Below, one piece after another: positions 1 through 64,000 of a DNA stretch of 64,000 nt. The position numbers were made by a program, and so were the translations under genes. Under the pieces are notes generated by a model that was not told where the DNA came from, did no database searches, and worked only from the letters and a program-made list of their open reading frames with translations. Numbering within the stretch: the first letter of the stretch is position 1; the number at the start of each line of letters is the position of its first letter. Source of the stretch: Thermodesulfobacteriota bacterium (GTDB lineage: Bacteria; Desulfobacterota; Desulfobacteria; Desulfobacterales; C00003060); NCBI GenBank assembly GCA_034189385.1, contig JAXHVD010000006.1, forward strand, positions 96,001 through 160,000, given 5' to 3'.

Positions 1-1
1 A

Positions 2-685
2 AAGGGCCTCGTCAACGACTTTGCCAATGTCCTCTCCGCCGATGTCGAACAGCGGCTCCTTGGGATTACCGGAGAGCTTCTGAAAAAGACCCAGGTGCCT
101 ATCATCGTTGTGACCATGCCGGAGATCGGCGGTGAAGATTACAACGAATATGCCAACCGCCTTTATGAGGCATGGGGAATCGGGAAAAAAGGAGAGGATC
201 AAGGCGTCCTTCTGTTTGTCACCATCAAAGAGCGGAAGATGCGCATCGAAATCGGCTACGGCCTAGAAGGGCTCATCCCCGATGGCCTGGCCGGCCAGAT
301 CCGCGACCAGTATATGATCCCCTATTTGAGGCAAAACCAATTCGGCAAAGGGCTCTTAAACGGCACCCTTGCCATTGCCCAAATCATTGCCAAGGATGAA
401 GGTGTACGCCTCACAGGCCAAGCTGCCGTGAGGCCGCCTCCTGAAAGAGGCTTCAGTTTTAAAAAAGTCTTTCTTCTGTTCGTCTTTCTTGGGCTTCTCT
501 TATCCATGGGACGGAGACGAGGCGGAATCTGGCCCCTCTTGTTGCTCATGGGCATGGGCCGGGGCGGCTATTCCGGAGGATATGGCCGGGGCGGTTTTGG
601 CGGGAGCTTTGGCAGCTTTGGTGGTGGTTTTGGCGGTTTTGGCGGCGGCATGAGCGGGGGCGGCGGCGCTGGCGGGGGGTTTTGA
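2..685 (+). CDS. TPM domain (YgcG-like) membrane protein with Gly-rich C-terminal tail; 5'-truncated by window edge
   Basis: Frame is open from base 2 (KGLVNDFANVLS...); WGIGKKGEDQGVLL...RIEIGYGLEGLIPD motif; TM segment then GGFGGG tail; next to lemA. Confidence 0.92.
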   Translation, partial: KGLVNDFANVLSADVEQRLLGITGELLKKTQVPIIVVTMPEIGGEDYNEYANRLYEAWGIGKKGEDQGVLLFVTIKERKMRIEIGYGLEGLIPDGLAGQIRDQYMIPYLRQNQFGKGLLNGTLAIAQIIAKDEGVRLTGQAAVRPPPERGFSFKKVFLLFVFLGLLLSMGRRRGGIWPLLLLMGMGRGGYSGGYGRGGFGGSFGSFGGGFGGFGGGMSGGGGAGGGF

Positions 686-687
686 GA

Positions 688-727
688 TGAGTTGTGAAGT
701 TGAGAGTTCAGCGTTCCGAGTTCAAAG
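688..727. repeat. Degenerate heptamer run (tgagttg/agagttc/agcgttc/cgagttc)
   Basis: Directly visible about 7-nt periodic nGAGTTy units in the intergenic gap. Confidence 0.5.
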
Positions 728-789
728 ACTCCGGCCGAAAGGGAAGACCCTAACAGGGAATCCGGAACAATCTTCCAGGAGCGAATATC

Positions 790-1524
790 ATGTCCAAGAT
801 ACCCAAAGAACCTCGTGAGGTTTTTTCCGACATCACTAGCGATTACAAGGCACTCTTTGCTGATGATCTGGTTTCCATTATACTTTACGGCAGTGCGGCC
901 AGCGGAGAGTACATGGCCGGCAAGTCAGATATCAACTTCATGATAGTGCTTTCTGATAATGGCATCGATTCTCTTGAACGGACCTTTGAAGTGATCAAGA
1001 AATGGAAGAAACGAAAAGTGGCAACGCCCCTATTTCTAACGGAAGACTATATTCGCACATCACTCGATGCCTTTCCCATCGAGTACCTAAATTTTCAGAA
1101 CTGCCACCAGCTGGTATACGGCAAAGATATCTTAAAAGATCTCACCTTTGACCGCGATTATGTAAGGCTTCAGTGTGAAAGGGATATCAAGGGGAAACTC
1201 TTACTTCTAAGGGAGGCCTTTCTGGAAACTGGAGGCAAGGGAAAAGACCTTCAGGAACTGGTTGCACATTCTGTTCATGCCTTTGTTGCCGTCTTTAATG
1301 GGCTCCTTTACCTGAAAGGAAAAGAGGTTCCTCGCCGTAAACGGGACGCCGTGGCACAGGTCTGTGACACCTTTGACCTGGAAAAGGCCCTATTTGAAAA
1401 GCTTCTCGACATTAGGGAAAAGAAGATCACGCTATCGGCTACAGAGATGGCCGGCGTGTTTCAAGCGTACCTGAAACAAGTGAGGAATATGTGGAAACAG
1501 TTGGATAGACTGGACACAGAATAA
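790..1524 (+). CDS. Pol-beta superfamily nucleotidyltransferase-like protein with helical C-terminal domain
   Basis: SIILYGSAASGEYMAGKSDINFMIV resembles hGS-x-DxD (here DxN); RBS caggag upstream. Confidence 0.8.
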   Translation: MSKIPKEPREVFSDITSDYKALFADDLVSIILYGSAASGEYMAGKSDINFMIVLSDNGIDSLERTFEVIKKWKKRKVATPLFLTEDYIRTSLDAFPIEYLNFQNCHQLVYGKDILKDLTFDRDYVRLQCERDIKGKLLLLREAFLETGGKGKDLQELVAHSVHAFVAVFNGLLYLKGKEVPRRKRDAVAQVCDTFDLEKALFEKLLDIREKKITLSATEMAGVFQAYLKQVRNMWKQLDRLDTE

Positions 1525-1575
1525 GGGCTTCTCACAATTGCCCTAAAATGATGTTTTTTCAAGGGAGGTAGTTCA

Positions 1576-2151
1576 ATGACAGGAGGACAAAAAACTGCGC
1601 TCATCGTCATAGGGGTTATCGTACTTCTTGTGCTCATTCCCTTTTCCTATCTGAAGGGGACCTACAATAGCCTCGTCAGTATGGACGAGGGGATCAAAGG
1701 GGCCTGGGCCCAGGTGGAAAACCAGCTTCAGCGCCGCTACGACTTGATCCCCAATCTTGTGGAGACCGTGAAGGGATACGCCAAGCACGAAAAAGAAGTG
1801 CTAATGGGTGTCACTCAGGCTCGTTCCAAGGTTGCCGGCGCAGGGAACATTAACGAAAAGATTGCGGCAAACAATCAACTCTCCTCAGCCCTGGCCCGCC
1901 TTTTAGTAGTCGTGGAGCGGTATCCTGATCTAAAAGCCAATACGAATTTCATTCGCCTTCAAGACGAATTGGCAGGAACAGAGAACAGGATTGCCGTAGA
2001 ACGTCGCCGTTTCAATGAGGCAGTGAAGGCCTTTAACGCCAGGATCAGGACCTTTCCCACGAACCTGATTGCCGGGATGTTTAGTTTTGAAAAGGGCACC
2101 TACTTCGAAGTACCTGAAGAAAAACAAGAGGCCCCTAAAGTAAAGTTTTAG
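1576..2151 (+). CDS. lemA: LemA family protein
   Basis: N-terminal TM; AWAQVENQLQRRYDLIPNLVETVKGYA and ERYPDLKANTNF..LQDELAGTENRIAVERRRFN motifs. Confidence 0.96.
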   Translation: MTGGQKTALIVIGVIVLLVLIPFSYLKGTYNSLVSMDEGIKGAWAQVENQLQRRYDLIPNLVETVKGYAKHEKEVLMGVTQARSKVAGAGNINEKIAANNQLSSALARLLVVVERYPDLKANTNFIRLQDELAGTENRIAVERRRFNEAVKAFNARIRTFPTNLIAGMFSFEKGTYFEVPEEKQEAPKVKF

Positions 2152-2152
2152 A

Positions 2153-5100
2153 ATGGAGTATATTGCTGATCTTCATATCCATTCCTACCTTTCAAGGGCA
2201 ACAGCCAAGAACCTGAACCTCGAATATCTGAACTTGTGGGCCCAGCTAAAGGGAATCACTGTGCTTGCCACTGGTGACTTCACCCACCCCCAATGGTTTT
2301 CAGAGCTTTCTGAAAAGCTTGAGCCAAAAGAAGATGGTCTCTTTGCCCTAAGGCCGGCCTTTGCCGCAGAGACGGCCCCCATGGTGCCACCGACCTGTCA
2401 AGGGCCAGTCCGGTTCATGTTGTGTGTGGAGATCAGCAGTATCTATAAGAAGGATGGCAAGACCCGCAAGGTCCACAATCTCATCTTTGCCCCCACCCTT
2501 GAGGCAGCGAAAAAGATCAACCAGAGACTGGAACGGATCGGCAACATTGCCTCTGATGGAAGGCCTATCTTGGGCCTTGATTCCAAGACGCTCCTTGAAA
2601 TCGTCCTTGAGACATCAGAAGATGCCTTTCTCATACCAGCCCACATCTGGACACCATGGTTTTCCGTACTCGGTTCAAAATCAGGTTTTGACTCCATTGA
2701 GGAATGTTTTGAGGACCTCACTTGTCACATCTTTGCCTTAGAGACAGGCCTTTCAGCAGACCCTGCCATGAACTGGCGGCTCTCCGCCTTGGACAGGTTT
2801 ACGCTGGTTTCCAATTCTGACGCCCATTCGCCCGCAAACCTTGGCCGGGAAGCTAACCTATTTGACACAGAACCTTCTTATTTTGCTATCAGAGATGCGC
2901 TGAAGACGGGCGACCCGAAGCGCTTTTTGGGGACATTGGAGTATTTTGCCGAAGAGGGGAAGTATCATTTCGACGGCCACCGAAAATGCAAGCAGAGACT
3001 TTCCCCCCTTGAGACCCTCCAGAATAAAGGACTGTGCCCTGTCTGCGGCAGGCCCGTTACCGTTGGTGTCATGTATCGCGTGGAAGAGTTGGCCGATCGC
3101 AAGCCAGGGGCAAAACCAGCAGGGGCACATCCTTACACGAGCCTCCTTCCTTTGACCGATGTACTATCAGAGGTCCTCCAGGTAGGACCAAAAAGCAAGA
3201 AGGTAACGACAGCCTATGGCGCCCTGGTCGAAAGGCTCGGATCGGAATTTGAGATCCTAAGGAAGACACCTATAGACGCCCTTGAGCGTCATGGCCCGCC
3301 CCTCCTTTCAGAAGCGATTCATCGCATGAGAAACAATCAGGTCACTATTGCCCCAGGATACGACGGGGAGTTCGGAACGGTCTCCCTCTTTACAGACGAC
3401 GAGCGACACCTCCTCCTCGGACAAAAGAGACTGCTAGGAATACCAGCTGGAAGGAGGACTACGTGCCGGGCCCAAAACTCTCAACCGTTCTTGTTTGATC
3501 AAGCAACAGAAGCAGCCAAGAAGGAACCGCTCGTGGCTGAGACAAGAGCCTCTTTCATACAACCAGAAGCAAACGGAGCAATGGAGGGCTCTGGCACCTG
3601 TGAGGGTCTTCTGAAAAACCTGAACGAGGCCCAGCAGGAGGCAGTGCAATATAAAGGAGGCCCCCTGCTGATCGTGGCAGGGCCAGGCACCGGAAAGACC
3701 CGAACGCTGACCCATCGCATAGGTCATCTGCTTCAGGAGGGAATTGCCAAGCCGGAACAGGTACTGGCCGTCACCTTTAGTAATAAGGCCGCCCAAGAAA
3801 TGGCTGAGAGATTGGCAAGGATCGTCCGGGATCAAGAGTCACTGGACAAAACCACCGTTAAGACCTTCCACGCCCTCTGTCTTCACATCATATCTGAAGA
3901 GAGAGATGCCTTGGGAGTTGGGCACCCGATCTGCGTATTGAATGAATTCGACCGCAGAGATCTTGTCAAAATGGCCATGGAGCAGGCAGGAAGGACCCTT
4001 TCGCCTTCGACAGGAAGCCCAGAAAAACTTCTCCATTTCATTTCTTTGGCCAAGCAACGTCTGCTTTCTCCAGAAGATGATCTCAGCGGCACTCTCCCTG
4101 AGGCCCTCCTGGACCAGTTTCCGACCCTCTATAAGGCCTATGAACACCTTCTTCGGACCAGCCATCTTCTCGACTTTGACGACCTTATCTTTCAAACAGT
4201 CAGGCTTTTTGAAACCAATGCATCAGCTTGCAAGCAATACCAAGACCGATTTCGTTTCATATCCATAGACGAATACCAGGATATCAATCATGCTCAATAC
4301 AGACTGATTCGGCTTCTGGCGCGGCCCAGCCATGACATCTGCGTGATCGGAGACCCGAATCAGGCAATCTATGGATTCAGGGGAGCTGACGTACAGTATT
4401 TCCACTGTTTCTGTGCGGATTATCCAGGGGCGAAAACGATTCACTTGAACCAGAACTATCGGTCCACAGAAACCATTCTCCGAGCATCTGGACAGGTCAT
4501 GGGGGCCTGTGGCGGGAAAGGGGATGAAAATGGGGTTTGGTCTGGCATTTACGGAGCCAAGGTCCTCACCGTTGCCCGACTTCCCACAGAAAGGGCCGAG
4601 GCCGAATATATCATTAAGACGATCGATCAGGAGATTGGCGGCATCAGCCATTTCTCCATGGATAGCGGTCGCACCGACCCCGCTCACGGGAAGAGGGAAC
4701 GCAGTTTCTCCGATTTCGCCGTGCTCTTCAGGGTAAAGGATCAGGCAAAGGACCTGAGAAAGGCCTTTGAACGTTCGGGCATGCCCTTTCAGATGGTTGG
4801 AGATGAAAAGCTCGAAGCCCGAAAAGGGATCAGGGAGTTGATTTCTTATCTGAAGGTAGGACTGTCAGTTAGCACCGATTTTGACCTTCAGCGGATCATC
4901 AATTTCCCTCCAAGGGGGATCGGCAGAGGCACTGTTGAGGCACTGACCACATGGTCCCAAACCACAGCAAAGCCCTTTGCAACTGCTCTTGATCACGGGG
5001 CCGAGATCCCCGGCCTGAAACGGCCGGCCAGAGATAGACTCGCGGGCTTTTCAGAAGACCTGAAGAGACTGACAAAGCGCATCCATGGGCAAAAGGTACA

Positions 5101-5617
5101 TGAACAACTTCAACGGATACTAGATCAGTTCAACATCAGAAAGGCCATGTCCAGCGACGAAGGCTTCCAGGAAGACCTGGCAACCCTTTTGGCCATATCT
5201 CGGGCCTTTGAAGATAGGAGTACAGCATTTCTAACCACCCTTTCCCTTGAAAAAGGGCAAGATCTGTACGATCCTGCTGCGGAGAGAGTGACCCTGATGA
5301 CCATGCACGCATCCAAGGGCCTTGAGTTTCCGATCCTCTTTATTGCAGGTTGCGAAGACGGCTTGATCCCTTTTCGGAAAAAGGACAATGAGGGAGATCT
5401 TTCGGAAGAACAAAGACTATTTTATGTCGCCCTTACTCGGGCCCAGGACAAGGTCTTTCTCACCCACACCAACCAGAGGCTATGGTTGGGGAGGAAGAAC
5501 AAGCAGCGCATCTCCCCCTATGTTGAGGCGATACAAGAAGATCTCAAACAATACCGGAGCCCCTTTTCGGGAAGCCCGGCCCAAGGAAAAAGGGATCACC
5601 AGCTAAGCCTTTTTTAG
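2153..5617 (+). CDS. Endonuclease Q-like PHP domain fused to UvrD/PcrA SF1 helicase
   Basis: ADLHIHS, TGDFTHP, PAHIWTPWFS, ETGLS, SNSDAHS, GKYH.DGHRKC..CPVCG, PGYDGEFG; then AGPGTGKT, DEYQD, GDPNQAIYGFRGA, NYRST, TMHASKGLEF, RLFYVALTRA. Confidence 0.93.
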   Translation: MEYIADLHIHSYLSRATAKNLNLEYLNLWAQLKGITVLATGDFTHPQWFSELSEKLEPKEDGLFALRPAFAAETAPMVPPTCQGPVRFMLCVEISSIYKKDGKTRKVHNLIFAPTLEAAKKINQRLERIGNIASDGRPILGLDSKTLLEIVLETSEDAFLIPAHIWTPWFSVLGSKSGFDSIEECFEDLTCHIFALETGLSADPAMNWRLSALDRFTLVSNSDAHSPANLGREANLFDTEPSYFAIRDALKTGDPKRFLGTLEYFAEEGKYHFDGHRKCKQRLSPLETLQNKGLCPVCGRPVTVGVMYRVEELADRKPGAKPAGAHPYTSLLPLTDVLSEVLQVGPKSKKVTTAYGALVERLGSEFEILRKTPIDALERHGPPLLSEAIHRMRNNQVTIAPGYDGEFGTVSLFTDDERHLLLGQKRLLGIPAGRRTTCRAQNSQPFLFDQATEAAKKEPLVAETRASFIQPEANGAMEGSGTCEGLLKNLNEAQQEAVQYKGGPLLIVAGPGTGKTRTLTHRIGHLLQEGIAKPEQVLAVTFSNKAAQEMAERLARIVRDQESLDKTTVKTFHALCLHIISEERDALGVGHPICVLNEFDRRDLVKMAMEQAGRTLSPSTGSPEKLLHFISLAKQRLLSPEDDLSGTLPEALLDQFPTLYKAYEHLLRTSHLLDFDDLIFQTVRLFETNASACKQYQDRFRFISIDEYQDINHAQYRLIRLLARPSHDICVIGDPNQAIYGFRGADVQYFHCFCADYPGAKTIHLNQNYRSTETILRASGQVMGACGGKGDENGVWSGIYGAKVLTVARLPTERAEAEYIIKTIDQEIGGISHFSMDSGRTDPAHGKRERSFSDFAVLFRVKDQAKDLRKAFERSGMPFQMVGDEKLEARKGIRELISYLKVGLSVSTDFDLQRIINFPPRGIGRGTVEALTTWSQTTAKPFATALDHGAEIPGLKRPARDRLAGFSEDLKRLTKRIHGQKVHEQLQRILDQFNIRKAMSSDEGFQEDLATLLAISRAFEDRSTAFLTTLSLEKGQDLYDPAAERVTLMTMHASKGLEFPILFIAGCEDGLIPFRKKDNEGDLSEEQRLFYVALTRAQDKVFLTHTNQRLWLGRKNKQRISPYVEAIQEDLKQYRSPFSGSPAQGKRDHQLSLF

Positions 5618-5678
5618 TGATGAAACCTGAAGAGAAAAATCATCTGCGATTCGTTATTTAGCAAATCAGGAAGGGACC

Positions 5679-6071
5679 ATGGAAGAGAAGCTAATAGAGA
5701 TGATAAAACTTGAAAATGGCCTGACTCTTGAGTTCTACGATGCTTCTAGGCCTCTAGCTGGAGACAGATGGATTGTCTCAATGGTGGCTTCCATAGAAGT
5801 GGGCCTCACGCCGGAATACTTCAAAGGCCAAAATTCAGCAGAGATGCTCCTAGAAGATATTGGGGCGGCAATAGGTGATAAAACCGTATACCGCTATGAA
5901 AAGATACGCAATTTCATTCCCGAGACCGAAAAGGACAAGGTGTTCAATGGACTTAAAGAACGCTTCTTGGACGCCAATCTCAGATACCTCTCTAGCCAGG
6001 AGTTCCCCCGGAAGCTGATCCTGAAGAAGTATCAAGAAGCTCATGGACGATCTATAAGATGGAAGGGCTAA
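5679..6071 (+). CDS. Hypothetical protein
   Basis: 130-aa ORF with RBS ggaagggacc; co-oriented after the helicase; no motif recognised. Confidence 0.75.
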   Translation: MEEKLIEMIKLENGLTLEFYDASRPLAGDRWIVSMVASIEVGLTPEYFKGQNSAEMLLEDIGAAIGDKTVYRYEKIRNFIPETEKDKVFNGLKERFLDANLRYLSSQEFPRKLILKKYQEAHGRSIRWKG

Positions 6072-6149
6072 CAGGTCTGCGATCCTCTTCCCACCGGCTT
6101 GTGTTTTGACGTGACTGCGGGCAGTGGAGGAAACCAGAAACAGAGCGTT

Positions 6150-6737
6150 TCATGAATCCCCTTCATAGGAGCCGACAATGATCTCCTCTATGGAACGCTT
6201 TGGCACGTGGTGCACGCCTTCCCTATCACGCCAATACTTGATGTCTCCATCAGGTCCCACTCTGTCGACCTGAACCGCTTCTTTCGGCTTCCCCAGGGCT
6301 ACGACAATGAGGATTTCGTAGTGAGGGGGAATCTCTAAGGCCCCGCAAAGTTGCTTTCTCCTCACGGAGCCGACGATACACCCCCCCAAACCCATTTCCG
6401 TGGCGCCCAACAGAATGCTTTGCGCGGCTATGCCGTGATCACATCCGAAGGAGTGACTGACCTCCTTGTCTCCCAAGACGATGATATATGCCGATGGCCT
6501 CTCTCCTTCTGAGGGGCCGGGCCAGTCTTTGAGATAGGCGGCCCATGCAAGGTGAGAGAATATCACCGCGTTCTTTTCAGTACCGCAAGAAAGTATGTAC
6601 TTTAAGGGCTGCAGATTAGCTGCTGATGCAGAGAGTCTAGCCAAGTCCACCAGCTCTCTCAGGGTGGCCATGTCAATGGAAATATCTTCATAAAAACGCC
6701 GATAGCTCCTGTTTCTTAAGACTAACCCTCTCACCAT
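6150..6737 (-). CDS. Nitroreductase family protein
   Basis: RSYRRF, SASAANLQPLKY, DHGIAAQSILLGA..GLGGC, HHVPKR; start moved to ATG 6737 after a ggggga RBS. Confidence 0.92.
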   Translation of the reverse strand: MVRGLVLRNRSYRRFYEDISIDMATLRELVDLARLSASAANLQPLKYILSCGTEKNAVIFSHLAWAAYLKDWPGPSEGERPSAYIIVLGDKEVSHSFGCDHGIAAQSILLGATEMGLGGCIVGSVRRKQLCGALEIPPHYEILIVVALGKPKEAVQVDRVGPDGDIKYWRDREGVHHVPKRSIEEIIVGSYEGDS

Positions 6738-6768
6738 CTTAGAATCCCCCCTGAAGACCTGCATATAT

Positions 6769-7269
6769 CTATGAGACATCTCCCAGTTCCAGCTCGAATT
6801 TCTGCTCAAGGACCTTGGTTCCCCACTGTGTGCCCTCTCGTTGTTCTGTCAGACGAAACCCGGACTTCTCATAAAGATGGCGCGCTGCATCAAGGCCTTC
6901 AAAGGTCCAAAGATACACTTTTTTGTAGCTTCTGTTCCTGCAAAAAGAGATGGCCTCCTCCATGAGTCTCTTGCCCATATCTTGTCCACGTATCTGCTCG
7001 GAAAGAATGAACCATCTCAGATGTGCCCCCTCTCTAACTGCATGGACCCCGTCAATAGCTATGGACCCCTCAACCCTATGGCTCAGACAGACGGTCCAAA
7101 ATCCGTCACGCCTATTGTCGAAGCGGCAAAGAAAGTCTGACAGTTCTGTGGCAACTTTCGCCTCGAAGAACAGCCCGAAACTCCAGTTTTGGTAGTAATA
7201 GCTTGCGTGCAACTCCACTATTCTACCAATGGCACCTGGAACATAGCCACACAGTTCCCCACGGATCAT
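6769..7269 (-). CDS. GNAT family N-acetyltransferase
   Basis: LRWFIL...RGQDMGKRLM (motif A), YLWT..L.AARHLYEKSGF; RBS caggag. Confidence 0.9.
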   Translation of the reverse strand: MIRGELCGYVPGAIGRIVELHASYYYQNWSFGLFFEAKVATELSDFLCRFDNRRDGFWTVCLSHRVEGSIAIDGVHAVREGAHLRWFILSEQIRGQDMGKRLMEEAISFCRNRSYKKVYLWTFEGLDAARHLYEKSGFRLTEQREGTQWGTKVLEQKFELELGDVS

Positions 7270-7359
7270 CACCCACTCCTGAAAGACATGATACTGGCGT
7301 CCCTTTTTCCAAGGGGCGGCCCATAACCACCCCAAAACGGCCTTGGAAGCGTCGTCAGG

Positions 7360-7857
7360 CTATCCGTCAGTCCTTTTATTGAGGACGTCGATGACGGTCT
7401 TTAACAATAGAAAGAGAAGGCCCGTGTCTTCATCAGTGAGATTGACAGGATCTTCCTCTTCAGGGGCCTCAAAGAGGGTATCCACCACGTACTTGATAAC
7501 ATATGGCTGAGTGCAGATCTGGACACTGGCGATCCTTTCATAAAATTTATCATGGGCCTTCTCCAGGCCCTCCATAAGCCTTTCGTTGGCCTCGTAACAC
7601 GCGATGATCTCCTCAGCGGAAACGCCCTTGAGCCCTTTGCCGTAACCCTTTTCAAACATCCGATAGACGACCAAGAACATATAAATTGCAAGCTCGGCGA
7701 CTTGCTGATTAAGGTCTTTGCTAAATTCCATCACGAAAGAGAGAAGGTCCGGCTGCTTCTTGCCCGCCATCTTCATCTCTTTCCTGGCGCGAGAGGGGCC
7801 AAAAAGAGCAGTCTCTTCCCAGGTTTCTTCAACGAGCTTCTGTGATAAGGACTCCAT
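7360..7857 (-). CDS. Hypothetical helical protein
   Basis: Long ORF with ggag RBS, in a run of minus-strand genes. Confidence 0.75.
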   Translation of the reverse strand: MESLSQKLVEETWEETALFGPSRARKEMKMAGKKQPDLLSFVMEFSKDLNQQVAELAIYMFLVVYRMFEKGYGKGLKGVSAEEIIACYEANERLMEGLEKAHDKFYERIASVQICTQPYVIKYVVDTLFEAPEEEDPVNLTDEDTGLLFLLLKTVIDVLNKRTDG

Positions 7858-7932
7858 CATGCCTCTCCAGAACTCCAATGTCTTGTTCTGCGACGCGATT
7901 GAATGCTGATAATGCTCCTGTTCGTCCCCAGG

Positions 7933-8583
7933 TCATCTTGCTGAAAAATAGATGTCTCCGTAAAACGCAGTCACCTCTCCGTTGCCGTTGTCTGTATCTG
8001 TCATCAACGCAACAGCATCAATGGTTTGAATCTCCTCACCGAATAGCTTTTTGAAATCAGCCACTATGTTACGTTTCTCGAACTGCCATGTAGCTATCTC
8101 ATCTTCTGCTGACCGCAGCGCCATCATCATCGCTTTTTTGCCTGCAAAGACATTGGGCCAAATATGTCCTTTCGGCGAAGTGTTCGCCCAGACGTAATTG
8201 ATGGCCTTAGTCTTCCAGAAGAGCCATCCACCAGAGACCACAACATAGATTCGCGCGGCGTAGTCATCACCTGATTTGCTTTGCTCGTTGAGTTCGCCCA
8301 ACCGGTTTTCAATTCGCCAGCTCCAATTCAAGAAAGGATATTGCCTCAGATCAACACGAGTGTTTTTCACAAGCCCCGAGGCACGGGCGTGGCTGTCCGC
8401 CCGCAGTGCCTGTATCTGGTCAATGGGAGTGAGCATATAACGGGTTTCTCCCATAAATACTCTCGGTTTCCAACCGTCCAAATGGCCTGAAGAGAAGGCA
8501 CCCATCATCATTTGGTCTGCCTCTCCAGCACTGACCAAGGAGCTTAAGACCATACATATCAATAGAAGCGGCTGTTGTTTCAC
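7933..8583 (-). CDS. DUF3047-like exported protein
   Basis: Signal peptide; P.LNWSW, KSGDDYAARIYV, INYVW, FEKRNIVADFK..FG, AVALMTDTDN, YGDI. Confidence 0.85.
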   Translation of the reverse strand: MKQQPLLLICMVLSSLVSAGEADQMMMGAFSSGHLDGWKPRVFMGETRYMLTPIDQIQALRADSHARASGLVKNTRVDLRQYPFLNWSWRIENRLGELNEQSKSGDDYAARIYVVVSGGWLFWKTKAINYVWANTSPKGHIWPNVFAGKKAMMMALRSAEDEIATWQFEKRNIVADFKKLFGEEIQTIDAVALMTDTDNGNGEVTAFYGDIYFSAR

Positions 8584-8666
8584 AGGTCATGCCACAGGGC
8601 TTCTATCCCTCAATCCGGGATCAACGGCAGCGCTTAGCCCATCCTCCACCTTGAGGGTCGGGCCCG

Positions 8667-9002
8667 TTATTCCTTTTCCTTTGGCAAATAGTCCTCTCTT
8701 ACAGGCGAAAACACTTCAATGGCAAGCGAGTCCTCTATAATATGCGCGCCATGTTCAACGCCACCGGGAATACACCAGCTGTCACCTGGCTGCGCCTCAA
8801 AGGTCTCCGTTCCGATGGAGAGACGAATCCGACCTTTCACAAGGTAGCCGGTCTGCTCATGGGGATGGGCATGTTTCGGCAAGGTGCTCCCCTTTTTCAA
8901 TAAGAATTCTGTCATCAGGGTTTTATCCCCGTGCACCAAGGTCTTTTGCTCTATTCCTTCAAGGGCCGAGTTATAGCCGCTTTCGCCGTGTTTGTTGTAC
9001 AT
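8667..9002 (-). CDS. Cupin domain protein
   Basis: PKHAHPHEQTGY and PGDSWCIPGGVEH motifs; ATG 9002 with aaggag RBS. Confidence 0.92.
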   Translation of the reverse strand: MYNKHGESGYNSALEGIEQKTLVHGDKTLMTEFLLKKGSTLPKHAHPHEQTGYLVKGRIRLSIGTETFEAQPGDSWCIPGGVEHGAHIIEDSLAIEVFSPVREDYLPKEKE

Positions 9003-9100
9003 GCCTGACTCCTTTAACGACCCCGACGACTCTTTTCTGCATCCGACAGCAGAGACCGGCTCATGGGATACCCCTCCCCTTGAACCGTTTGTTCTAACAC

Positions 9101-9544
9101 TCAGAGGTCCTGATATTCCGACATCACAGGAAAAACCCGCATGACATCGCCCGGAATGGCCCGAGGACGCCCTGTACCACCGTCCACGAAAACCCATTCC
9201 GTCTCACCTTTGGCAAGGACGGTGTTGTCCGTTATTCTCACGAATTTGTACCTCCGCAAAGACCTCACCCGACGGAAGTTGACCACCCAGGTAAAGGCTT
9301 CCACCTGATCGCCGGCAAAGGCGGGGCGCAGGTATTCAACTCTGTGAGAGCGCACCACCCAGGTTCCCCCGGCTGCCTCCATGGCTCGGGTGCCTCCCAC
9401 AATATCTGAATGGAGCAGGGCAACGTCCTGCATCCATTGAACGTACACCACGTTGTTGACATGACCGTTTTGGTCCACCACGTCATCCGGAACGGTAAAC
9501 CCATACCGATAGACGGGCCGGTTCTTATGGTCTATCTTGCTCAT
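9101..9544 (-). CDS. Acyl-CoA thioesterase (4HBT/YbgC-like hotdog fold)
   Basis: VDQNGHVNNVVYVQWMQD; VEYLRPAFAGD. Confidence 0.92.
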   Translation of the reverse strand: MSKIDHKNRPVYRYGFTVPDDVVDQNGHVNNVVYVQWMQDVALLHSDIVGGTRAMEAAGGTWVVRSHRVEYLRPAFAGDQVEAFTWVVNFRRVRSLRRYKFVRITDNTVLAKGETEWVFVDGGTGRPRAIPGDVMRVFPVMSEYQDL

Positions 9545-9658
9545 GGTATGTCAGGCACCATGGACGGCAGGCAACCCACTGAAATAGCCAGCCGCGTCCA
9601 AGTCCTTATGGGGCTTTTCATATGTCGCCAAACACGTGGAGGCCGAACCCACACGACA

Positions 9659-10198
9659 TTACTCGGCAGCCTTCCTCGCCACGAAGCCCTGGGTGTTTAG
9701 GCCTGTCGATGAGGGTGTCCCTGCCTTGCGTGCCAGAAAGGCCGGACCCAGCTTTTCGATATGGCCGTTTATACTGTCAAAGTAGTTGAAATGCTCTTGC
9801 TCTTCGTCGATAACCACCTCAAGAAGCTTCGTGCTGATGCTGTCGCCCTTTTCTTGGCATACCAACAAGAACTGGCTGTAGGCGGCAATGGCATTGTCTT
9901 CTTCTTTTGCGTCGAAAGCGAAAATAGACTCGACCTCCTGTCCTTTTTCAACCTTTCCGGCAAGCTCTGTTGTCGGCTCCCCCCCAAGTTCCTTTATTCT
10001 CTCGGCAAACATTTCCGCATGACGCATCTCGTCGATGGCGATCAGTTTGACCTGGGCCGCCATTTCTCCGTAGTCTGAGTCATCGAGATTGTAGTGGTGG
10101 TTCATATACTGGTGAATGGCCTGCAACTCCATAGCCCGTGCCTTGTTGAGCACTTCAATAACTGCTTGCCTCTTCTCCTCTCTCGTGTCTCTCGTCAT
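9659..10198 (-). CDS. bfr: Bacterioferritin
   Basis: ELQAIHQY, DEMRHAE (heme Met plus ferroxidase ExxH), ERIKELGG, EEQEH. Confidence 0.88.
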   Translation of the reverse strand: MTRDTREEKRQAVIEVLNKARAMELQAIHQYMNHHYNLDDSDYGEMAAQVKLIAIDEMRHAEMFAERIKELGGEPTTELAGKVEKGQEVESIFAFDAKEEDNAIAAYSQFLLVCQEKGDSISTKLLEVVIDEEQEHFNYFDSINGHIEKLGPAFLARKAGTPSSTGLNTQGFVARKAAE

Positions 10199-10377
10199 GA
10201 TCTACCTCCTTGGTTTTATTATCTTAACTAACCGCCGGCTTTACCGGCAGCATAGGGACGGCCCCACGGTTACTTAGGGATCTTGGGAATCAGTATGGAC
10301 GAACGGCGCCTTCAATAACCGCCAGATCCTCCTTATGGTGCATCAACAAGGTTCCGGTAATGGCCCCTCTGGAAAAG

Positions 10378-10809
10378 TCAGGACGTGCCCACCAGTGTGA
10401 CTTCCAACCGCCTCTGGCGGGCACGATTGTCGTGATTGATGACCACCACCTGCTGCCAGGTCCCCAGGGCTAAGGCACCGTCCCGCACGGCAATGGCAAT
10501 GGATGGCCCCAACAGGGCAGCTTGGACATGACTGTGGCCGTTTCCGTCGTGCCATGCCTTTTCGTGTTCGTACTCTATGTCCGGTGGTGCGATTCGCGAA
10601 ATAGCCCTTTTCAAGTCCTCCACCACTCCCGGCTCGTACTCTATGGTGGTAATAGATCCTGTGGACCCCACGATAGATGCATGCAGGCTCCCGTCCTTGA
10701 TGCCGGCCCTTTGTACCATAGCCGTGAGCTTGCCGGTAACATCCATCATATCAGGTCCAGTCTTCAAAGAGACTTGCAGACTGTCACAATATAGAACTGG
10801 GGGGCTCAT
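10378..10809 (-). CDS. YjbQ/UPF0047 family protein
   Basis: GSTGSITTIEYEPG, DGNGHSHVQAALLG, LGTWQQV. Confidence 0.9.
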   Translation of the reverse strand: MSPPVLYCDSLQVSLKTGPDMMDVTGKLTAMVQRAGIKDGSLHASIVGSTGSITTIEYEPGVVEDLKRAISRIAPPDIEYEHEKAWHDGNGHSHVQAALLGPSIAIAVRDGALALGTWQQVVVINHDNRARQRRLEVTLVGTS

Positions 10810-10915
10810 GATGCATTTTCCTCCAATGGACTTTTCTGAACCAAGAGGCGTTGCCTCTATGGTAGTCATTTACCTTCAAAGGATATCACGTACCAATGGG
10901 TTTACCTCTGCCGTT

Positions 10916-11794
10916 TCAGATGAAGTTTTCAACGGCCATCTGTTCTCTTAGGCGGCGTAGCTCCTTTTGAAAGGTGTAGCTTTGTTTTTCCAGGTTTTTC
11001 CAAAACTCCCTGATGCCGGCCAGCTTCTCTTGAAGAGGAGATTCCTTTAGTTTCACTTTCATTTTCCCCCTCTTTCCGGAGCGAATAATGATGACTTCTA
11101 TGTCATCTCTCGGTTCATAATCCTGCAATATGTCCCGGACCTCTGCCGAGGATCCCACTTGTTCATCTTCTATTTTCGTCAAAATATCCCCCGGCCTCAA
11201 CCCTGCTTCCTCTGCCGGGCCGCCTTCTTGCACATCGGCAATGAGAACGCCCCCACGGGGAGCTACACCGAAGTAGCTGGCCAGGTCCTGATTCAGATCC
11301 TGGGGACGGATTCCCATGTGCGGCCTGTCATACCCGGTAAGCCAAAATGGTTGGGGCCATTGCAAGAAAGACTCCGGGCCTTCTTGACCTCCTTCCCGCG
11401 AGCCCAATGAGACCCTCAATCTTTTTTCTTTGCCATCGTGAATGACTTCCAGCCAAACCGTGTCGCCTGGATTCATTCTTCTCAACATTCTACGGAAATG
11501 CCCAGGGCTCTTAACACGTGTTCCTCCAAGGAAGAGCATGATATCTCCTGCTTCCAGGTCCACCATATCGGCTGGGGAATCATCTACGACGGCGGTGATC
11601 AATACCCCTTGGCCGGGCTGGATACTAAACCGCTCTCGATCCATAGCGCCAATTTCTTCCACCAAGACCCCGAGCCAGGCGGATGTGTTATCTTTGCCTA
11701 CTCCGGCCTGGGCCCACTGTGGTTCCAGACCCCAGCCCACGACCAAGAAAAGGATTCCTATCTCTAACAAGACACCACCCCTTCTTACCTTCAT
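10916..11794 (-). CDS. Exported tandem PDZ-domain protein without protease domain
   Basis: Signal/TM segment; WLGV...GVLITAV..DSPA..LEAGD and HMGI...GVLIADV..GGPAEEAGLRPGD. Confidence 0.85.
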   Translation of the reverse strand: MKVRRGGVLLEIGILFLVVGWGLEPQWAQAGVGKDNTSAWLGVLVEEIGAMDRERFSIQPGQGVLITAVVDDSPADMVDLEAGDIMLFLGGTRVKSPGHFRRMLRRMNPGDTVWLEVIHDGKEKRLRVSLGSREGGQEGPESFLQWPQPFWLTGYDRPHMGIRPQDLNQDLASYFGVAPRGGVLIADVQEGGPAEEAGLRPGDILTKIEDEQVGSSAEVRDILQDYEPRDDIEVIIIRSGKRGKMKVKLKESPLQEKLAGIREFWKNLEKQSYTFQKELRRLREQMAVENFI

Positions 11795-11810
11795 CAATGG
11801 CTCCTTTTTT

Positions 11811-12506
11811 CTAAGCTTCCTCATCAATGGCCTGCACATAGACCCGTGCAGTCCCTTTGTCGTAGAAGCCGAGTTTGCGGGCAGCGCCGGCGCTGAGGTC
11901 GATGATGCGACCTTTGACAAAGGGTCCGCGGTCGTTTACCCGCACAATGATGGAACGGCCGTTTTCCAGGTTTCTCACGCGAACGTATGTAGGCAAAGGA
12001 AGATACTTGTGGGCGGCACTGAGACCCTTTGGATCGAACCGCTCACCGTTCGCAGTCATACGGCCGCCTTTCTTATTAAGGGTCTCATACCCATACCAAG
12101 AGGCTGTCCCTTTTTCTTGATATGTCTTTGCCTCCTGCACAGACATGGGGACATAACGCCTGCCATAGACCACATAAGGAGCATTCTTCACTCGGCCCTT
12201 CTCAATGGCTTCCTTTGGGGAGAGACCGTCGATGGATTCGATTTCTTCATGGGTCAGGGGCCAGACAAGAGGCGCCATGGCCACACGGCAGCCGAATTTG
12301 CCAACCTTATAAGCGATCTTCCCGGTCCCCACGGTGGCCTTCGTGGCCCCCTTTGTCACGGCATAGGATGTCTTTACCGTCCCTTTGGCCAGCCGGTAGG
12401 TCGTTAAAGGGATGCCGCAACCAGGAACAGACCAGGCCAGGAAGACCATGACAATGATTGCGAGACCTTCTCGCCCGTGGAGCACGTGACAACCCTTGAC
12501 TTGCAT
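11811..12506 (-). CDS. rlpA: RlpA family septal ring lytic transglycosylase (lipoprotein)
   Basis: GTASWYG, TANGERFD...SAAHKYLPL, VRVNDRGPF..GRIIDLS..AA. Confidence 0.92.
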   Translation of the reverse strand: MQVKGCHVLHGREGLAIIVMVFLAWSVPGCGIPLTTYRLAKGTVKTSYAVTKGATKATVGTGKIAYKVGKFGCRVAMAPLVWPLTHEEIESIDGLSPKEAIEKGRVKNAPYVVYGRRYVPMSVQEAKTYQEKGTASWYGYETLNKKGGRMTANGERFDPKGLSAAHKYLPLPTYVRVRNLENGRSIIVRVNDRGPFVKGRIIDLSAGAARKLGFYDKGTARVYVQAIDEEA

Positions 12507-12572
12507 ATTCTGTTGTTCCCAGCTTGTTTTTGCCTACCATGTCCTATACCTGGAATTCTGCAAGCCTTCAAT

Positions 12573-12766
12573 ATTGATGACGTGTAAAAAGTCCATTTTG
12601 CGCTCTCCGTGAGCATGTTGGGCACCCTTAGAATGCTAGGCTAAAAAGCTAAGACTCCGGCTAACATCCTTTAACAGTTAGCATTCTCCCGCGCAGAACA
12701 TCCCAAGTGCTTTTCTTCTAACATGCTCAATATCCTTCGCACAGGACTTTTTATGAAACTATCAAT
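12573..12766. mobile_element. MITE-like nested palindromic element (about 194 bp)
   Basis: Imperfect terminal IRs attgatgacgtgtaaaaagtcc / ggactttttatgaaactatcaat; inner IRs tgagcatgttg/taacatgctca and agaatgcta/tagcattct. Confidence 0.7.
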
Positions 12767-12942
12767 GCGATCACACCCTATGGTCATGCAGCACTTCACA
12801 GTCTTCCACAGGCAGCGCCGGTGTGAGGGGTCCGGCAAGGTGTTGCCATGAACCTGCGGTTCTTGTTATAGAAGGCCCAAATATGTTGGTCGCCAGTCAT
12901 TCTCGACACGGGGCAAGGGACCAAGGAGAGAGGAAACAGATC

Positions 12943-13551
12943 ATGAAGGCGCCTTTTGAGCCTGTGACCACCAACCTGGCCTATGAAGAGGCCGCAGCCC
13001 TATTTGATGATCATGTGAAAGACCCAGGGATCCGCATGCATTGCAGAGCGTCTGAACAGATCATGAGGGGGCTGGCACGGCACTTCGGCCAAGACGAAGG
13101 GCAGTGGGGCATCCTGGGGCTCCTCCACGATATTGATTTTGACAAGACAAAAGATGATCCGGTGAATCACTGTGTCCTTGCCCGAAAAATATGGCAGGAT
13201 GCGGGCGTTTCGCATGAGGCCATAGAAATCATGGGCTCCCATGCTTGGGGAACAGGGTGCGGTGGAGGAAAGGTAGAGGAGAAAAAGAGAACTAGGGCCA
13301 TTGAACACGCCCTGGTGGCGTCAGAAACCATTACCGGTCTCATACATGCAGCGGCTCTCATGAACCCTGAGAAGAAACTTGCCAACGTAAAGGTGAAATC
13401 TATCAAGAAAAAATACAAGAGCAAGGCCTTTGCCCGAAATTGCAATCGCGAATTCATTGCAGAAATTGAAAACGTGGGGCTCCCGTTGGAGGAGTTCTTT
13501 GGTATTGCTATCAAGGCCATGCAAGAAATAAGTGACGAATTGGGACTGTAG
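12943..13551 (+). CDS. HD/HDIG domain metal-dependent phosphohydrolase
   Basis: MHC..., [30 protein letters not shown] 12943 with gagagg RBS. Confidence 0.88.
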
Positions 13552-13763
13552 CCGGAGGCCCGCCAATACGCCATCGCCCCAAGATGAACCAAGATCTGAC
13601 CGTTTGCCCCCTGCCTTTGCTCTCTTCTGTGAACCATTTTGGGTTTTTGGTGAGGCTGTTCTTTAATAGGGGGCGGCGCAGCCCTGTCCGTGTGCGAAAT
13701 CTCCTTCACAAAGCACGGGCTCTTCGAGCCCTAAAGGGCAACTGCAATGAAAGGAGTTCAGAG

Positions 13764-14183
13764 ATGATGAAAAGCTATCGAAAGGAGCTATGGTTTGAGG
13801 TGCCCACCCGCCGTGCCTTCATCAACATTACTCCCCAGGTGGAGGCCTGTCTTCAAGACAGCGGGATACAAGAAGGGCTTGTGCTGGTAAATGCCATGCA
13901 CATCACGGCTTCTGTCTTCATCAACGATGACGAATCCGGGCTTCATCACGACTATGACCTGTGGTTAGAAAGATTGGCGCCCCATGAACCGGTCTCTCAA
14001 TACCGTCACAATGTGGGAGAGGACAATGCTGACGCCCACATGAAGCGACAGATCATGGGCCGCGAGGTGATTGTCGCGGTGACAGGAGGAAGGCTTGATT
14101 TCGGCACTTGGGAACGGATCTTCTATGGTGAGTTCGACGGTCGAAGAAAAAAGCGGGTGTTGGTCAAGATGATTGGAGAGTGA
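13764..14183 (+). CDS. YjbQ/UPF0047 family protein (second paralog)
   Basis: [47 protein letters not shown] aaggag. Confidence 0.93.
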
Positions 14184-14405
14184 AAAAGGCAAGTTTTCAT
14201 GATGCTTGACAGAGCCAGATCTTCCTGATATGGAGCCGCCTTGTTATGTCGAGGCCTTGGGATTTAGAGCAGCATTCTGCTCCTCCACCATGCCGACAGG
14301 TGGCAAAGAAGGCCTTGTGAGAATCGGTCACAGGCATTGCTGGGCAGGCATCGGTTGAATACAGAAGGGCTATCCATGAACCGTTTCGCAAAGGGGAATC
14401 GACGT

Positions 14406-14741
14406 ATGAAACCTGCTCTCTTTACGTCTATTGCAGCCATCGCTTTGTGTTTATCAGTGTTTGCCTGTTCCACGACGCGCAAGCTGAACGACCTGACCAT
14501 TGGGATGACCACAACGGAAGTGACTGCACTCATGGGCGAACCGGGCATTGCCCGTGAGCCCATGACCAACCAATACGGTCAGGTCATTGAACTATGGCAC
14601 TATGAAATGTACAACAACCGAGTGGACGCCTACCAAGCGTATTTTCTCTATTTCTATGAAGACAAACTGGCTAAATGGGGTGAAGCAAACCATTTGCCGC
14701 GCGCGAAGGTCTATGAAATGAAGTTTGAAAGCCAGAGGTGA
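14406..14741 (+). CDS. Small lipoprotein, BamE/OsmE-like fold
   Basis: Lipobox VFAC; L..GMT..EV..LMGEP...W.Y...YFLYF...KL..WG. Confidence 0.75.
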   Translation: MKPALFTSIAAIALCLSVFACSTTRKLNDLTIGMTTTEVTALMGEPGIAREPMTNQYGQVIELWHYEMYNNRVDAYQAYFLYFYEDKLAKWGEANHLPRAKVYEMKFESQR

Positions 14742-14876
14742 CAATCGACAATTATGGCATGAATGCCACAATTGGGGTGGTGATGCCATACCATCGGCGC
14801 CACAAAATTGCCTCGCCCAAGGGCGATCTAATTCGTGATTTATTGAAATTTCAACATGATAAAGGATGGGTTCTTT

Positions 14877-14892
14877 TGGCACAATAAGTGCA
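14877..14892 (+). promoter_or_regulatory. Putative sigma54 promoter
   Basis: TGGCACAATAAGTGCA = GG-N10-GC; AT-rich IHF-like tract just upstream. Confidence 0.65.
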
Positions 14893-15022
14893 GATACAAC
14901 ACCATGTACGCGGGAGAATTCTGGGGCCGGTGGCAACATAGAGTCTCACCGCAACCATAATAGGATTTAGGATGAGACACCGACCCCGGCTCCGGAGCTG
15001 CCGCTCATTTCTCTGATTCCCA

Positions 15023-15055
15023 GCCATATTTTTGACAATCCGTCAACACACCGAC
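15023..15055. promoter_or_regulatory. Tandem 14-bp palindromic boxes (candidate enhancer-binding-protein UAS)
   Basis: GCCATATTTTTGAC (15023-15036) and GTCAACACACCGAC (15042-15055), about 100-135 bp upstream of a sigma54 motif. Confidence 0.45.
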
Positions 15056-15157
15056 TCTACAGACAACCTTTTCCGCACCCCCATGGCTTGCATTTAACCG
15101 ACAGAAACAGTCTTTGGGGCATGTATTCTTTCCTAAAACGCCTCGATCCATTGCAGT

Positions 15158-15173
15158 GGGCACAGATCGTGCA
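15158..15173 (+). promoter_or_regulatory. Putative sigma54 promoter for the REC-HD-GYP gene
   Basis: GGGCACAGATCGTGCA, GG-N10-GC, about 97 bp upstream of the ATG. Confidence 0.55.
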
Positions 15174-15269
15174 GAGGCCCTGGGGAAGAGGTTTCCCATT
15201 TCCTGAAGGTAACCAGCCAGCAGCTCTCTCTTGGCATGGCGTCATGGCGGGAGAAACAGGTGGTGATCA

Positions 15270-16430
15270 ATGCGTATTCTCGTTGTTGAAGATGATGAGC
15301 CGACCCTGCTTCTCATGAAAGAATGGCTCGAGGGTTGGGGCCACACCGTTTATCCAGCGGAAAGCGGATTGGAGGGATGGACAAAGCTCAAGTCTGTTCC
15401 TGTGGACATCGTCGTGACCGACTGGATAACGCCGGAGATGAACGGGCTGGAGCTTTGCGAGCGTCTACGGAAGGCCGAATTCGGACGTTACATCTATCTC
15501 ATTCTGGTCACTGCCCAAGACTCACAACAAAACATCGTCCGTGGTCTCGAAGCAGGGGTAGACGATTACATTACAAAACCGCTCAACTTCGAGCAGGTGC
15601 GTGCACGCCTTGATATTAGTGCTAGGATCTTAAAACTGAAAAGTGAGCTCACTCGCAGGGACAACGTCATAAGGGACAACTATTTTCAGGCGATTCATAT
15701 GCTCATCAACCTGATAGCAGCCTTTAATGAGGACCTAGGCAACCACTGTAGAAGGGTGGCTACGTTATCTGTCAGGTTGGCAAAGCGCCTCCCCGACGTC
15801 TCGGACTACGACCTGTCCATTGTTGAGGCCACCGGCCTTCTTCATGACATCGGCATGGTAGGCATGCCGCCTAGCGTCCTGACAAAACGAACGACAGAAA
15901 TGAACGGTGAGGAAAAGGATTCTTACAAGTGCCACCCCGCTTACGGAGAAACTATTTTAAATAAAGTTAAAATGTTACAGCCTGTAGCTGCGTTGGTCAG
16001 GGCCCATCATGAACAGTTTAACGGTCGGGGCTTCCCTGACGGCCTGAAAGACAACGAAATCCCTCTTTTGGCGAAGATCGTCTCAGCGGCAGATGCTTAT
16101 GACAAGGCTTTCTACAACTGGAAGATACCATTGGAAGAGATCCCCGACTGTCTGCAACGGCAGCGGGGGTATCAATTGGCGCCTCCCTTAGTGGATCACC
16201 TTATGGAAATCAACTTGGAGGACATAGAGGAAGAACGAAGAAAGGACTTCTTTGAAGTCCTTTTGGATGACGTGCAGGAAGGCATGACGCTATCTCGCAG
16301 TGTGAGAATGAAAAATGGGACACTCGTCATGCCGGCCAACACGGAGCTGACCAGCTACGGCATTGAAAAGCTAAAGGAATATGTAGAGCTGAAACGTATC
16401 GGCAACAGACTCTATGTCTACAAGCATTAG
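15270..16430 (+). CDS. Response regulator with HD-GYP-like output domain
   Basis: REC (VEDD, VTDW, VTA, KP); H..RVA, LLHDIG, HP..GE, HHEQFNGRGFPDGL, IVSAADAYD. Confidence 0.9.
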   Translation: MRILVVEDDEPTLLLMKEWLEGWGHTVYPAESGLEGWTKLKSVPVDIVVTDWITPEMNGLELCERLRKAEFGRYIYLILVTAQDSQQNIVRGLEAGVDDYITKPLNFEQVRARLDISARILKLKSELTRRDNVIRDNYFQAIHMLINLIAAFNEDLGNHCRRVATLSVRLAKRLPDVSDYDLSIVEATGLLHDIGMVGMPPSVLTKRTTEMNGEEKDSYKCHPAYGETILNKVKMLQPVAALVRAHHEQFNGRGFPDGLKDNEIPLLAKIVSAADAYDKAFYNWKIPLEEIPDCLQRQRGYQLAPPLVDHLMEINLEDIEEERRKDFFEVLLDDVQEGMTLSRSVRMKNGTLVMPANTELTSYGIEKLKEYVELKRIGNRLYVYKH

Positions 16431-16441
16431 GGGAGAGTCAA

Positions 16442-16790
16442 ATGGACATTGCACCGGTCATCGGCCTTAAGGGGGGCTGCACCGAGGTGGCCAGTTTTCT
16501 TGATGGCAGTGGTTTATGTTTGTCAATTCCCCTAGCTTCGTGCTTCATCAAATTCTCCAGGAGAAATGTGATTCATTCCATCAAATTAGTCTGAAGGGCG
16601 TTCATGTGTAAAATGGGGCCAACAAATAAGTCCATAAAAAAGTGGCGTTTTTGCTAAAACCGTCAAGAAAGAGGCGTTGCTTGCCTCTTTCTAACGGGTT
16701 GCGCCAGCGCCTGGCGGACCATTCCAACATCTGACTATCCCGGGCTTCTCAAGAGTGCCTCATTGGCCATTTCCCAGAAACGAATCGTCT
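16442..16790 (+). pseudogene. Decayed motA/pomA-like stator gene
   Basis: RBS ggagag plus MDIAPVIGL; in shifting frames FVNSPS, FIKFSRRNVIHSIKLV*RAFMCK, FAKTVKKEALLA, in the order of MotA landmarks; upstream of a MotB-like gene. Confidence 0.6.
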
Positions 16791-16867
16791 TTCAATGCCC
16801 TGCACTGGTCCGTTCTTTCCTGTGATTACTATCGTCATCTTTAGTGGCCATGATGATGCCTTTTGCC

Positions 16868-17010
16868 TTGCACCGAATAAGCGAGCGCATTCCCCTTAGC
16901 TTGCTACGGGGTTAGCGAGCGTATAGTTAAACAGATAACAACCTTACGGTGCTGCGGAGCTCTCCCGTCAGGGAGAACATTCCCAGTGGCTTGCCACGGG
17001 GAGGGTTCAA
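16868..17010. mobile_element. 143-bp structured palindromic (MITE/REP-like) element
   Basis: Ends ttgcacc...ggttcaa; hairpins ccccttagcttgctacgggg, tctcccgtcagggaga, cccagtggcttgccacggg; repeated gcgagcg. Confidence 0.65.
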
Positions 17011-17190
17011 TTACCCTAAAGTCTTTTTTAAAACTGCCGATCTTTAGCAGTGAAAGGCGGTCGGAATGGATTCTCAAACAAAGGCCAATGGTCCCAGGCC
17101 CTAAGGCATGGGGCCGAGAGGAAGGGTGATGGGTTGGGCCTTTCGCAAAAAGCGACTGGGACATGCTGTGGAAGGACCCTTTGCGAGACG

Positions 17191-18417
17191 ATGAAGCCCA
17201 GGAGTATAACTCAAACCATCGTGCGATACGCCTTGATAACAGTGGCTTTTTTGATCGGCTGCTCCTATCAGCGCCACGTCACGCTTCCACTCCCTGATTT
17301 ACCCGAGGGCGTTCACGCCATCCCAAAAGAGAACATTTACGGGTCTTCCAGGGTGGCGGTCTTTGCATTTGCAGAGCCCTCTTACGCCCCTGGAACGGGA
17401 AGGCTTGCTGCGCAAACGATCGGTCATGCCTTGTTGAAAGAAGGCGTGTTTTCAGACGTGGTGGATGAATCTCAGCGGGTGTTCTTCGGCACAGCAAACC
17501 CCATGGATCTGGCCCGATCCGAAGCCTACGACCTGATCATCACCGGAGAGGTCCTCTACCACTTTGATGGCAGTGCATTACAAGCATCAAGGGTCACGGA
17601 GCGGATCCGCGTCAGGCACGTGGCCACCAAGAGGCTCCTCTGGCACGCCACTGCGGCAAGTGCGGGGAGGGCTGCCCCTTCTTTTGACTACATCCTGGTC
17701 AAGGGCATGGGATGTCCTGCGCTGCCCACCTCTGCCTTATTGCGGAGAAACGCGGAAAAGTTCTGTAACATGCTTCTCAGGCAGCCGCCTCAAGCCGCTC
17801 CCGCTGAAGAGAGTAGAGAGCTGCTGCTGATATCCCAGCAGTCGGCCTTGGAAGGGCTCCAAGAAAAGGTTAATGACCTGCTGGCACACAATGACGTGCT
17901 GGAAGAACAGCTTTGGGAAGAAATCCAGAAAAGCGAGGGGCTCCTCAAAGAGGTGGATAACCTTTCCGCACAGGCCGATCAAATGGAACAAGCGCTCAAA
18001 GAAGAGATCGAGAGGGGAGAGATCGCGCTGAAACGATATACTACTAAGACCGTCGTAAACCTGGACAACAGTATCTGTTTTGACTCCGGCTCAGCAAAAC
18101 TGAAAAAGGAAGTGAAAAAATCCCTGGCCAAACTCTCTAAGACCTTAAAGGACTTCCCAGATAACCATATCCAGATAGAAGGGCACACGGATGACCTTCC
18201 CACTCATGGCTATGATTTCTCTTCCAACTGGGAGCTTTCCTCAGCCCGTGCGGTGGCTGTCCTGCAATTCTTGGTGGGAAAAGGAGACATAGACTCCAAA
18301 AGGCTCTCTGCCGTGGGACACGGCGAAAACCGCCCCACCGTCCCGAACGATTCGCCTGAACACAGACGGATGAACCGCAGGGTAGACATTGTGGTTCTGC
18401 CGCCAAAGGCCCATTGA
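17191..18417 (+). CDS. Lipoprotein: CsgG/PelC-like N-domain, coiled coil, MotB/OmpA peptidoglycan-binding domain
   Basis: Lipobox LIGC; RVAVFAF...DLIITGEV...LLW; FDSGSAKL, IEGHTDD, NWELSSARA, NRRVDI. Confidence 0.85.
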   Translation: MKPRSITQTIVRYALITVAFLIGCSYQRHVTLPLPDLPEGVHAIPKENIYGSSRVAVFAFAEPSYAPGTGRLAAQTIGHALLKEGVFSDVVDESQRVFFGTANPMDLARSEAYDLIITGEVLYHFDGSALQASRVTERIRVRHVATKRLLWHATAASAGRAAPSFDYILVKGMGCPALPTSALLRRNAEKFCNMLLRQPPQAAPAEESRELLLISQQSALEGLQEKVNDLLAHNDVLEEQLWEEIQKSEGLLKEVDNLSAQADQMEQALKEEIERGEIALKRYTTKTVVNLDNSICFDSGSAKLKKEVKKSLAKLSKTLKDFPDNHIQIEGHTDDLPTHGYDFSSNWELSSARAVAVLQFLVGKGDIDSKRLSAVGHGENRPTVPNDSPEHRRMNRRVDIVVLPPKAH

Positions 18418-18449
18418 CCTGAAAAAGCGGTTAAAATAACCTGTGAAAG

Positions 18450-18463
18450 GTCAACGATTTGAC
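18450..18463. promoter_or_regulatory. Perfect GTCAA-N4-TTGAC palindrome (candidate UAS)
   Basis: GTCAACGATTTGAC, about 105 bp upstream of the sigma54 motif at 18568. Confidence 0.5.
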
Positions 18464-18567
18464 GCATGGTCGGGGACGTCACCATGCCATCAACCTTATG
18501 TTGAATTACCCCCTCCGTAAGCCCCCATATACTGTAGTCTTCAGGCCCATATCTTGGACGAACACGT

Positions 18568-18583
18568 TGGCATGATTCCTGCC
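18568..18583 (+). promoter_or_regulatory. Putative sigma54 promoter for the ATPase-HDOD pair
   Basis: TGGCATGATTCCTGCC, GG-N10-GC, about 95 bp upstream of the ATG. Confidence 0.65.
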
Positions 18584-18676
18584 TAAAAGGGGTTGGACTT
18601 GGTTCTCCCGTACCTTCCGTGAAGTTGGCGGTGGTGGAGACATCCGGTACATCCAACAGGTTGAGAGGCAGGCTTC

Positions 18677-20602
18677 ATGATGCCACTTCAGAAAGACGCT
18701 GCCGGGATCGGCCCGGGCAAAAAGGCGCCTCCGGCAGATCCTTCCAAAGACTTCGGTGAAATCGTACCCCTGCTCTTGCAGGAAGGGTATATAACGGAGA
18801 AGCAGGTCCGTTATGCCCAGAGGGTCCGGTCAAAGCTCGAAACGTCTGCCCCTTTGCTGGGAGTTGTAAAGGAACTCCAATATGTTACCGATAAACAGAT
18901 CGAGAAGGTGCTCAGGGCGAATTTGGGTATCATACGAACAGGAAGCCTCCTGGTTGAGCTGGGACATATCAGCGAAGCAGACCTAGAGGCCAGTCTTGAG
19001 ATCCAGAAAAGGGAAAACCCTAAAAAGAAGCTGGGCGAAATCCTTGTTGCCCACAATTTCATCAATGAACGGACCATACTGGAAACCCTTTCTTTGCAGC
19101 TCGGTTTTCCTATTGTGGAGCCAGAGTTTGTGGAAATTGATGAAAAACTTGCATCCAAAGGAAGAACTGAGTTGTATGTGACCCGGGGCTTTCTTCCCCT
19201 TCGCAGGGAAGGTCAGGGCGTCTTTATAGCCTTTGTAGATCCCACGGACAGTCGTGATGTGGAGGCGGCCAAGAAGCTCTTTGGCAATGACATTACTGTA
19301 GCCATAGCCACCAAGGACTCTATCATCCGGGGAATCAAACGGATTCAGCCCGATGCCAAGACGACCTTGTCTGTGGGGATGGATGACAGCTCAATCGTGG
19401 AAACCGCAGATGCCATTATTCTTGCAGCTATTGAAGAAGATGCCAGCGATATCCACATCGAGCCCATGCATGACCGGATTCGTGTCCGCTTCCGCCAAGA
19501 CGGCGTTCTGGTCCATTACAAGGATTTTCCCCTGGAAATCATTCCATCCCTTACCAGTCGCATCAAAATCATGTGCGAAGCGGACATTGCTGAGAAGCGC
19601 AGGCACCAGGGCGGCCGCATTCTCTTTCAGCACAAAGGCGGAGAACTGGACTTGCGGGTCTCCTTTTACGTCACTGTCCATGGCGAAAAGATCGTGTTGC
19701 GCCTGTTGAACCGCCAGAACCAACTCTTCGACCTCGAAGACATAGGCATGTCGCGCAGGATGCTGGAAAGGTTTAAGGAAGACGCTATTGATCGACCAAG
19801 TGGCGTGGTCATCATTACGGGGCCCACTGGGTCAGGAAAGACCACCACGGTCTATAGCTCCATCAACTACCTCAATGATCCCCAGACAAGCATTATCACT
19901 GCTGAAGAGCCTGTCGAATACGTTATCCCCGGCATATCCCAGTGTTCTATCGATCCCAAGATCAACCTCACCTTTGATGAGACATTGCGCCACATTGTAC
20001 GCCAGGACCCGGACATCGTGGTCATCGGTGAAATCCGTGATACCTATTCAGCCGGAGTTGCCGTGCAAGCAGCACTGACAGGGCACAAAGTCCTCACCAC
20101 CTTTCACACGGAGGACAGCATCGGAGGGCTCATCCGGCTGCTGAATATGGACATTGATGCCTTTCTGATCTCCTCCACGGTCGTGTGTGTGGTGGCCCAG
20201 CGGCTTTTGCGAAGGGTGTGTAAGTCCTGCGAAATGCCCCATCAGCTAAGCCCCGTGGAACTCCGTCGCCTCCATTACGGCCCCCAGGATGTCCTTGGGG
20301 TGGAGTTTCGAAAGGGTCGAGGATGTCCTGAGTGTCGATATTCAGGGTACAAGGGGCGGGTGGCCATATTTGAGCTCCTTGTTCTTGAAGAGCCGGTTCG
20401 CGACGCCATCTTGGCCCGTAAGACCAGTCATCAGATCCGCAGCATCAGCATAGAGAGCACGGGACTGGTGACCCTTTTGGAAGACGGCATCGTCAAGGCT
20501 GCTGCTGGTATTACCACTGTTGAAGAAGTGCTCAAGTGTCTTCCGCGGCTGCAAAGACCTAGGCCTCTGGCAGAGTTACAGCACCTTCTGGGAGGAGCAT
20601 GA
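18677..20602 (+). CDS. PilB/GspE/MshE family ATPase with MshEN-like N-terminus
   Basis: ASDIHIEP, GPTGSGKTTT, TAEEPVE, RQDPD..VIGEIRD, TGH.VLTTFH, CKSC..CPEC, GYKGR; RTGSLLVELGHI..LEIQ / KLGEILVAHNFI..LSLQ. Confidence 0.95.
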   Translation: MMPLQKDAAGIGPGKKAPPADPSKDFGEIVPLLLQEGYITEKQVRYAQRVRSKLETSAPLLGVVKELQYVTDKQIEKVLRANLGIIRTGSLLVELGHISEADLEASLEIQKRENPKKKLGEILVAHNFINERTILETLSLQLGFPIVEPEFVEIDEKLASKGRTELYVTRGFLPLRREGQGVFIAFVDPTDSRDVEAAKKLFGNDITVAIATKDSIIRGIKRIQPDAKTTLSVGMDDSSIVETADAIILAAIEEDASDIHIEPMHDRIRVRFRQDGVLVHYKDFPLEIIPSLTSRIKIMCEADIAEKRRHQGGRILFQHKGGELDLRVSFYVTVHGEKIVLRLLNRQNQLFDLEDIGMSRRMLERFKEDAIDRPSGVVIITGPTGSGKTTTVYSSINYLNDPQTSIITAEEPVEYVIPGISQCSIDPKINLTFDETLRHIVRQDPDIVVIGEIRDTYSAGVAVQAALTGHKVLTTFHTEDSIGGLIRLLNMDIDAFLISSTVVCVVAQRLLRRVCKSCEMPHQLSPVELRRLHYGPQDVLGVEFRKGRGCPECRYSGYKGRVAIFELLVLEEPVRDAILARKTSHQIRSISIESTGLVTLLEDGIVKAAAGITTVEEVLKCLPRLQRPRPLAELQHLLGGA

Positions 20603-21441
20603 TGGGGAAAAGATCTTTCGCAGACCTCCTGGATGAACACATCAAAAGCGAGAAGACCGTGCTTCCGCCATTTAACAAGACCGCTCTGCGTGTCCGGCGA
20701 GAAGTGGTTAAGGAGGAGCCGGACACCCGAGTGATAGAGGAACTCATTTCCCGTGACCAGTCTCTTGCAAGTCAGGTATTGAGGACCGCCAATTCCGCCT
20801 TTTGCGGTGGTCTCGTGAAAGTGATCACCGTGCACGATGCTGTCGTTCGTCTGGGAGTAAAAGAGGTTTCCAATATCGTCATCCTGGTCACACAGCGGAA
20901 CCACTTTCGCTCCAAAGACCCCTTTGTCAATGAGATCATGGAAAGACTCTGGCAACATTCCGTGCAATGCGCGATAGGGGCTCAGTGGCTTGCCAGGTAT
21001 TGCGGCTTTCAGTCCCTTGCAGATCAAGCCTTCATTGCAGGTTTGCTCCACGACGTTGGAAAACTGTTCCTTCTCATGGTCATCGAAGATATTTGCAGCT
21101 CCGGAAAGATGACCTCGCGACCCTCCCATGCCATGGTAAATGAAATCATGAACAGCTTGCACGCAGAACAGGGGTATTTTCTTCTGAAGAATTGGAACCT
21201 TCCGGAGACCTATTGCGTTATCGCCCGCGACCACCACACAGAGGAATTTGACTCCAAGGACCACTTGCTGGCAGTCATCCGACTGGTGAATAAGGCCTGC
21301 CACAAAATGGGCATTGGCTTGAAGACAGACACAGACATTGTCCTGGCGGCAAGTCCCGAAGCCGAGTTGCTGAACCTGTCTGAGGTCTCCCTGGCAGAGC
21401 TGGAGATCACGTTGGAAGACTCCCTGGCCCTGGCACCCTGA
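20599..21441 (+). CDS. HDOD domain protein
   Basis: LPP, DQSLASQVLRTANSA, AVVRLG, LWQHS, AGLLHDVGKL, H...G..L..WNLP; ATGA overlap with the ATPase stop. Confidence 0.93.
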   Translation: MMGKRSFADLLDEHIKSEKTVLPPFNKTALRVRREVVKEEPDTRVIEELISRDQSLASQVLRTANSAFCGGLVKVITVHDAVVRLGVKEVSNIVILVTQRNHFRSKDPFVNEIMERLWQHSVQCAIGAQWLARYCGFQSLADQAFIAGLLHDVGKLFLLMVIEDICSSGKMTSRPSHAMVNEIMNSLHAEQGYFLLKNWNLPETYCVIARDHHTEEFDSKDHLLAVIRLVNKACHKMGIGLKTDTDIVLAASPEAELLNLSEVSLAELEITLEDSLALAP

Positions 21442-21711
21442 AGGCGAGATCCTGAAAAACCCCAAGACACCTCATGGCGTGATGGCCTTTTCCTTGACAC
21501 AGGTTGATTTGTCCCTGTATTTGTGAATATAGGGGTATGTGTGTCCCGCTACGGATCCCACGCTGCATGTTGGCAGCAATGCCTCTTGTGAGTGCTAGGC
21601 AATAGACCCTCTGAAAGCCCCTGGGCTTTCCGACAACCGCCGTACGGACAAAAGGGTTACCCGTGGGGTTCAAAGGAGCCGTCCAAGTTCGCCCCGGAAG
21701 AGAGGAATTTG

Positions 21712-22395
21712 ATGGAAACAAAAATACTGATCGTTGATGACGACGTACATATCCGCAGCCTCCTTGCAAGCTTTATGGAGAAAAAGGGATACCACTTTGA
21801 CCTAGCCGAGAACGTGAACAGTGCCCTGGAATTCATGGAGAAAAACGAATATGATATTGTCTTAACGGACAAGAATATGCCTGATCAAGAGGGTAACCTT
21901 GAGGGAGGCATGACAGTATTGAGGTATGCTAAAGACCATGCGCCGGCCACGGAAGTGATCATGATTACAGGGTACGCCACCATAGAAACGGCTGTTGAAG
22001 CCATGAAACTCGGTGCCTTTGACTATGTCATGAAGCCCATTTCGCTCAATGAATTGGAAGAGAAAATCGAAAGAGTGTTGGAATATAGACGGTTCGTTAA
22101 TTCGGAAGATACGATCAAGACTTACAGAACCCTGCACAATCAATTGCTGAAGGTCCTAGAAAACAGAGAGGATCTTCCAGAGGATCGACTTCGCCAAATT
22201 ATAAAGACCCTGGGGGCAAGGATCGACAATGTGTTCGGTATGCAAAAGGATTATGAAACGATCATCCAGTCACAGGCCGATGCCTTAGAGCGAATTGAAG
22301 GGTACATAGCGGGCCTGGAGGAGACCATCCCCAAGGACAGTCCCTATTATGCCTTGATTGACAAAATTCGGGGGGAGTGCAAAAAACGAATATAA
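21712..22395 (+). CDS. Response regulator (REC plus short helical output)
   Basis: VDDD, LTDKNMP, ITGYA..ETAVEAMKLGAFDY..KP; RBS gagg. Confidence 0.9.
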   Translation: METKILIVDDDVHIRSLLASFMEKKGYHFDLAENVNSALEFMEKNEYDIVLTDKNMPDQEGNLEGGMTVLRYAKDHAPATEVIMITGYATIETAVEAMKLGAFDYVMKPISLNELEEKIERVLEYRRFVNSEDTIKTYRTLHNQLLKVLENREDLPEDRLRQIIKTLGARIDNVFGMQKDYETIIQSQADALERIEGYIAGLEETIPKDSPYYALIDKIRGECKKRI

Positions 22396-22425
22396 ACGAC
22401 GCCACATATTGTGAGGCCCTTTTTC

Positions 22426-22454
22426 TTGACACATCACCCGTTCTTTCCTATACT
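22426..22454 (+). promoter_or_regulatory. Near-consensus sigma70 promoter
   Basis: TTGACA-17 nt-TATACT. Confidence 0.65.
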
Positions 22455-22888
22455 CCTTTATCGTAATAAGCGAATCCTCTTCAGTTGTTCCCCCTGAACT
22501 TTCCTCACCAAAAGGCGAGTCCTTGTCAATCAGCGACATGGCACCATTTGGTCCCGAGGTGGAGACGTTGGCTATTCCCGTGACTGTGGGGCATGTTGTC
22601 CCCAAGTCGAATATATCAAGAATGTCGTATCACTGAAAGACATGGTTCAAACACCGGGTTGGCCCCTATGATCAAGAGGAGGCCTTCAAGGCAGGGGCCT
22701 TGAAACGTTTGGATTTCCGTCTTGTGTGATACAGGGTTGCATCTCAGGATTCGAGAAAGCAATGGGCCACACAAGGTTTCTCGTCCGTCTTTTTGACAAA
22801 ACGGTTTAAGCCAAAGCGCCTTTGCGCGTTTTTTCAAACAACTTGGCGTTGCTCTTGGCCAGGCGTGTCCTTGGGCGGAAAATAGCCC

Positions 22889-25198
22889 ATGGAGGTATCC
22901 GTGCCTCACGTTCCAAAGATTCTGGTTGTTGATGATGAGCCCCGTATCTGCGACAGCCTCAAAATAATATTGGGCCATGGCGGCTACGAGATACTGACCA
23001 GCTGCAGTGGCAAAGAGGCCTTGGCTTGTATGGCCCAACACCACATTGATCTTGTCATCTTGGACATGGTCATGCCTGAGACAGACGGCTGGGCGGTGCT
23101 GGACAGCATGGCTGGCCAGGAGGTACACACAAAGGTCATTGCCATGAGCGGCAATGCCTCCGTAGAGTCTGCAGTGGCAGTACTAAAGAGCGGCGCTTGT
23201 GATTATCTCAAGAAGCCCTTTGGGCATGACGAGCTCCTAGGACGGGTTCGAAGTGCCCTATCAAAGGACAGTGAAGAAAAAAGGAAGACTATCAGTCAAC
23301 ACCTGGAGCGGTCAGAGAGGCGATATCGATTCCTAGTCCAGGCTTCTCCTGACATCATCTATACACTCGACCGGGAAGGGCGGTTCACCTTTGTCAATGA
23401 TGCTGTTCATCACTTGCTTGGTTTCACCCGACAGGAGTTGATAGGCTCACCCTATACGACTGTTATCTATGAGAAAGATTTGAACAGGGCCAACTACCTT
23501 TTCAATGAAAGACGAACGGGAGACCGTGCGGCAGCAGGGGTGGAACTGCGATTGAGGATCGCTCAAAACGACAATGGGACTGAGCAACATGAGACCAGCT
23601 TTCTTCCCATAGAACTCAAAGCCACGGGCGTCTACGAATCACTGCGCCCTCAGGGTAGCCAGAAGAGATATTTGGGGACCTACGGTGTTGCCAGAGATAC
23701 AAGCAATCGAAAACGGGCAGAGGAGGCATTGCAGAGAAGCGAGGAACGTTATCGGGCATTATTCGAAAATAGCCCTATCGACACAGTCATCGTGGACCAT
23801 GAGGCAAGAGTGACAGATTTCAATCTTGCAAAGAGACGGTCAAGCGATAGGCTGCCCAAGGTTGGAGATGTGATGTACAAAGACTATGCCGGCAAGCACG
23901 GGACTGGCATGCTGGGTAAATTGAGAGAGTGCATGAGGACAGGGCTGCCTGAGGAGTTCCCGGAGCAAAGGTACGGTGATAGGTTCCTGCACATAAGGAT
24001 GTCTCCCTTCTCCGAGGGCGCCATCATCACATCCATAGACATCACGGCCCAGAAGAGGATCGAAGCGCAGTTCCAACAAGCTCAGAAGATCGAGGCCATT
24101 GGAACACTGGCTGGTGGCATTGCCCATGATTTTAATAACCTGCTTATGGCAGTGTTGGGAAATACCTCCTTGATACTCCACGACGTGGGTCCCGATCATC
24201 CCCACTATGAACGGCTAAAAAACATTGAAGAACACGTCAGAAGCGGAGCTGCACTCACCAGGCAGCTTCTCGGATATGCTAGGCAGAGACAGTATGAACT
24301 CCAGCGTATTGACTTAAATGCCTTGGTCAAAGAGACTGCCTATGCCTTTGGGAGAACAAGAAAGGACACTGTGCTTTACCAGGAATTGGCAGAAGGCCTG
24401 TATGAAATAGACGGTGACAAAGGCCAAATGGAGCAGGTTCTGTTGAATCTATACGTAAACGCCGCAGAGGCCATGCCTGGGGGCGGGAGCCTCTTTTTGA
24501 AAACCGTGAACCGATCCCGTGAAGAGGTCAGGGGCAAGCTCCATGATCCCCAACCTGGCAACTATGTCTTGTTGACAGTTACCGATACGGGTATTGGGAT
24601 GGATCGAGAAACTCGAGAGCGCGTATTTGATCCATTTTTTACCACAAAGGAACTGGGCCGAGGCACGGGGCTTGGGCTTGCTTCAGCCTATAGTGTCGTC
24701 AAGAGCCATGGTGGACACATTGAGGTGGCCTCAAAGAAGGGCAAGGGGACCACTTTCAGCATATATCTTCCTGCGACAAAAAAAAGGGAGGAGACCGCCA
24801 TCGCGGCATCTGAACAAAGTGCGATCAAGGGCAGAACCATCCTGTTGGTAGATGACGAAAAGATGATTCTGGATATAGGGGGTAAGGTGCTAAACCGCTC
24901 AGGTTACCATGTCCTGAAAGCGGCAGGGGGCAAAGAGGCGTTGCAGGTCTATAAAAGGCACAAAGATAAGATTGATCTGGTGATTCTGGATATGAGAATG
25001 CCTGACATGGGCGGCAGTGAGGTCTATAACCAAATCAAGGAGATAGACCCTGGCGTGAAAGTTCTCCTTGCCAGCGGTTACAGCATAGATAGCCAGGTGA
25101 GAGGACTTTTGGACCGTGGTTGTAACGGTTTTATTGAAAAGCCCTATAGAAGAGAAGAATTGACTGAGACCATAACGGAAATTTTGGACAAGCCATAG
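22889..25198 (+). CDS. Hybrid histidine kinase REC-PAS-PAS-HisKA-HATPase-REC
   Basis: N- and C-terminal REC domains; PAS (SPDIIY..GRFTFVN); AGGIAHDFNNLL, NLYVNA, DTGIGM, FDPFFTTK, GTGLGL. Confidence 0.95.
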   Translation: MEVSVPHVPKILVVDDEPRICDSLKIILGHGGYEILTSCSGKEALACMAQHHIDLVILDMVMPETDGWAVLDSMAGQEVHTKVIAMSGNASVESAVAVLKSGACDYLKKPFGHDELLGRVRSALSKDSEEKRKTISQHLERSERRYRFLVQASPDIIYTLDREGRFTFVNDAVHHLLGFTRQELIGSPYTTVIYEKDLNRANYLFNERRTGDRAAAGVELRLRIAQNDNGTEQHETSFLPIELKATGVYESLRPQGSQKRYLGTYGVARDTSNRKRAEEALQRSEERYRALFENSPIDTVIVDHEARVTDFNLAKRRSSDRLPKVGDVMYKDYAGKHGTGMLGKLRECMRTGLPEEFPEQRYGDRFLHIRMSPFSEGAIITSIDITAQKRIEAQFQQAQKIEAIGTLAGGIAHDFNNLLMAVLGNTSLILHDVGPDHPHYERLKNIEEHVRSGAALTRQLLGYARQRQYELQRIDLNALVKETAYAFGRTRKDTVLYQELAEGLYEIDGDKGQMEQVLLNLYVNAAEAMPGGGSLFLKTVNRSREEVRGKLHDPQPGNYVLLTVTDTGIGMDRETRERVFDPFFTTKELGRGTGLGLASAYSVVKSHGGHIEVASKKGKGTTFSIYLPATKKREETAIAASEQSAIKGRTILLVDDEKMILDIGGKVLNRSGYHVLKAAGGKEALQVYKRHKDKIDLVILDMRMPDMGGSEVYNQIKEIDPGVKVLLASGYSIDSQVRGLLDRGCNGFIEKPYRREELTETITEILDKP

Positions 25199-25252
25199 GG
25201 CTTTTGCCTCTGCTTGGGCCGGCCACTTTCGCGTAAAGAAAAGAAAGGACAG

Positions 25253-26614
25253 CTAAGGATTCTTACTTGTACCAAGGGTCTGGAGGACGGTCTCGATCAC
25301 TTCAGATGCCTCAGGGCTTTTTACCACGACTGCATCCGCACCGGCTTCCAGGGCGCGCTTTCGCGTTTCAGCCCGATGGTCGGCAGTAAATAGGACCAGT
25401 TTCGTATCCTTGCAGGTATCTACTGCACGCACTCGCCGACACACCTCTATGCCAGTTAGAGTGGGCAGCGTGAAATCGATCACTGCTGCCACTGGTTTTT
25501 CCCGAATGATCAGATCCAGCCCGTCTCCTCCATTGGTTGCGGTCATTGGATGAAATCCGACCTTCTGAAAAAGACGGGCATAGAGTCTCAATATTACCGG
25601 ATTGTCGTCCACGATGACCAGCTTATTAGGTTCCAGTGGCGTCAGGGTGGGGCGGCTCTCGTCATCCTCCTCATAGTCAATCACCAAGAGCATGTCAGCC
25701 CCTTCCAGGACGGTCTCTCGGTCCGGGAAGATAAAATCTCGGCCGTTCTTGCGAAGCCCCATGATCTCCCGGCCCATCACCATGGAAACGGAGCGTATCG
25801 TTTCGCCCAACATGCTGGACCCCTCTTGGACACTTACCCATTGGGGGACTGCCTTGTGGCGGCGAGTCTCGTGCAATGTCGCCCGCTTCCGCGTAGCCGA
25901 AAGCACTTGCTCCGCGATCTGTTTGCCTGCAGTGGCAAAAGGTGAAATGACGTTATTCGCTCCACCGCGCAGTATCTTTTTCTCCGATGATGGATTCTCC
26001 GCCCGTGCGATGATGTGCAGCATAGGATTTAGATCCCGGGCAGTGAGGGCAGTAAAAAGATTGTCAGGGTCTGAATTGAGGAGGGCAAGAAGACCAGCGG
26101 CAGATTTTATTCCAGCCCCTAGCAATGTGGCTTCCCTCGTAGCGTCTCCTTCAACAATGAGATAGCCCTTCTCTCGAATCTTATGGGTCTGTGCTGCATT
26201 AGCCTCGATGATGACAAAATCAGCGCCTGTTTCTCTGAAATACTCCGCAGCGGCCATCCCAACCCTTCCATAGCCACAAACAACATAGTGGGACTTCAGG
26301 CCAGAGATCTTCTTTCTCATTTTCCTTATCCCCGATTTACCACTCCAGACCTTTTCAAGGAGCGATTCAACTATGGCATGTCCAACAAATGCAAGGCCTC
26401 CAACGCCAACAAGGATAAGCACGGTGGTGAATCCCCGCCCTATCTCCGATAGCGGTTTTACTTCCCCGAAGCCTACGGTCGTGATGGTAATGACGGACAT
26501 GTAGAGGGCTTCAAAGAATGTGTAATCCTCAATGAGGATATAGCCTGAGGTCCCAATGGCAATAATACTCAGGCACAGCGTCAAAGCCATCGTGATGCGT
26601 CGACGCGAAGACAT
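25253..26614 (-). CDS. 2-TM potassium channel with RCK (TrkA-N/TrkA-C) domains and C-terminal REC domain
   Basis: Pore ALYMSVITITTVGFGE; VVCGYGRVG, EGDAT, DPDNL, IIARA; C-terminal IVDDNP..AVIDF..LFTAD..VVKS. Confidence 0.92.
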   Translation of the reverse strand: MSSRRRITMALTLCLSIIAIGTSGYILIEDYTFFEALYMSVITITTVGFGEVKPLSEIGRGFTTVLILVGVGGLAFVGHAIVESLLEKVWSGKSGIRKMRKKISGLKSHYVVCGYGRVGMAAAEYFRETGADFVIIEANAAQTHKIREKGYLIVEGDATREATLLGAGIKSAAGLLALLNSDPDNLFTALTARDLNPMLHIIARAENPSSEKKILRGGANNVISPFATAGKQIAEQVLSATRKRATLHETRRHKAVPQWVSVQEGSSMLGETIRSVSMVMGREIMGLRKNGRDFIFPDRETVLEGADMLLVIDYEEDDESRPTLTPLEPNKLVIVDDNPVILRLYARLFQKVGFHPMTATNGGDGLDLIIREKPVAAVIDFTLPTLTGIEVCRRVRAVDTCKDTKLVLFTADHRAETRKRALEAGADAVVVKSPEASEVIETVLQTLGTSKNP

Positions 26615-26767
26615 GACAAGGGCTTTCTACCTTCGTTGACAAAAACAAGACGGATTTTTTCCAGACCGTTGCCTCCATCCTCTTTCTCTCGGCGAAAGCC
26701 ACTTCGCAATTCTGCAAGAGGCGGAATCAAGGCCTGATCCAGGCCATTCCAACAAGCCACGGTAAGC

Positions 26768-26783
26768 TGCAATTTCTGTGCCC
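26768..26783 (-). promoter_or_regulatory. Putative sigma54 promoter for the channel gene
   Basis: Minus strand GGGCACAGAAATTGCA, GG-N10-GC. Confidence 0.6.
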
Positions 26784-27129
26784 CAGGGTCATTGGAGATA
26801 GCAGACAAGCCCACGGAGCTATTTCACCGTTTCCTCAGCAAGATGTCGGCCCCAGTATATGGGGACTGTAGCTTCTATGAACCCGTAGGGCAGATCCCTA
26901 GTTCTTTTGGGCCACTGCTGCGCTGTTTCAGGCGGTTTCCTTATAAAAGCCACGTCACAACTCCCACCCTCAGTGTCAAACAATTGGCACAAAATCATCG
27001 TGCACCCGTTGGATAATTCTTTCAGGACTTGCCTGGATTTAGTCACCGGCTCGTTTCATGTTCCGTATTCTACGAGAAGTACAGACATTATTCTGCCTCT
27101 TACCTACAAGGCAACTGGCCTGTTTTGTC

Positions 27130-27145
27130 TGGCACAATTCTGGCA
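27130..27145 (+). promoter_or_regulatory. Putative sigma54 promoter for the HTH-MCP-cheW unit
   Basis: TGGCACAATTCTGGCA, GG-N10-GC; GTCAAACAATTGGC box at 26975-26988. Confidence 0.6.
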
Positions 27146-27196
27146 GGAAACTAGGAAAAGAAGAGAAAGGGATAAGCGTTTACGAGGAATGAATCC

Positions 27197-27415
27197 ATGA
27201 ACACAAGACAGAGGCTTAGGAAGTTTGTATCCACTGGGGAGATCGCGGAAATGTTGGAGGTCAGCCCACGAACTATTAGAAACTGGATCAACAAAGGTGA
27301 CATCAAGGCATACAAGATTGGCCAGAATCTGAAGATCCCCGCGGCAGAAGTCGTTCAGATGCTTCAGCGCTATGATCAACCCATCCCCGAGTGGCTGAAA
27401 GGTGGGGATGCGTAA
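27197..27415 (+). CDS. Small HTH_17 (excisionase-like) DNA-binding protein
   Basis: FVSTGEIAEMLEVSPRTIRNWINKGDIKAYKIG..KIP; RBS gagg. Confidence 0.88.
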   Translation: MNTRQRLRKFVSTGEIAEMLEVSPRTIRNWINKGDIKAYKIGQNLKIPAAEVVQMLQRYDQPIPEWLKGGDA

Positions 27416-28130
27416 CCTCCAACTCATGCCACATGGAAAAGCTAACACGGTTTTTCTGCTCATCGGCGAAGTCGGCATATCCACTTTCTAGGCGGTGGTC
27501 CCCATTGCCGACAAAGCAGAGGTCTCCTTCCTGGCTTGCCGATGCAAAGGGCTCGAAGATCGATACAGATGACCTTGGCGAAAAGTACCGGGCTGGTCAC
27601 TCGATGATCGTGCTCTCTTTCAAGTAGATTCTGGCTCGTGGCATAGTCACTCTGGCCCTTGCAGCGGGTGTCCATATCTTAGGTTCTATAACCAAGCCTA
27701 TCAGGGATCAAAAACGGGGTGAGTAAAGGGGTTGATTCCGGAACCCCTGCATCGGGGCAGGTGCCATCTTCCGGCCAAGATGTGGCTAGGGGGGCATCTT
27801 CATAGGCGCATCTTCATAGGCGCATCTTCATAGGCGGCATATCTGGAGGAGATGTCCTCTATGACTAGGCACAACGCTGACAAGGCTCATCAGGTCGACA
27901 AATCAATGGATCACCATGGGTGACATATCCAAGGCAAGGGAGGAGGCTTCTAAGATCATCAAGACTATCGATAAGAGCCTCTCAGACGAATCTTTTGGCC
28001 CTCAACGCTGCCATTGAGGCAGCCAGGGCAAGAGAGGCCGGCAGGAAGACCGGTAGGTGCGCAAAGAGGGCCCAGCGAAAAGGACCGAGGCCTATGACAT
28101 CATGGCCAGCATGTAGGGAATGGAAATCCT
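27408..28130 (+). pseudogene. Decayed methyl-accepting chemotaxis protein
   Basis: Fragments [72 protein letters not shown] in several frames, colinear with the intact MCP at 28791; ends approximate. Confidence 0.8.
27794..27835 (+). repeat. Perfect tandem repeat, 3 x 14 bp (gcatcttcataggc)
   Basis: Directly visible inside the MCP pseudogene. Confidence 0.95.
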
Positions 28131-28194
28131 AATCAGGCCGTTCCCAGGTAATGATGGTTTCAAGGATTTCCGATGAAGAGGAGGAACAAGACAA

Positions 28195-28707
28195 ATGGCA
28201 GAATCGGCAAAAGCAATGGACCAAACAGGAGAGGCAATGGCAGAGAGGGAGGGAAAGTATCTTACTTTTTCTTTGGACAACGAGGAATACGGGATAGGCA
28301 TCCTAAAGATCAAGGAAATCATCGGGATGATGCCCATCACCACCGTTCCCCATACACCGGACTATGTAAAAGGCGTGATCAACCTACGGGGCAAGGTGAT
28401 CCCAGTGGTAGACCTGCGGCTTAGGTTTGGCATAGAGCCCGCCAACTACACGGATAGAACCTGCATCATTGTGGTTGAGATCTTAAGTCAATCCGGTACC
28501 GTCCTGATGGGAATCGTGGTGGATTCGGTTTCGGAGGTATTGAATATGAAGGCGGGAGAGATTGAGGAAACCCCCACGTTTGGAATCAAGCTGGATACTG
28601 AATACATCCTCGGGATGGCCAAGATGGAAGGCGGCGTGAAGATTCTGCTCGATATTGATCGAGTCCTTAACGCGGAAGAGATAGCGGCCATGGGAAAGGC
28701 GGCATAA
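28195..28707 (+). CDS. cheW: Chemotaxis adaptor CheW
   Basis: YLTFSL..EEYGI.I.KIKEII, VKGVINLRGKVIPVVDLR, GIVVDSVSEV, ILLDID. Confidence 0.96.
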   Translation: MAESAKAMDQTGEAMAEREGKYLTFSLDNEEYGIGILKIKEIIGMMPITTVPHTPDYVKGVINLRGKVIPVVDLRLRFGIEPANYTDRTCIIVVEILSQSGTVLMGIVVDSVSEVLNMKAGEIEETPTFGIKLDTEYILGMAKMEGGVKILLDIDRVLNAEEIAAMGKAA

Positions 28708-28790
28708 CAATGACGGCATTGTCCCGTTCCGCACCTGCCTCAGATGAGAAAAAAGGACGGCAACATGACTGACATCAAGGAGACTAAAGC

Positions 28791-29963
28791 ATGTATAAGG
28801 ATTTGAGTGTAGACAAGAAGATTACATTGGGATTCGGCTTTCTTATTCTGTTGGCTGCTGGAAGCGGGGGAATATGTGCGTGGAAAATCTGGTCAGCGGA
28901 CATGGCCCTTGGCACCCTCATGGGGACCATGAGTGTAATCATCCTGGTCTTTGGTTCGTTACTGGCATTCTACATTGTGCGCAGTGCCACCAAACCCATG
29001 AGCCTGATCATTGAAGGTTTGAATGAAGCGGCAGACCTGGTAGCATCTGCCTCTGGACAGGTATCCTTAGCCAGTCAAGAGTTGGCTAAAGGGGCATCCT
29101 CCCAGGCCGCATCTCTTGAAGAGACGTCTTCGTCTCTTGAGGAGATGTCGTCCATGACGAAGCAGAATGCCGACAACGCAAACCAGGCAGATGGTTTGAT
29201 GAAAGAGGCCAATAAGGTAGTGGAGCAAGCAGATGCTTCCATGGACAAACTCATCGTATCTATGGGGGAGATCTCCAAGGCAAGTGAAGAGACCTCCAAG
29301 ATTATCAAAACCATTGACGAGATAGCCTTTCAGACCAATCTGTTGGCCTTAAACGCTGCTGTGGAGGCTGCCAGGGCCGCCGAGGCCGGTGCCGGGTTTG
29401 CGGTCGTCGCCGATGAGGTTCGGAACTTGGCCATGCGCGCGGCCACGGCAGCCAAAGATACGTCAGAACTGATTGTGGACACGGGAAAAAAGGTGGCTGC
29501 TGGATCAGAGCTCATGACCAGCACCAATGATGCCTTCCAAGACGTGGCCCGAAGCGCTGCCAAGGTAGGGGAGTTGGTTGCAGAGATTGCTGCCGCCTCC
29601 CAAGAGCAGGCGCAGGGAATTGAGCAGGTAAACAAGGCCGTGGCCGACATGGACCGAGTGGTTCAACAAAATGCCACCAATGCAGAGGAGTCTGCTTCTG
29701 CCTCTAAGGAGATGAACACTCAAACCGAAGAGATCAAGGCAGGCATAGGACACTTGGTATCTATCGTTGGCAGTGGGGCTACCAATGAAGCAAAGGGTGA
29801 ACCGCCACCTGGCCTGGAGGGCGGTACTGGACAGGAAAAGACTTTAGCAGCCGATTCTGTGAAAGAGGTGGAAGCGACACAGGGACTTGCCCTTGGAGGT
29901 GAAGAAGACACTCCTGAAGAGGTCATCCCCCTAGATGATGATGACAGTTTCAAAGATTTCTAG
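28791..29963 (+). CDS. Methyl-accepting chemotaxis protein with no periplasmic sensor domain
   Basis: Two closely spaced TMs; [39 protein letters not shown]-terminal pentapeptide SFKDF. Confidence 0.95.
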
Positions 29964-30124
29964 TGGATCACCTGCGCCGACACCGTGGATCAATTCTTGC
30001 CTTCCGGTAAAGAGAGTGGAGATAAAGGGAATGTGGGTTCAGGGAAAAGCCTTGGTCACGTTAAGGTCTCAACTGAAAAAAGGTAGGAGAGGTGATTCCT
30101 CATGTGGGGCTAAATGCCCCCCGG

Positions 30125-30565
30125 CTAGTGAATGGTGATTTTCCCCTGAGCTGTTCTCCTCGCCAACTCCAAGGTCCCTTTCATGATGTCCTTCGTCTTT
30201 TCAGCGGTTTTTCTCAATCGCCTGAGATTTGTCTCAAAATTCTCAAGGGCCTCTTGGGCAGCCTTCATGTGGCCCCTTCTTTCAGTCCGCATGCTATCTA
30301 TTTTGAGGAAGTCCTTATAGGCATCAAGAATCTTCCTGTTCATGGGCGAGAGCTCGCCTATTTCCATCTCCAGCACATAATAATTCGATCTGTGATGGCT
30401 CACAAATCTGCAACCAGTAATCGTTCCGGTGAGCGAAAAAGACCTCAGGAGGATGCCTTCAGGTAATCTTACTTCAAGCTCTGTCTTCGTTCCCACTTTA
30501 CTCGGTGCATCCGCATAAAAGGTCACTGTTCCCTCTGTGAATTCGATCAATTCGTCCATCATCAT
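30125..30565 (-). CDS. Hypothetical protein, possible degenerate PilZ-like barrel plus coiled coil
   Basis: Beta-strand pattern TELEVRLP..SFSLTGTI..C..YVLEMEI..LS..NRKILDAY; no RxxxR motif. Confidence 0.65.
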   Translation of the reverse strand: MMMDELIEFTEGTVTFYADAPSKVGTKTELEVRLPEGILLRSFSLTGTITGCRFVSHHRSNYYVLEMEIGELSPMNRKILDAYKDFLKIDSMRTERRGHMKAAQEALENFETNLRRLRKTAEKTKDIMKGTLELARRTAQGKITIH

Positions 30566-30615
30566 GTGACTCTCAACCCTTTCTCCGGAATGGACCCACC
30601 GGTGCCATAGTTGTT

Positions 30616-30631
30616 TGCAACCACAATGCCA
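30616..30631 (-). promoter_or_regulatory. Putative sigma54 promoter for the 30565 gene
   Basis: Minus strand TGGCATTGTGGTTGCA; IHF-like attcaaatagtta about 30 bp upstream. Confidence 0.7.
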
Positions 30632-30958
30632 GTCCCGGGCTTTTGCAGTTATGACACATTTATTCAAATAGTTATGTCAACTTAAGAGGTGCTTTCACGT
30701 CATTGTGTCAGGTCGCGCTAGCCTTATTTTGAGAGAATAGGCGGTCCCTTCCCTCATTATGATTGACAAAAACCATGGAAGTCGGCTTGCGGTTGCCGGC
30801 ACACGGAAAAGGAGAGCTGGTGTGTCAACGAAAAGCGCAACAGAGTGCGCCGCGGTCTAGGCAACGTAACCATTTGCGATTATAAAAAGCTCCGCTTCAA
30901 GACCTCTAGGGGGACCACTGTCATAAACAAGCTGTCACCTGCCCTTTGACCTTAAGAA

Positions 30959-30974
30959 TGGCGCACTAGTTGCT
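30959..30974 (+). promoter_or_regulatory. Putative sigma54 promoter with no downstream + strand CDS
   Basis: TGGCGCACTAGTTGCT, GG-N10-GC with TTGCT. Confidence 0.7.
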
Positions 30975-30984
30975 GATAAGATGT

Positions 30985-31072
30985 GTAAACGGTAGCAAGG
31001 CCTTTTCGGTTTGTTGCTTCTTACCCACCCTTGAACCCTGTTAGGCTTTCACTCGCTTAACAGGGTTTTTCT
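30985..31072 (+). ncRNA. Candidate sigma54-dependent small RNA (about 88 nt)
   Basis: Lies between a sigma54 motif and an intrinsic terminator; 5' hairpin, C/U-rich linker, no long ORF. Confidence 0.55.
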
Positions 31073-31074
31073 TT
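31034..31074 (+). terminator. Rho-independent terminator
   Basis: 13-bp stem aaccctgttaggc / gcttaacagggtt (one G-U) followed by tttcttt. Confidence 0.75.
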
Positions 31075-31227
31075 GTCCCAAAATTCTATCGTGATTTAGT
31101 AAGATTATCCGTTAATTAGCAGGTTATAGCGCCAATTCCCTTTACAAGCCCGAGGAAAAAGCGTCACCTCGCCTTTACCACATCTTTCCTGGGGCTCTGA
31201 TTTCAAGAGATACTGACTAGTTTCTGT

Positions 31228-32754
31228 CTACCACGCAGGCACTCTCACCTCTTGGGTCAAGCTTACAGCAGCGCCATGGTTGTCAGCCGCAGTGAGTTTT
31301 ACTACAAAAATGCCCGGGACTTTGTATGTATGCGTGACGGTTTCCCCTGAACCAGTGGTGCCGTCGCCAAAATCCCAGCCGTAGTGTGCGATATATCCAT
31401 CTGGGTCTGTGGCACTTCCTGTAAATGACAGGGCAAAGGGGCTGCCACCTACGGGAGAGGCAAAGATTGCGACCTGGCGGGGCGGTTTGTTCGAGGCTTC
31501 TTCGGAAATTTTGGTTCGTGTCTTCAATTCATAGGAAACTTCAGGAACCTGCATGGGCCTTATCTCCTCTATTCCACCTCTCCTGCAGGCCCAACCCCCC
31601 AACTCTATCCCAACAACCACCGCATAGTTGCTATCGTCTTCCATGTACCCGCTGTTATAACTGGCTAGAAGAAACGCGTTCGTACCTGCTACAAAGGGGT
31701 AGGCCACTTTAAGGTGGCCCGTGCCCTCGTCATCGTCTGCTCGGACGACTCCCAAGTCCCCGTCCACCAACAGGCCGTTTTCAAAGGCATAATCAAAATG
31801 GAGTCCATACTTGTCCCGAACCTTCAGGTAGGTGTCTGTAACAAGAAGATCTGAGGCTACGTAGCGCTCCGTGGAGGATATGTTGTCGTCAGAGTCTAGC
31901 GCTTCTGTCATAAAGGCTCCAACACTCCCCCAGTCAAACAGATAGGCTCCCACAAGGCTCAACTGGCTCAGACTTGCTGTGTCGTCATAGTCATCAAGGT
32001 CTGCAAATTTCAGTGACCCGAACAGGCCAACTTGAAACCGCTTGTGTTTGCCGACCATGCCTGCGTCCACCTGATATTCTCTCAGGGTGTCGTTGATGTT
32101 GGCCCTTACCCCGCCTTGAAAGGCACCCTTTTCGTGAAAGGGGAAAAAGAGCCTTCCGTCCAAGGTGCCTGTGAGATCTCCATCATCAGACCCAATACCT
32201 ACGGAAAGACCAGCCTTGTGGTTACCTAGCCGCAGCACCTTTGTTTTTTCTAGAACCCTTTCGCCTGAAGGCTGGATGGAAGGCCCGGCAACTGCAAGGG
32301 GTTTCACAAGCACGTTGTCTTTGTAAAAGAAAACCTTCTTTCCATGGTCTATCTTATAGATGCTGAACACGGCGCGCCTGTTTTGGAAACGGCCCGCCTT
32401 GGTTTCGTTACCGGCCTTTGGTAAGGCCTCTCCGTAAGCCTCAACACGGATTCTCTCCGGGGCAACCCCTTGGTCTATGAGCCTCTTCTTCACGGCCAAG
32501 GCCCTTTCAGAAGAAAGCCCGCGGTTGTATTCGTCTGGACCCAAGGTGTCTGAATGCCCCCCTATCTCCACAAAGAGATCGGGATCGCTGTCAAGTATCT
32601 TCGCAATTCTTGAAAACTGTTTTAGATCATCCACTACTATACTGGAATCAAAAGCAAAATTGATGTCCTCAAGGCCAGGTTCTTCAGCCCCTATGCCGGC
32701 CGGAAAAAGGAACACCAAGGCCACACAAATTGCCATTTTCTTTACTGACATCAT
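31228..32754 (-). CDS. Exported OmpA-C domain, beta-barrel-like region and C-terminal PKD domain protein
   Basis: Signal peptide; INFAFDS, GHSD..G..EYN..LS..RA..V, GE..P, NRRA; amphipathic beta strands; DPDG.I..YGWDFGDG...THTY..PG.F.VKLT..DN.G. Confidence 0.88.
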   Translation of the reverse strand: MMSVKKMAICVALVFLFPAGIGAEEPGLEDINFAFDSSIVVDDLKQFSRIAKILDSDPDLFVEIGGHSDTLGPDEYNRGLSSERALAVKKRLIDQGVAPERIRVEAYGEALPKAGNETKAGRFQNRRAVFSIYKIDHGKKVFFYKDNVLVKPLAVAGPSIQPSGERVLEKTKVLRLGNHKAGLSVGIGSDDGDLTGTLDGRLFFPFHEKGAFQGGVRANINDTLREYQVDAGMVGKHKRFQVGLFGSLKFADLDDYDDTASLSQLSLVGAYLFDWGSVGAFMTEALDSDDNISSTERYVASDLLVTDTYLKVRDKYGLHFDYAFENGLLVDGDLGVVRADDDEGTGHLKVAYPFVAGTNAFLLASYNSGYMEDDSNYAVVVGIELGGWACRRGGIEEIRPMQVPEVSYELKTRTKISEEASNKPPRQVAIFASPVGGSPFALSFTGSATDPDGYIAHYGWDFGDGTTGSGETVTHTYKVPGIFVVKLTAADNHGAAVSLTQEVRVPAW

Positions 32755-32886
32755 GACCTCCTTTTGAAAAAAGGCGACTATCTGCGCAGAATTTCAAAAA
32801 AATGTGTCTCCTCAACGCGTAGAAACAAAGACCAAAGGCCCCCTATAGTAAGGTTAAAATGAACTTTCAAGCAAAATTATGATAAG

Positions 32887-33180
32887 ATGGAAAACAGTGA
32901 CAGACTCATCCTCCCTGAAATGGACAGGAGAGACATGACCGACAATCACAGAGGGAAAGCCGTGGACGACAGAGAACGAGACGTGTGGAGGGTCTTGGGA
33001 AATGTCCTCTTGGTGTTAGGTGTGGGCGTGTGGGGCCTTTACGCCGTTCTTCGCTTCGGGGCCGGCTGGAATGTAACGGCAGGGCAATTCTTACCTTTTC
33101 ACCTGGCAGGCGTGGTACCCGGTGCAATACTCCGGCGCCATCGGTTTTTTAGCAAAATGGTGCGCCGTCTGCGATCCTGA
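32887..33180 (+). CDS. Small two-TM membrane protein
   Basis: Hydrophobic segments, FLPFHLAGVVPG; alternative start 32935. Confidence 0.65.
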   Translation: MENSDRLILPEMDRRDMTDNHRGKAVDDRERDVWRVLGNVLLVLGVGVWGLYAVLRFGAGWNVTAGQFLPFHLAGVVPGAILRRHRFFSKMVRRLRS

Positions 33181-33206
33181 ACCCTCATATGGAGTGGCTT
33201 TCTTCC

Positions 33207-34328
33207 TCACACTATCCTGGGGAGAACATGTGCCTCGAGGTACGCTATGCATTCTTCCATCTGCTGGAGACATTGATCGCGCCACCGGCTTCTGAACTCA
33301 GCGTCTCTGAGCTCATGCCTTTGGAGCGTTCCTTCTGACAGGGACCTCACCGTGGCATCGGGCAGATCATCAGGCAAGTCTACCCCATTCATCATGGCCC
33401 AGGCCAAGGTCCAGGCCCGGGCCACGTTGGGCAAACTGTACCCTCCTCCCCCTAGCGCCACCCACGCTGGCGCCTGCTCTGCCAGGTAAGAGACCACCTT
33501 GCAAAAGCCATTTGTAGTCAGTTCAAGGCCTGCCAGGGGATCATCTTGGAAGGTGTCCACTCCCAACTGAGAGACAACCACATCCGGTTTAAACCCTCCC
33601 ATCAGCCTCGGGACCAGGCACTCGAAGCCCTTCCAGAAGACATAATCATCCGAACCAGGAAGCATGGGCACGTTGACAGCATACCCCTTGCCCTCGCCAC
33701 TGCCTATTTCGTTAACTTGCCCTGTGCCCGGGAAAAGGGAGCGTCCATCCTGATGAAAGGACACGGTAAGGACCCTGGGATCTTCATAGAAGGCCCATTG
33801 CACCCCGTCGCCGTGGTGGGCGTCCACGTCCAGATACATGACCCGTTTCTCCTGATCCAGGAACCTCAAAATGGCCAAGACCGGATCATTCACGTAACAG
33901 AAGCCTGAGGCCCGGCTGGGGTGGGCATGATGGAGTCCGCCAGCGATGTTGAAAGCAATCCTTGCCTTTCCCTCAGAGACCATTTGGGCACATTGAAGCG
34001 AGGCTCCCGCATGTAGCCGGGACCATTCCCAAAGGCCTGAGAAAACAGGGTTATCCCCCGGTCCTATGGCGTGTGAAGGGGAACTGTGGATCTCTCCTGC
34101 GCCGGCCTGTTTTAAGACCTGCAAATAGTCCGGTGTGTGAAAGCGGAGGATGTCTGATTCAGAGGCGGCTTCCGTCTCAATCAGATCCCCATGAGGCAGC
34201 TCAAAAAGCCCATAGGCCTCACAAAGATCATAGGTCAGGCGAAGGCGTTCAATCTTGAGGGGATGATGTGCCCCGTAGTCATAGGCAAAGTATTCATCGG
34301 TGTAAAGAAAGGCAGTTCGGGATTTCAG
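33207..34328 (-). CDS. Histone deacetylase / AcuC family protein, apparent CTG start
   Basis: YDYG.HHPLK..R, FHT..Y, GGLHHA..ASGFCYVND, LDVDAHHGDGVQ, SFHQ, FPGTG, GVD..DDPL, GGGGY; frame is open back to CTG 34328 behind AAGGAGGTG. Confidence 0.92.
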   Translation of the reverse strand: MKSRTAFLYTDEYFAYDYGAHHPLKIERLRLTYDLCEAYGLFELPHGDLIETEAASESDILRFHTPDYLQVLKQAGAGEIHSSPSHAIGPGDNPVFSGLWEWSRLHAGASLQCAQMVSEGKARIAFNIAGGLHHAHPSRASGFCYVNDPVLAILRFLDQEKRVMYLDVDAHHGDGVQWAFYEDPRVLTVSFHQDGRSLFPGTGQVNEIGSGEGKGYAVNVPMLPGSDDYVFWKGFECLVPRLMGGFKPDVVVSQLGVDTFQDDPLAGLELTTNGFCKVVSYLAEQAPAWVALGGGGYSLPNVARAWTLAWAMMNGVDLPDDLPDATVRSLSEGTLQRHELRDAEFRSRWRDQCLQQMEECIAYLEAHVLPRIV

Positions 34329-34389
34329 CGTTTCACCTCCTTACAAAGCTCTTCGCCCCATGTGGCCCACCCCTTCGGCTGCCAGGTCT

Positions 34390-34968
34390 CTACCTGACAA
34401 AACGGTTGATGATGATGCCGTGGGCTTTGCCGAATTTCACGATCTTGCCTGGATCAAAGCCACCGGAGAGGTAGATCTCTCTAAACCCTGGATGCTCGAG
34501 GAGATGAAGGACGTAGCTTAGGTGTCCAGAATAACCGGTGTCATCTAGTTGCTGCAGGTCTCTGACGGCCCTTTTGGCCAATGCCATTGCCTGTCGATGG
34601 ACTGTGGGGCCACGGCCGCGGCATTCGCGTATGGAGTAAAGCTGCCTGCAACTAAAGGGGCGGATGTCATAGATCAGACAGGTTTTGTCTCCTTTTAAGA
34701 AGGGGCACCGGGCAATAGGATGCTTTTCCTTCTCACGTTTGTTCTTGGCCAGTTTTCTTTTGATCTGACGCTTAAGGGATGGCGGAAAGCTCCCAATCCT
34801 TTTCCAGATGATCAGCCCCTCCAATGTATTGGTATCGATATTGCCCACATCTGTGCAGCAATAGGTGCAGCCTATCTTACAGATAGCCTGTCTCTTGAAC
34901 TCCTCCGCATCCCTTTCAAAGCGTTCATAGACCTCTATCAACTTCTCCTTCTTTGCATCCCACTTCAT
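34390..34968 (-). CDS. YkgJ family Cys-cluster (CxxCxxCC) protein
   Basis: CKIGCTYCC ... CPFL..KTCLIYDIRPFSCR. Confidence 0.88.
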   Translation of the reverse strand: MKWDAKKEKLIEVYERFERDAEEFKRQAICKIGCTYCCTDVGNIDTNTLEGLIIWKRIGSFPPSLKRQIKRKLAKNKREKEKHPIARCPFLKGDKTCLIYDIRPFSCRQLYSIRECRGRGPTVHRQAMALAKRAVRDLQQLDDTGYSGHLSYVLHLLEHPGFREIYLSGGFDPGKIVKFGKAHGIIINRFVR

Positions 34969-35160
34969 GGGCTTTTTTGTCTCTGGCAGCGCCTTTCTTG
35001 ATAAACATGTGCCCCCCGCATTCTTTCGCTCATTGATGAGGGCACCACTATTTCCTTGTTCACCGGGCCGTGTCCAGTGCCCCCTGAAGGCTGCGCGCGG
35101 TTGCCCGAACACAGTCGTAGCCGAGTCGCCGGCGCCTGCTTTACCTCTCATTTATCGGCA

Positions 35161-35493
35161 CTATTTCCAGTGGCCCGGTATCCAATGGCCTCCCCGCCCA
35201 TAGTGTCCTGGCACCCAATGGGCATTGGGGTTAGGACGGGCCAGCTTTCTCCAGTGTCCTGGCACCCAGTTGCCATTCCGGTCATTGTGCCCTGGTACCC
35301 AGATTTTTCCCCTCTTTTGAGGCCCTGTATATTTCCAATGGCCGGGCACAACATTCCCCTGTGGGCTCACGTGAGGTTCCACCCAGAGGAAATGTGGCCC
35401 TGGCTTGGGAGGTTTGGCATGGCAAGATGACGAAAAAACAAAGGGCAAGATGATGATGAAGACCAACACAACGTAGTTTATTCGTTTTGGCAT
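35161..35493 (-). CDS. WxPGH(W) (YXWGXW-like) repeat lipoprotein
   Basis: Signal ending SSSC; repeats WVEPH, VVPGHW, WVPGHN, WVPGHW, WVPGHY, WIPGHW. Confidence 0.8.
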   Translation of the reverse strand: MPKRINYVVLVFIIILPFVFSSSCHAKPPKPGPHFLWVEPHVSPQGNVVPGHWKYTGPQKRGKIWVPGHNDRNGNWVPGHWRKLARPNPNAHWVPGHYGRGGHWIPGHWK

Positions 35494-35609
35494 GGTATTC
35501 TCCTAGACGAGTCTAATCACAATTTGGTGCAACCGGCCCTATTCTGAATGACGTCCCGTCATTGGTCACAACTCAACCGTTACTGTCTTCTTCTATGAGA
35601 GTATCGTCT

Positions 35610-36572
35610 CTAGTAAGAGCCAAATTCCTCAATTTCTTCCTTCGCAATCTGGGTAACCCACAAATCGCCAAGATTGGCTACGCGGCGAATCTTTTCTTCC
35701 TCTGTATTGCCTTCATCAAGGCTGTTAAAAAAGCCTACGCGCAGCCTCATCCATTCCTTGCCTTTTATCTCAACGCGGGCGATATAAACCTTATACCCAT
35801 TTTCGATCAGCCTAATGGCCACAGGGACCATCCTCTTCTCGTCCGTGGTAGACAGGACATTCACCACCCATTTCTTTTTCAGCTGGCTTTCCAGATTGGC
35901 CTTTTTCTCATCAGGAGAGAGAACCTTGAGCCGAAATCCCTCGGGAACCTTCTTGTTCAAAACGTCATCTCCCAGATTCAACGCCCCGAGCATCTCCTTG
36001 TTGAGGCGATAGAGGATAGGCCATTTTTGAGGGTCTCCAAATACATCCTCCTTGGCTGCTATGGCAGGCAGTGCTTCAGCCTTCCAAACAAAAAAGAACC
36101 CGGCCATTTTCTCCGTTTCTTCTACTTGTTTGCTGATATCAACGGCCGGGGTCTTTAGCCCCTTTTCTTCAAGGACGGAAACTTTCTCGCCCATTGCTTC
36201 CTTGATCTCTTCTGGGGTTTCTGGTCCTTTACCTGTAGGTGGAATCTTGGTGGGTGCTGAAGTCGGTTTTGGCTCATGGTGACGAACTATATCTTGCACT
36301 GTCCTATTTTCCTCTCCAGGAGTAGGTCCGAGGGCCTTCAGTGCTTCTTCTAGACTGGCGATTTCTGCCTCTATCGTCTCGGGCGCTCTATCACCTGACT
36401 TTGCCTCTTTGCCGGGCAACGCCCCTCCTCTCTGTTCAGGAATGGCCTTCCTTACGGGCTTTACCACCTTAGCGCTCTTGGCTTGAGGTGGGGGCGGTTC
36501 TTCCCTTGAACACCCCAGAAAACACAAAAAAAGTGCCAGGCAGATAAGCATTGCAGTTGCTGAAATCCTCAT
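35610..36572 (-). CDS. Lipoprotein with Pro-rich linker, LysM-like and SPOR domains
   Basis: Lipobox FLGC; EALPAIA...FGDPQKWPILYRLN; WVVNV.S...L..NGY..YI...WMRLRVGFF. Confidence 0.82.
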   Translation of the reverse strand: MRISATAMLICLALFLCFLGCSREEPPPPQAKSAKVVKPVRKAIPEQRGGALPGKEAKSGDRAPETIEAEIASLEEALKALGPTPGEENRTVQDIVRHHEPKPTSAPTKIPPTGKGPETPEEIKEAMGEKVSVLEEKGLKTPAVDISKQVEETEKMAGFFFVWKAEALPAIAAKEDVFGDPQKWPILYRLNKEMLGALNLGDDVLNKKVPEGFRLKVLSPDEKKANLESQLKKKWVVNVLSTTDEKRMVPVAIRLIENGYKVYIARVEIKGKEWMRLRVGFFNSLDEGNTEEEKIRRVANLGDLWVTQIAKEEIEEFGSY

Positions 36573-36655
36573 GATGCCCTCCTTTGGCAGTTCAAAGAAG
36601 ATAAAACTGCAGAAAGTCTCTTCCCGGTCCATCAAACAAGACTGTGACCAAACCA

Positions 36656-37540
36656 TCAACCTTGATTCTGTAAAAAATCTACATACCCCTTTACGGAATT
36701 ACTCATGAAGAGCCTTTCCCTTTTCTGGATATCAGGGGACATAACCTGAAAGGCTTTCAAATCGGGGTCCTTTTCCAGAAGGGCCTCCACACATCTCGTG
36801 ATGAGATCATCATGACCGCCCAACATCTCCTTTTCAATAACCTCCTTCCACCTAAAGATCTGAGCCCGAAACCGCTCCAGCATTTCATGAGAACTGGGGG
36901 CACCCCCACAATGGGCATAGCAAATATGCTGGTCTTCCAGGGCTTTCAGTTTATCCAGACTCCCCAAAAAGACTTCCAGAAAAAATCTTGGAGGAGTGGC
37001 TGGCCGCAAGTAATCTGTGTCCATAATAGAATAATAGTTGCCAGCGGCCTCACCAGAAAAGAGCATCTCGCCATAACTGAAGCTGAGGTGGTGCGCGGCG
37101 TGTCCTGGCGTCTCAATCACGCGAAGCTCCTTGATATTGGCCTCTTTGTGGGCAAGGCACCTTTCTTCTTGCACCGGCCCAGGACGACCATAGGCCAGGG
37201 CAACCTCTCCGAGCATCTTTCGGCTACCCTCCCATAGCTTGGAGGGTTCCACAATGTGCCTTTTGCCCTTTTCGTGACACACTGCCTGGGCCATGGGGAA
37301 ATGCTCCAGGAATTTGGCCAGCCCGCCCCCATGGTCGAGATGTATATGGGTGATCAGCACATAATCCACCCTGTCTATACCCATCTTTGCAAGGGTTTCA
37401 ATCAAATTGTTCACGGAACTCGCCGGACCCACATCTACTACAAAAGTGATATTGCCCCTGTACACCCAGGATCCAATGAAATGATCAAAACCGGGCATGG
37501 CCTGCTTGATCTTTATGAGCGTGCAATTGTGTGCTTCCAA
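36656..37540 (-). CDS. MBL-fold metallo-hydrolase
   Basis: THIHLDHGGG, TPGHAAHH, FSGEAAG. Confidence 0.92.
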   Translation of the reverse strand: MEAHNCTLIKIKQAMPGFDHFIGSWVYRGNITFVVDVGPASSVNNLIETLAKMGIDRVDYVLITHIHLDHGGGLAKFLEHFPMAQAVCHEKGKRHIVEPSKLWEGSRKMLGEVALAYGRPGPVQEERCLAHKEANIKELRVIETPGHAAHHLSFSYGEMLFSGEAAGNYYSIMDTDYLRPATPPRFFLEVFLGSLDKLKALEDQHICYAHCGGAPSSHEMLERFRAQIFRWKEVIEKEMLGGHDDLITRCVEALLEKDPDLKAFQVMSPDIQKRERLFMSNSVKGYVDFLQNQG

Positions 37541-37726
37541 AAGATCCGCCTTGTGAATATGCTACCCGACCCTATGGAACTCGGTAAGTGCTCAGACAAG
37601 CAACATGCAACGGCCAACGCTATGTCAAACTGTAGAATATCAAACCGTAAGTGTGGAAGCGCAGAACCATGGTTTACGTTTTTCCGGTGAGTTAGGCCAG
37701 GCCTCCTCATCTGAGCGTCCATTCGC

Positions 37727-38179
37727 TCAGGGACCCATCCGAGGTTCTAAGAGGGCGAGTCCGCTCTCTTTGTCCTTCAAGCGAGTGGCCCGTGCCTCAA
37801 GGATTTCATACAAGATGACTTCGCCTACCAACCATGTAGAAACTCCTGGCCTCAGGCATCCCGTCATGGTTTGTCCCGACCGACCCAGACAAGCGTGTAT
37901 GTGCAGCACGGACTTGCCATCCTGCCCAGGAGCCAGGAGGCCTACCCCGAGCACCTCATGGGCGCCGTCTACGGGCAGCAGCATCGGGTCCGGGGGCCTT
38001 TCGTTAGAAAGCCGTGGTCCAACCACCACCTGTCCCCCTCCGACGCCCCCCAGTAAAACCACGTGGCCCATGGAAACGCCATGGACCTTGGCAAAATCTT
38101 CAATGCACAGCGGAATCGCATCCCCATCTTCCAGGCGGATGACAAAAACCCGGCCCATTCGTCCTTCACTTGCCTTCAC
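37727..38179 (-). CDS. PPC/DUF296 domain protein
   Basis: GRVFVIRLEDG, HEVLGVG, LHIHACLGR, TGCL; GTG start assumed. Confidence 0.88.
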   Translation of the reverse strand: MKASEGRMGRVFVIRLEDGDAIPLCIEDFAKVHGVSMGHVVLLGGVGGGQVVVGPRLSNERPPDPMLLPVDGAHEVLGVGLLAPGQDGKSVLHIHACLGRSGQTMTGCLRPGVSTWLVGEVILYEILEARATRLKDKESGLALLEPRMGP

Positions 38180-38482
38180 GATCAGGTTCCTTACCTTCCA
38201 ATCCACTGTTTAACGTTTAGAAGTTGAGGCAACCCTCTCTCATGGGGAGCCAAACAGCCATTTCCATCTAAACCGACAGCATGACTCAACGCCTTTGGAT
38301 GCCAAAGAGAGGCGCTTGTCCCTGTCCTGAGTGTTTGCCCAAGAATACAAGATACGATTTTCCAATCTTATGTATGCATTCCAAGGCCCTTATGAAGGCC
38401 TCAGGAGCCCGGGGCCACCATACACCAAGAAGCATCTCATTTCAATCTGCCTGTCATTATATTCTTCTGCCGTTTTAACAGC

Positions 38483-39646
38483 TTATCCTAAAGCCTTTAC
38501 GATTAAAGGAATGGCCACAAAGGTCCCCGCGGAACTTCCTATGTTGGTAAACACCACGACAAGCAATATCCGCGTAATTTTATTCCTCCAGAACCCCTTC
38601 ACCGACGAAATATCTTCGGGCAGGTTCTCGAAGTCCTTGACCTTTGGTTTTCCCAAAAAGACTTCAACCAAGCCAGAAACCCAGCCTGCCGCAATCATGG
38701 GATTGAGAGATGTGAGGGGAGAGGCAACAATGGCGGAGAGCACGGTGAGGGGGTGGGCTAGTGCAATCGCGGCTCCAAGGCCTGCCAAGACGGCATTTGC
38801 CAGAACCCACCATTTGATCATCGCCGCACCTGCTGCAGCGCCTGCAGTGAAGAAGCCCAGGATAATGAGCCCCACGATGAGCGCTGGAATGGCCCACTTC
38901 AGCACGCCAAACAGCTTGCCCCTTGGAGGTATTTGCTCCAGTAGGTCCATATCCACAGCCTCTTGCCAATGTCTTTGAATGCCCGGCACGTGTCCCGCGC
39001 CAACGACAGCGACAATCTTTTTCCCTGGCGCGGTTCTGATCTTGTGGGCAAGATAGAGGTCTCGTTCGTCAATGACGACCCGTCTTAATTCAGGCAAGGC
39101 CTCCCCAATCTCTGAAAGAAGCATTTCAAGGACGTCCTTCTTTTTCAACTCCTCAACATCTTCCTCTTCAATGTCACTCCATTCCCCTGATGAGACCAGG
39201 AGCTGGGCAAAGAGCTTCGTCTTTGTCCACAGGCCCATAAGGCGCCAGGTTCTTGAAAGGGTGGTGCGTATCTCCCTGTCCGCCAATTCAATGTGAGCCC
39301 CGGCCGTCTCGGCCGCCTGAATGGCCCTGATCATTTCCTCTCCCGGCTTGATGCCGAGCTTTTGGCCAATTCTCTTTTGAAAATGGGCCAACATGAGATT
39401 CAGCAGGAGGAGGAAAGCCCTTTTTTCCTTAATCACCTTCAGGAGGTCTGTGTTTTGCCATCGGTTCTTCTGGGTAATGGACTGAAATCGTGATTTGCAG
39501 AGTTCAACGCACACCGTATCCGGTTCTTCTTCTTTGATGACCTGGTCCACCAGATCAGCACTTTCCCTGGACACATGGGCTGTCCCCACGAGGATGATCT
39601 CTTTGTCTTCATATGTCAGTCTATGGATGTCACCGGTTGTGGTCAT
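38483..39646 (-). CDS. TraB/PrgY (pheromone shutdown-like) family membrane protein
   Basis: LVGTAHVS..S, PDTVCVELC..R, PGEEM, ADREI..TL.R, IDERD, VAVVGAGH..GI; C-terminal TMs. Confidence 0.93.
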   Translation of the reverse strand: MTTTGDIHRLTYEDKEIILVGTAHVSRESADLVDQVIKEEEPDTVCVELCKSRFQSITQKNRWQNTDLLKVIKEKRAFLLLLNLMLAHFQKRIGQKLGIKPGEEMIRAIQAAETAGAHIELADREIRTTLSRTWRLMGLWTKTKLFAQLLVSSGEWSDIEEEDVEELKKKDVLEMLLSEIGEALPELRRVVIDERDLYLAHKIRTAPGKKIVAVVGAGHVPGIQRHWQEAVDMDLLEQIPPRGKLFGVLKWAIPALIVGLIILGFFTAGAAAGAAMIKWWVLANAVLAGLGAAIALAHPLTVLSAIVASPLTSLNPMIAAGWVSGLVEVFLGKPKVKDFENLPEDISSVKGFWRNKITRILLVVVFTNIGSSAGTFVAIPLIVKALG

Positions 39647-40049
39647 GAGTTAAGTAGTCAGACTCCTTTCGGAACAGTGCATGTGAAAGATTTTTGCTTG
39701 TAGCCCAAATTCATTCGCCCTTGTCCAAGGTCCGTCATGAGTGGAAACTGAAAGAGGATGGTACAATACTGGTTTGGACGTGAGAATTCAAGCGGCAACT
39801 GGGCGGTCTTATAATGATGTGTCAAAGATCCCGAGCTCTTTGCCCCAGGAAGGTGTCCCCATGCAGTCCTGTACTGCGACTGGTATTGCCTGAGAGACTA
39901 TGTAGATGCCTTTTCGTGGCAAAAGGGAGCCGTCTGGTTTCACGTGGCAAGCGCGGAAGCCACTGCGCTGAGGACCTTCGGTAGTGATGTGTGGTCTGAG
40001 CACTTGATTGAAAAAGGGGGGCGCTGCCACCAGCCATCTCCTTTTTGTC

Positions 40050-40556
40050 TCACGCCTCTTCCTGCTGCAACATGGCTAGCTCTTGTTCCCCTATGGTCTC
40101 GATGATCAGGTGGCCCAGGATTATTGCCGTGCTGCGGAGAACCTCCGCGCAGTCTTCCCTCCTGCCGTCAACTTTGAAGGCCTTCACATCTTCCGGATCA
40201 AGCCAGTTTGTCTTTGACGCCCCGCTGCAAATGACGGTGCCTCGAGACGCCTCCATCATTTCCCTAAAGCGCTTGTACATGATCCGTGCTGTGGGCCCGA
40301 CACGGCCATCTTCGATCTCCTCTGGATTGGCACGGCCGAAAAGATCGCCTATGACGGCCAGTGCCCCCACAAGGCAGCTGCACGTGTCTCCACAAAACCC
40401 AAGGCCCGCCGCATAGCCTCCTGCTGCGCGGATCGCGCTATTGGGATCCATTTCACCTATGAATTCCAGCCCTGCTGTCACAATAGCCTGGCTGCAGAGC
40501 ATCTTCTGTTTGTTGAAGATCTCCACAGCTTTTTCTGCCATCTGTTCTGGTGTCAT
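40050..40556 (-). CDS. C_GCAxxG_C_C family putative redox-active protein
   Basis: CSQA..., GY.AGLG..G.TCSCLVG, TVIC, C; RBS aaggag. Confidence 0.85.
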   Translation of the reverse strand: MTPEQMAEKAVEIFNKQKMLCSQAIVTAGLEFIGEMDPNSAIRAAGGYAAGLGFCGDTCSCLVGALAVIGDLFGRANPEEIEDGRVGPTARIMYKRFREMMEASRGTVICSGASKTNWLDPEDVKAFKVDGRREDCAEVLRSTAIILGHLIIETIGEQELAMLQQEEA

Positions 40557-40840
40557 CGTCAATCTCCTTTACGTGAAAGGTATGGTCCATATACTGTTAT
40601 TCCTTTGGGAGCAATCGCTTTTTATGCCAAAAGGCCCATCAAGCATGCCTCTGTAAATAGAGGGCGCACGTAAGCCTAGCTTTCCCAAGGATCTTCTGAT
40701 ATGTTTCACGTCTTTATGCCAGGTCGAGTGTGGGCATTCATTACTGTGTCTTTTGGAATAGGCCCGAGAACAAGGTGGCTTCTGTCACCATGGGCCTTTA
40801 CACTTTCATTTCGTTTGAATTTTGAATAAGGAGGGCTGCC

Positions 40841-42718
40841 ATGCATCCCCTGTTGACGCCTGAGATTGGGAAGAGACTTCTCCTGTTGGGAAACGAGGCC
40901 ATCGTCAGAGGCGCCCTTGAGGCCGGCCTGGGGTTTGCCACGTGCTATCCCGGCACACCATCCTCTGAGATAGGAGACAACTTTTTTCGCATAGCTGCTG
41001 AATCAGACCTCTACTTCGAATATTCCACCAACGAGAAGGTGGCCCTGGAGACGGCTGCGGGAGCGGCTGTCTCTGGAATTCGGACCATGTGCAGCATGAA
41101 ACACGTGGGCCTCAACGTTGCCGCCGATCCCCTCATGACTCTGGCCTATGTGGGCGTGCGGGCAGGTATGGTGGTCATCACTGCCGATGACCCTTCCATG
41201 TTCTCGAGCCAAAACGAGCAGGACAATCGCCTCTATGCAAGGCTGTCGGGTCTTCCAATGCTGGAACCCACCTCAGCCCAAGAGGCCAAAGACATGACCA
41301 AAGCGGCCTTTGAGATCTCCGAGGCCTTGGAGCTGCCCGTGCTTCTTAGGACTACCACCCGTTTGAGCCATTATCGCGGCATGGTGACCATGGAAGAGCT
41401 TAGACCTTCAAAGACAAGGGGGGCCTTTGAAAAGGACAGCGCCCGATTTGTCACTGTCCCTGCCAACGCCAGGGTGCGCCACAAGGTGCTTGTGGATCAG
41501 GGGGAAAAGGCGCGGGAGATGGCCTGTCAATCTCCCTTCAATACTATCACTGGAGAAGGCCCAGGGGGTATTGTAACCAGTGCTATGGCTTACGACTACG
41601 TGGCCGATGCAGTGATGGATCTCGGCCTGGCCGACAAGGTGAAGATGCTGAAGCTAGGTTTCACACATCCCTTTCCCCAAGACCTGGCACTGGGCTTCAT
41701 AAGATCCGTGGAAAGGATCCTGGTGGTAGAAGAACTTGAGCCTATCCTGGAAGAAAGCTTGAAGGTAGTCGCCCAGACCCATGGCCTATCTACACCGATC
41801 GCCGGTAAAGGGGCCGACCTGTTTTCACGCCTTTATGAATACAATCCCGGCATGGTCCGCGCGACGATAGCAAAGTACTTCGGCGTAGACTACACCCCGC
41901 CGAAGGCCATTGACATAAGAGAGGCCGAGGAACCGATTCAGCTACCACTTCGGCCGCCCAATCTGTGTGCTGGCTGTCCCCATCGTGCCTCCTATTATGC
42001 AGTCAACAGTGTGTTAAAGGAAACGGGCACAGAAGCGGTCTTCCCTTCTGATATTGGATGTTACACTCTTGGCATTTTGCCTCCCCTGCAAACGGCTGAT
42101 TTCCTCGTATGCATGGGGTCCAGTGTCACTTCGGCTGCGGGCATTTCCAGGGCAACAGGGAAAAAGGTTATCGCCTTCATCGGTGATTCAACGTTTTTCC
42201 ACTCTGGAATCACCGGCCTGGTCAATGCCGTGCACAACCAGCACAATTTCATCCTTGTCATACTCGACAACGGCACGACGGCCATGACAGGTCATCAACC
42301 CCATCCAGGCGTGGAAATAGCCCCCCAGGGATGGGAGAAACCCTCTATCTCTATCGAGGCCATTGTCAGGGCCTGCGGCGTTGAGCAGGTGAGCGTAGTG
42401 AATCCTATCAACCTGACAAAGATGAAGAATGCGGTCAAGGAAGCCCTGGCCTCTGACAGGCTTTCCGTGATTGTGGCCAAGGCCCCCTGCCCTCTTTACG
42501 AGCGGAAGGTCAAGGGCACAAAGAAAAAACGGGCCTTTGAGGTGGGCCCTGAATGTAATACCGACTGCACGGAATGCGTGGACACCTTTGGATGCCCTGC
42601 CCTTTTTAAGAACCCGGCGGCAGATGCCAAAACCACGATGATCATTGACGAGCGTTTGTGTATCGGCTGCGGGGTGTGTATCCAAATCTGCAAGAAGATA
42701 CGACCAAAAAAAGTGTAG
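40841..42718 (+). CDS. iorA: Indolepyruvate:ferredoxin oxidoreductase alpha subunit
   Basis: GNEAI.RG, YPGTPSSE, NEKVA, MKHVGLNVAAD, RPP.LCAGCPHR, DIGCY, GDSTFFHSG, LDN.TTAMTG.QP, C-terminal ferredoxin CIGCGVC. Confidence 0.95.
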   Translation: MHPLLTPEIGKRLLLLGNEAIVRGALEAGLGFATCYPGTPSSEIGDNFFRIAAESDLYFEYSTNEKVALETAAGAAVSGIRTMCSMKHVGLNVAADPLMTLAYVGVRAGMVVITADDPSMFSSQNEQDNRLYARLSGLPMLEPTSAQEAKDMTKAAFEISEALELPVLLRTTTRLSHYRGMVTMEELRPSKTRGAFEKDSARFVTVPANARVRHKVLVDQGEKAREMACQSPFNTITGEGPGGIVTSAMAYDYVADAVMDLGLADKVKMLKLGFTHPFPQDLALGFIRSVERILVVEELEPILEESLKVVAQTHGLSTPIAGKGADLFSRLYEYNPGMVRATIAKYFGVDYTPPKAIDIREAEEPIQLPLRPPNLCAGCPHRASYYAVNSVLKETGTEAVFPSDIGCYTLGILPPLQTADFLVCMGSSVTSAAGISRATGKKVIAFIGDSTFFHSGITGLVNAVHNQHNFILVILDNGTTAMTGHQPHPGVEIAPQGWEKPSISIEAIVRACGVEQVSVVNPINLTKMKNAVKEALASDRLSVIVAKAPCPLYERKVKGTKKKRAFEVGPECNTDCTECVDTFGCPALFKNPAADAKTTMIIDERLCIGCGVCIQICKKIRPKKV

Positions 42719-42812
42719 CTTGGCCCGGGATCGGGCATCTATTATCTAATGGCGGGGACAAAGGCCTTAGGTCTCTCGCCCAACTTGGATTGACCTAGAA
42801 AGGAAGTCTTCT

Positions 42813-43397
42813 ATGAGCGACCACCGTATATGCTTCATAGGGGTTGGCGGACAAGGAACCCTCTTGGCCACCATGGTCCTGGCCGAGGCGGCCATTTCGG
42901 CCGGTCACAACGTTCTGGCCAGTGAGGTCCACGGCATGGCCCAGCGGGGTGGCGTCGTGGAATCCTCGGTGATGATGGGCAACATTAAAAGCCCTATTAT
43001 TTCAGATGGGGAAGCAGACGTGCTTCTTGGGTTTGAACCGGTGGAAACCTACAGGGCCATGGGCAAGTGTTCCCATGATTCCATCGTTGTTTCCAATACG
43101 GTTCCGGTCATGCCCTTTAGCGTGGCCATTGGTAAAGGCGCGTACCCCGACATTGACAAGCTATTTTCCTTCATTCAGCCCCGCGTGAAAACACTCATCA
43201 CCTTGGACGCCCGTGCCCTGGCCGAGGAGGCAGGTGCTGCCCTCTCAGCCAACGTGGTCATGGTGGGCGCCCTGGCCGGCAGCGGTGCGCTGCCCATTCC
43301 CAAAGAGGCCTTTGAGGAAACCATTCGCACGAAGACAAAGGCCCAGTTTGCCGAGGTGAATCTAAAGGCCTTCCAGCTGGGCTTCGGAGCACTGTGA
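42813..43397 (+). CDS. iorB: Indolepyruvate:ferredoxin oxidoreductase beta subunit
   Basis: [23 protein letters not shown]. Confidence 0.95.
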
Positions 43398-45190
43398 AAC
43401 ATATTCGAAACTTCAGCATTATTGCCCACATCAACCATGGCAAATCGACCCTTTCTGATCGTCTCATCCAGGCGACGGGCATCATTGCGGACCGGGATTT
43501 CAAAGAGCAGATCCTCGACACCATGGACATCGAGCGGGAGAGAGGCATTACCATCAAGAGTCAGGCCGTTTCTCTGCCCTACAGGGGTGACGATGGCCGC
43601 AGCTACACCCTAAATCTCATCGACACCCCTGGCCATGTGGACTTCACCTACGAGGTCTCAAGGTCTTTGGCCTCTTGTGAAGGGGTCCTTCTCCTTGTGG
43701 ATGCCAGCCAGGGAGTGGAGGCCCAAACCGTGGCGAACCTTTACATGGCCATGGATCACGATCTTGAAATCATTCCTGTGATCAACAAGATCGATCTTCC
43801 CGCGGCTGACGTGGGACGGGTCCGTGAGGAGATTGAAGAAGACCTGGGACTCGACCCGGAGGGGGCCATTCTTGCGTCTGCCAAAGAAGGCACGGGAATT
43901 GCCGAGGTCCTGGAGGCCATTGTTATAAGGCTCCCCCAGCCTCTGGGGGACCCTGCAAGCCCTCTAGAGGCCTTAATATTTGACTCCCATTACGACTCCT
44001 ATCGGGGCACCATTATCCACTGCCGCGTCTTTCAAGGGACCGTGAAAGCTGGAGATACCATACGTTTCATGTCCAATAAGGCGGCCTACCGGGTGGAAGA
44101 GGTGGGGGTTTTTCAGATCAAAAGGATGCCAAGAGAGGCCCTTTCTGCCGGCGAGGTGGGTTACATCATTGCCGGGGTTAAGACCGTCAGCGATACTAGA
44201 TGCGGTGACACCATCACGCATGACGATACCCCGTGCCCAGTCCCCCTTCCAGGTTTCAGGGAAATAAAGCCGGTGGTCTTTTCTTCCATCTATCCGGTAG
44301 CCTCTGACGGATATGAAGACCTGGTCACGGCCATGGATAAGTTGAAGCTAAACGATGCCTCCCTAATCTACGAGAAAGACACCTCCGTGGCACTGGGCTT
44401 TGGGTTCAGGTGCGGATTTTTGGGACTCCTCCACCTGGAAATCGTTCAGGAGCGTCTGGAGCGTGAATTTAACCTTTCACTCATTATAACGTCCCCGTCA
44501 GTGAAGTATGAATTTGTCATGACAGACGGGACCACACAGATCATAGACAACCCCGTCCTTTATCCTGATCCTGCCAAGATCGCCACGACCCGGGAGCCCT
44601 ATATCCGGGCCGCTATCATGATGCCTGACAAATATCTGGGTGCCGTGATCAAGCTGTGCCTTGAGCGCCGAGGGGTTCATGCCAAACATCAATACTTGGG
44701 AAGGCGAAGGATCGAGTTGACCTGCGAGCTTCCTCTGGCTGAAGTGATCTACGATTTCTATGACAGGCTTAAGACCGTTACCCAGGGTTATGGTTCCTTT
44801 GATTATGAGCTTCTTGACTATCGGGACAGCTCTCTGGTTAAACTCGACATATTGATCAACGGCGAGAAGGTGGATGCCCTGTCACAGTTGGTCCATCAGA
44901 ACGGTGCCTATGGACGGGCAAGATACGCTTGTGAGAAGTTAAAGGACGAGATTCCCAGGCAGATGTTTAAGATCGCCATCCAGGGGGCTATAGGGACAAA
45001 AATCATTGCCAGGGAGACGATATCTGCTTTTCGCAAGGACGTGACTGCCAAGTGTTACGGCGGAGACATTACCCGGAAGCGTAAGCTCCTTGAGAAACAA
45101 AAGAAGGGGAAGAAGCGGATGAAAATGGTGGGATCTGTCATGATTCCCCAATCTGCTTTTCTTGCTGTGCTGAAGCGGGACACCGACTAA
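43394..45190 (+). CDS. lepA: Elongation factor 4 (LepA)
   Basis: [66 protein letters not shown]. Confidence 0.97.
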
Positions 45191-45198
45191 ATGAAGGC

Positions 45199-45270
45199 TG
45201 ATGGATTTGTGAAGAGTCGCCACTCCGGTGAAACCCGCATCGGGGTCTGGGCCAGGCACCAGAGTCCAGA
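45199..45270. repeat. Degenerate MITE/REP-like palindrome remnant
   Basis: tgatggatttgtgaagagtc resembles the left end at 12574; followed by actccggtg...caccagagt hairpin. Confidence 0.45.
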
Positions 45271-45335
45271 GCTATTAATACTGGTTGAATGGACAAGGTG
45301 GCCGCCATGAGGCCGTCTGCTCCAAGGCATTCCCG

Positions 45336-46652
45336 TTAAAGCCTCCAGTACAAGAAGCCCATCCTGTCGGCTTCCTCTTTAGAATACAAGGACTTTACAT
45401 CTGCAAGGACTGGCTTACCTGTCCCACTTATCTCCGTGATTCTCTCCAGGCTCAGCTCCTCAACGTATTGCCGATGTTGCACGGCCAGTACAACGGCATC
45501 ATAGGGCTTACGGTCTCCTATGTCGTTGATGAGGCCAATATTGTATTCTTGCATGGCCTCGTCCTTGTACGCATACGGGTCATGAACATAGACATCCACT
45601 TCATAATCCTTCAATTCATGGTAGATATCGATGACCCGAGTATTTCGCATATCGCTGATGTTCTCCTTAAACGTAAGCCCCAGGATCAAGACCTTGCTCC
45701 CTTTGACGGCCTTTCCTGCTTTTATGAGCATCTTTAACGTGTTCTCTGCCACGTATTTGCCCATGTTATCGTTGATCCTGCGACCAGCCAAGATAATCTG
45801 GGGATGATACCCGATGCTTTCGGCCTTAAAGGTCAGGTAATAGGGGTCCACCCCGATGCAATGGCCGCCGACGAGACCGGGTTCAAACCTCAAGAAATTC
45901 CACTTGGTGCCCGCTGCCTCCAAGACCTCTTTGGTCCCGATGCCCAGTTTGTTGAAGATAAGAGAAAGCTCATTCATAAGGGCAATATTCAAGTCCCTCT
46001 GGGTGTTCTCAATAACCTTGGCAGCCTCTGCGGTTCTGATGTCAGGGGCTAGATGGACGCCGGCAGAGATGACAGAGCTGTAAATCTCAGCCAGTAAGCG
46101 GGCCACTTCCTCTGTGTCACCGGCCACCACTTTGATGATCTTGTCAATGGTGTGCTCCTTGTCACCGGGATTGACCCTTTCAGGGGAATAGCCCACGTGA
46201 AAACCCTTTTTCCACAAAAGCCCGCTCTCCCTTTCCAAGATAGGCACACAGATTTCCTCGGTGACGCCCGGGTACACCGTGGACTCGTAGATCACCAGAG
46301 ACCCCTCACTCATATGCTCTCCGATCAACCAGGTAGCCCTTTGAACTGGCCCGAGATCGGGGATCCTGTACTCATCAATAGGGGTGGGGACCGTGACGAT
46401 GATGAGTTTACACTCGGAGATCTTCTCGGGATTACCCGTGAACTCAATGTTAGAGCCCCTGAGGGTCTCCGAATCTACTTCCTTTGTTCTGTCCATGTGA
46501 TTTATGAGTTCGTTGATCCTTGTCAAATTCACATCAAAGCCGATGATCTGGTATTTCGTGGCCATCAACGCAGCCAATGGAAGACCCACATAGCCCAGAC
46601 CCACTATGCAAATATTCTGATTCCCGCTTTCGAAATCCGTTTGCTTGAACAT
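45336..46652 (-). CDS. UDP-N-acetylhexosamine 6-dehydrogenase (TviB/WbpO-like)
   Basis: GLGYVGLPLA, VPTP, ESTVYPG, YSPERVNPG, KVIENTQRD.N, GGHCIGVDPY, GLTFKEN..D.RN. Confidence 0.93.
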   Translation of the reverse strand: MFKQTDFESGNQNICIVGLGYVGLPLAALMATKYQIIGFDVNLTRINELINHMDRTKEVDSETLRGSNIEFTGNPEKISECKLIIVTVPTPIDEYRIPDLGPVQRATWLIGEHMSEGSLVIYESTVYPGVTEEICVPILERESGLLWKKGFHVGYSPERVNPGDKEHTIDKIIKVVAGDTEEVARLLAEIYSSVISAGVHLAPDIRTAEAAKVIENTQRDLNIALMNELSLIFNKLGIGTKEVLEAAGTKWNFLRFEPGLVGGHCIGVDPYYLTFKAESIGYHPQIILAGRRINDNMGKYVAENTLKMLIKAGKAVKGSKVLILGLTFKENISDMRNTRVIDIYHELKDYEVDVYVHDPYAYKDEAMQEYNIGLINDIGDRKPYDAVVLAVQHRQYVEELSLERITEISGTGKPVLADVKSLYSKEEADRMGFLYWRL

Positions 46653-46679
46653 CTTGACTCCTCTCCTGGGAGGCAACGG

Positions 46680-48578
46680 TTAGCTCAGAAAACCTTCCTC
46701 GATCTCAATCTCGCTCTTCTGCCGAAGCTGGTCAAACCATCCATCCAGAAGCTTCTGACGTTTCTGAAAAAACAGGCTGCGCTTGGTCTCTTCTTTTTGG
46801 GCCTCAAATTCCTTGGAATCAGCCTCTCTTCGCTCTTTTAGCCGTATCACGTAGAAGTCTTTCTTGCCTTTGATCACACGCTCTGCCAGAGGGGCTGAAA
46901 GGTCTAAGGAAAAAGCAGTGTCCGTGATTTCCTCTTCGGCACCGATTTCCGGAATGGATCCGAACCGCTTAAAAAGCTCTGTGCTCTTTGACTCCAGGCC
47001 GCGGCTCCCTGCCTCTTTTTCAAAGGCGGCCCCCTGCTTAAGGGCATCTAGGAATGCCTCTGCCGCTTTGTTCGCAAGTTCGTCCTGCTTGATCACAATG
47101 AGGTCTTTTCGCACCTCTTCCTCAACAGTCTTCAACGCTGGGATTTCAGCCGGCTTTCTCCCTGTCACTTCAAGAATGTAGTATCCCTCCGCTAACTCCA
47201 GGACCTCGCTTACCTCGTCGTCTGCCAGGTCAAAGGCTGTTTCCGTGAATTTACCCCTGTCCTTAATCCCCTCAACCCGGTCACCCCGGGCAAAAAAGCC
47301 GGTCTCATGGATTTGCAGTTCCTGGGCCCTGGCCTCATCGGCGATGTGGCCAGGCCCATAGCAAGCGTCATACATCTCTTCTGCCCGATCATATGCAAGC
47401 GTTCTGGCCCCATCTTTCACCAGCTTTTCGCGGATCTCCTCTTTGACCGTGGTGTCCAATGCCGGCTCTTTGGCCTCTTGAACCTCTTCGACCTTGATTA
47501 CGTGCCAGCCAAAGGGGGACCTTACGGGGTCACTGATCTCGTCTGGCTTCATGGAAAAGGCCGCATCAGAAAAGGGCTTGACCATCTTGTCTTCTGCAAA
47601 AAATCCCAAATCGCCCCCCTTGGTCTTACTGCCGGGATCATCAGAATGCTTCTTGGCCAACTCGACGAAGTCGGCCCCAGCCTTTGCCTCTTTCGAAACA
47701 GAAAGGGCCTTCTTGCGGACCCTTTCAATCGCATCTGCGTCTGCCTCGCCTTCTACCTTAAAGAGGATGTGGCGGGCCCGAACCTTTTTGGGCGCACCAT
47801 AGCTGTCCCTGTTTAGATCGAAGTACTCGTTTATCTCTTCCTCCGAAACATTGACTTCCGGCTCCAAGTCTTTAAAGGCAAAACGCACATAGCTCACATT
47901 GATTTGGGGGGGTATCTCATAGCCTTTTTTGTGTTCACTGTAATATGTCTCAAGCTCCTCAGAGCTCACGCCAACCCCTTCATACGACGTGGGGCTAAAG
48001 ACCACATAGTCCAGGCTCACCTTTTCTTCCCGCCACTTGAAGTTCTCCAGGGCCTCAGCATCCGACACCTTAATACTCCCCACCACAATCCCTTCCATCT
48101 TTTCCACGAGAAGGTCTTCCTTCACGCTCTCTTCAAATATCTCAGGAGTCATTCCGCTGCGAGACAGCACACGTTTGTATCGCATTGGATCAAACTGCCC
48201 GTTGTATTGAAAAGCAGGGATCTTCTGGATGGCGCCGGCCAGTGCCTCGTTGGTTACACGCAGACCAAGGCCCTCTGCCTGTTGGAGAGAGAGTCTCCGC
48301 TCGATCAAACGGTCTAGGGTCTGTCTCCTCAGATTAAGGGTCTTGAGAAGTTTCTGATCCAGGGCATCGCCGAACTGTCTTCGGTATTGCTCCAGCATCC
48401 GATCGTAAACATTTCGGTACTCGTCCAGGGAAATGATAGAACCATTGACTACTGCCACACGGTTTCTTTGTCGGGCCCGACGGCTGCCCACCCCCCAGAA
48501 GACAAATACGACCACAATGACCCCTAAAATCACTTTGATCATCCAGGAGCCAGCATGTTTCCTCATCAAATTCAGCAT
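46680..48578 (-). CDS. ppiD: PpiD-like membrane-anchored parvulin chaperone
   Basis: N-terminal TM, SurA-N region, VRARHIL, F..LAK..S.D.GS..KGGDLG.F, PVRS.FGWHVIK. Confidence 0.9.
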   Translation of the reverse strand: MLNLMRKHAGSWMIKVILGVIVVVFVFWGVGSRRARQRNRVAVVNGSIISLDEYRNVYDRMLEQYRRQFGDALDQKLLKTLNLRRQTLDRLIERRLSLQQAEGLGLRVTNEALAGAIQKIPAFQYNGQFDPMRYKRVLSRSGMTPEIFEESVKEDLLVEKMEGIVVGSIKVSDAEALENFKWREEKVSLDYVVFSPTSYEGVGVSSEELETYYSEHKKGYEIPPQINVSYVRFAFKDLEPEVNVSEEEINEYFDLNRDSYGAPKKVRARHILFKVEGEADADAIERVRKKALSVSKEAKAGADFVELAKKHSDDPGSKTKGGDLGFFAEDKMVKPFSDAAFSMKPDEISDPVRSPFGWHVIKVEEVQEAKEPALDTTVKEEIREKLVKDGARTLAYDRAEEMYDACYGPGHIADEARAQELQIHETGFFARGDRVEGIKDRGKFTETAFDLADDEVSEVLELAEGYYILEVTGRKPAEIPALKTVEEEVRKDLIVIKQDELANKAAEAFLDALKQGAAFEKEAGSRGLESKSTELFKRFGSIPEIGAEEEITDTAFSLDLSAPLAERVIKGKKDFYVIRLKERREADSKEFEAQKEETKRSLFFQKRQKLLDGWFDQLRQKSEIEIEEGFLS

Positions 48579-48608
48579 AACAACCTCACATTATAGGGAC
48601 TACAGGCT

Positions 48609-50534
48609 TCATAGTCTAAAATGATTTAAACGTCCACCTGCAACCACAATATTCCTTTCTCTCTCATCCAGTGCGATGTCCACATCAAACCCATAGTCCT
48701 GTGTCGCGTTCCAGACATGAAGGGATCTTTCCCCTCCCTTCAGTGAGCCTGCAGCACCCTCCGCCACCACTTGGTCTCCAGGCTGGATACGGCCAATATC
48801 CTGGAGCCTGGAAAAAGTCATGGGCAGAATTCCGAAATTGATCAGATTGGCACGGTGGATACGGGCAAAGGAATGGGCTATCACTCCCCTGATCCCCAAA
48901 TACATGGGTCCAAGGGCTGCGTGTTCCCGACTTGATCCTTGTCCGTAGTTCCTGCCTGCCACGACAAAGCCGCCGCCCTTTTCCATAGCCCTTTTTGCAA
49001 ACCCAGGGTCACGTTGTGAGAAGACGTATTTTGAGATCTCAGGGATGTTGGACCGCAAAGAAAGGATATGGGGTCCGGCAGGCAAGATGTCGTCCGTGGT
49101 AATGTCATCCCCCAGACAAATCAGCACTTCTCCCCTTAAGGTCTCTTCCATGGCAAGACCCTTTGGAAGGGGTTGGATGTTGGGGCCTCTCACCACCTCC
49201 ACAGCCTCAGGATCGTCGGAGGGTTGCAAGAACAGATGATCCATATGAGGCAAAACTTGGGGTACGGCTACCTGAATGGGCTCACCAAAGGTCCTGGGAT
49301 CGGTGAGTTCCCCTTTCACGGCCGATACAGCAGCCACCTCCGCACTGGAGAGATAGATCCTGGCATCCATGGTTCCGCTACGACCCTTGAAGTTTCGATT
49401 AAAGGTCCTTAGCGTCACCCCGCCAGTCGGAGGAGATTGTCCAATGCCGATACATGGCCCACAAGCCGATTCCAGGACGCGGGCCCCGGCCTCTATGATG
49501 TCTGTCAAGGCCCCTGTTCGGGCCAGTGCTGACAGCACCTGCCTGGAACCAGGCGATATAACTAGGCTTGTCTCTGGATGGACAGAGCGCCCTTTCAACA
49601 CACCAGCCACAGTAGCCAAGTCCTTGTACGAGGAGTTGGTGCAACTGCCGATAGCCACCTGATCCAATTTTAGTCCCTGGATCTCTTTGACCGGACAGAC
49701 CTCATCGGGCATATGGGGCTGGGCCACCATGGGTTCTAGTTGAGACAGATCTATGGTGATGACCTCATGGTAGGAGCCGTCCGGGTCTGCCGAAAGGGGC
49801 GCAAAGTCCTCTTCTCTTTTCTGAGATTTCAAAAATGCCAACGTACCCTCATCGCTAGGAAAGACAGAAGTCGTCGCACCGGTCTCTGCCCCCATGTTTG
49901 TAATCGTGGCCCGCTCTGTTACAGAAAGGGCCTTGACCCCGGGCCCGCCGTATTCAAAGACCCGGCCGACGCCCCCTTTCACGGAAACGCGGCGGAGCAA
50001 TTCCAGAACGATATCCTTGGCCGACACCCAAGGTGACAATGCCCCCTCCAGTCTGACCAGGACCACTTCTGGGCATGTTAGCCGGAAGGGTTCCCCAGCC
50101 ATGGCCATGGCCACGTCCAGGCCGCCGCTTCCAATGGCAAGCATCCCCAAACCGCCTCCTGTAGAGGTATGACTGTCTGAGCCAAGGAGGGTCTGGCCAG
50201 GTACCCCGAATCGCTCCAGGTGGACCTGGTGACAGATGCCATTGCCAGGCCCCGAAAAGATGATGCCGTATTTTGAAGCAACGGACCGAAGAAATCGGTG
50301 ATCATCGCTGTTTTGAAAACCGGCCTGAAAGGTATTGTGGTCCACATAGCTTACCGAGAGCCTGGTCCGCACGCGAGGTATCCCAAGGGCCTCAAACTGC
50401 AAACAAGCCATGGTCCCTGTGGCATCCTGCGTGAGGGTCTGATCAATGGGGATCGCTACAGGTTCTCCCGGCAGGGGGATGGGGCTTATCCCGTGGGCTT
50501 CTAAAATTTTTTCAACAAGGTTCTTGCCCGGCAT
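48609..50534 (-). CDS. Aconitate hydratase (short type)
   Basis: QDATG, DHN, GICHQ, GSDSHT, GSCTN, CGPCIG, FNRNF.GR, TTDDI, NYGQGSSRE. Confidence 0.93.
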   Translation of the reverse strand: MPGKNLVEKILEAHGISPIPLPGEPVAIPIDQTLTQDATGTMACLQFEALGIPRVRTRLSVSYVDHNTFQAGFQNSDDHRFLRSVASKYGIIFSGPGNGICHQVHLERFGVPGQTLLGSDSHTSTGGGLGMLAIGSGGLDVAMAMAGEPFRLTCPEVVLVRLEGALSPWVSAKDIVLELLRRVSVKGGVGRVFEYGGPGVKALSVTERATITNMGAETGATTSVFPSDEGTLAFLKSQKREEDFAPLSADPDGSYHEVITIDLSQLEPMVAQPHMPDEVCPVKEIQGLKLDQVAIGSCTNSSYKDLATVAGVLKGRSVHPETSLVISPGSRQVLSALARTGALTDIIEAGARVLESACGPCIGIGQSPPTGGVTLRTFNRNFKGRSGTMDARIYLSSAEVAAVSAVKGELTDPRTFGEPIQVAVPQVLPHMDHLFLQPSDDPEAVEVVRGPNIQPLPKGLAMEETLRGEVLICLGDDITTDDILPAGPHILSLRSNIPEISKYVFSQRDPGFAKRAMEKGGGFVVAGRNYGQGSSREHAALGPMYLGIRGVIAHSFARIHRANLINFGILPMTFSRLQDIGRIQPGDQVVAEGAAGSLKGGERSLHVWNATQDYGFDVDIALDERERNIVVAGGRLNHFRL

Positions 50535-50593
50535 TATTTTCCCCTGCTTGCATCCACCCAGCGTAGTGTCTTCACGATGGCTTTACAATTTCC

Positions 50594-50663
50594 GTCATGC
50601 CGGACTTTCTTGATCCGGCATCCAGATCTTCTTCTGGATTCCCCGGTCAAGCCGGGGAATGAC
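50594..50663. repeat. REP-like multi-hairpin palindrome
   Basis: gtcatgccgga..tccggcat ccag..ctgg attccccgg tcaag ccggggaat gac. Confidence 0.75.
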
Positions 50664-50885
50664 CACTTTCGGCTTTTTCTTGTCAGGTTCACATTATTGT
50701 CAAGAAATCACAGAACACAGCACTGTGTGAGGGGCGCATAACTCGCGCCGACGGGCCAGCTTTCAACAGATGCTGGCCAGTATGAAGCTCTTGTCCTAAG
50801 ATAAATGAGCCCATCTGATCCAACGATGGGCCACCGTTTCCTACCACCAAAGCACAGCGTCGTCAATCGCGACCTGCCACCCTGT

Positions 50886-51581
50886 TCAGTACGTGGTCCT
50901 TTGAAACTGGGCCAATTCTTCGAGTACCTCTTCTTCCGTCACATCGTACCAGTACTCGTAGGCCTCGGCCACTGCGAAGCTAAAGCCTGTACGGATATTG
51001 GCACAATACATCCGGTCCACCTTTCCTGCAACACCCTCCACTGATTGGCTGTGGCCTGTAGGCACGGCAACCACAACCTGGGATGGAGACACCTTGTAGA
51101 GGGCCTCTACTGCCACAGACATGGTAAAGCCTGAGGCTAGCCCGTCGTCTATGAGAATGACAGTCCTGTCTGAAAGGGAGGGCAGTGGCTTGTCGCCCCG
51201 AAAGAGGGTAACCCGTCGCTCGACCTTGGTGCGGGTCTGGGCGATGCCTTCTTCTATCTCCTCTTTCTTCAGCCCAAGTCGGGCCACGAGGTGATCGTTG
51301 AGCTTCAAGGTATCGTCAAAGGCCAGGGCCCCGTACCCTGCCTCTGTGTTCCAAGGTAACGTGATCTTGCTCACCACGGCCACGTCCAGGGGAAGGCCCA
51401 GTTGCCTGGCAATCTCGGCCCCTACGGGCACCCCTCCGGCAGGGATGGCAAGCACGATGGCAGTCGCCCCCTGAAACCTTTCCATCATCTGCGCCAGGGC
51501 CAGGCCAGCCTCTTGGCGATCCCGAAAGACCCGAGTTCTATTGTGCAGGTCAGGCCTTTCTATAATGTTTGAGCGATCCAT
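50886..51581 (-). CDS. Phosphoribosyltransferase family protein
   Basis: FRDR.EAG..LA, LAIP.GGVPV, VILIDDGLASG.T, VVAVP. Confidence 0.9.
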   Translation of the reverse strand: MDRSNIIERPDLHNRTRVFRDRQEAGLALAQMMERFQGATAIVLAIPAGGVPVGAEIARQLGLPLDVAVVSKITLPWNTEAGYGALAFDDTLKLNDHLVARLGLKKEEIEEGIAQTRTKVERRVTLFRGDKPLPSLSDRTVILIDDGLASGFTMSVAVEALYKVSPSQVVVAVPTGHSQSVEGVAGKVDRMYCANIRTGFSFAVAEAYEYWYDVTEEEVLEELAQFQRTTY

Positions 51582-51810
51582 GTACGCTATACCATCTAAA
51601 AAAAAGAGCTTGAAAACACCGCACCTTCACGTAGTCAAGACCTCTCTATTCCTTTGAGACAGATACTGGACACTCGGCGCTGGATCATGGCTTCGGGTGG
51701 ACCGTTTTATTCAGAATCCAGAGACTAGAATCCTGTATCAGTGCTTAGGGGCACAGCACTATCTCCAAGAAAGTCTGATATGGTTCACCCAACACCTGGT
51801 CTTAGAATCT

Positions 51811-52917
51811 TCAGTACTCCTCGCCCAACATATGCACGTTTCCTATGTGAACCCTCGTCAGGCCGGCTCTTTGTGCCACCTTTTGGCAGCGCAGGGCATG
51901 GGCCCGAGAAGTCCTGGGCAGATCCTTGAGATAGAAATGGGGCCAGAAGCCCAAAAGGCTGTACGGAATGTCAGGATCCAAAACTTTTATGAACCGCGCA
52001 ATGCCGTCCACCTCGTGCTCATCCACATAGCCCGGTACCAGAAGGGTGCTCGCAATCAAAAATGGAGGATCTGGTCGCTCCGAGATGAGCTTGCTCAGTG
52101 CTTGGAAATTATCTAGCGTCTTTCCATTTGTCACGCCGCACAGGGCCTTATGAAGGCCTTGGTCCCAGGCCTTTAGGTCACACTTGACGCACCCCCCTGA
52201 TTGAAGAGACACCTGAGCCATCATATTCAGGTAGGGCTGGTTCAAAGACCCATTTGTCTCCCAGCAGATCCTCAATATTTTATTTCCTTTTCTCTTCATG
52301 GCCAGGCTGGCAGCCTTCAACGCATGGAGTATCTGGGGGCCCGGGTCACCGCCGAAGTAGCAGATGCAATTGGTGATCTCATCGGCCGCTCTTGCAAGAT
52401 CCCTTGCATGAAACTTATCCGGGGAAAAGGTCTTCTCCTTGAAGTGGTAGTTCTGGCAATAGAGGCAGTTGAAGGCACAGGCATGGTAGAATGCGGCGAG
52501 ATTTTGGTATCCCCTTTCAGGCCCCTTGGCACGGGCATAGCGGGGATAGCCACACCCTGTACCCGCTGGACAGACAACGCTAGCTACGCAATTGGTAGGC
52601 AGGGGATCATAGTATAAGGAGAGCTTTCCCTCATGGGGCCGTCCTCCCTTTAGCTTTCCATCCCGTACTTGCCGAAGCCCGCAAAAACCGTACTCGCCTT
52701 CCGGAATCCGGCACCTGTTAAAACATATGTGGCAAGAGATGCCCTCAGGATCCCGAGGCGGCTCTGTGGGAAGGCCATAGGCCTTGCGACTTCTGGCATG
52801 AATCTTGGAGATCTCCGGCCAGACTTCAGAGAAATGTGTGCGGATGCAATCTGCACAAAACCCGATGACATCGGAAATGGTCTTGCCAGACCTTTCACAG
52901 AAACGACACCTACCCAT
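51811..52917 (-). CDS. Radical SAM protein (PFL-activase / AmmeMemoRadiSam-like) with Cys-rich N-terminus
   Basis: CAFNCLYCQN, FGGDP, ETNG, DLKA, TLLVPGYVD. Confidence 0.9.
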   Translation of the reverse strand: MGRCRFCERSGKTISDVIGFCADCIRTHFSEVWPEISKIHARSRKAYGLPTEPPRDPEGISCHICFNRCRIPEGEYGFCGLRQVRDGKLKGGRPHEGKLSLYYDPLPTNCVASVVCPAGTGCGYPRYARAKGPERGYQNLAAFYHACAFNCLYCQNYHFKEKTFSPDKFHARDLARAADEITNCICYFGGDPGPQILHALKAASLAMKRKGNKILRICWETNGSLNQPYLNMMAQVSLQSGGCVKCDLKAWDQGLHKALCGVTNGKTLDNFQALSKLISERPDPPFLIASTLLVPGYVDEHEVDGIARFIKVLDPDIPYSLLGFWPHFYLKDLPRTSRAHALRCQKVAQRAGLTRVHIGNVHMLGEEY

Positions 52918-53019
52918 GGAGTCTCACCGTCAACGCGCCAAGAAGGGCGATTGTCCAACCCATGCCCCCTTTACACGTTTACATGGAAGGTTTTACGCCA
53001 AGCCGGTAGGAGGCTCAGC

Positions 53020-54105
53020 CTAGCCATTCTTTTTGGCAAACTCTCCCATGAAATCCACCAGGGCCTGGACCGCCTCCAGGGAGATTGAATTATAGATGGA
53101 GGCCCGACACCCGCCCACGGATCGGTGCCCCTTGAGTCCCCCCATGCCGTTGTCCAAGGCCTGCTGCACGAACTTCTTTTCCAGTTCCTCACTGGGGAGC
53201 CGAAAGGTCACATTCATAAAAGACCGACTATCCTTTTCAGCCGTTCCGCTGTAAAAAGCTGTCTCGTCAATTGCCCTGTAGAGGAGATCTGCTTTTTGCC
53301 GGTTAAGCCTGTCCATCTCCTCTAGCCCCCCCATGGTCTCTTCGAGCCATTTCAGTACCAGTTGAATCGTGTATATGGCAAAACATGGCGGCGTGTTGAA
53401 CATGGAGTTCTTTTCCACAAAGGTCGTATACTTGAGCATGGTGGGAAGCTGTTCAGGAACGCGCTCTAACAAGTCTTGGCGCACGATGACCAGAGTGGCT
53501 CCTGCAGGCCCTAGATTCTTCTGGGCCCCGGCATAGATCAAACCGAAAGGGGAAGGATCAAATGGCCTGCTCATGATGTCAGAAGACATATCACTGATGA
53601 GCGGGGCCCCCCCGGTATCAGGGAAAGACGCCCATTGGGTCCCCTTGATGGTGTTGTTTGAAGTGATATGAACATAGGCTGCAGTAGAACTGAAGGAAAT
53701 GCCTTTTGGAATGTAAGAAAAACCCTTGTCTTCAGATGAGGCAACCACCTGGACTGTTTTTCCTTGAATCTGGGCCTCCTTGATCGCTTTTGTGGCCCAC
53801 GTGCCGGTGTTCACATAGTCGGCGGACATCCCATCGGGCAACAGGTTCATGGGAATCATGCAAAACTGCAAGCTTGCCCCTCCCTGGAGAAAGGCCACGT
53901 GGAAGCTATCATCAAGCTGTAAGAGACGTCTTACACGCACAATGGCGTCTTCAATGACGTCATCAAACCACTTGGATCGATGGCTCACCTCGGTGATAGA
54001 CATGCCTGACCCTTTAAAATTCAGAAACTCTGCCTGGATCTCCTCCAACACTGCCGACGGCAAAGCTGCCGGCCCTGGGTTGAAGTTATAGATTCTTCCT
54101 TTCAT
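53020..54105 (-). CDS. serC: Phosphoserine aminotransferase
   Basis: NFNPGP, SHRS, QGGAS, DMSS, AGAQKN.GPAG, NTPP, GHRSVGG.RAS.YN. Confidence 0.97.
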   Translation of the reverse strand: MKGRIYNFNPGPAALPSAVLEEIQAEFLNFKGSGMSITEVSHRSKWFDDVIEDAIVRVRRLLQLDDSFHVAFLQGGASLQFCMIPMNLLPDGMSADYVNTGTWATKAIKEAQIQGKTVQVVASSEDKGFSYIPKGISFSSTAAYVHITSNNTIKGTQWASFPDTGGAPLISDMSSDIMSRPFDPSPFGLIYAGAQKNLGPAGATLVIVRQDLLERVPEQLPTMLKYTTFVEKNSMFNTPPCFAIYTIQLVLKWLEETMGGLEEMDRLNRQKADLLYRAIDETAFYSGTAEKDSRSFMNVTFRLPSEELEKKFVQQALDNGMGGLKGHRSVGGCRASIYNSISLEAVQALVDFMGEFAKKNG

Positions 54106-54260
54106 TTCAACCTCCTGAGTTTTTTGCGACGCTACAAAGAAAAAGCTCCCGGTGTCAAGGAGAAAACCAGGCCCTCGAGCAGAGACTTGACAACCTATCT
54201 GTTCTGGGAGTAGAAGGACACAGTCAAGATACTCAACAATCCGCTGAAGGAGAAGAAAAA

Positions 54261-55841
54261 TTGAAAGTCCTGGTGAGTGATAAGCTGGCAGATGTGGGCG
54301 TCAGGATGTTTGAAGAAGCCGAGGGTATTGACGTTGACGTAAAAATAGGCCTTCCACCGGAAGAGTTGAAGGCCATCATCAAAGACTACCATGGATTGGC
54401 CATAAGGAGCGCCACAAAGGTGACAGAGGAGATCCTAGAGGCGGCCATTCAGTTGAAGGTCATAGGCCGGGCCGGTATAGGGCTGGACAATGTGGATATT
54501 TCTGGAGCTACCAAGAGAGGCATCGTGGTCATGAATACGCCGGAAGGGAATGTAGTGACCACTGCTGAGCACGCCGTTTCCATGTTGCTTTCCCTCTCAC
54601 GGAACATCCCCCAGGGGACCTCAACCCTGAAAGCCGGTAAGTGGGAAAAGAAGAATTTGCAGGGCCGTGAAATCTTCAACAAGACGTTGGGAGTTCTGGG
54701 CTACGGTCGGATCGGCAGAATCGTTGCTGACCGGACCAGAGGACTGAAGATGAACGTCATCGTTCATGACCCCTACGTGAACAAGGATTTGGTCGAACAG
54801 GAGGGCTTTGAAGCAGTCTCCCTGGAAGAGCTTTACAAGCGGTCCGATTATATCACGGTCCATGTCCCGAAGCTAAAGGACACCATTGATTTCATCAACA
54901 AAGAGGCATTCCACCAGATGAAAGACGGGGTCATGATCGTCAACTGTGCCCGGGGGGGGATTGTAAATGAAGCCGACTTGGTGGAGGCCTTAAAGGCTGG
55001 AAAGGTGGGAGGTGCAGCCTTGGACGTTTTTGAGACTGAGCCGCCCGGCCTCATCCCGCTTTTGGAATTTGAAAACGTTATCTGTACTCCCCACCTAGGC
55101 GCCTCTACGGCAGAAGCGCAAAGCAATGTGGCTGTGGCTGTGGCCGAACAGATTATTAGTTACCTGCAGACCGGCACTGTTATCAACTCCGTGAATGTCC
55201 CCTCGGTGACTGGAGAACTGCTGACCAAACTCCAACCCTATCTAACCCTGGCCGACCGTATGGGATGTCTTCAAGCCCAACTGGCACAAGGACCAATTAA
55301 GACTGTTACCGTGAAGTACTCTGGAGATTTCGTGGGCCTAGACATGAGCCCAGTCACCACGGCTGCCCTCAAGGGCTTGCTGACGCCCTTTCTCAAAGAC
55401 GACGTCAATTTTGTAAATGCCCCGATAATTGCCAAAGAACGGGGAATTAAGGTAACCGAGTCTCGCAGTGTGGAAACCGAAGATTTTGTGAACCTTGTCA
55501 CCATTGAGGTATCATGGACCGAAGGGTCTAACACGGTCTCCGGAACCATTTTCGGCAAGCACGAACCTCGCATTGTCCGGGTCAACGCCTCAAGGCTAGA
55601 AGCCGTTCCCGAGGGCCACATGCTGCTTATACACAACATGGACAAACCCGGTGCCATCGGCAGCATCGGAACGGTCCTTGGCAAGCACAATGTCAATATC
55701 GCCAGGATGAATGTGGGTCAAGAAAAGGATGGCGGCCGCAATGTGATCTTCCTAGATACAGACACCCCGGCGCCACCCGAGGCAGTGGAGGAACTGAAGG
55801 CCCTTCCTCTTGTAAAATCAGTGACTCCCATGGAGCTGTAG
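54261..55841 (+). CDS. serA: D-3-phosphoglycerate dehydrogenase (long ASB+ACT form)
   Basis: GRAGIGLDNVD, GYGRIG, NCARGG, DVF..EP, TPHLGAST.EAQ, DKPG.IG. Confidence 0.96.
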   Translation: MKVLVSDKLADVGVRMFEEAEGIDVDVKIGLPPEELKAIIKDYHGLAIRSATKVTEEILEAAIQLKVIGRAGIGLDNVDISGATKRGIVVMNTPEGNVVTTAEHAVSMLLSLSRNIPQGTSTLKAGKWEKKNLQGREIFNKTLGVLGYGRIGRIVADRTRGLKMNVIVHDPYVNKDLVEQEGFEAVSLEELYKRSDYITVHVPKLKDTIDFINKEAFHQMKDGVMIVNCARGGIVNEADLVEALKAGKVGGAALDVFETEPPGLIPLLEFENVICTPHLGASTAEAQSNVAVAVAEQIISYLQTGTVINSVNVPSVTGELLTKLQPYLTLADRMGCLQAQLAQGPIKTVTVKYSGDFVGLDMSPVTTAALKGLLTPFLKDDVNFVNAPIIAKERGIKVTESRSVETEDFVNLVTIEVSWTEGSNTVSGTIFGKHEPRIVRVNASRLEAVPEGHMLLIHNMDKPGAIGSIGTVLGKHNVNIARMNVGQEKDGGRNVIFLDTDTPAPPEAVEELKALPLVKSVTPMEL

Positions 55842-56043
55842 GTCCTGTACCAGGTATCTATTGCGAAAACATAGGGACCAGAGAGCAGCCAGCTCTGCCC
55901 AGCCCTCCCATTAATACCCCGAAAAGAGACACGGTAGCGCTGATGCACCCCTTACAGCCCTTTGGCTGGAAAGGGATTGAGGAGCATTTTCATACCGTGG
56001 CATCGTATCACCTTAATCGGACTGCCAACGGGAAGCCAACTTC

Positions 56044-56072
56044 TTGACAAGGTCTTTTTCAGTACGTATAAA
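56044..56072 (+). promoter_or_regulatory. sigma70 promoter
   Basis: TTGACA-17 nt-TATAAA upstream of the DUF1844 gene. Confidence 0.65.
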
Positions 56073-56144
56073 TGTGCAGCTTGGCGATCCTTTCTAGTCC
56101 CTATCCCGAGGGAACTATCCTAAAGCAGAATCAAGGAGGCAGGC

Positions 56145-56558
56145 ATGGCAGAAGAAGAAAAGGGGTTTGTCATAAAGGACAAACGTGCGTTTTCATCAGA
56201 GACAGGAGAGCCCACGCCAGAGGCTTCAACAGAGGCAGAAGAGGAGAAGGAGGCTGAAGACACGGAGGAAGGGTCCGGCGAGGCAGCGTCAGCCGCTGAG
56301 GAGGGGTTCCAGCTTCCCGAGGTCAATTTTGCCACCTTTGTCTTCTCCCTTAGCTCTTCAGCCATACTCCATTTTGGTGAAATACCAGACCCCGCCACTG
56401 GCGCCAAGAACACCAATCTTCCCATGGCCAAACATACCATTGATATTTTGGGAATGCTGGAAGAAAAAACCAAGGGAAATCTCACAGAGGATGAATCCCA
56501 GCTTCTTAAGAACATCCTTTACGACCTCAGGATGCGGTACGTAAAGGCGACTACCTGA
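56145..56558 (+). CDS. DUF1844 domain protein
   Basis: F..FV.SL..SA..H.G..PDP, AK..ID.L..L.EKTKGNL..E..LL...LYDLR..YV. Confidence 0.9.
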   Translation: MAEEEKGFVIKDKRAFSSETGEPTPEASTEAEEEKEAEDTEEGSGEAASAAEEGFQLPEVNFATFVFSLSSSAILHFGEIPDPATGAKNTNLPMAKHTIDILGMLEEKTKGNLTEDESQLLKNILYDLRMRYVKATT

Positions 56559-56601
56559 GAACCTTGGGGTATTTGGATTCTATTTGGAAGGAGAAACATA
56601 C

Positions 56602-58077
56602 ATGAATACAAAAAAGCCGACTGGTAACTACAGGTGGCGCATAGGGATTGCTGCAACTGCTCTCATTTGTGTGGCAGTAGGTTTCTTTTTAGCGACTGGC
56701 CTTGATCTTACCAACAATACATCTGCATCCGCCCCCGCTTCGACGGTCATGGTGCCGAGCAGCTTTTCGGAAGTGGCAAAAGCGGTGAGTCCCGCTGTGG
56801 TAAACATTCGGGCCGAAAAGGTTGTAAAAGGAGGAGGATCTGTTTTTAGGCATTTCCAAAGCCCCCATGGAGAGGGCGACCCCTTTCATGATTTCTTTGA
56901 AAGGTTTTTCGGGGACATCCCTCGGCGAGAATTTAAGGAGCGAAGCCTAGGCTCGGGGTTCTTTATTGATTCAGAGGGCCACATCGTCACCAACAACCAT
57001 GTCATAGAAAATGCCGACAAGATCAAGGTAAAACTCAATAACGGCAAGGAGTTCGATGCGGAGATCGTTGGCCGGGACCCGAAAACCGATATCGCCTTGG
57101 TAAAAGCAAAAGGACTAACGGATTTTCATGCCGTTGAGCTGGGGGACTCTGATGCCTTGGAGGTAGGTGAGTGGGTGGTGGCCGTGGGCAGCCCCTTTGG
57201 ACTGGAACACACCGTTACCGCAGGGATAGTCAGTGCCAAGGGGCGTGTGATCGGCTCCGGCCCTTATGACGACTTTATTCAGACTGATGCCTCCATCAAT
57301 CCCGGAAATAGTGGTGGGCCCCTTGTGAATATGAAAGGAAAAGTAGTCGGCATCAATACAGCCATTGTCTCTAGAAGCGGCGGCAATGTGGGAATCGGTT
57401 TTGCCATCCCGACGAGCTTGGCCGAGGATATCATTGAACAATTAAAGGAGTCGGGATCTGTCACAAGAGGCTGGCTTGGAGTGAGCATTCAGGATCTGAC
57501 ACCAGAGCTTGCCGAATACTATGGCGTCAAGGATGGTCAAGGCGCCCTTGTGGGGGAGGTTTTTGAGGGAGACCCTGCCGACAAGGCAGGAATGGAAGCA
57601 AAAGATGTCATTGTAGAGGTAGATGGCAAAAAAATTGAAGATAGCAGGGACTTATCGAGAACCATCGCACAGGTTCCGGTGGACAAGAAAGTGACTATCA
57701 AGGCGCTCAGAAACGGAAAAGAGCGTACCTTTCGTGTGAAAATCGTCAAACGCACCGATGAAAAAGAGCCCCTGGCCACAAAAGGCCCTAGCGAGAAGAC
57801 TAACCTGGGGATGAGTGTTTCTCCCCTCACGCCTGAGCTGGCCAGGCAATTTGGTGTCACTGAAACCAAAGGCGTTGTGGTTGTAGCCATTGAAGAGGAC
57901 AGCCCGGCACAAGAGGCCGAGGTCCAAGAAGGAGATCTCATCCTGGAAATCGACCATAAGCCCATAAAAAGCCTTGAAGACTACGAGGAACAGATCGAAA
58001 AAGTGAAAGAAGGAGAGACGGTATCCTTCCTGGTAAGGAGAAAGACAGGTTTTCTTATTCTAAACCTCACCAAATAG
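56602..58077 (+). CDS. HtrA/DegP/DegQ (Do) serine protease with two PDZ domains
   Basis: GSGF, TNNHV, DIAL, QTDASINPGNSGGPL, RGWLGV. Confidence 0.96.
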   Translation: MNTKKPTGNYRWRIGIAATALICVAVGFFLATGLDLTNNTSASAPASTVMVPSSFSEVAKAVSPAVVNIRAEKVVKGGGSVFRHFQSPHGEGDPFHDFFERFFGDIPRREFKERSLGSGFFIDSEGHIVTNNHVIENADKIKVKLNNGKEFDAEIVGRDPKTDIALVKAKGLTDFHAVELGDSDALEVGEWVVAVGSPFGLEHTVTAGIVSAKGRVIGSGPYDDFIQTDASINPGNSGGPLVNMKGKVVGINTAIVSRSGGNVGIGFAIPTSLAEDIIEQLKESGSVTRGWLGVSIQDLTPELAEYYGVKDGQGALVGEVFEGDPADKAGMEAKDVIVEVDGKKIEDSRDLSRTIAQVPVDKKVTIKALRNGKERTFRVKIVKRTDEKEPLATKGPSEKTNLGMSVSPLTPELARQFGVTETKGVVVVAIEEDSPAQEAEVQEGDLILEIDHKPIKSLEDYEEQIEKVKEGETVSFLVRRKTGFLILNLTK

Positions 58078-58317
58078 GCCAACCGGTTCACCCCGTCCAG
58101 CTGGTTTGGCCCGCCAAGACAGAAGGCGTCACAGAAGCCCGATCCTGTGACGCCATGACCGTGATGGATGCGCTTGCGTCATGTTCGCAGGGGGTCAAAT
58201 GCGCCTTCTGGGCGAAGATGGCGTTACGCAGTACAGGCGGCCGGTGCTATACCCTTCCCAGCCGACGCTTTGTTGTGACGAAAGTGAGCTTACGGCAGAA
58301 TAAGCCCAATAGGACAT

Positions 58318-59169
58318 ATGAAACCGCTGGCCATACGATCCCCCGCCAAGATTAACCTCTTCCTGAAGGTGCTGAGCAAGCGGACCGATGGCTACCATGA
58401 GATCGTTTCGCTTATGTGTCGTGTCAGCTTGTTTGACACCGTAACCTTGTCTTTTGGTCAACCTTCCATTAGTGTCCATTGCGCCCATCCTGAGGTCCCC
58501 GATGGAAAATCCAACTTGGCTTACAAGGCCGCTGCCCATTTCTTTGAAGCCCTGTCAAGACAGGATGGGGTCGCTATATCGATAGACAAGGTCATCCCTG
58601 TAGCTGCGGGCCTAGGAGGTGGAAGCAGCAATGCAGCTGCCGTCTTCATGGGACTCAACGAGCACTATGGGCATCCTTTCACCAAGGAGAAACTCATGGA
58701 TATGGCCTTGAAGGTAGGAGCAGATGTCCCTTTCTTTGTCTTCCAACATTGTGCCGTGGCACGAGGCATTGGGGAACAATTGGAGCGGTTTTGCGGGCTA
58801 CCGTCATGGTCGGTGGTGCTGGTCTGTCCAAAGTGTCAAATATCCACTGCGTGGGCTTACAAACACTTCACTTTACGATTGACAAATTGTGAAGAAAATT
58901 CTAAAGTGCTGCCGTTTACGGAGGACCTATCCAAGACCGAGAGCCTTTTGTACAATGATTTAGAGCAGGTAGCCGTCGACAAGTTTCCAGAGATAGATGC
59001 CATCAAAACGGCCCTCCTTGATCTCGGTGCTGAACAGGCATTGATGTCAGGAAGCGGAGCCGCTGTCTTTGGGCTCTTTCAGGATCCGCAACAAGCCTCT
59101 CTGGCACTTCAAAGGATCAAACAAGAACGACGCTGGGAAACATATGTGGTGAACTTGTTGCTCCCTTGA
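58318..59169 (+). CDS. ispE: 4-diphosphocytidyl-2-C-methyl-D-erythritol kinase
   Basis: PAKINL.L, DGYH, IP..AGLGGGSSNAA, GADVPF, NDLE, MSGSG. Confidence 0.96.
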   Translation: MKPLAIRSPAKINLFLKVLSKRTDGYHEIVSLMCRVSLFDTVTLSFGQPSISVHCAHPEVPDGKSNLAYKAAAHFFEALSRQDGVAISIDKVIPVAAGLGGGSSNAAAVFMGLNEHYGHPFTKEKLMDMALKVGADVPFFVFQHCAVARGIGEQLERFCGLPSWSVVLVCPKCQISTAWAYKHFTLRLTNCEENSKVLPFTEDLSKTESLLYNDLEQVAVDKFPEIDAIKTALLDLGAEQALMSGSGAAVFGLFQDPQQASLALQRIKQERRWETYVVNLLLP

Positions 59170-59178
59170 TGACCGTGC

Positions 59179-59252
59179 TGGGGTGTCGTCAAGTGGTAAG
59201 ACACAGGATTTTGGTTCCTGCATCGGAGGTTCGAATCCTCCCACCCCAGCCA
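59179..59252 (+). tRNA. tRNA-Gln (TTG)
   Basis: Cloverleaf: tggggtg/cacccca acceptor, cagga-tt TTG gt-tcctg anticodon arm, GGTTCGAATCC, encoded CCA. Confidence 0.97.
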
Positions 59253-59336
59253 GCCTGAAGATAGGTTCTGAAAAAGGGGGAAGCAACGAGATGAGTTGTT
59301 GGCGTAGTTTATTGGTTTTGTCACGGGCTGTTGGCA

Positions 59337-60275
59337 ATGCATAGCCTTGTCCTGTTTGCTGGCAACTCGAATCCAAAACTGGCCAAGGACATTTGCCGTC
59401 ATATAGGCATCAGATTGGGAGAGGCCCAGGTAAAGAGATTCAGTGACGGCGAAATCCAGATAGAGATAGGGGAAAATGTGCGAGGCAAGGACGTGTTTGT
59501 CTTGCAGTCCACGTGCGCCCCAGTAAATGAGCATCTGGTAGAACTGCTGCTGATGCTTGATGCCTTCAAGCGCTCATCGGCAAAGCGGATCACGGCAGTG
59601 GTTCCATATTATGGCTATGCCCGGCAGGACAAAAAGGTGGCACCGCGGGTTCCCATCAGTGCGAAACTGGTGGCCGACCTCCTGACAACAGCCGGTGCCG
59701 ACCGTGTCATCACCATGGACCTTCATGCCGGTCAAATACAGGGCTTTTTCGATGTTCCAGTGGACAACCTCTTTGCAGCGCCAGTTCTCCTTGAACATAT
59801 AAGGCAGAAGTTTCAAAACGATACGGTCATCGTGTCTCCGGACGCAGGGGGTGCCGAAAGGGCCCGGGCCTTTGCCAAACGCCTTCATACGCAGCTGGCC
59901 ATTGTTGACAAACGACGCCTCGCGCCTAACGTGGCCGAGGCCATGCACGTGGTGGGCTCTGTTGAAGGAAAAATAGGGATCATCTTGGATGACATGGTGG
60001 ACACTGCGGGGACCCTTACACAAGCCGCCTCTGCCTTAAAAGGCCACGGGGCTGTAGAGGTCCATGCCTGCTGTTCCCATCCAGTGCTTTCAGGTCCGGC
60101 TGTTGACCGTATTGTAGCATCGGAAATCGAAACCCTTGTGGTCACCGACAGCATCCCCCTGGGTAAGAGCGCCCAGGAAAGCGGAAAGTTTCAGGTGCTG
60201 TCCGTGTCAAAGCTGTTGGCAGAGGGGATTCACCGGTCCCATACGGGCAGTTCGGTGAGTTCGCTCTTCGTATAA
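59337..60275 (+). CDS. prs: Ribose-phosphate pyrophosphokinase
   Basis: [42 protein letters not shown]. Confidence 0.97.
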
Positions 60276-60303
60276 AAAACCAAATATAAGGAGGAAATGT
60301 TCC

Positions 60304-60960
60304 TTGGAAATATTCGATCTTAGCGCAACGGAACGAAAAAGCACCGGAAAGGGCCACGCCCGATCACTGAGGCGCCAGGGCCTGGTTCCGGCGGTGCTCT
60401 ACGGCCCAGAAACCGCGTCCATACCGTTGACCATATCTACGCTAGATCTGGAGACGATATACCAGGAAAGTGCGACAGAGCATGTCATCTTAAATCTTAT
60501 CATCAAGAACGGCGGCACGTTGAACAAGACTGCTATGGTGAAAGAGATGCAGCTTTCACCGCTAACCAACCAGTGTCTTCACGTCGATTTCTATGAAATA
60601 TCCATGGAAAAGGAAATCACGGTAAAGATTCCGGTTGAACTCACCGGAAAGTCCAAGGGAGTTGAGAGTGGCGGTTTGTTGCAGCTGATTCGCTATGAAT
60701 TAGAAGTGACCTGTCTGCCAGAAAACATCCCAGGTAAGATTGAGGTGGATGTCTCAGACATGGATGTTGGCGATTCCATTCATGTGGAAGACATCGCCGT
60801 AGGTGAGAATGTCACATTGGTATATGACAACAACTTTACAGTGGCCACGGTGGTTGCACCGACACTGGTAGAGGAAGAGGTCCCAGAAGAGGAATTTGAG
60901 GAAGGTGAAGAGGCCCCGGCCGAGGCCGAAGCACCAGCAGAAGAAGAACCATCAGACTAG
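60304..60960 (+). CDS. rplY: 50S ribosomal protein L25/Ctc
   Basis: GK..AR.LRR.G.VPAVLYG, HVDF, G..KGV..GG; acidic tail; TTG start with aaggagg RBS. Confidence 0.95.
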   Translation: MEIFDLSATERKSTGKGHARSLRRQGLVPAVLYGPETASIPLTISTLDLETIYQESATEHVILNLIIKNGGTLNKTAMVKEMQLSPLTNQCLHVDFYEISMEKEITVKIPVELTGKSKGVESGGLLQLIRYELEVTCLPENIPGKIEVDVSDMDVGDSIHVEDIAVGENVTLVYDNNFTVATVVAPTLVEEEVPEEEFEEGEEAPAEAEAPAEEEPSD

Positions 60961-60970
60961 TAGAATCTAA

Positions 60971-61582
60971 ATGTCGGAGGATCGGTTTCGCCTGATTGTG
61001 GGGTTGGGCAACCCAGGAAAGAAATATCAACATACCCGCCACAATATGGGATTCATGGTGGTGGAGCGGCTGGCACATACACACGGAATCCTACTAGAGA
61101 GACGTAAGTTTAACGTCCTTTTTGGCCGCGGGAAAGTGGGAAGCCAGCCAGTCATCCTGGCCAAGCCCATGACCTACATGAATAGGAGTGGGCCAGCAGC
61201 CAGAGACTTGGCCTTCTTTTTTAAGATAGGGACGCAAGATACCCTAGTCATTCACGATGACATAGATCTTGTCTTTGGCCAAATCAAAATTAAGGAGAAA
61301 GGAGGGAATGGAGGACATAATGGCGTGAAGTCCCTGATCGAGGCATTGGGGACTGGGCAGTTTACTCGCCTCCGTGTTGGTATTGGACGTCCTGAAACCC
61401 GCCAGAAAGTTAGAGCCTATGTGCTGGCCGGATTTGACGCCCAACAGGAGACACTCTTGGAGGATGTTGTCTCCACCGCACAAGATGCGACGGAGACCAT
61501 ACTCTTCAAAGGGGTACCAGAGGCGATGAATCGATTTCATGGTAAGACAATTTCAGAACGCAACGTTGGGAGGAGACTATGA
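60971..61582 (+). CDS. pth: Peptidyl-tRNA hydrolase
   Basis: [42 protein letters not shown]. Confidence 0.97.
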
Positions 61583-63609
61583 GTGGAGTACTGAGTAATG
61601 TAGAGCTTTATTGTACACTGGTAGGTGCGGTAGGTGTCGTCTTCGCGCTGCTTCTGGCAAGCGCGGTGAAAAGCGCCCCTGCCGGGGACGAGAAGATGAA
61701 CGAGATCGCTGACGCGGTCAAGGAAGGCGCTATTGCCTATTTGAACCGCCAGCTAAAGACCGTTTTTATCGCGGCTGCTGTGATCGTCGTCATCATTGGG
61801 GCGACCCTTGGCATAACGACCGCCGTTGGCTTCATCCTCGGCGCCGCAGCCTCTTACTGTGCAGGATATATCGGCATGCGCGTATCGGTTATTGCAAACG
61901 TGCGCACCGCAGAGGCCTCCAAGAAAGGCCTTGCAGCCGGTCTTTCCATGGCCTTTAGGGGCGGCACGGTCACAGGGATGATCGTGGCTGGGCTTGCTCT
62001 GACATCGGTGGCTGGCTACTTTACCCTCACCCATGACATCAAGGCCCTGATAGCCCTCGGGTTCGGCGGGAGCTTGATCTCTATCTTTGCCCGCCTTGGC
62101 GGCGGTATCTTCACCAAGGGTGCAGACGTAGGTGCCGACCTGGTGGGTAAAGTGGAAGCCGGTATCCCTGAAGATGATCCCAGAAACCCCGCAACCATTG
62201 CCGACAACGTGGGCGACAATGTGGGCGACTGCGCAGGCATGGCCGCAGACCTCTTTGAGACCTATGCAGTCACAGCCGTGGCTGCCATGCTCCTTGGCCA
62301 CCTCATTTTTCCGGAGTCCAAGGTGGGGCCGGACGTCTATCATATGGTAGTAACCTTCCCGCTCGCCCTGGGCGCTGTCTCCATTATCGCGTCCATCGTT
62401 GCAAGCTTCTTTGTGAAACTCGGTGGCGGTGATTACATCATGGGCGCCCTGTACAAAGGCATGTTTGGTTCAGCCATTATTGCTGGTGTCGCCTTTTACC
62501 CTCTGACCAAGCAAATGATGGGGGGATTGGATGTTCCCTTCATGGACCTTTATCTTTGCACACTCATCGGTCTGGTACTGACCGTGGGCATCGTCATCGT
62601 GACCGAATACTACACAGGGGTCAGAGGACCCGTTAAGGGCATCGCCCAGGCCTCTACCACGGGCCATGGCACGAACATCATCGCCGGTCTTGCGATCAGC
62701 ATGCAGTCCACAGCTATTCCGGTTATTTTGATTTGTGCTGCCATCTATGCCTCTTTTCATTTGGCGAACCTTTTTGGAATTGCCCTGGCGGCCATGAGCA
62801 TGCTCTCTATGACCGGTATGGTCATCGCCATTGACGCCTACGGCCCGATCACAGATAACGCCGGTGGCATTGCAGAGATGGCGGAGATGGATGAAAGTGT
62901 CCGCGCAGTGACAGATCCCCTGGATGCCGTTGGAAACACCACCAAGGCCGTCACCAAGGGGTATGCCATCGGTTCGGCCGGTCTGGCAGCCCTGGTCCTC
63001 TTTGCCGCCTATATCCAGGATCTCAAGGATCTTTCCCCTGAGGGCACGGTATTGAGCTTTGATCTTGGCCACGTGGATGTCATCATCGGCCTTTTTATCG
63101 GCGGGCTCCTACCCTACCTCTTTGCCTCCATCGCCATGATGGCCGTTGGAAAAGCCGGTGGCCAGGTGGTCGTTGAAGTGAGACGGCAGTTTAGGGAAAT
63201 CCCTGGGATCATGGAAGGCAAGGCAAAACCGGACTATGCTGCCTGCGTCGATATTGTGACCCGTTTTGCCCTTAAAGAGATGATTGTGCCGGCCCTCATC
63301 CCGGTGGTTGTGCCGGTTATTGTCGGGTTCTTCCTTGGCAAGATCGCCCTTGGCGCCCTCTTAATCGGTAGTATCATCACAGGCGTCTTTGTGGCCATCT
63401 CCATGACCACAGGAGGAGCCGCTTGGGATAATGCCAAGAAGTATATCGAAGACGGTCACCTTGGTGGTAAGGGAAGCGAATCCCACAAGGCTGCCGTCAC
63501 GGGTGATACGGTTGGCGATCCGTACAAGGATACTGCCGGCCCTGCCGTCAACCCCATGATCAAGATCTTAAACGTGGTGGCCCTGCTGATGGTGCCGTTC
63601 CTCGTCTAG
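61579..63609 (+). CDS. hppA: Membrane-bound ion-translocating pyrophosphatase (K+-independent type)
   Basis: [52 protein letters not shown]. Confidence 0.96.
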
Positions 63610-63636
63610 GCGCGGGACCCTATATCTACTCATAAC

Positions 63637-63675
63637 AAAAGGATTGGTGTGGGAAACCACACCAATCCTTTTTTT
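63637..63675 (+). terminator. Rho-independent terminator
   Basis: aaaaggattggtgtgg-gaaa-ccacaccaatcc-ttttttt. Confidence 0.92.
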
Positions 63676-63730
63676 CGTCACAAAGAACCTGCACAACAGG
63701 TCGGTAAGACAAAGCTATCTCTCTTCTCAA

Positions 63731-64000
63731 ATGCTAACAGGAATGTCAGAAGGAAACCTTTTTAGAAAACTATCTCGTCTCTATTCCGAAATGGAGGAGG
63801 CCTACAACCGGACCGCCGTGGAGATAGGCCTCACCTGTAAGGGATGTTCAGACAATTGCTGCACCAGCTATTTCCAACACCACACCTATATAGAATGGGC
63901 CTATCTCTGGGAAGGAATCATGTCCTGTCCTGAAGAAATGCAACGCAAGATCCTAGCCAGGGCCGGAGAGTATGTAAAGGAGAGTCAGATGCTGCTGGCC
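63731..64000 (+). CDS. Cys-cluster (YkgJ-like) protein, 3'-truncated by window edge
   Basis: Open frame ...LYSEMEEAY...LTCKGCSDNCCTSYFQHHTYIEW...; not in the ORF track because it has no stop in the window. Confidence 0.75.
   Translation, partial: MLTGMSEGNLFRKLSRLYSEMEEAYNRTAVEIGLTCKGCSDNCCTSYFQHHTYIEWAYLWEGIMSCPEEMQRKILARAGEYVKESQMLLA

Follow-up and report, generated by a model that had tools for sequence, protein, structure and literature searches.

A Two-Transmembrane-Helix RCK Potassium Channel Fused to a Receiver Domain: A Candidate Output of Two-Component Signalling in a Lineage Lacking Helix alphaG

For most bacterial K+ channels, the stimulus that opens them in vivo is poorly understood. 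The known RCK gates answer small ligands, namely Ca2+, nucleotides, and glutathione (PMC2154358; PMC3510474; PMC2920069). The RCK dimer of MthK is held by interlocking alphaF-turn-alphaG helices (PMC3510474; PMC2154358), and its soluble RCK chain starts at Met107 (PMC2920069); in GsuK, RCK1 is without alphaG and the C-subdomains are loosely packed, and this nucleotide-gated channel still works (PMC3510474). Control of an RCK-containing K+ transporter by the end-point of a phosphorelay is also described: E. coli YcgO is controlled by PtsN according to the phosphorylation state of the latter (PMC11808508). The locus described here, within a stretch of 64,000 nucleotides (the window), joins an MthK-like channel to a receiver domain (REC) in one chain; the fusion is real, and it represents a conserved family that seems not to have been characterised.

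A single unbroken ORF (Table 1) encodes a channel-receiver protein of 453 aa (P0001; hereafter channel-REC). Pfam profiles place Ion_trans_2 at residues 13–83 (E 3e-15), TrkA_N at 110–225 (E 7e-33), and Response_reg at 333–443 (E 5e-18); TrkA_C matches residues 259–312 at 26.6 bits, just below its cut-off of 27, and among the best 25 NCBIfam matches listed none exceeded its own cut-off. The pore region has two TM helices, a pore helix, and the TxG[YF]G filter in the form TVGFG. The RCK region has the Rossmann N-lobe (strong TrkA_N), alphaF, and C-lobe (weak TrkA_C) together with a Foldseek match to MthK, and the chain contains only one TrkA_N, that is, no two tandem RCK domains. The receiver carries the acidic pair, phospho-Asp, Thr, and Lys on a (beta/alpha)5 fold. 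Pfam and the structural model thus agree on the order pore, RCK-N, RCK-C, REC given in a preliminary description of this DNA, with RCK-C as the weak element; every motif named there (TVGFG, GYGRVG, DD, AVIDF, FTAD, VVKS) is present, and the receiver, placed there at about 25270–25630, was found at 25274–25624.

Table 1. Features of the channel-REC gene and its surroundings (window positions; residues are those of channel-REC)
Feature	Position	Strand	Basis
2TM K+ channel-RCK-receiver fusion gene	25253-26614	-	ORF, Pfam, model
Pore domain: TM1 (7-28), pore helix, TVGFG, TM2 (57-86)	26357-26596	-	Pfam Ion_trans_2, model
TVGFG filter, residues 46-50	26465-26479	-	sequence motif
Met99, candidate internal start of soluble RCK-REC chain	26318-26320	-	alignment, SD-like stretch upstream
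RCK N-lobe (TrkA_N) with nucleotide motif	25940-26287	-	Pfam, alignment
GxGxxG of RCK N-lobe (GYGRVG, residues 114-119)	26258-26275	-	sequence motif
Crossover helix alphaF (230-241), then variable low-confidence 242-254	25853-25927	-	model, alignment
RCK C-lobe (TrkA_C), weakly conserved	25673-25852	-	26.6 bits; identity
Flexible charged linker, residues 315-329	25628-25672	-	pLDDT <50; identity 0.18
Receiver domain with highly conserved helix alpha1	25274-25624	-	Pfam, alignment, fold match
REC acidic pair D336/D337	25604-25609	-	phospho-site motif
REC phospho-acceptor D380 (AVIDF)	25475-25477	-	phospho-site motif
REC T410 (FTAD)	25385-25387	-	phospho-site motif
REC K432 (VVKS)	25319-25321	-	phospho-site motif
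REC-HD-GYP	15270-16430	+	domain match
OmpA/MotB-like protein	17050-18417	+	domain match
MshEN-T2SSE ATPase	18677-20602	+	domain match
HDOD protein	20599-21441	+	domain match
REC protein	21592-22395	+	domain match
REC-PAS-HisKA-HATPase-REC hybrid kinase, convergent neighbour	22889-25198	+	Pfam
HTH_17 (excisionase-like) gene, actual divergent neighbour of channel	27197-27415	+	domain match
Frameshifted MCP remnant directly upstream of cheW	about 27600-28132	+	sequence match
tRNA, sole Rfam match in window	59179-59249	+	Rfam

An AlphaFold2 model of the whole protein, built on 90 sequences (pLDDT 82, pTM 0.42), starts with TM1, a pore helix, and a TM2-linker helix, continues with a Rossmann lobe and a small C-lobe, and closes with a domain of (beta/alpha)5 fold. 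TM2 continues through the linker as one unbroken helix (57–104). Confidence falls below pLDDT 50 at residues 243–254 and in the second linker (about 315–329), with well-folded domains between; residues 242–254 occupy the place of helix alphaG in conventional RCK channels. MthK and GsuK are the top matches both by sequence and by whole-model fold, and the REC fold is closest to the receiver domains CheY, Spo0F, and PhoB (~1.5 A rmsd). Folding RCK-C together with REC gave pTM 0.61, about the expectation for REC alone (124/202 residues); the prediction thus gives REC no set position against the C-lobe. A complex prediction with two RCK (99–316) and two REC (327–450) chains scored 0.00, controls not folded, and carries no weight as evidence.

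The preliminary description had named an assembly artefact or a singleton as outcomes that would undo the fusion, and neither holds, given contigs that bridge the junction and 171 REC-fused relatives. A contig from run X1 covers 25565–25914 with 0 differences, and one from run X2, from another study, covers 25481–25914 with 44 differences; in the linker the latter has a −1 and a +1 indel that together restore the frame. Both cross the RCK-C/REC junction, which rules out a misassembly as the source of the fusion; the evidence is for the junction, as no single listed piece covers the whole channel-REC gene. The family set consists of 137 clade-A and 34 clade-B fusions, the more distant clade B having come from two profile searches, the first of them run on representatives at 50% identity. 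A receiver is present in all 120 of the best matches listed from the first homologue search, and a scan of genome contigs with the single channel-REC protein as query gave 3 loci. By source name, the fusions belong mostly to Deltaproteobacteria/Thermodesulfobacteriota (e.g., Desulfosarcina sp. BuS5, P0086; Thiovibrio frasassiensis, P0109), and also to Planctomycetota, Nitrospiraceae, and others. Their spread is patchy: 7/401 class genomes and 3/401 phylum-sample genomes (the window's genome counted in both, and only the best 4 candidates per genome scored), 4/6 genomes of one other family, and 0/36 other genomes of the window's genus. The one same-genus match besides the window's genome (G791) proved to be a conventional alphaG-bearing channel without REC. 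Automatic annotations already show the architecture, e.g., [quoted passage not shown].

The full set of five phospho-site residues is found in 157/171 fusions (128/137 in clade A, 29/34 in clade B); the other 14 are missing at least one or are cut there. Mean identity within clade A is 0.62 for REC, 0.58 for the pore, 0.45 for RCK-C, and 0.18 for the linker. REC dN/dS is 0.10–0.25 in the 4 close pairs among the 8 unsaturated of 190 pairs from 20 genes, the window gene being in none of these. These values indicate purifying selection on REC. Two fusion genes are broken, one in clade B by an in-frame TAG between RCK-C and REC (L092:1228–1230) and one by a frameshift in an A-rich run just past the Met99 equivalent (L002:6500–6540); either break may be a sequencing error or mark a pseudogene.

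The most conserved REC surface among 49 nonredundant clade-A rows is helix alpha1, with conservation of 0.8–1.0 at N338, P339, I341, L344, Y345, R347, and L348; the conserved set of clade B (27 rows) differs from that of clade A. In receivers generally, alpha1 is the usual contact face for a kinase or Hpt domain, and alpha4-beta5-alpha5 is the usual output face. The pattern would fit either a conserved kinase or Hpt partner or a docking face. In the pore, the filter glycine G50 is kept in 120/137 clade-A fusions versus 46/126 conventional relatives. Where the latter do not keep this second filter glycine they have R, S, Q, or K, which means that a noncanonical filter is common among annotated "K+ channels" of conventional RCK type.

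The interlocking alphaF-turn-alphaG interface of the MthK type is missing from the REC fusions. Scored by alignment, the alphaG motif occurs in 106/126 conventional relatives versus 0/137 clade A and 0/34 clade B, and also in 0/25 hemerythrin-tailed and 0/24 tail-less channels; the tail-less group is partly circular, as four rows were moved in after the absence of alphaG had been seen (P0137 was left out), and before regrouping the motif was present in 71/89 unfused channels. Since 24 alphaG-less relatives have no tail, alphaG loss is independent of REC.

The ligand site also departs from MthK. The MthK Ca2+ ligands D184/E210/E212 align to L178/R204/E206, so that D184 and E210 are replaced, and the nucleotide motif is retained: in clade A, G114 is kept in 137/137, G116 in 137/137, G119 in 136/137, and an acidic residue at E/D137 in 136/137, and the G-D/N step of the motif (G156-D157) is nearly invariant in the alignment. 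The motif is intact in every channel group, including the 24 tail-less relatives. Replacement of D184 and E210 together with retention of GxGxxG, E137, and G-D/N argues for nucleotide rather than Ca2+ binding, as in GsuK RCK2 and in KTN domains, and the RCK lobe is accordingly predicted to bind an adenine nucleotide. A further parallel to MthK lies at Met99, which stands ten residues ahead of the first RCK His, in the exact alignment register of MthK Met107. The equivalent residue is Met in 133/137 clade-A proteins, and anti-SD energy there averages −6.8 over 15 genes versus −3.1 at 151 other Met codons (rank 15/191 positions). The conservation, register, and ribosome-binding signal make it plausible that Met99 starts a soluble RCK-REC chain, giving a ring with eight RECs.

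Beyond the receiver, the C-terminus varies. An Hpt-like tail of 120–185 aa follows REC in 31/171 fusions from both clades (e.g., P0055, P0144), with the His motif in 30; a fused Hpt is absent from 138. Two clade-B proteins (P0151, P0393; 773–774 aa) instead carry a CheA-P1-like Hpt ahead of channel-RCK-REC, this CheA-like N-terminus consisting of a P1-type Hpt and ~200 further residues. In P0400, alphaF runs directly into a degenerate REC with no C-lobe. A search of longer fusions (794–2265 aa) gave 113 matches, none of which joins a REC-type channel to a kinase, though as evidence this is weak. In 25 related alphaG-less channels (P0193, P0214, P0401–P0439), two of them with the source names Spirochaetes/Spirochaetota, a C-terminal hemerythrin stands where REC sits. 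All four of the iron-ligand motifs scored, which we take to be those of the hemerythrin family, are found in 20/25, and these proteins are candidate O2-sensing K+ channels; a literature search for a hemerythrin-fused K+ channel found no paper.

The history of these tails was followed in quick trees. In one of 67 selected rows (residues 10–238, i.e., pore and RCK-N, with alphaG and tails excluded), a branch with SH-aLRT 86 (not starred) separates off every alphaG-less channel, clade A has SH-aLRT 99, and hemerythrin-tailed and tail-less forms nest inside REC-bearing clade B. This nesting suggests that the channel treats its tail as a sensory module open to exchange; with a root among the conventional channels, REC would be the original tail, and its replacement or loss would have followed. 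The data do not reject a common origin for clades A and B (p-AU 0.636); a larger tree did not join them.

A REC-PAS-HK-REC hybrid kinase converges on the channel gene as previously described, with Pfam domains confirming its architecture and 54 nt separating the two genes. Its suggested role as cognate partner finds no such support: where a kinase adjoins the channel elsewhere (L001, L002, L018, L020), the window's genome has no clear orthologue of it (best 30–50% identity), and 15/23 fused loci, several with short flanks, are without a two-component gene inside 1.5 kb. In 36 genus relatives the hybrid kinase itself was not found at E 1e-170. An HK, REC, or Hpt gene does occur within 1.5 kb in 8/23 fused loci versus 4/68 unfused channel loci (p 0.0014), in 7/22 without the window, and in 6/21 versus 2/66 after syntenic loci are merged and the window is dropped; short flanks are frequent in this comparison, and related loci do not count as independent. 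Hybrid kinases adjoin the channel in L001, L002, L020, and L042; L002, L018, and L020 have REC-GGDEF genes adjacent to the channel or to its kinase; in L026 the gene after the channel encodes a stand-alone Hpt, and in L027 a neighbour encodes a REC. Other neighbours are housekeeping genes, and no conserved orthologous neighbour gene was found across the fused loci. The window's genome has about 132 frames with two-component domains; about 62 frames contain a kinase, and no single one stands out as the partner.

Several further observations concern the surroundings. The hybrid kinase ends a signalling-rich stretch on the forward strand (15270–25198; Table 1). A low-depth run X1 contig skips the channel gene, joining the end of the kinase (25199) to the HTH gene (27218); with a shorter side of only 46 nt, it hints weakly at a related strain that has no channel gene at this spot. 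The window's genome has 7 Ion_trans_2 genes, of which at least 2 others (L004, L007) are unfused RCK channels, and the unfused RCK channels L040, L046, and L056 have a receiver gene next on the same strand (REC-HD-GYP in L040). Promoter and terminator scans gave chance-level results only, and GC content is flat, with no genomic island signal.

We favour, with a probability of roughly 0.55, the reading that the tethered REC, through its phosphorylation, biases how a nucleotide-binding RCK ring gates. The MthK-like tetrameric channel would then itself be the output of a two-component or phosphorelay signal. Full-length chains and soluble Met99-started RCK-REC chains would form an eight-RCK gating ring, loaded with adenine nucleotide instead of Ca2+ and with as many as eight receivers around its rim; the absence of alphaG would leave the C-lobe and REC loosely attached to the ring, much as the C-subdomains of GsuK are. 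A histidine kinase or Hpt protein, maybe encoded elsewhere, would phosphorylate D380, and REC, in its phosphorylated or its unphosphorylated form, would dock on or release the ring and so shift the alphaF hinge. Through the TM2-linker helix this shift would change open probability, and with it K+ flux and membrane potential, with either sign.

Evidence in favour of gating by REC includes the intact phospho-sites, a REC as conserved as the pore, low dN/dS, the Hpt-fused relatives, the enrichment of two-component neighbours, the well-kept K+ filter, the REC/hemerythrin swap in clade B, and the working of GsuK without alphaG. Against it stand the lack of predicted REC packing, alphaG loss in tail-less relatives as well, the 14 imperfect phospho-sites and the broken L092 and L002 genes, the 15 loci without a two-component neighbour, and a conserved REC face that is alpha1 and not alpha4-beta5-alpha5; the REC-Hpt tails would equally fit a relay passing phosphate onward.

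The main rival reverses the flow of information: the channel and RCK ring would be a membrane-anchored sensor or scaffold (for K+, membrane potential, or ATP/ADP) that sets REC phosphorylation or phosphotransfer, with REC as a relay node (kinase-REC-Hpt-regulator) or phosphate sink and flux outside its control. The REC-Hpt order of the 31 tailed fusions is that of relay intermediates, established for ArcB/BvgS-type kinases, and alpha1 as the most conserved surface, the absence of predicted REC-RCK packing, and the REC-GGDEF genes near three channels point the same way. This arrangement is nonetheless unlikely: most fusions have no fused Hpt, the pore filter is well kept, and hemerythrin, a ligand sensor with no phosphotransfer chemistry, reads more easily in REC's place as a swap of inputs.

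It is more doubtful still that REC acts on the channel indirectly, its phosphorylated form controlling ring assembly, localisation, partner binding, or turnover while nucleotides gate at the RCK lobe. The flexible 15-residue linker with no fixed contact predicted would suit such an arrangement, as would a nucleotide motif intact even in tail-less relatives; no docking partner, localisation signal, or conserved neighbour gene is in evidence to go with it.

Chemosensory control, in which CheA would phosphorylate REC like a CheY as part of the pathway to which the nearby cheW/MCP genes belong, appears very improbable. The preliminary description had the channel diverging from the cheW/MCP unit, and this requires correction in that the two are not direct neighbours, as the intervening 1.58 kb holds an HTH_17 gene and an MCP remnant; the order on that side is HTH_17, broken MCP, then cheW and MCP at 1.6–3.3 kb. 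These two genes, cheR/cheB near L018, the CheA-P1-like Hpt of P0151 and P0393, and the presence of CheA and Hpt domains in all 9 other carrier genomes tested could be taken to favour a chemosensory role. However, cheW, MCP, and HTH_17 matches occur in 0/22 other fused loci (7 of them under 5 kb), which places HTH_17 outside any conserved unit, and CheA in 7/8 carriers of the class is no enrichment over a baseline of 288/401 (72%; p 0.46). In the window's genome (assembly 90% complete) no CheA dimer domain or flagellin was found; it has two CheW, CheR, MCPs, and only one Hpt, inside an HK-REC-REC-Hpt kinase (C12:40237–43653), so that the CheA expected beside a CheY-type receiver is apparently absent. 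The MCP remnant and the retained CheW, MCP, and CheR genes possibly represent a decaying chemosensory system. Of the control by "two-component or chemosensory" signals proposed earlier, the first part is supported as an interpretation by the conserved fusion, the selected phospho-site, the Hpt-fused relatives, and the neighbour enrichment, and the second is not; taken together, the neighbourhoods and CheA counts support a phosphorelay link but neither a chemosensory link nor a dedicated neighbouring kinase. That REC is a neutral or artefactual passenger, as its patchy spread might suggest, is already largely refuted by the 171 fusions of two deep clades, by the purifying selection seen on REC, and by independent junction contigs.

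If gating by REC is correct, a receiver on an RCK ring adds ion flux to the outputs of two-component systems, whose signals would act on an ion channel directly and not via gene expression. The question can be put to a direct test, because the receiver is switchable by BeF3- or a single Asp mutation and sits on a small MthK-like channel, which suits bilayers and cryo-EM. New here are the Hpt-like tails, the lineage-wide loss of alphaG, and the hemerythrin-for-REC sub-lineage, whose members are a separate lead toward an O2-sensing K+ channel. The broadest form of the proposal is more tentative, its odds falling slightly short of even: a channel gated directly by two-component phosphorylation, in an alphaG-shedding lineage that accepts receiver, receiver-Hpt, or O2-binding hemerythrin inputs, may let sediment anaerobes turn kinase signals or oxygen into fast changes of K+ flux and membrane potential without transcription.

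The preliminary description knew of no characterised channel of this architecture, and none came to light here: a literature search found no paper on a receiver-fused K+ channel, domain-census supplements being places where the architecture could still be listed, and none of the 60 best sequence matches listed among solved structures joins a K+ channel, RCK, and REC. Galperin's response-regulator census reportedly lists rare "transporter" outputs, and this architecture may therefore already have a catalogue entry while being uncharacterised. Among response regulators with non-DNA-binding outputs, the channel REC is placed C-terminal to an ion channel. It shares the canonical (beta/alpha)5 fold and full phospho-site of CheY/Spo0F-type receivers, but has no aromatic switch at beta5 (V429) and no Pro after K432.

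The closest functional counterpart found is PtsN control of YcgO, in which the end-point of a phosphorelay likewise acts on an RCK-bearing K+ transporter; YcgO differs in being a CPA1 K+/H+ antiporter whose CorC domain is bound by a separate PTS EIIA protein, with no fused Asp-phosphorylated receiver. GsuK (Geobacter sulfurreducens, PDB 4gx0) matches channel-REC in fold and in its GxGxxG...D/E nucleotide motif and in the absence of alphaG (in GsuK, from RCK1); it has two tandem RCKs gated by ADP and NAD+, whereas channel-REC has one RCK and a receiver. MthK (PDB 1lnq, 6oly, 8djb), a Ca2+-gated 2TM-RCK channel, shares with channel-REC a 2TM pore, one RCK per chain, an internal Met in the same register, and ~26% identity over ~315 residues; in channel-REC, however, the Ca2+ ligands D184/E210 are replaced, GxGxxG stands where MthK has GWSEST, alphaG is gone, and a C-terminal receiver is added. 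Judged by its sequence, channel-REC acts like an RCK-gated 2TM K+ channel that is neither of the MthK type, given its alphaG region and Ca2+ site, nor of the GsuK type, given its single RCK.
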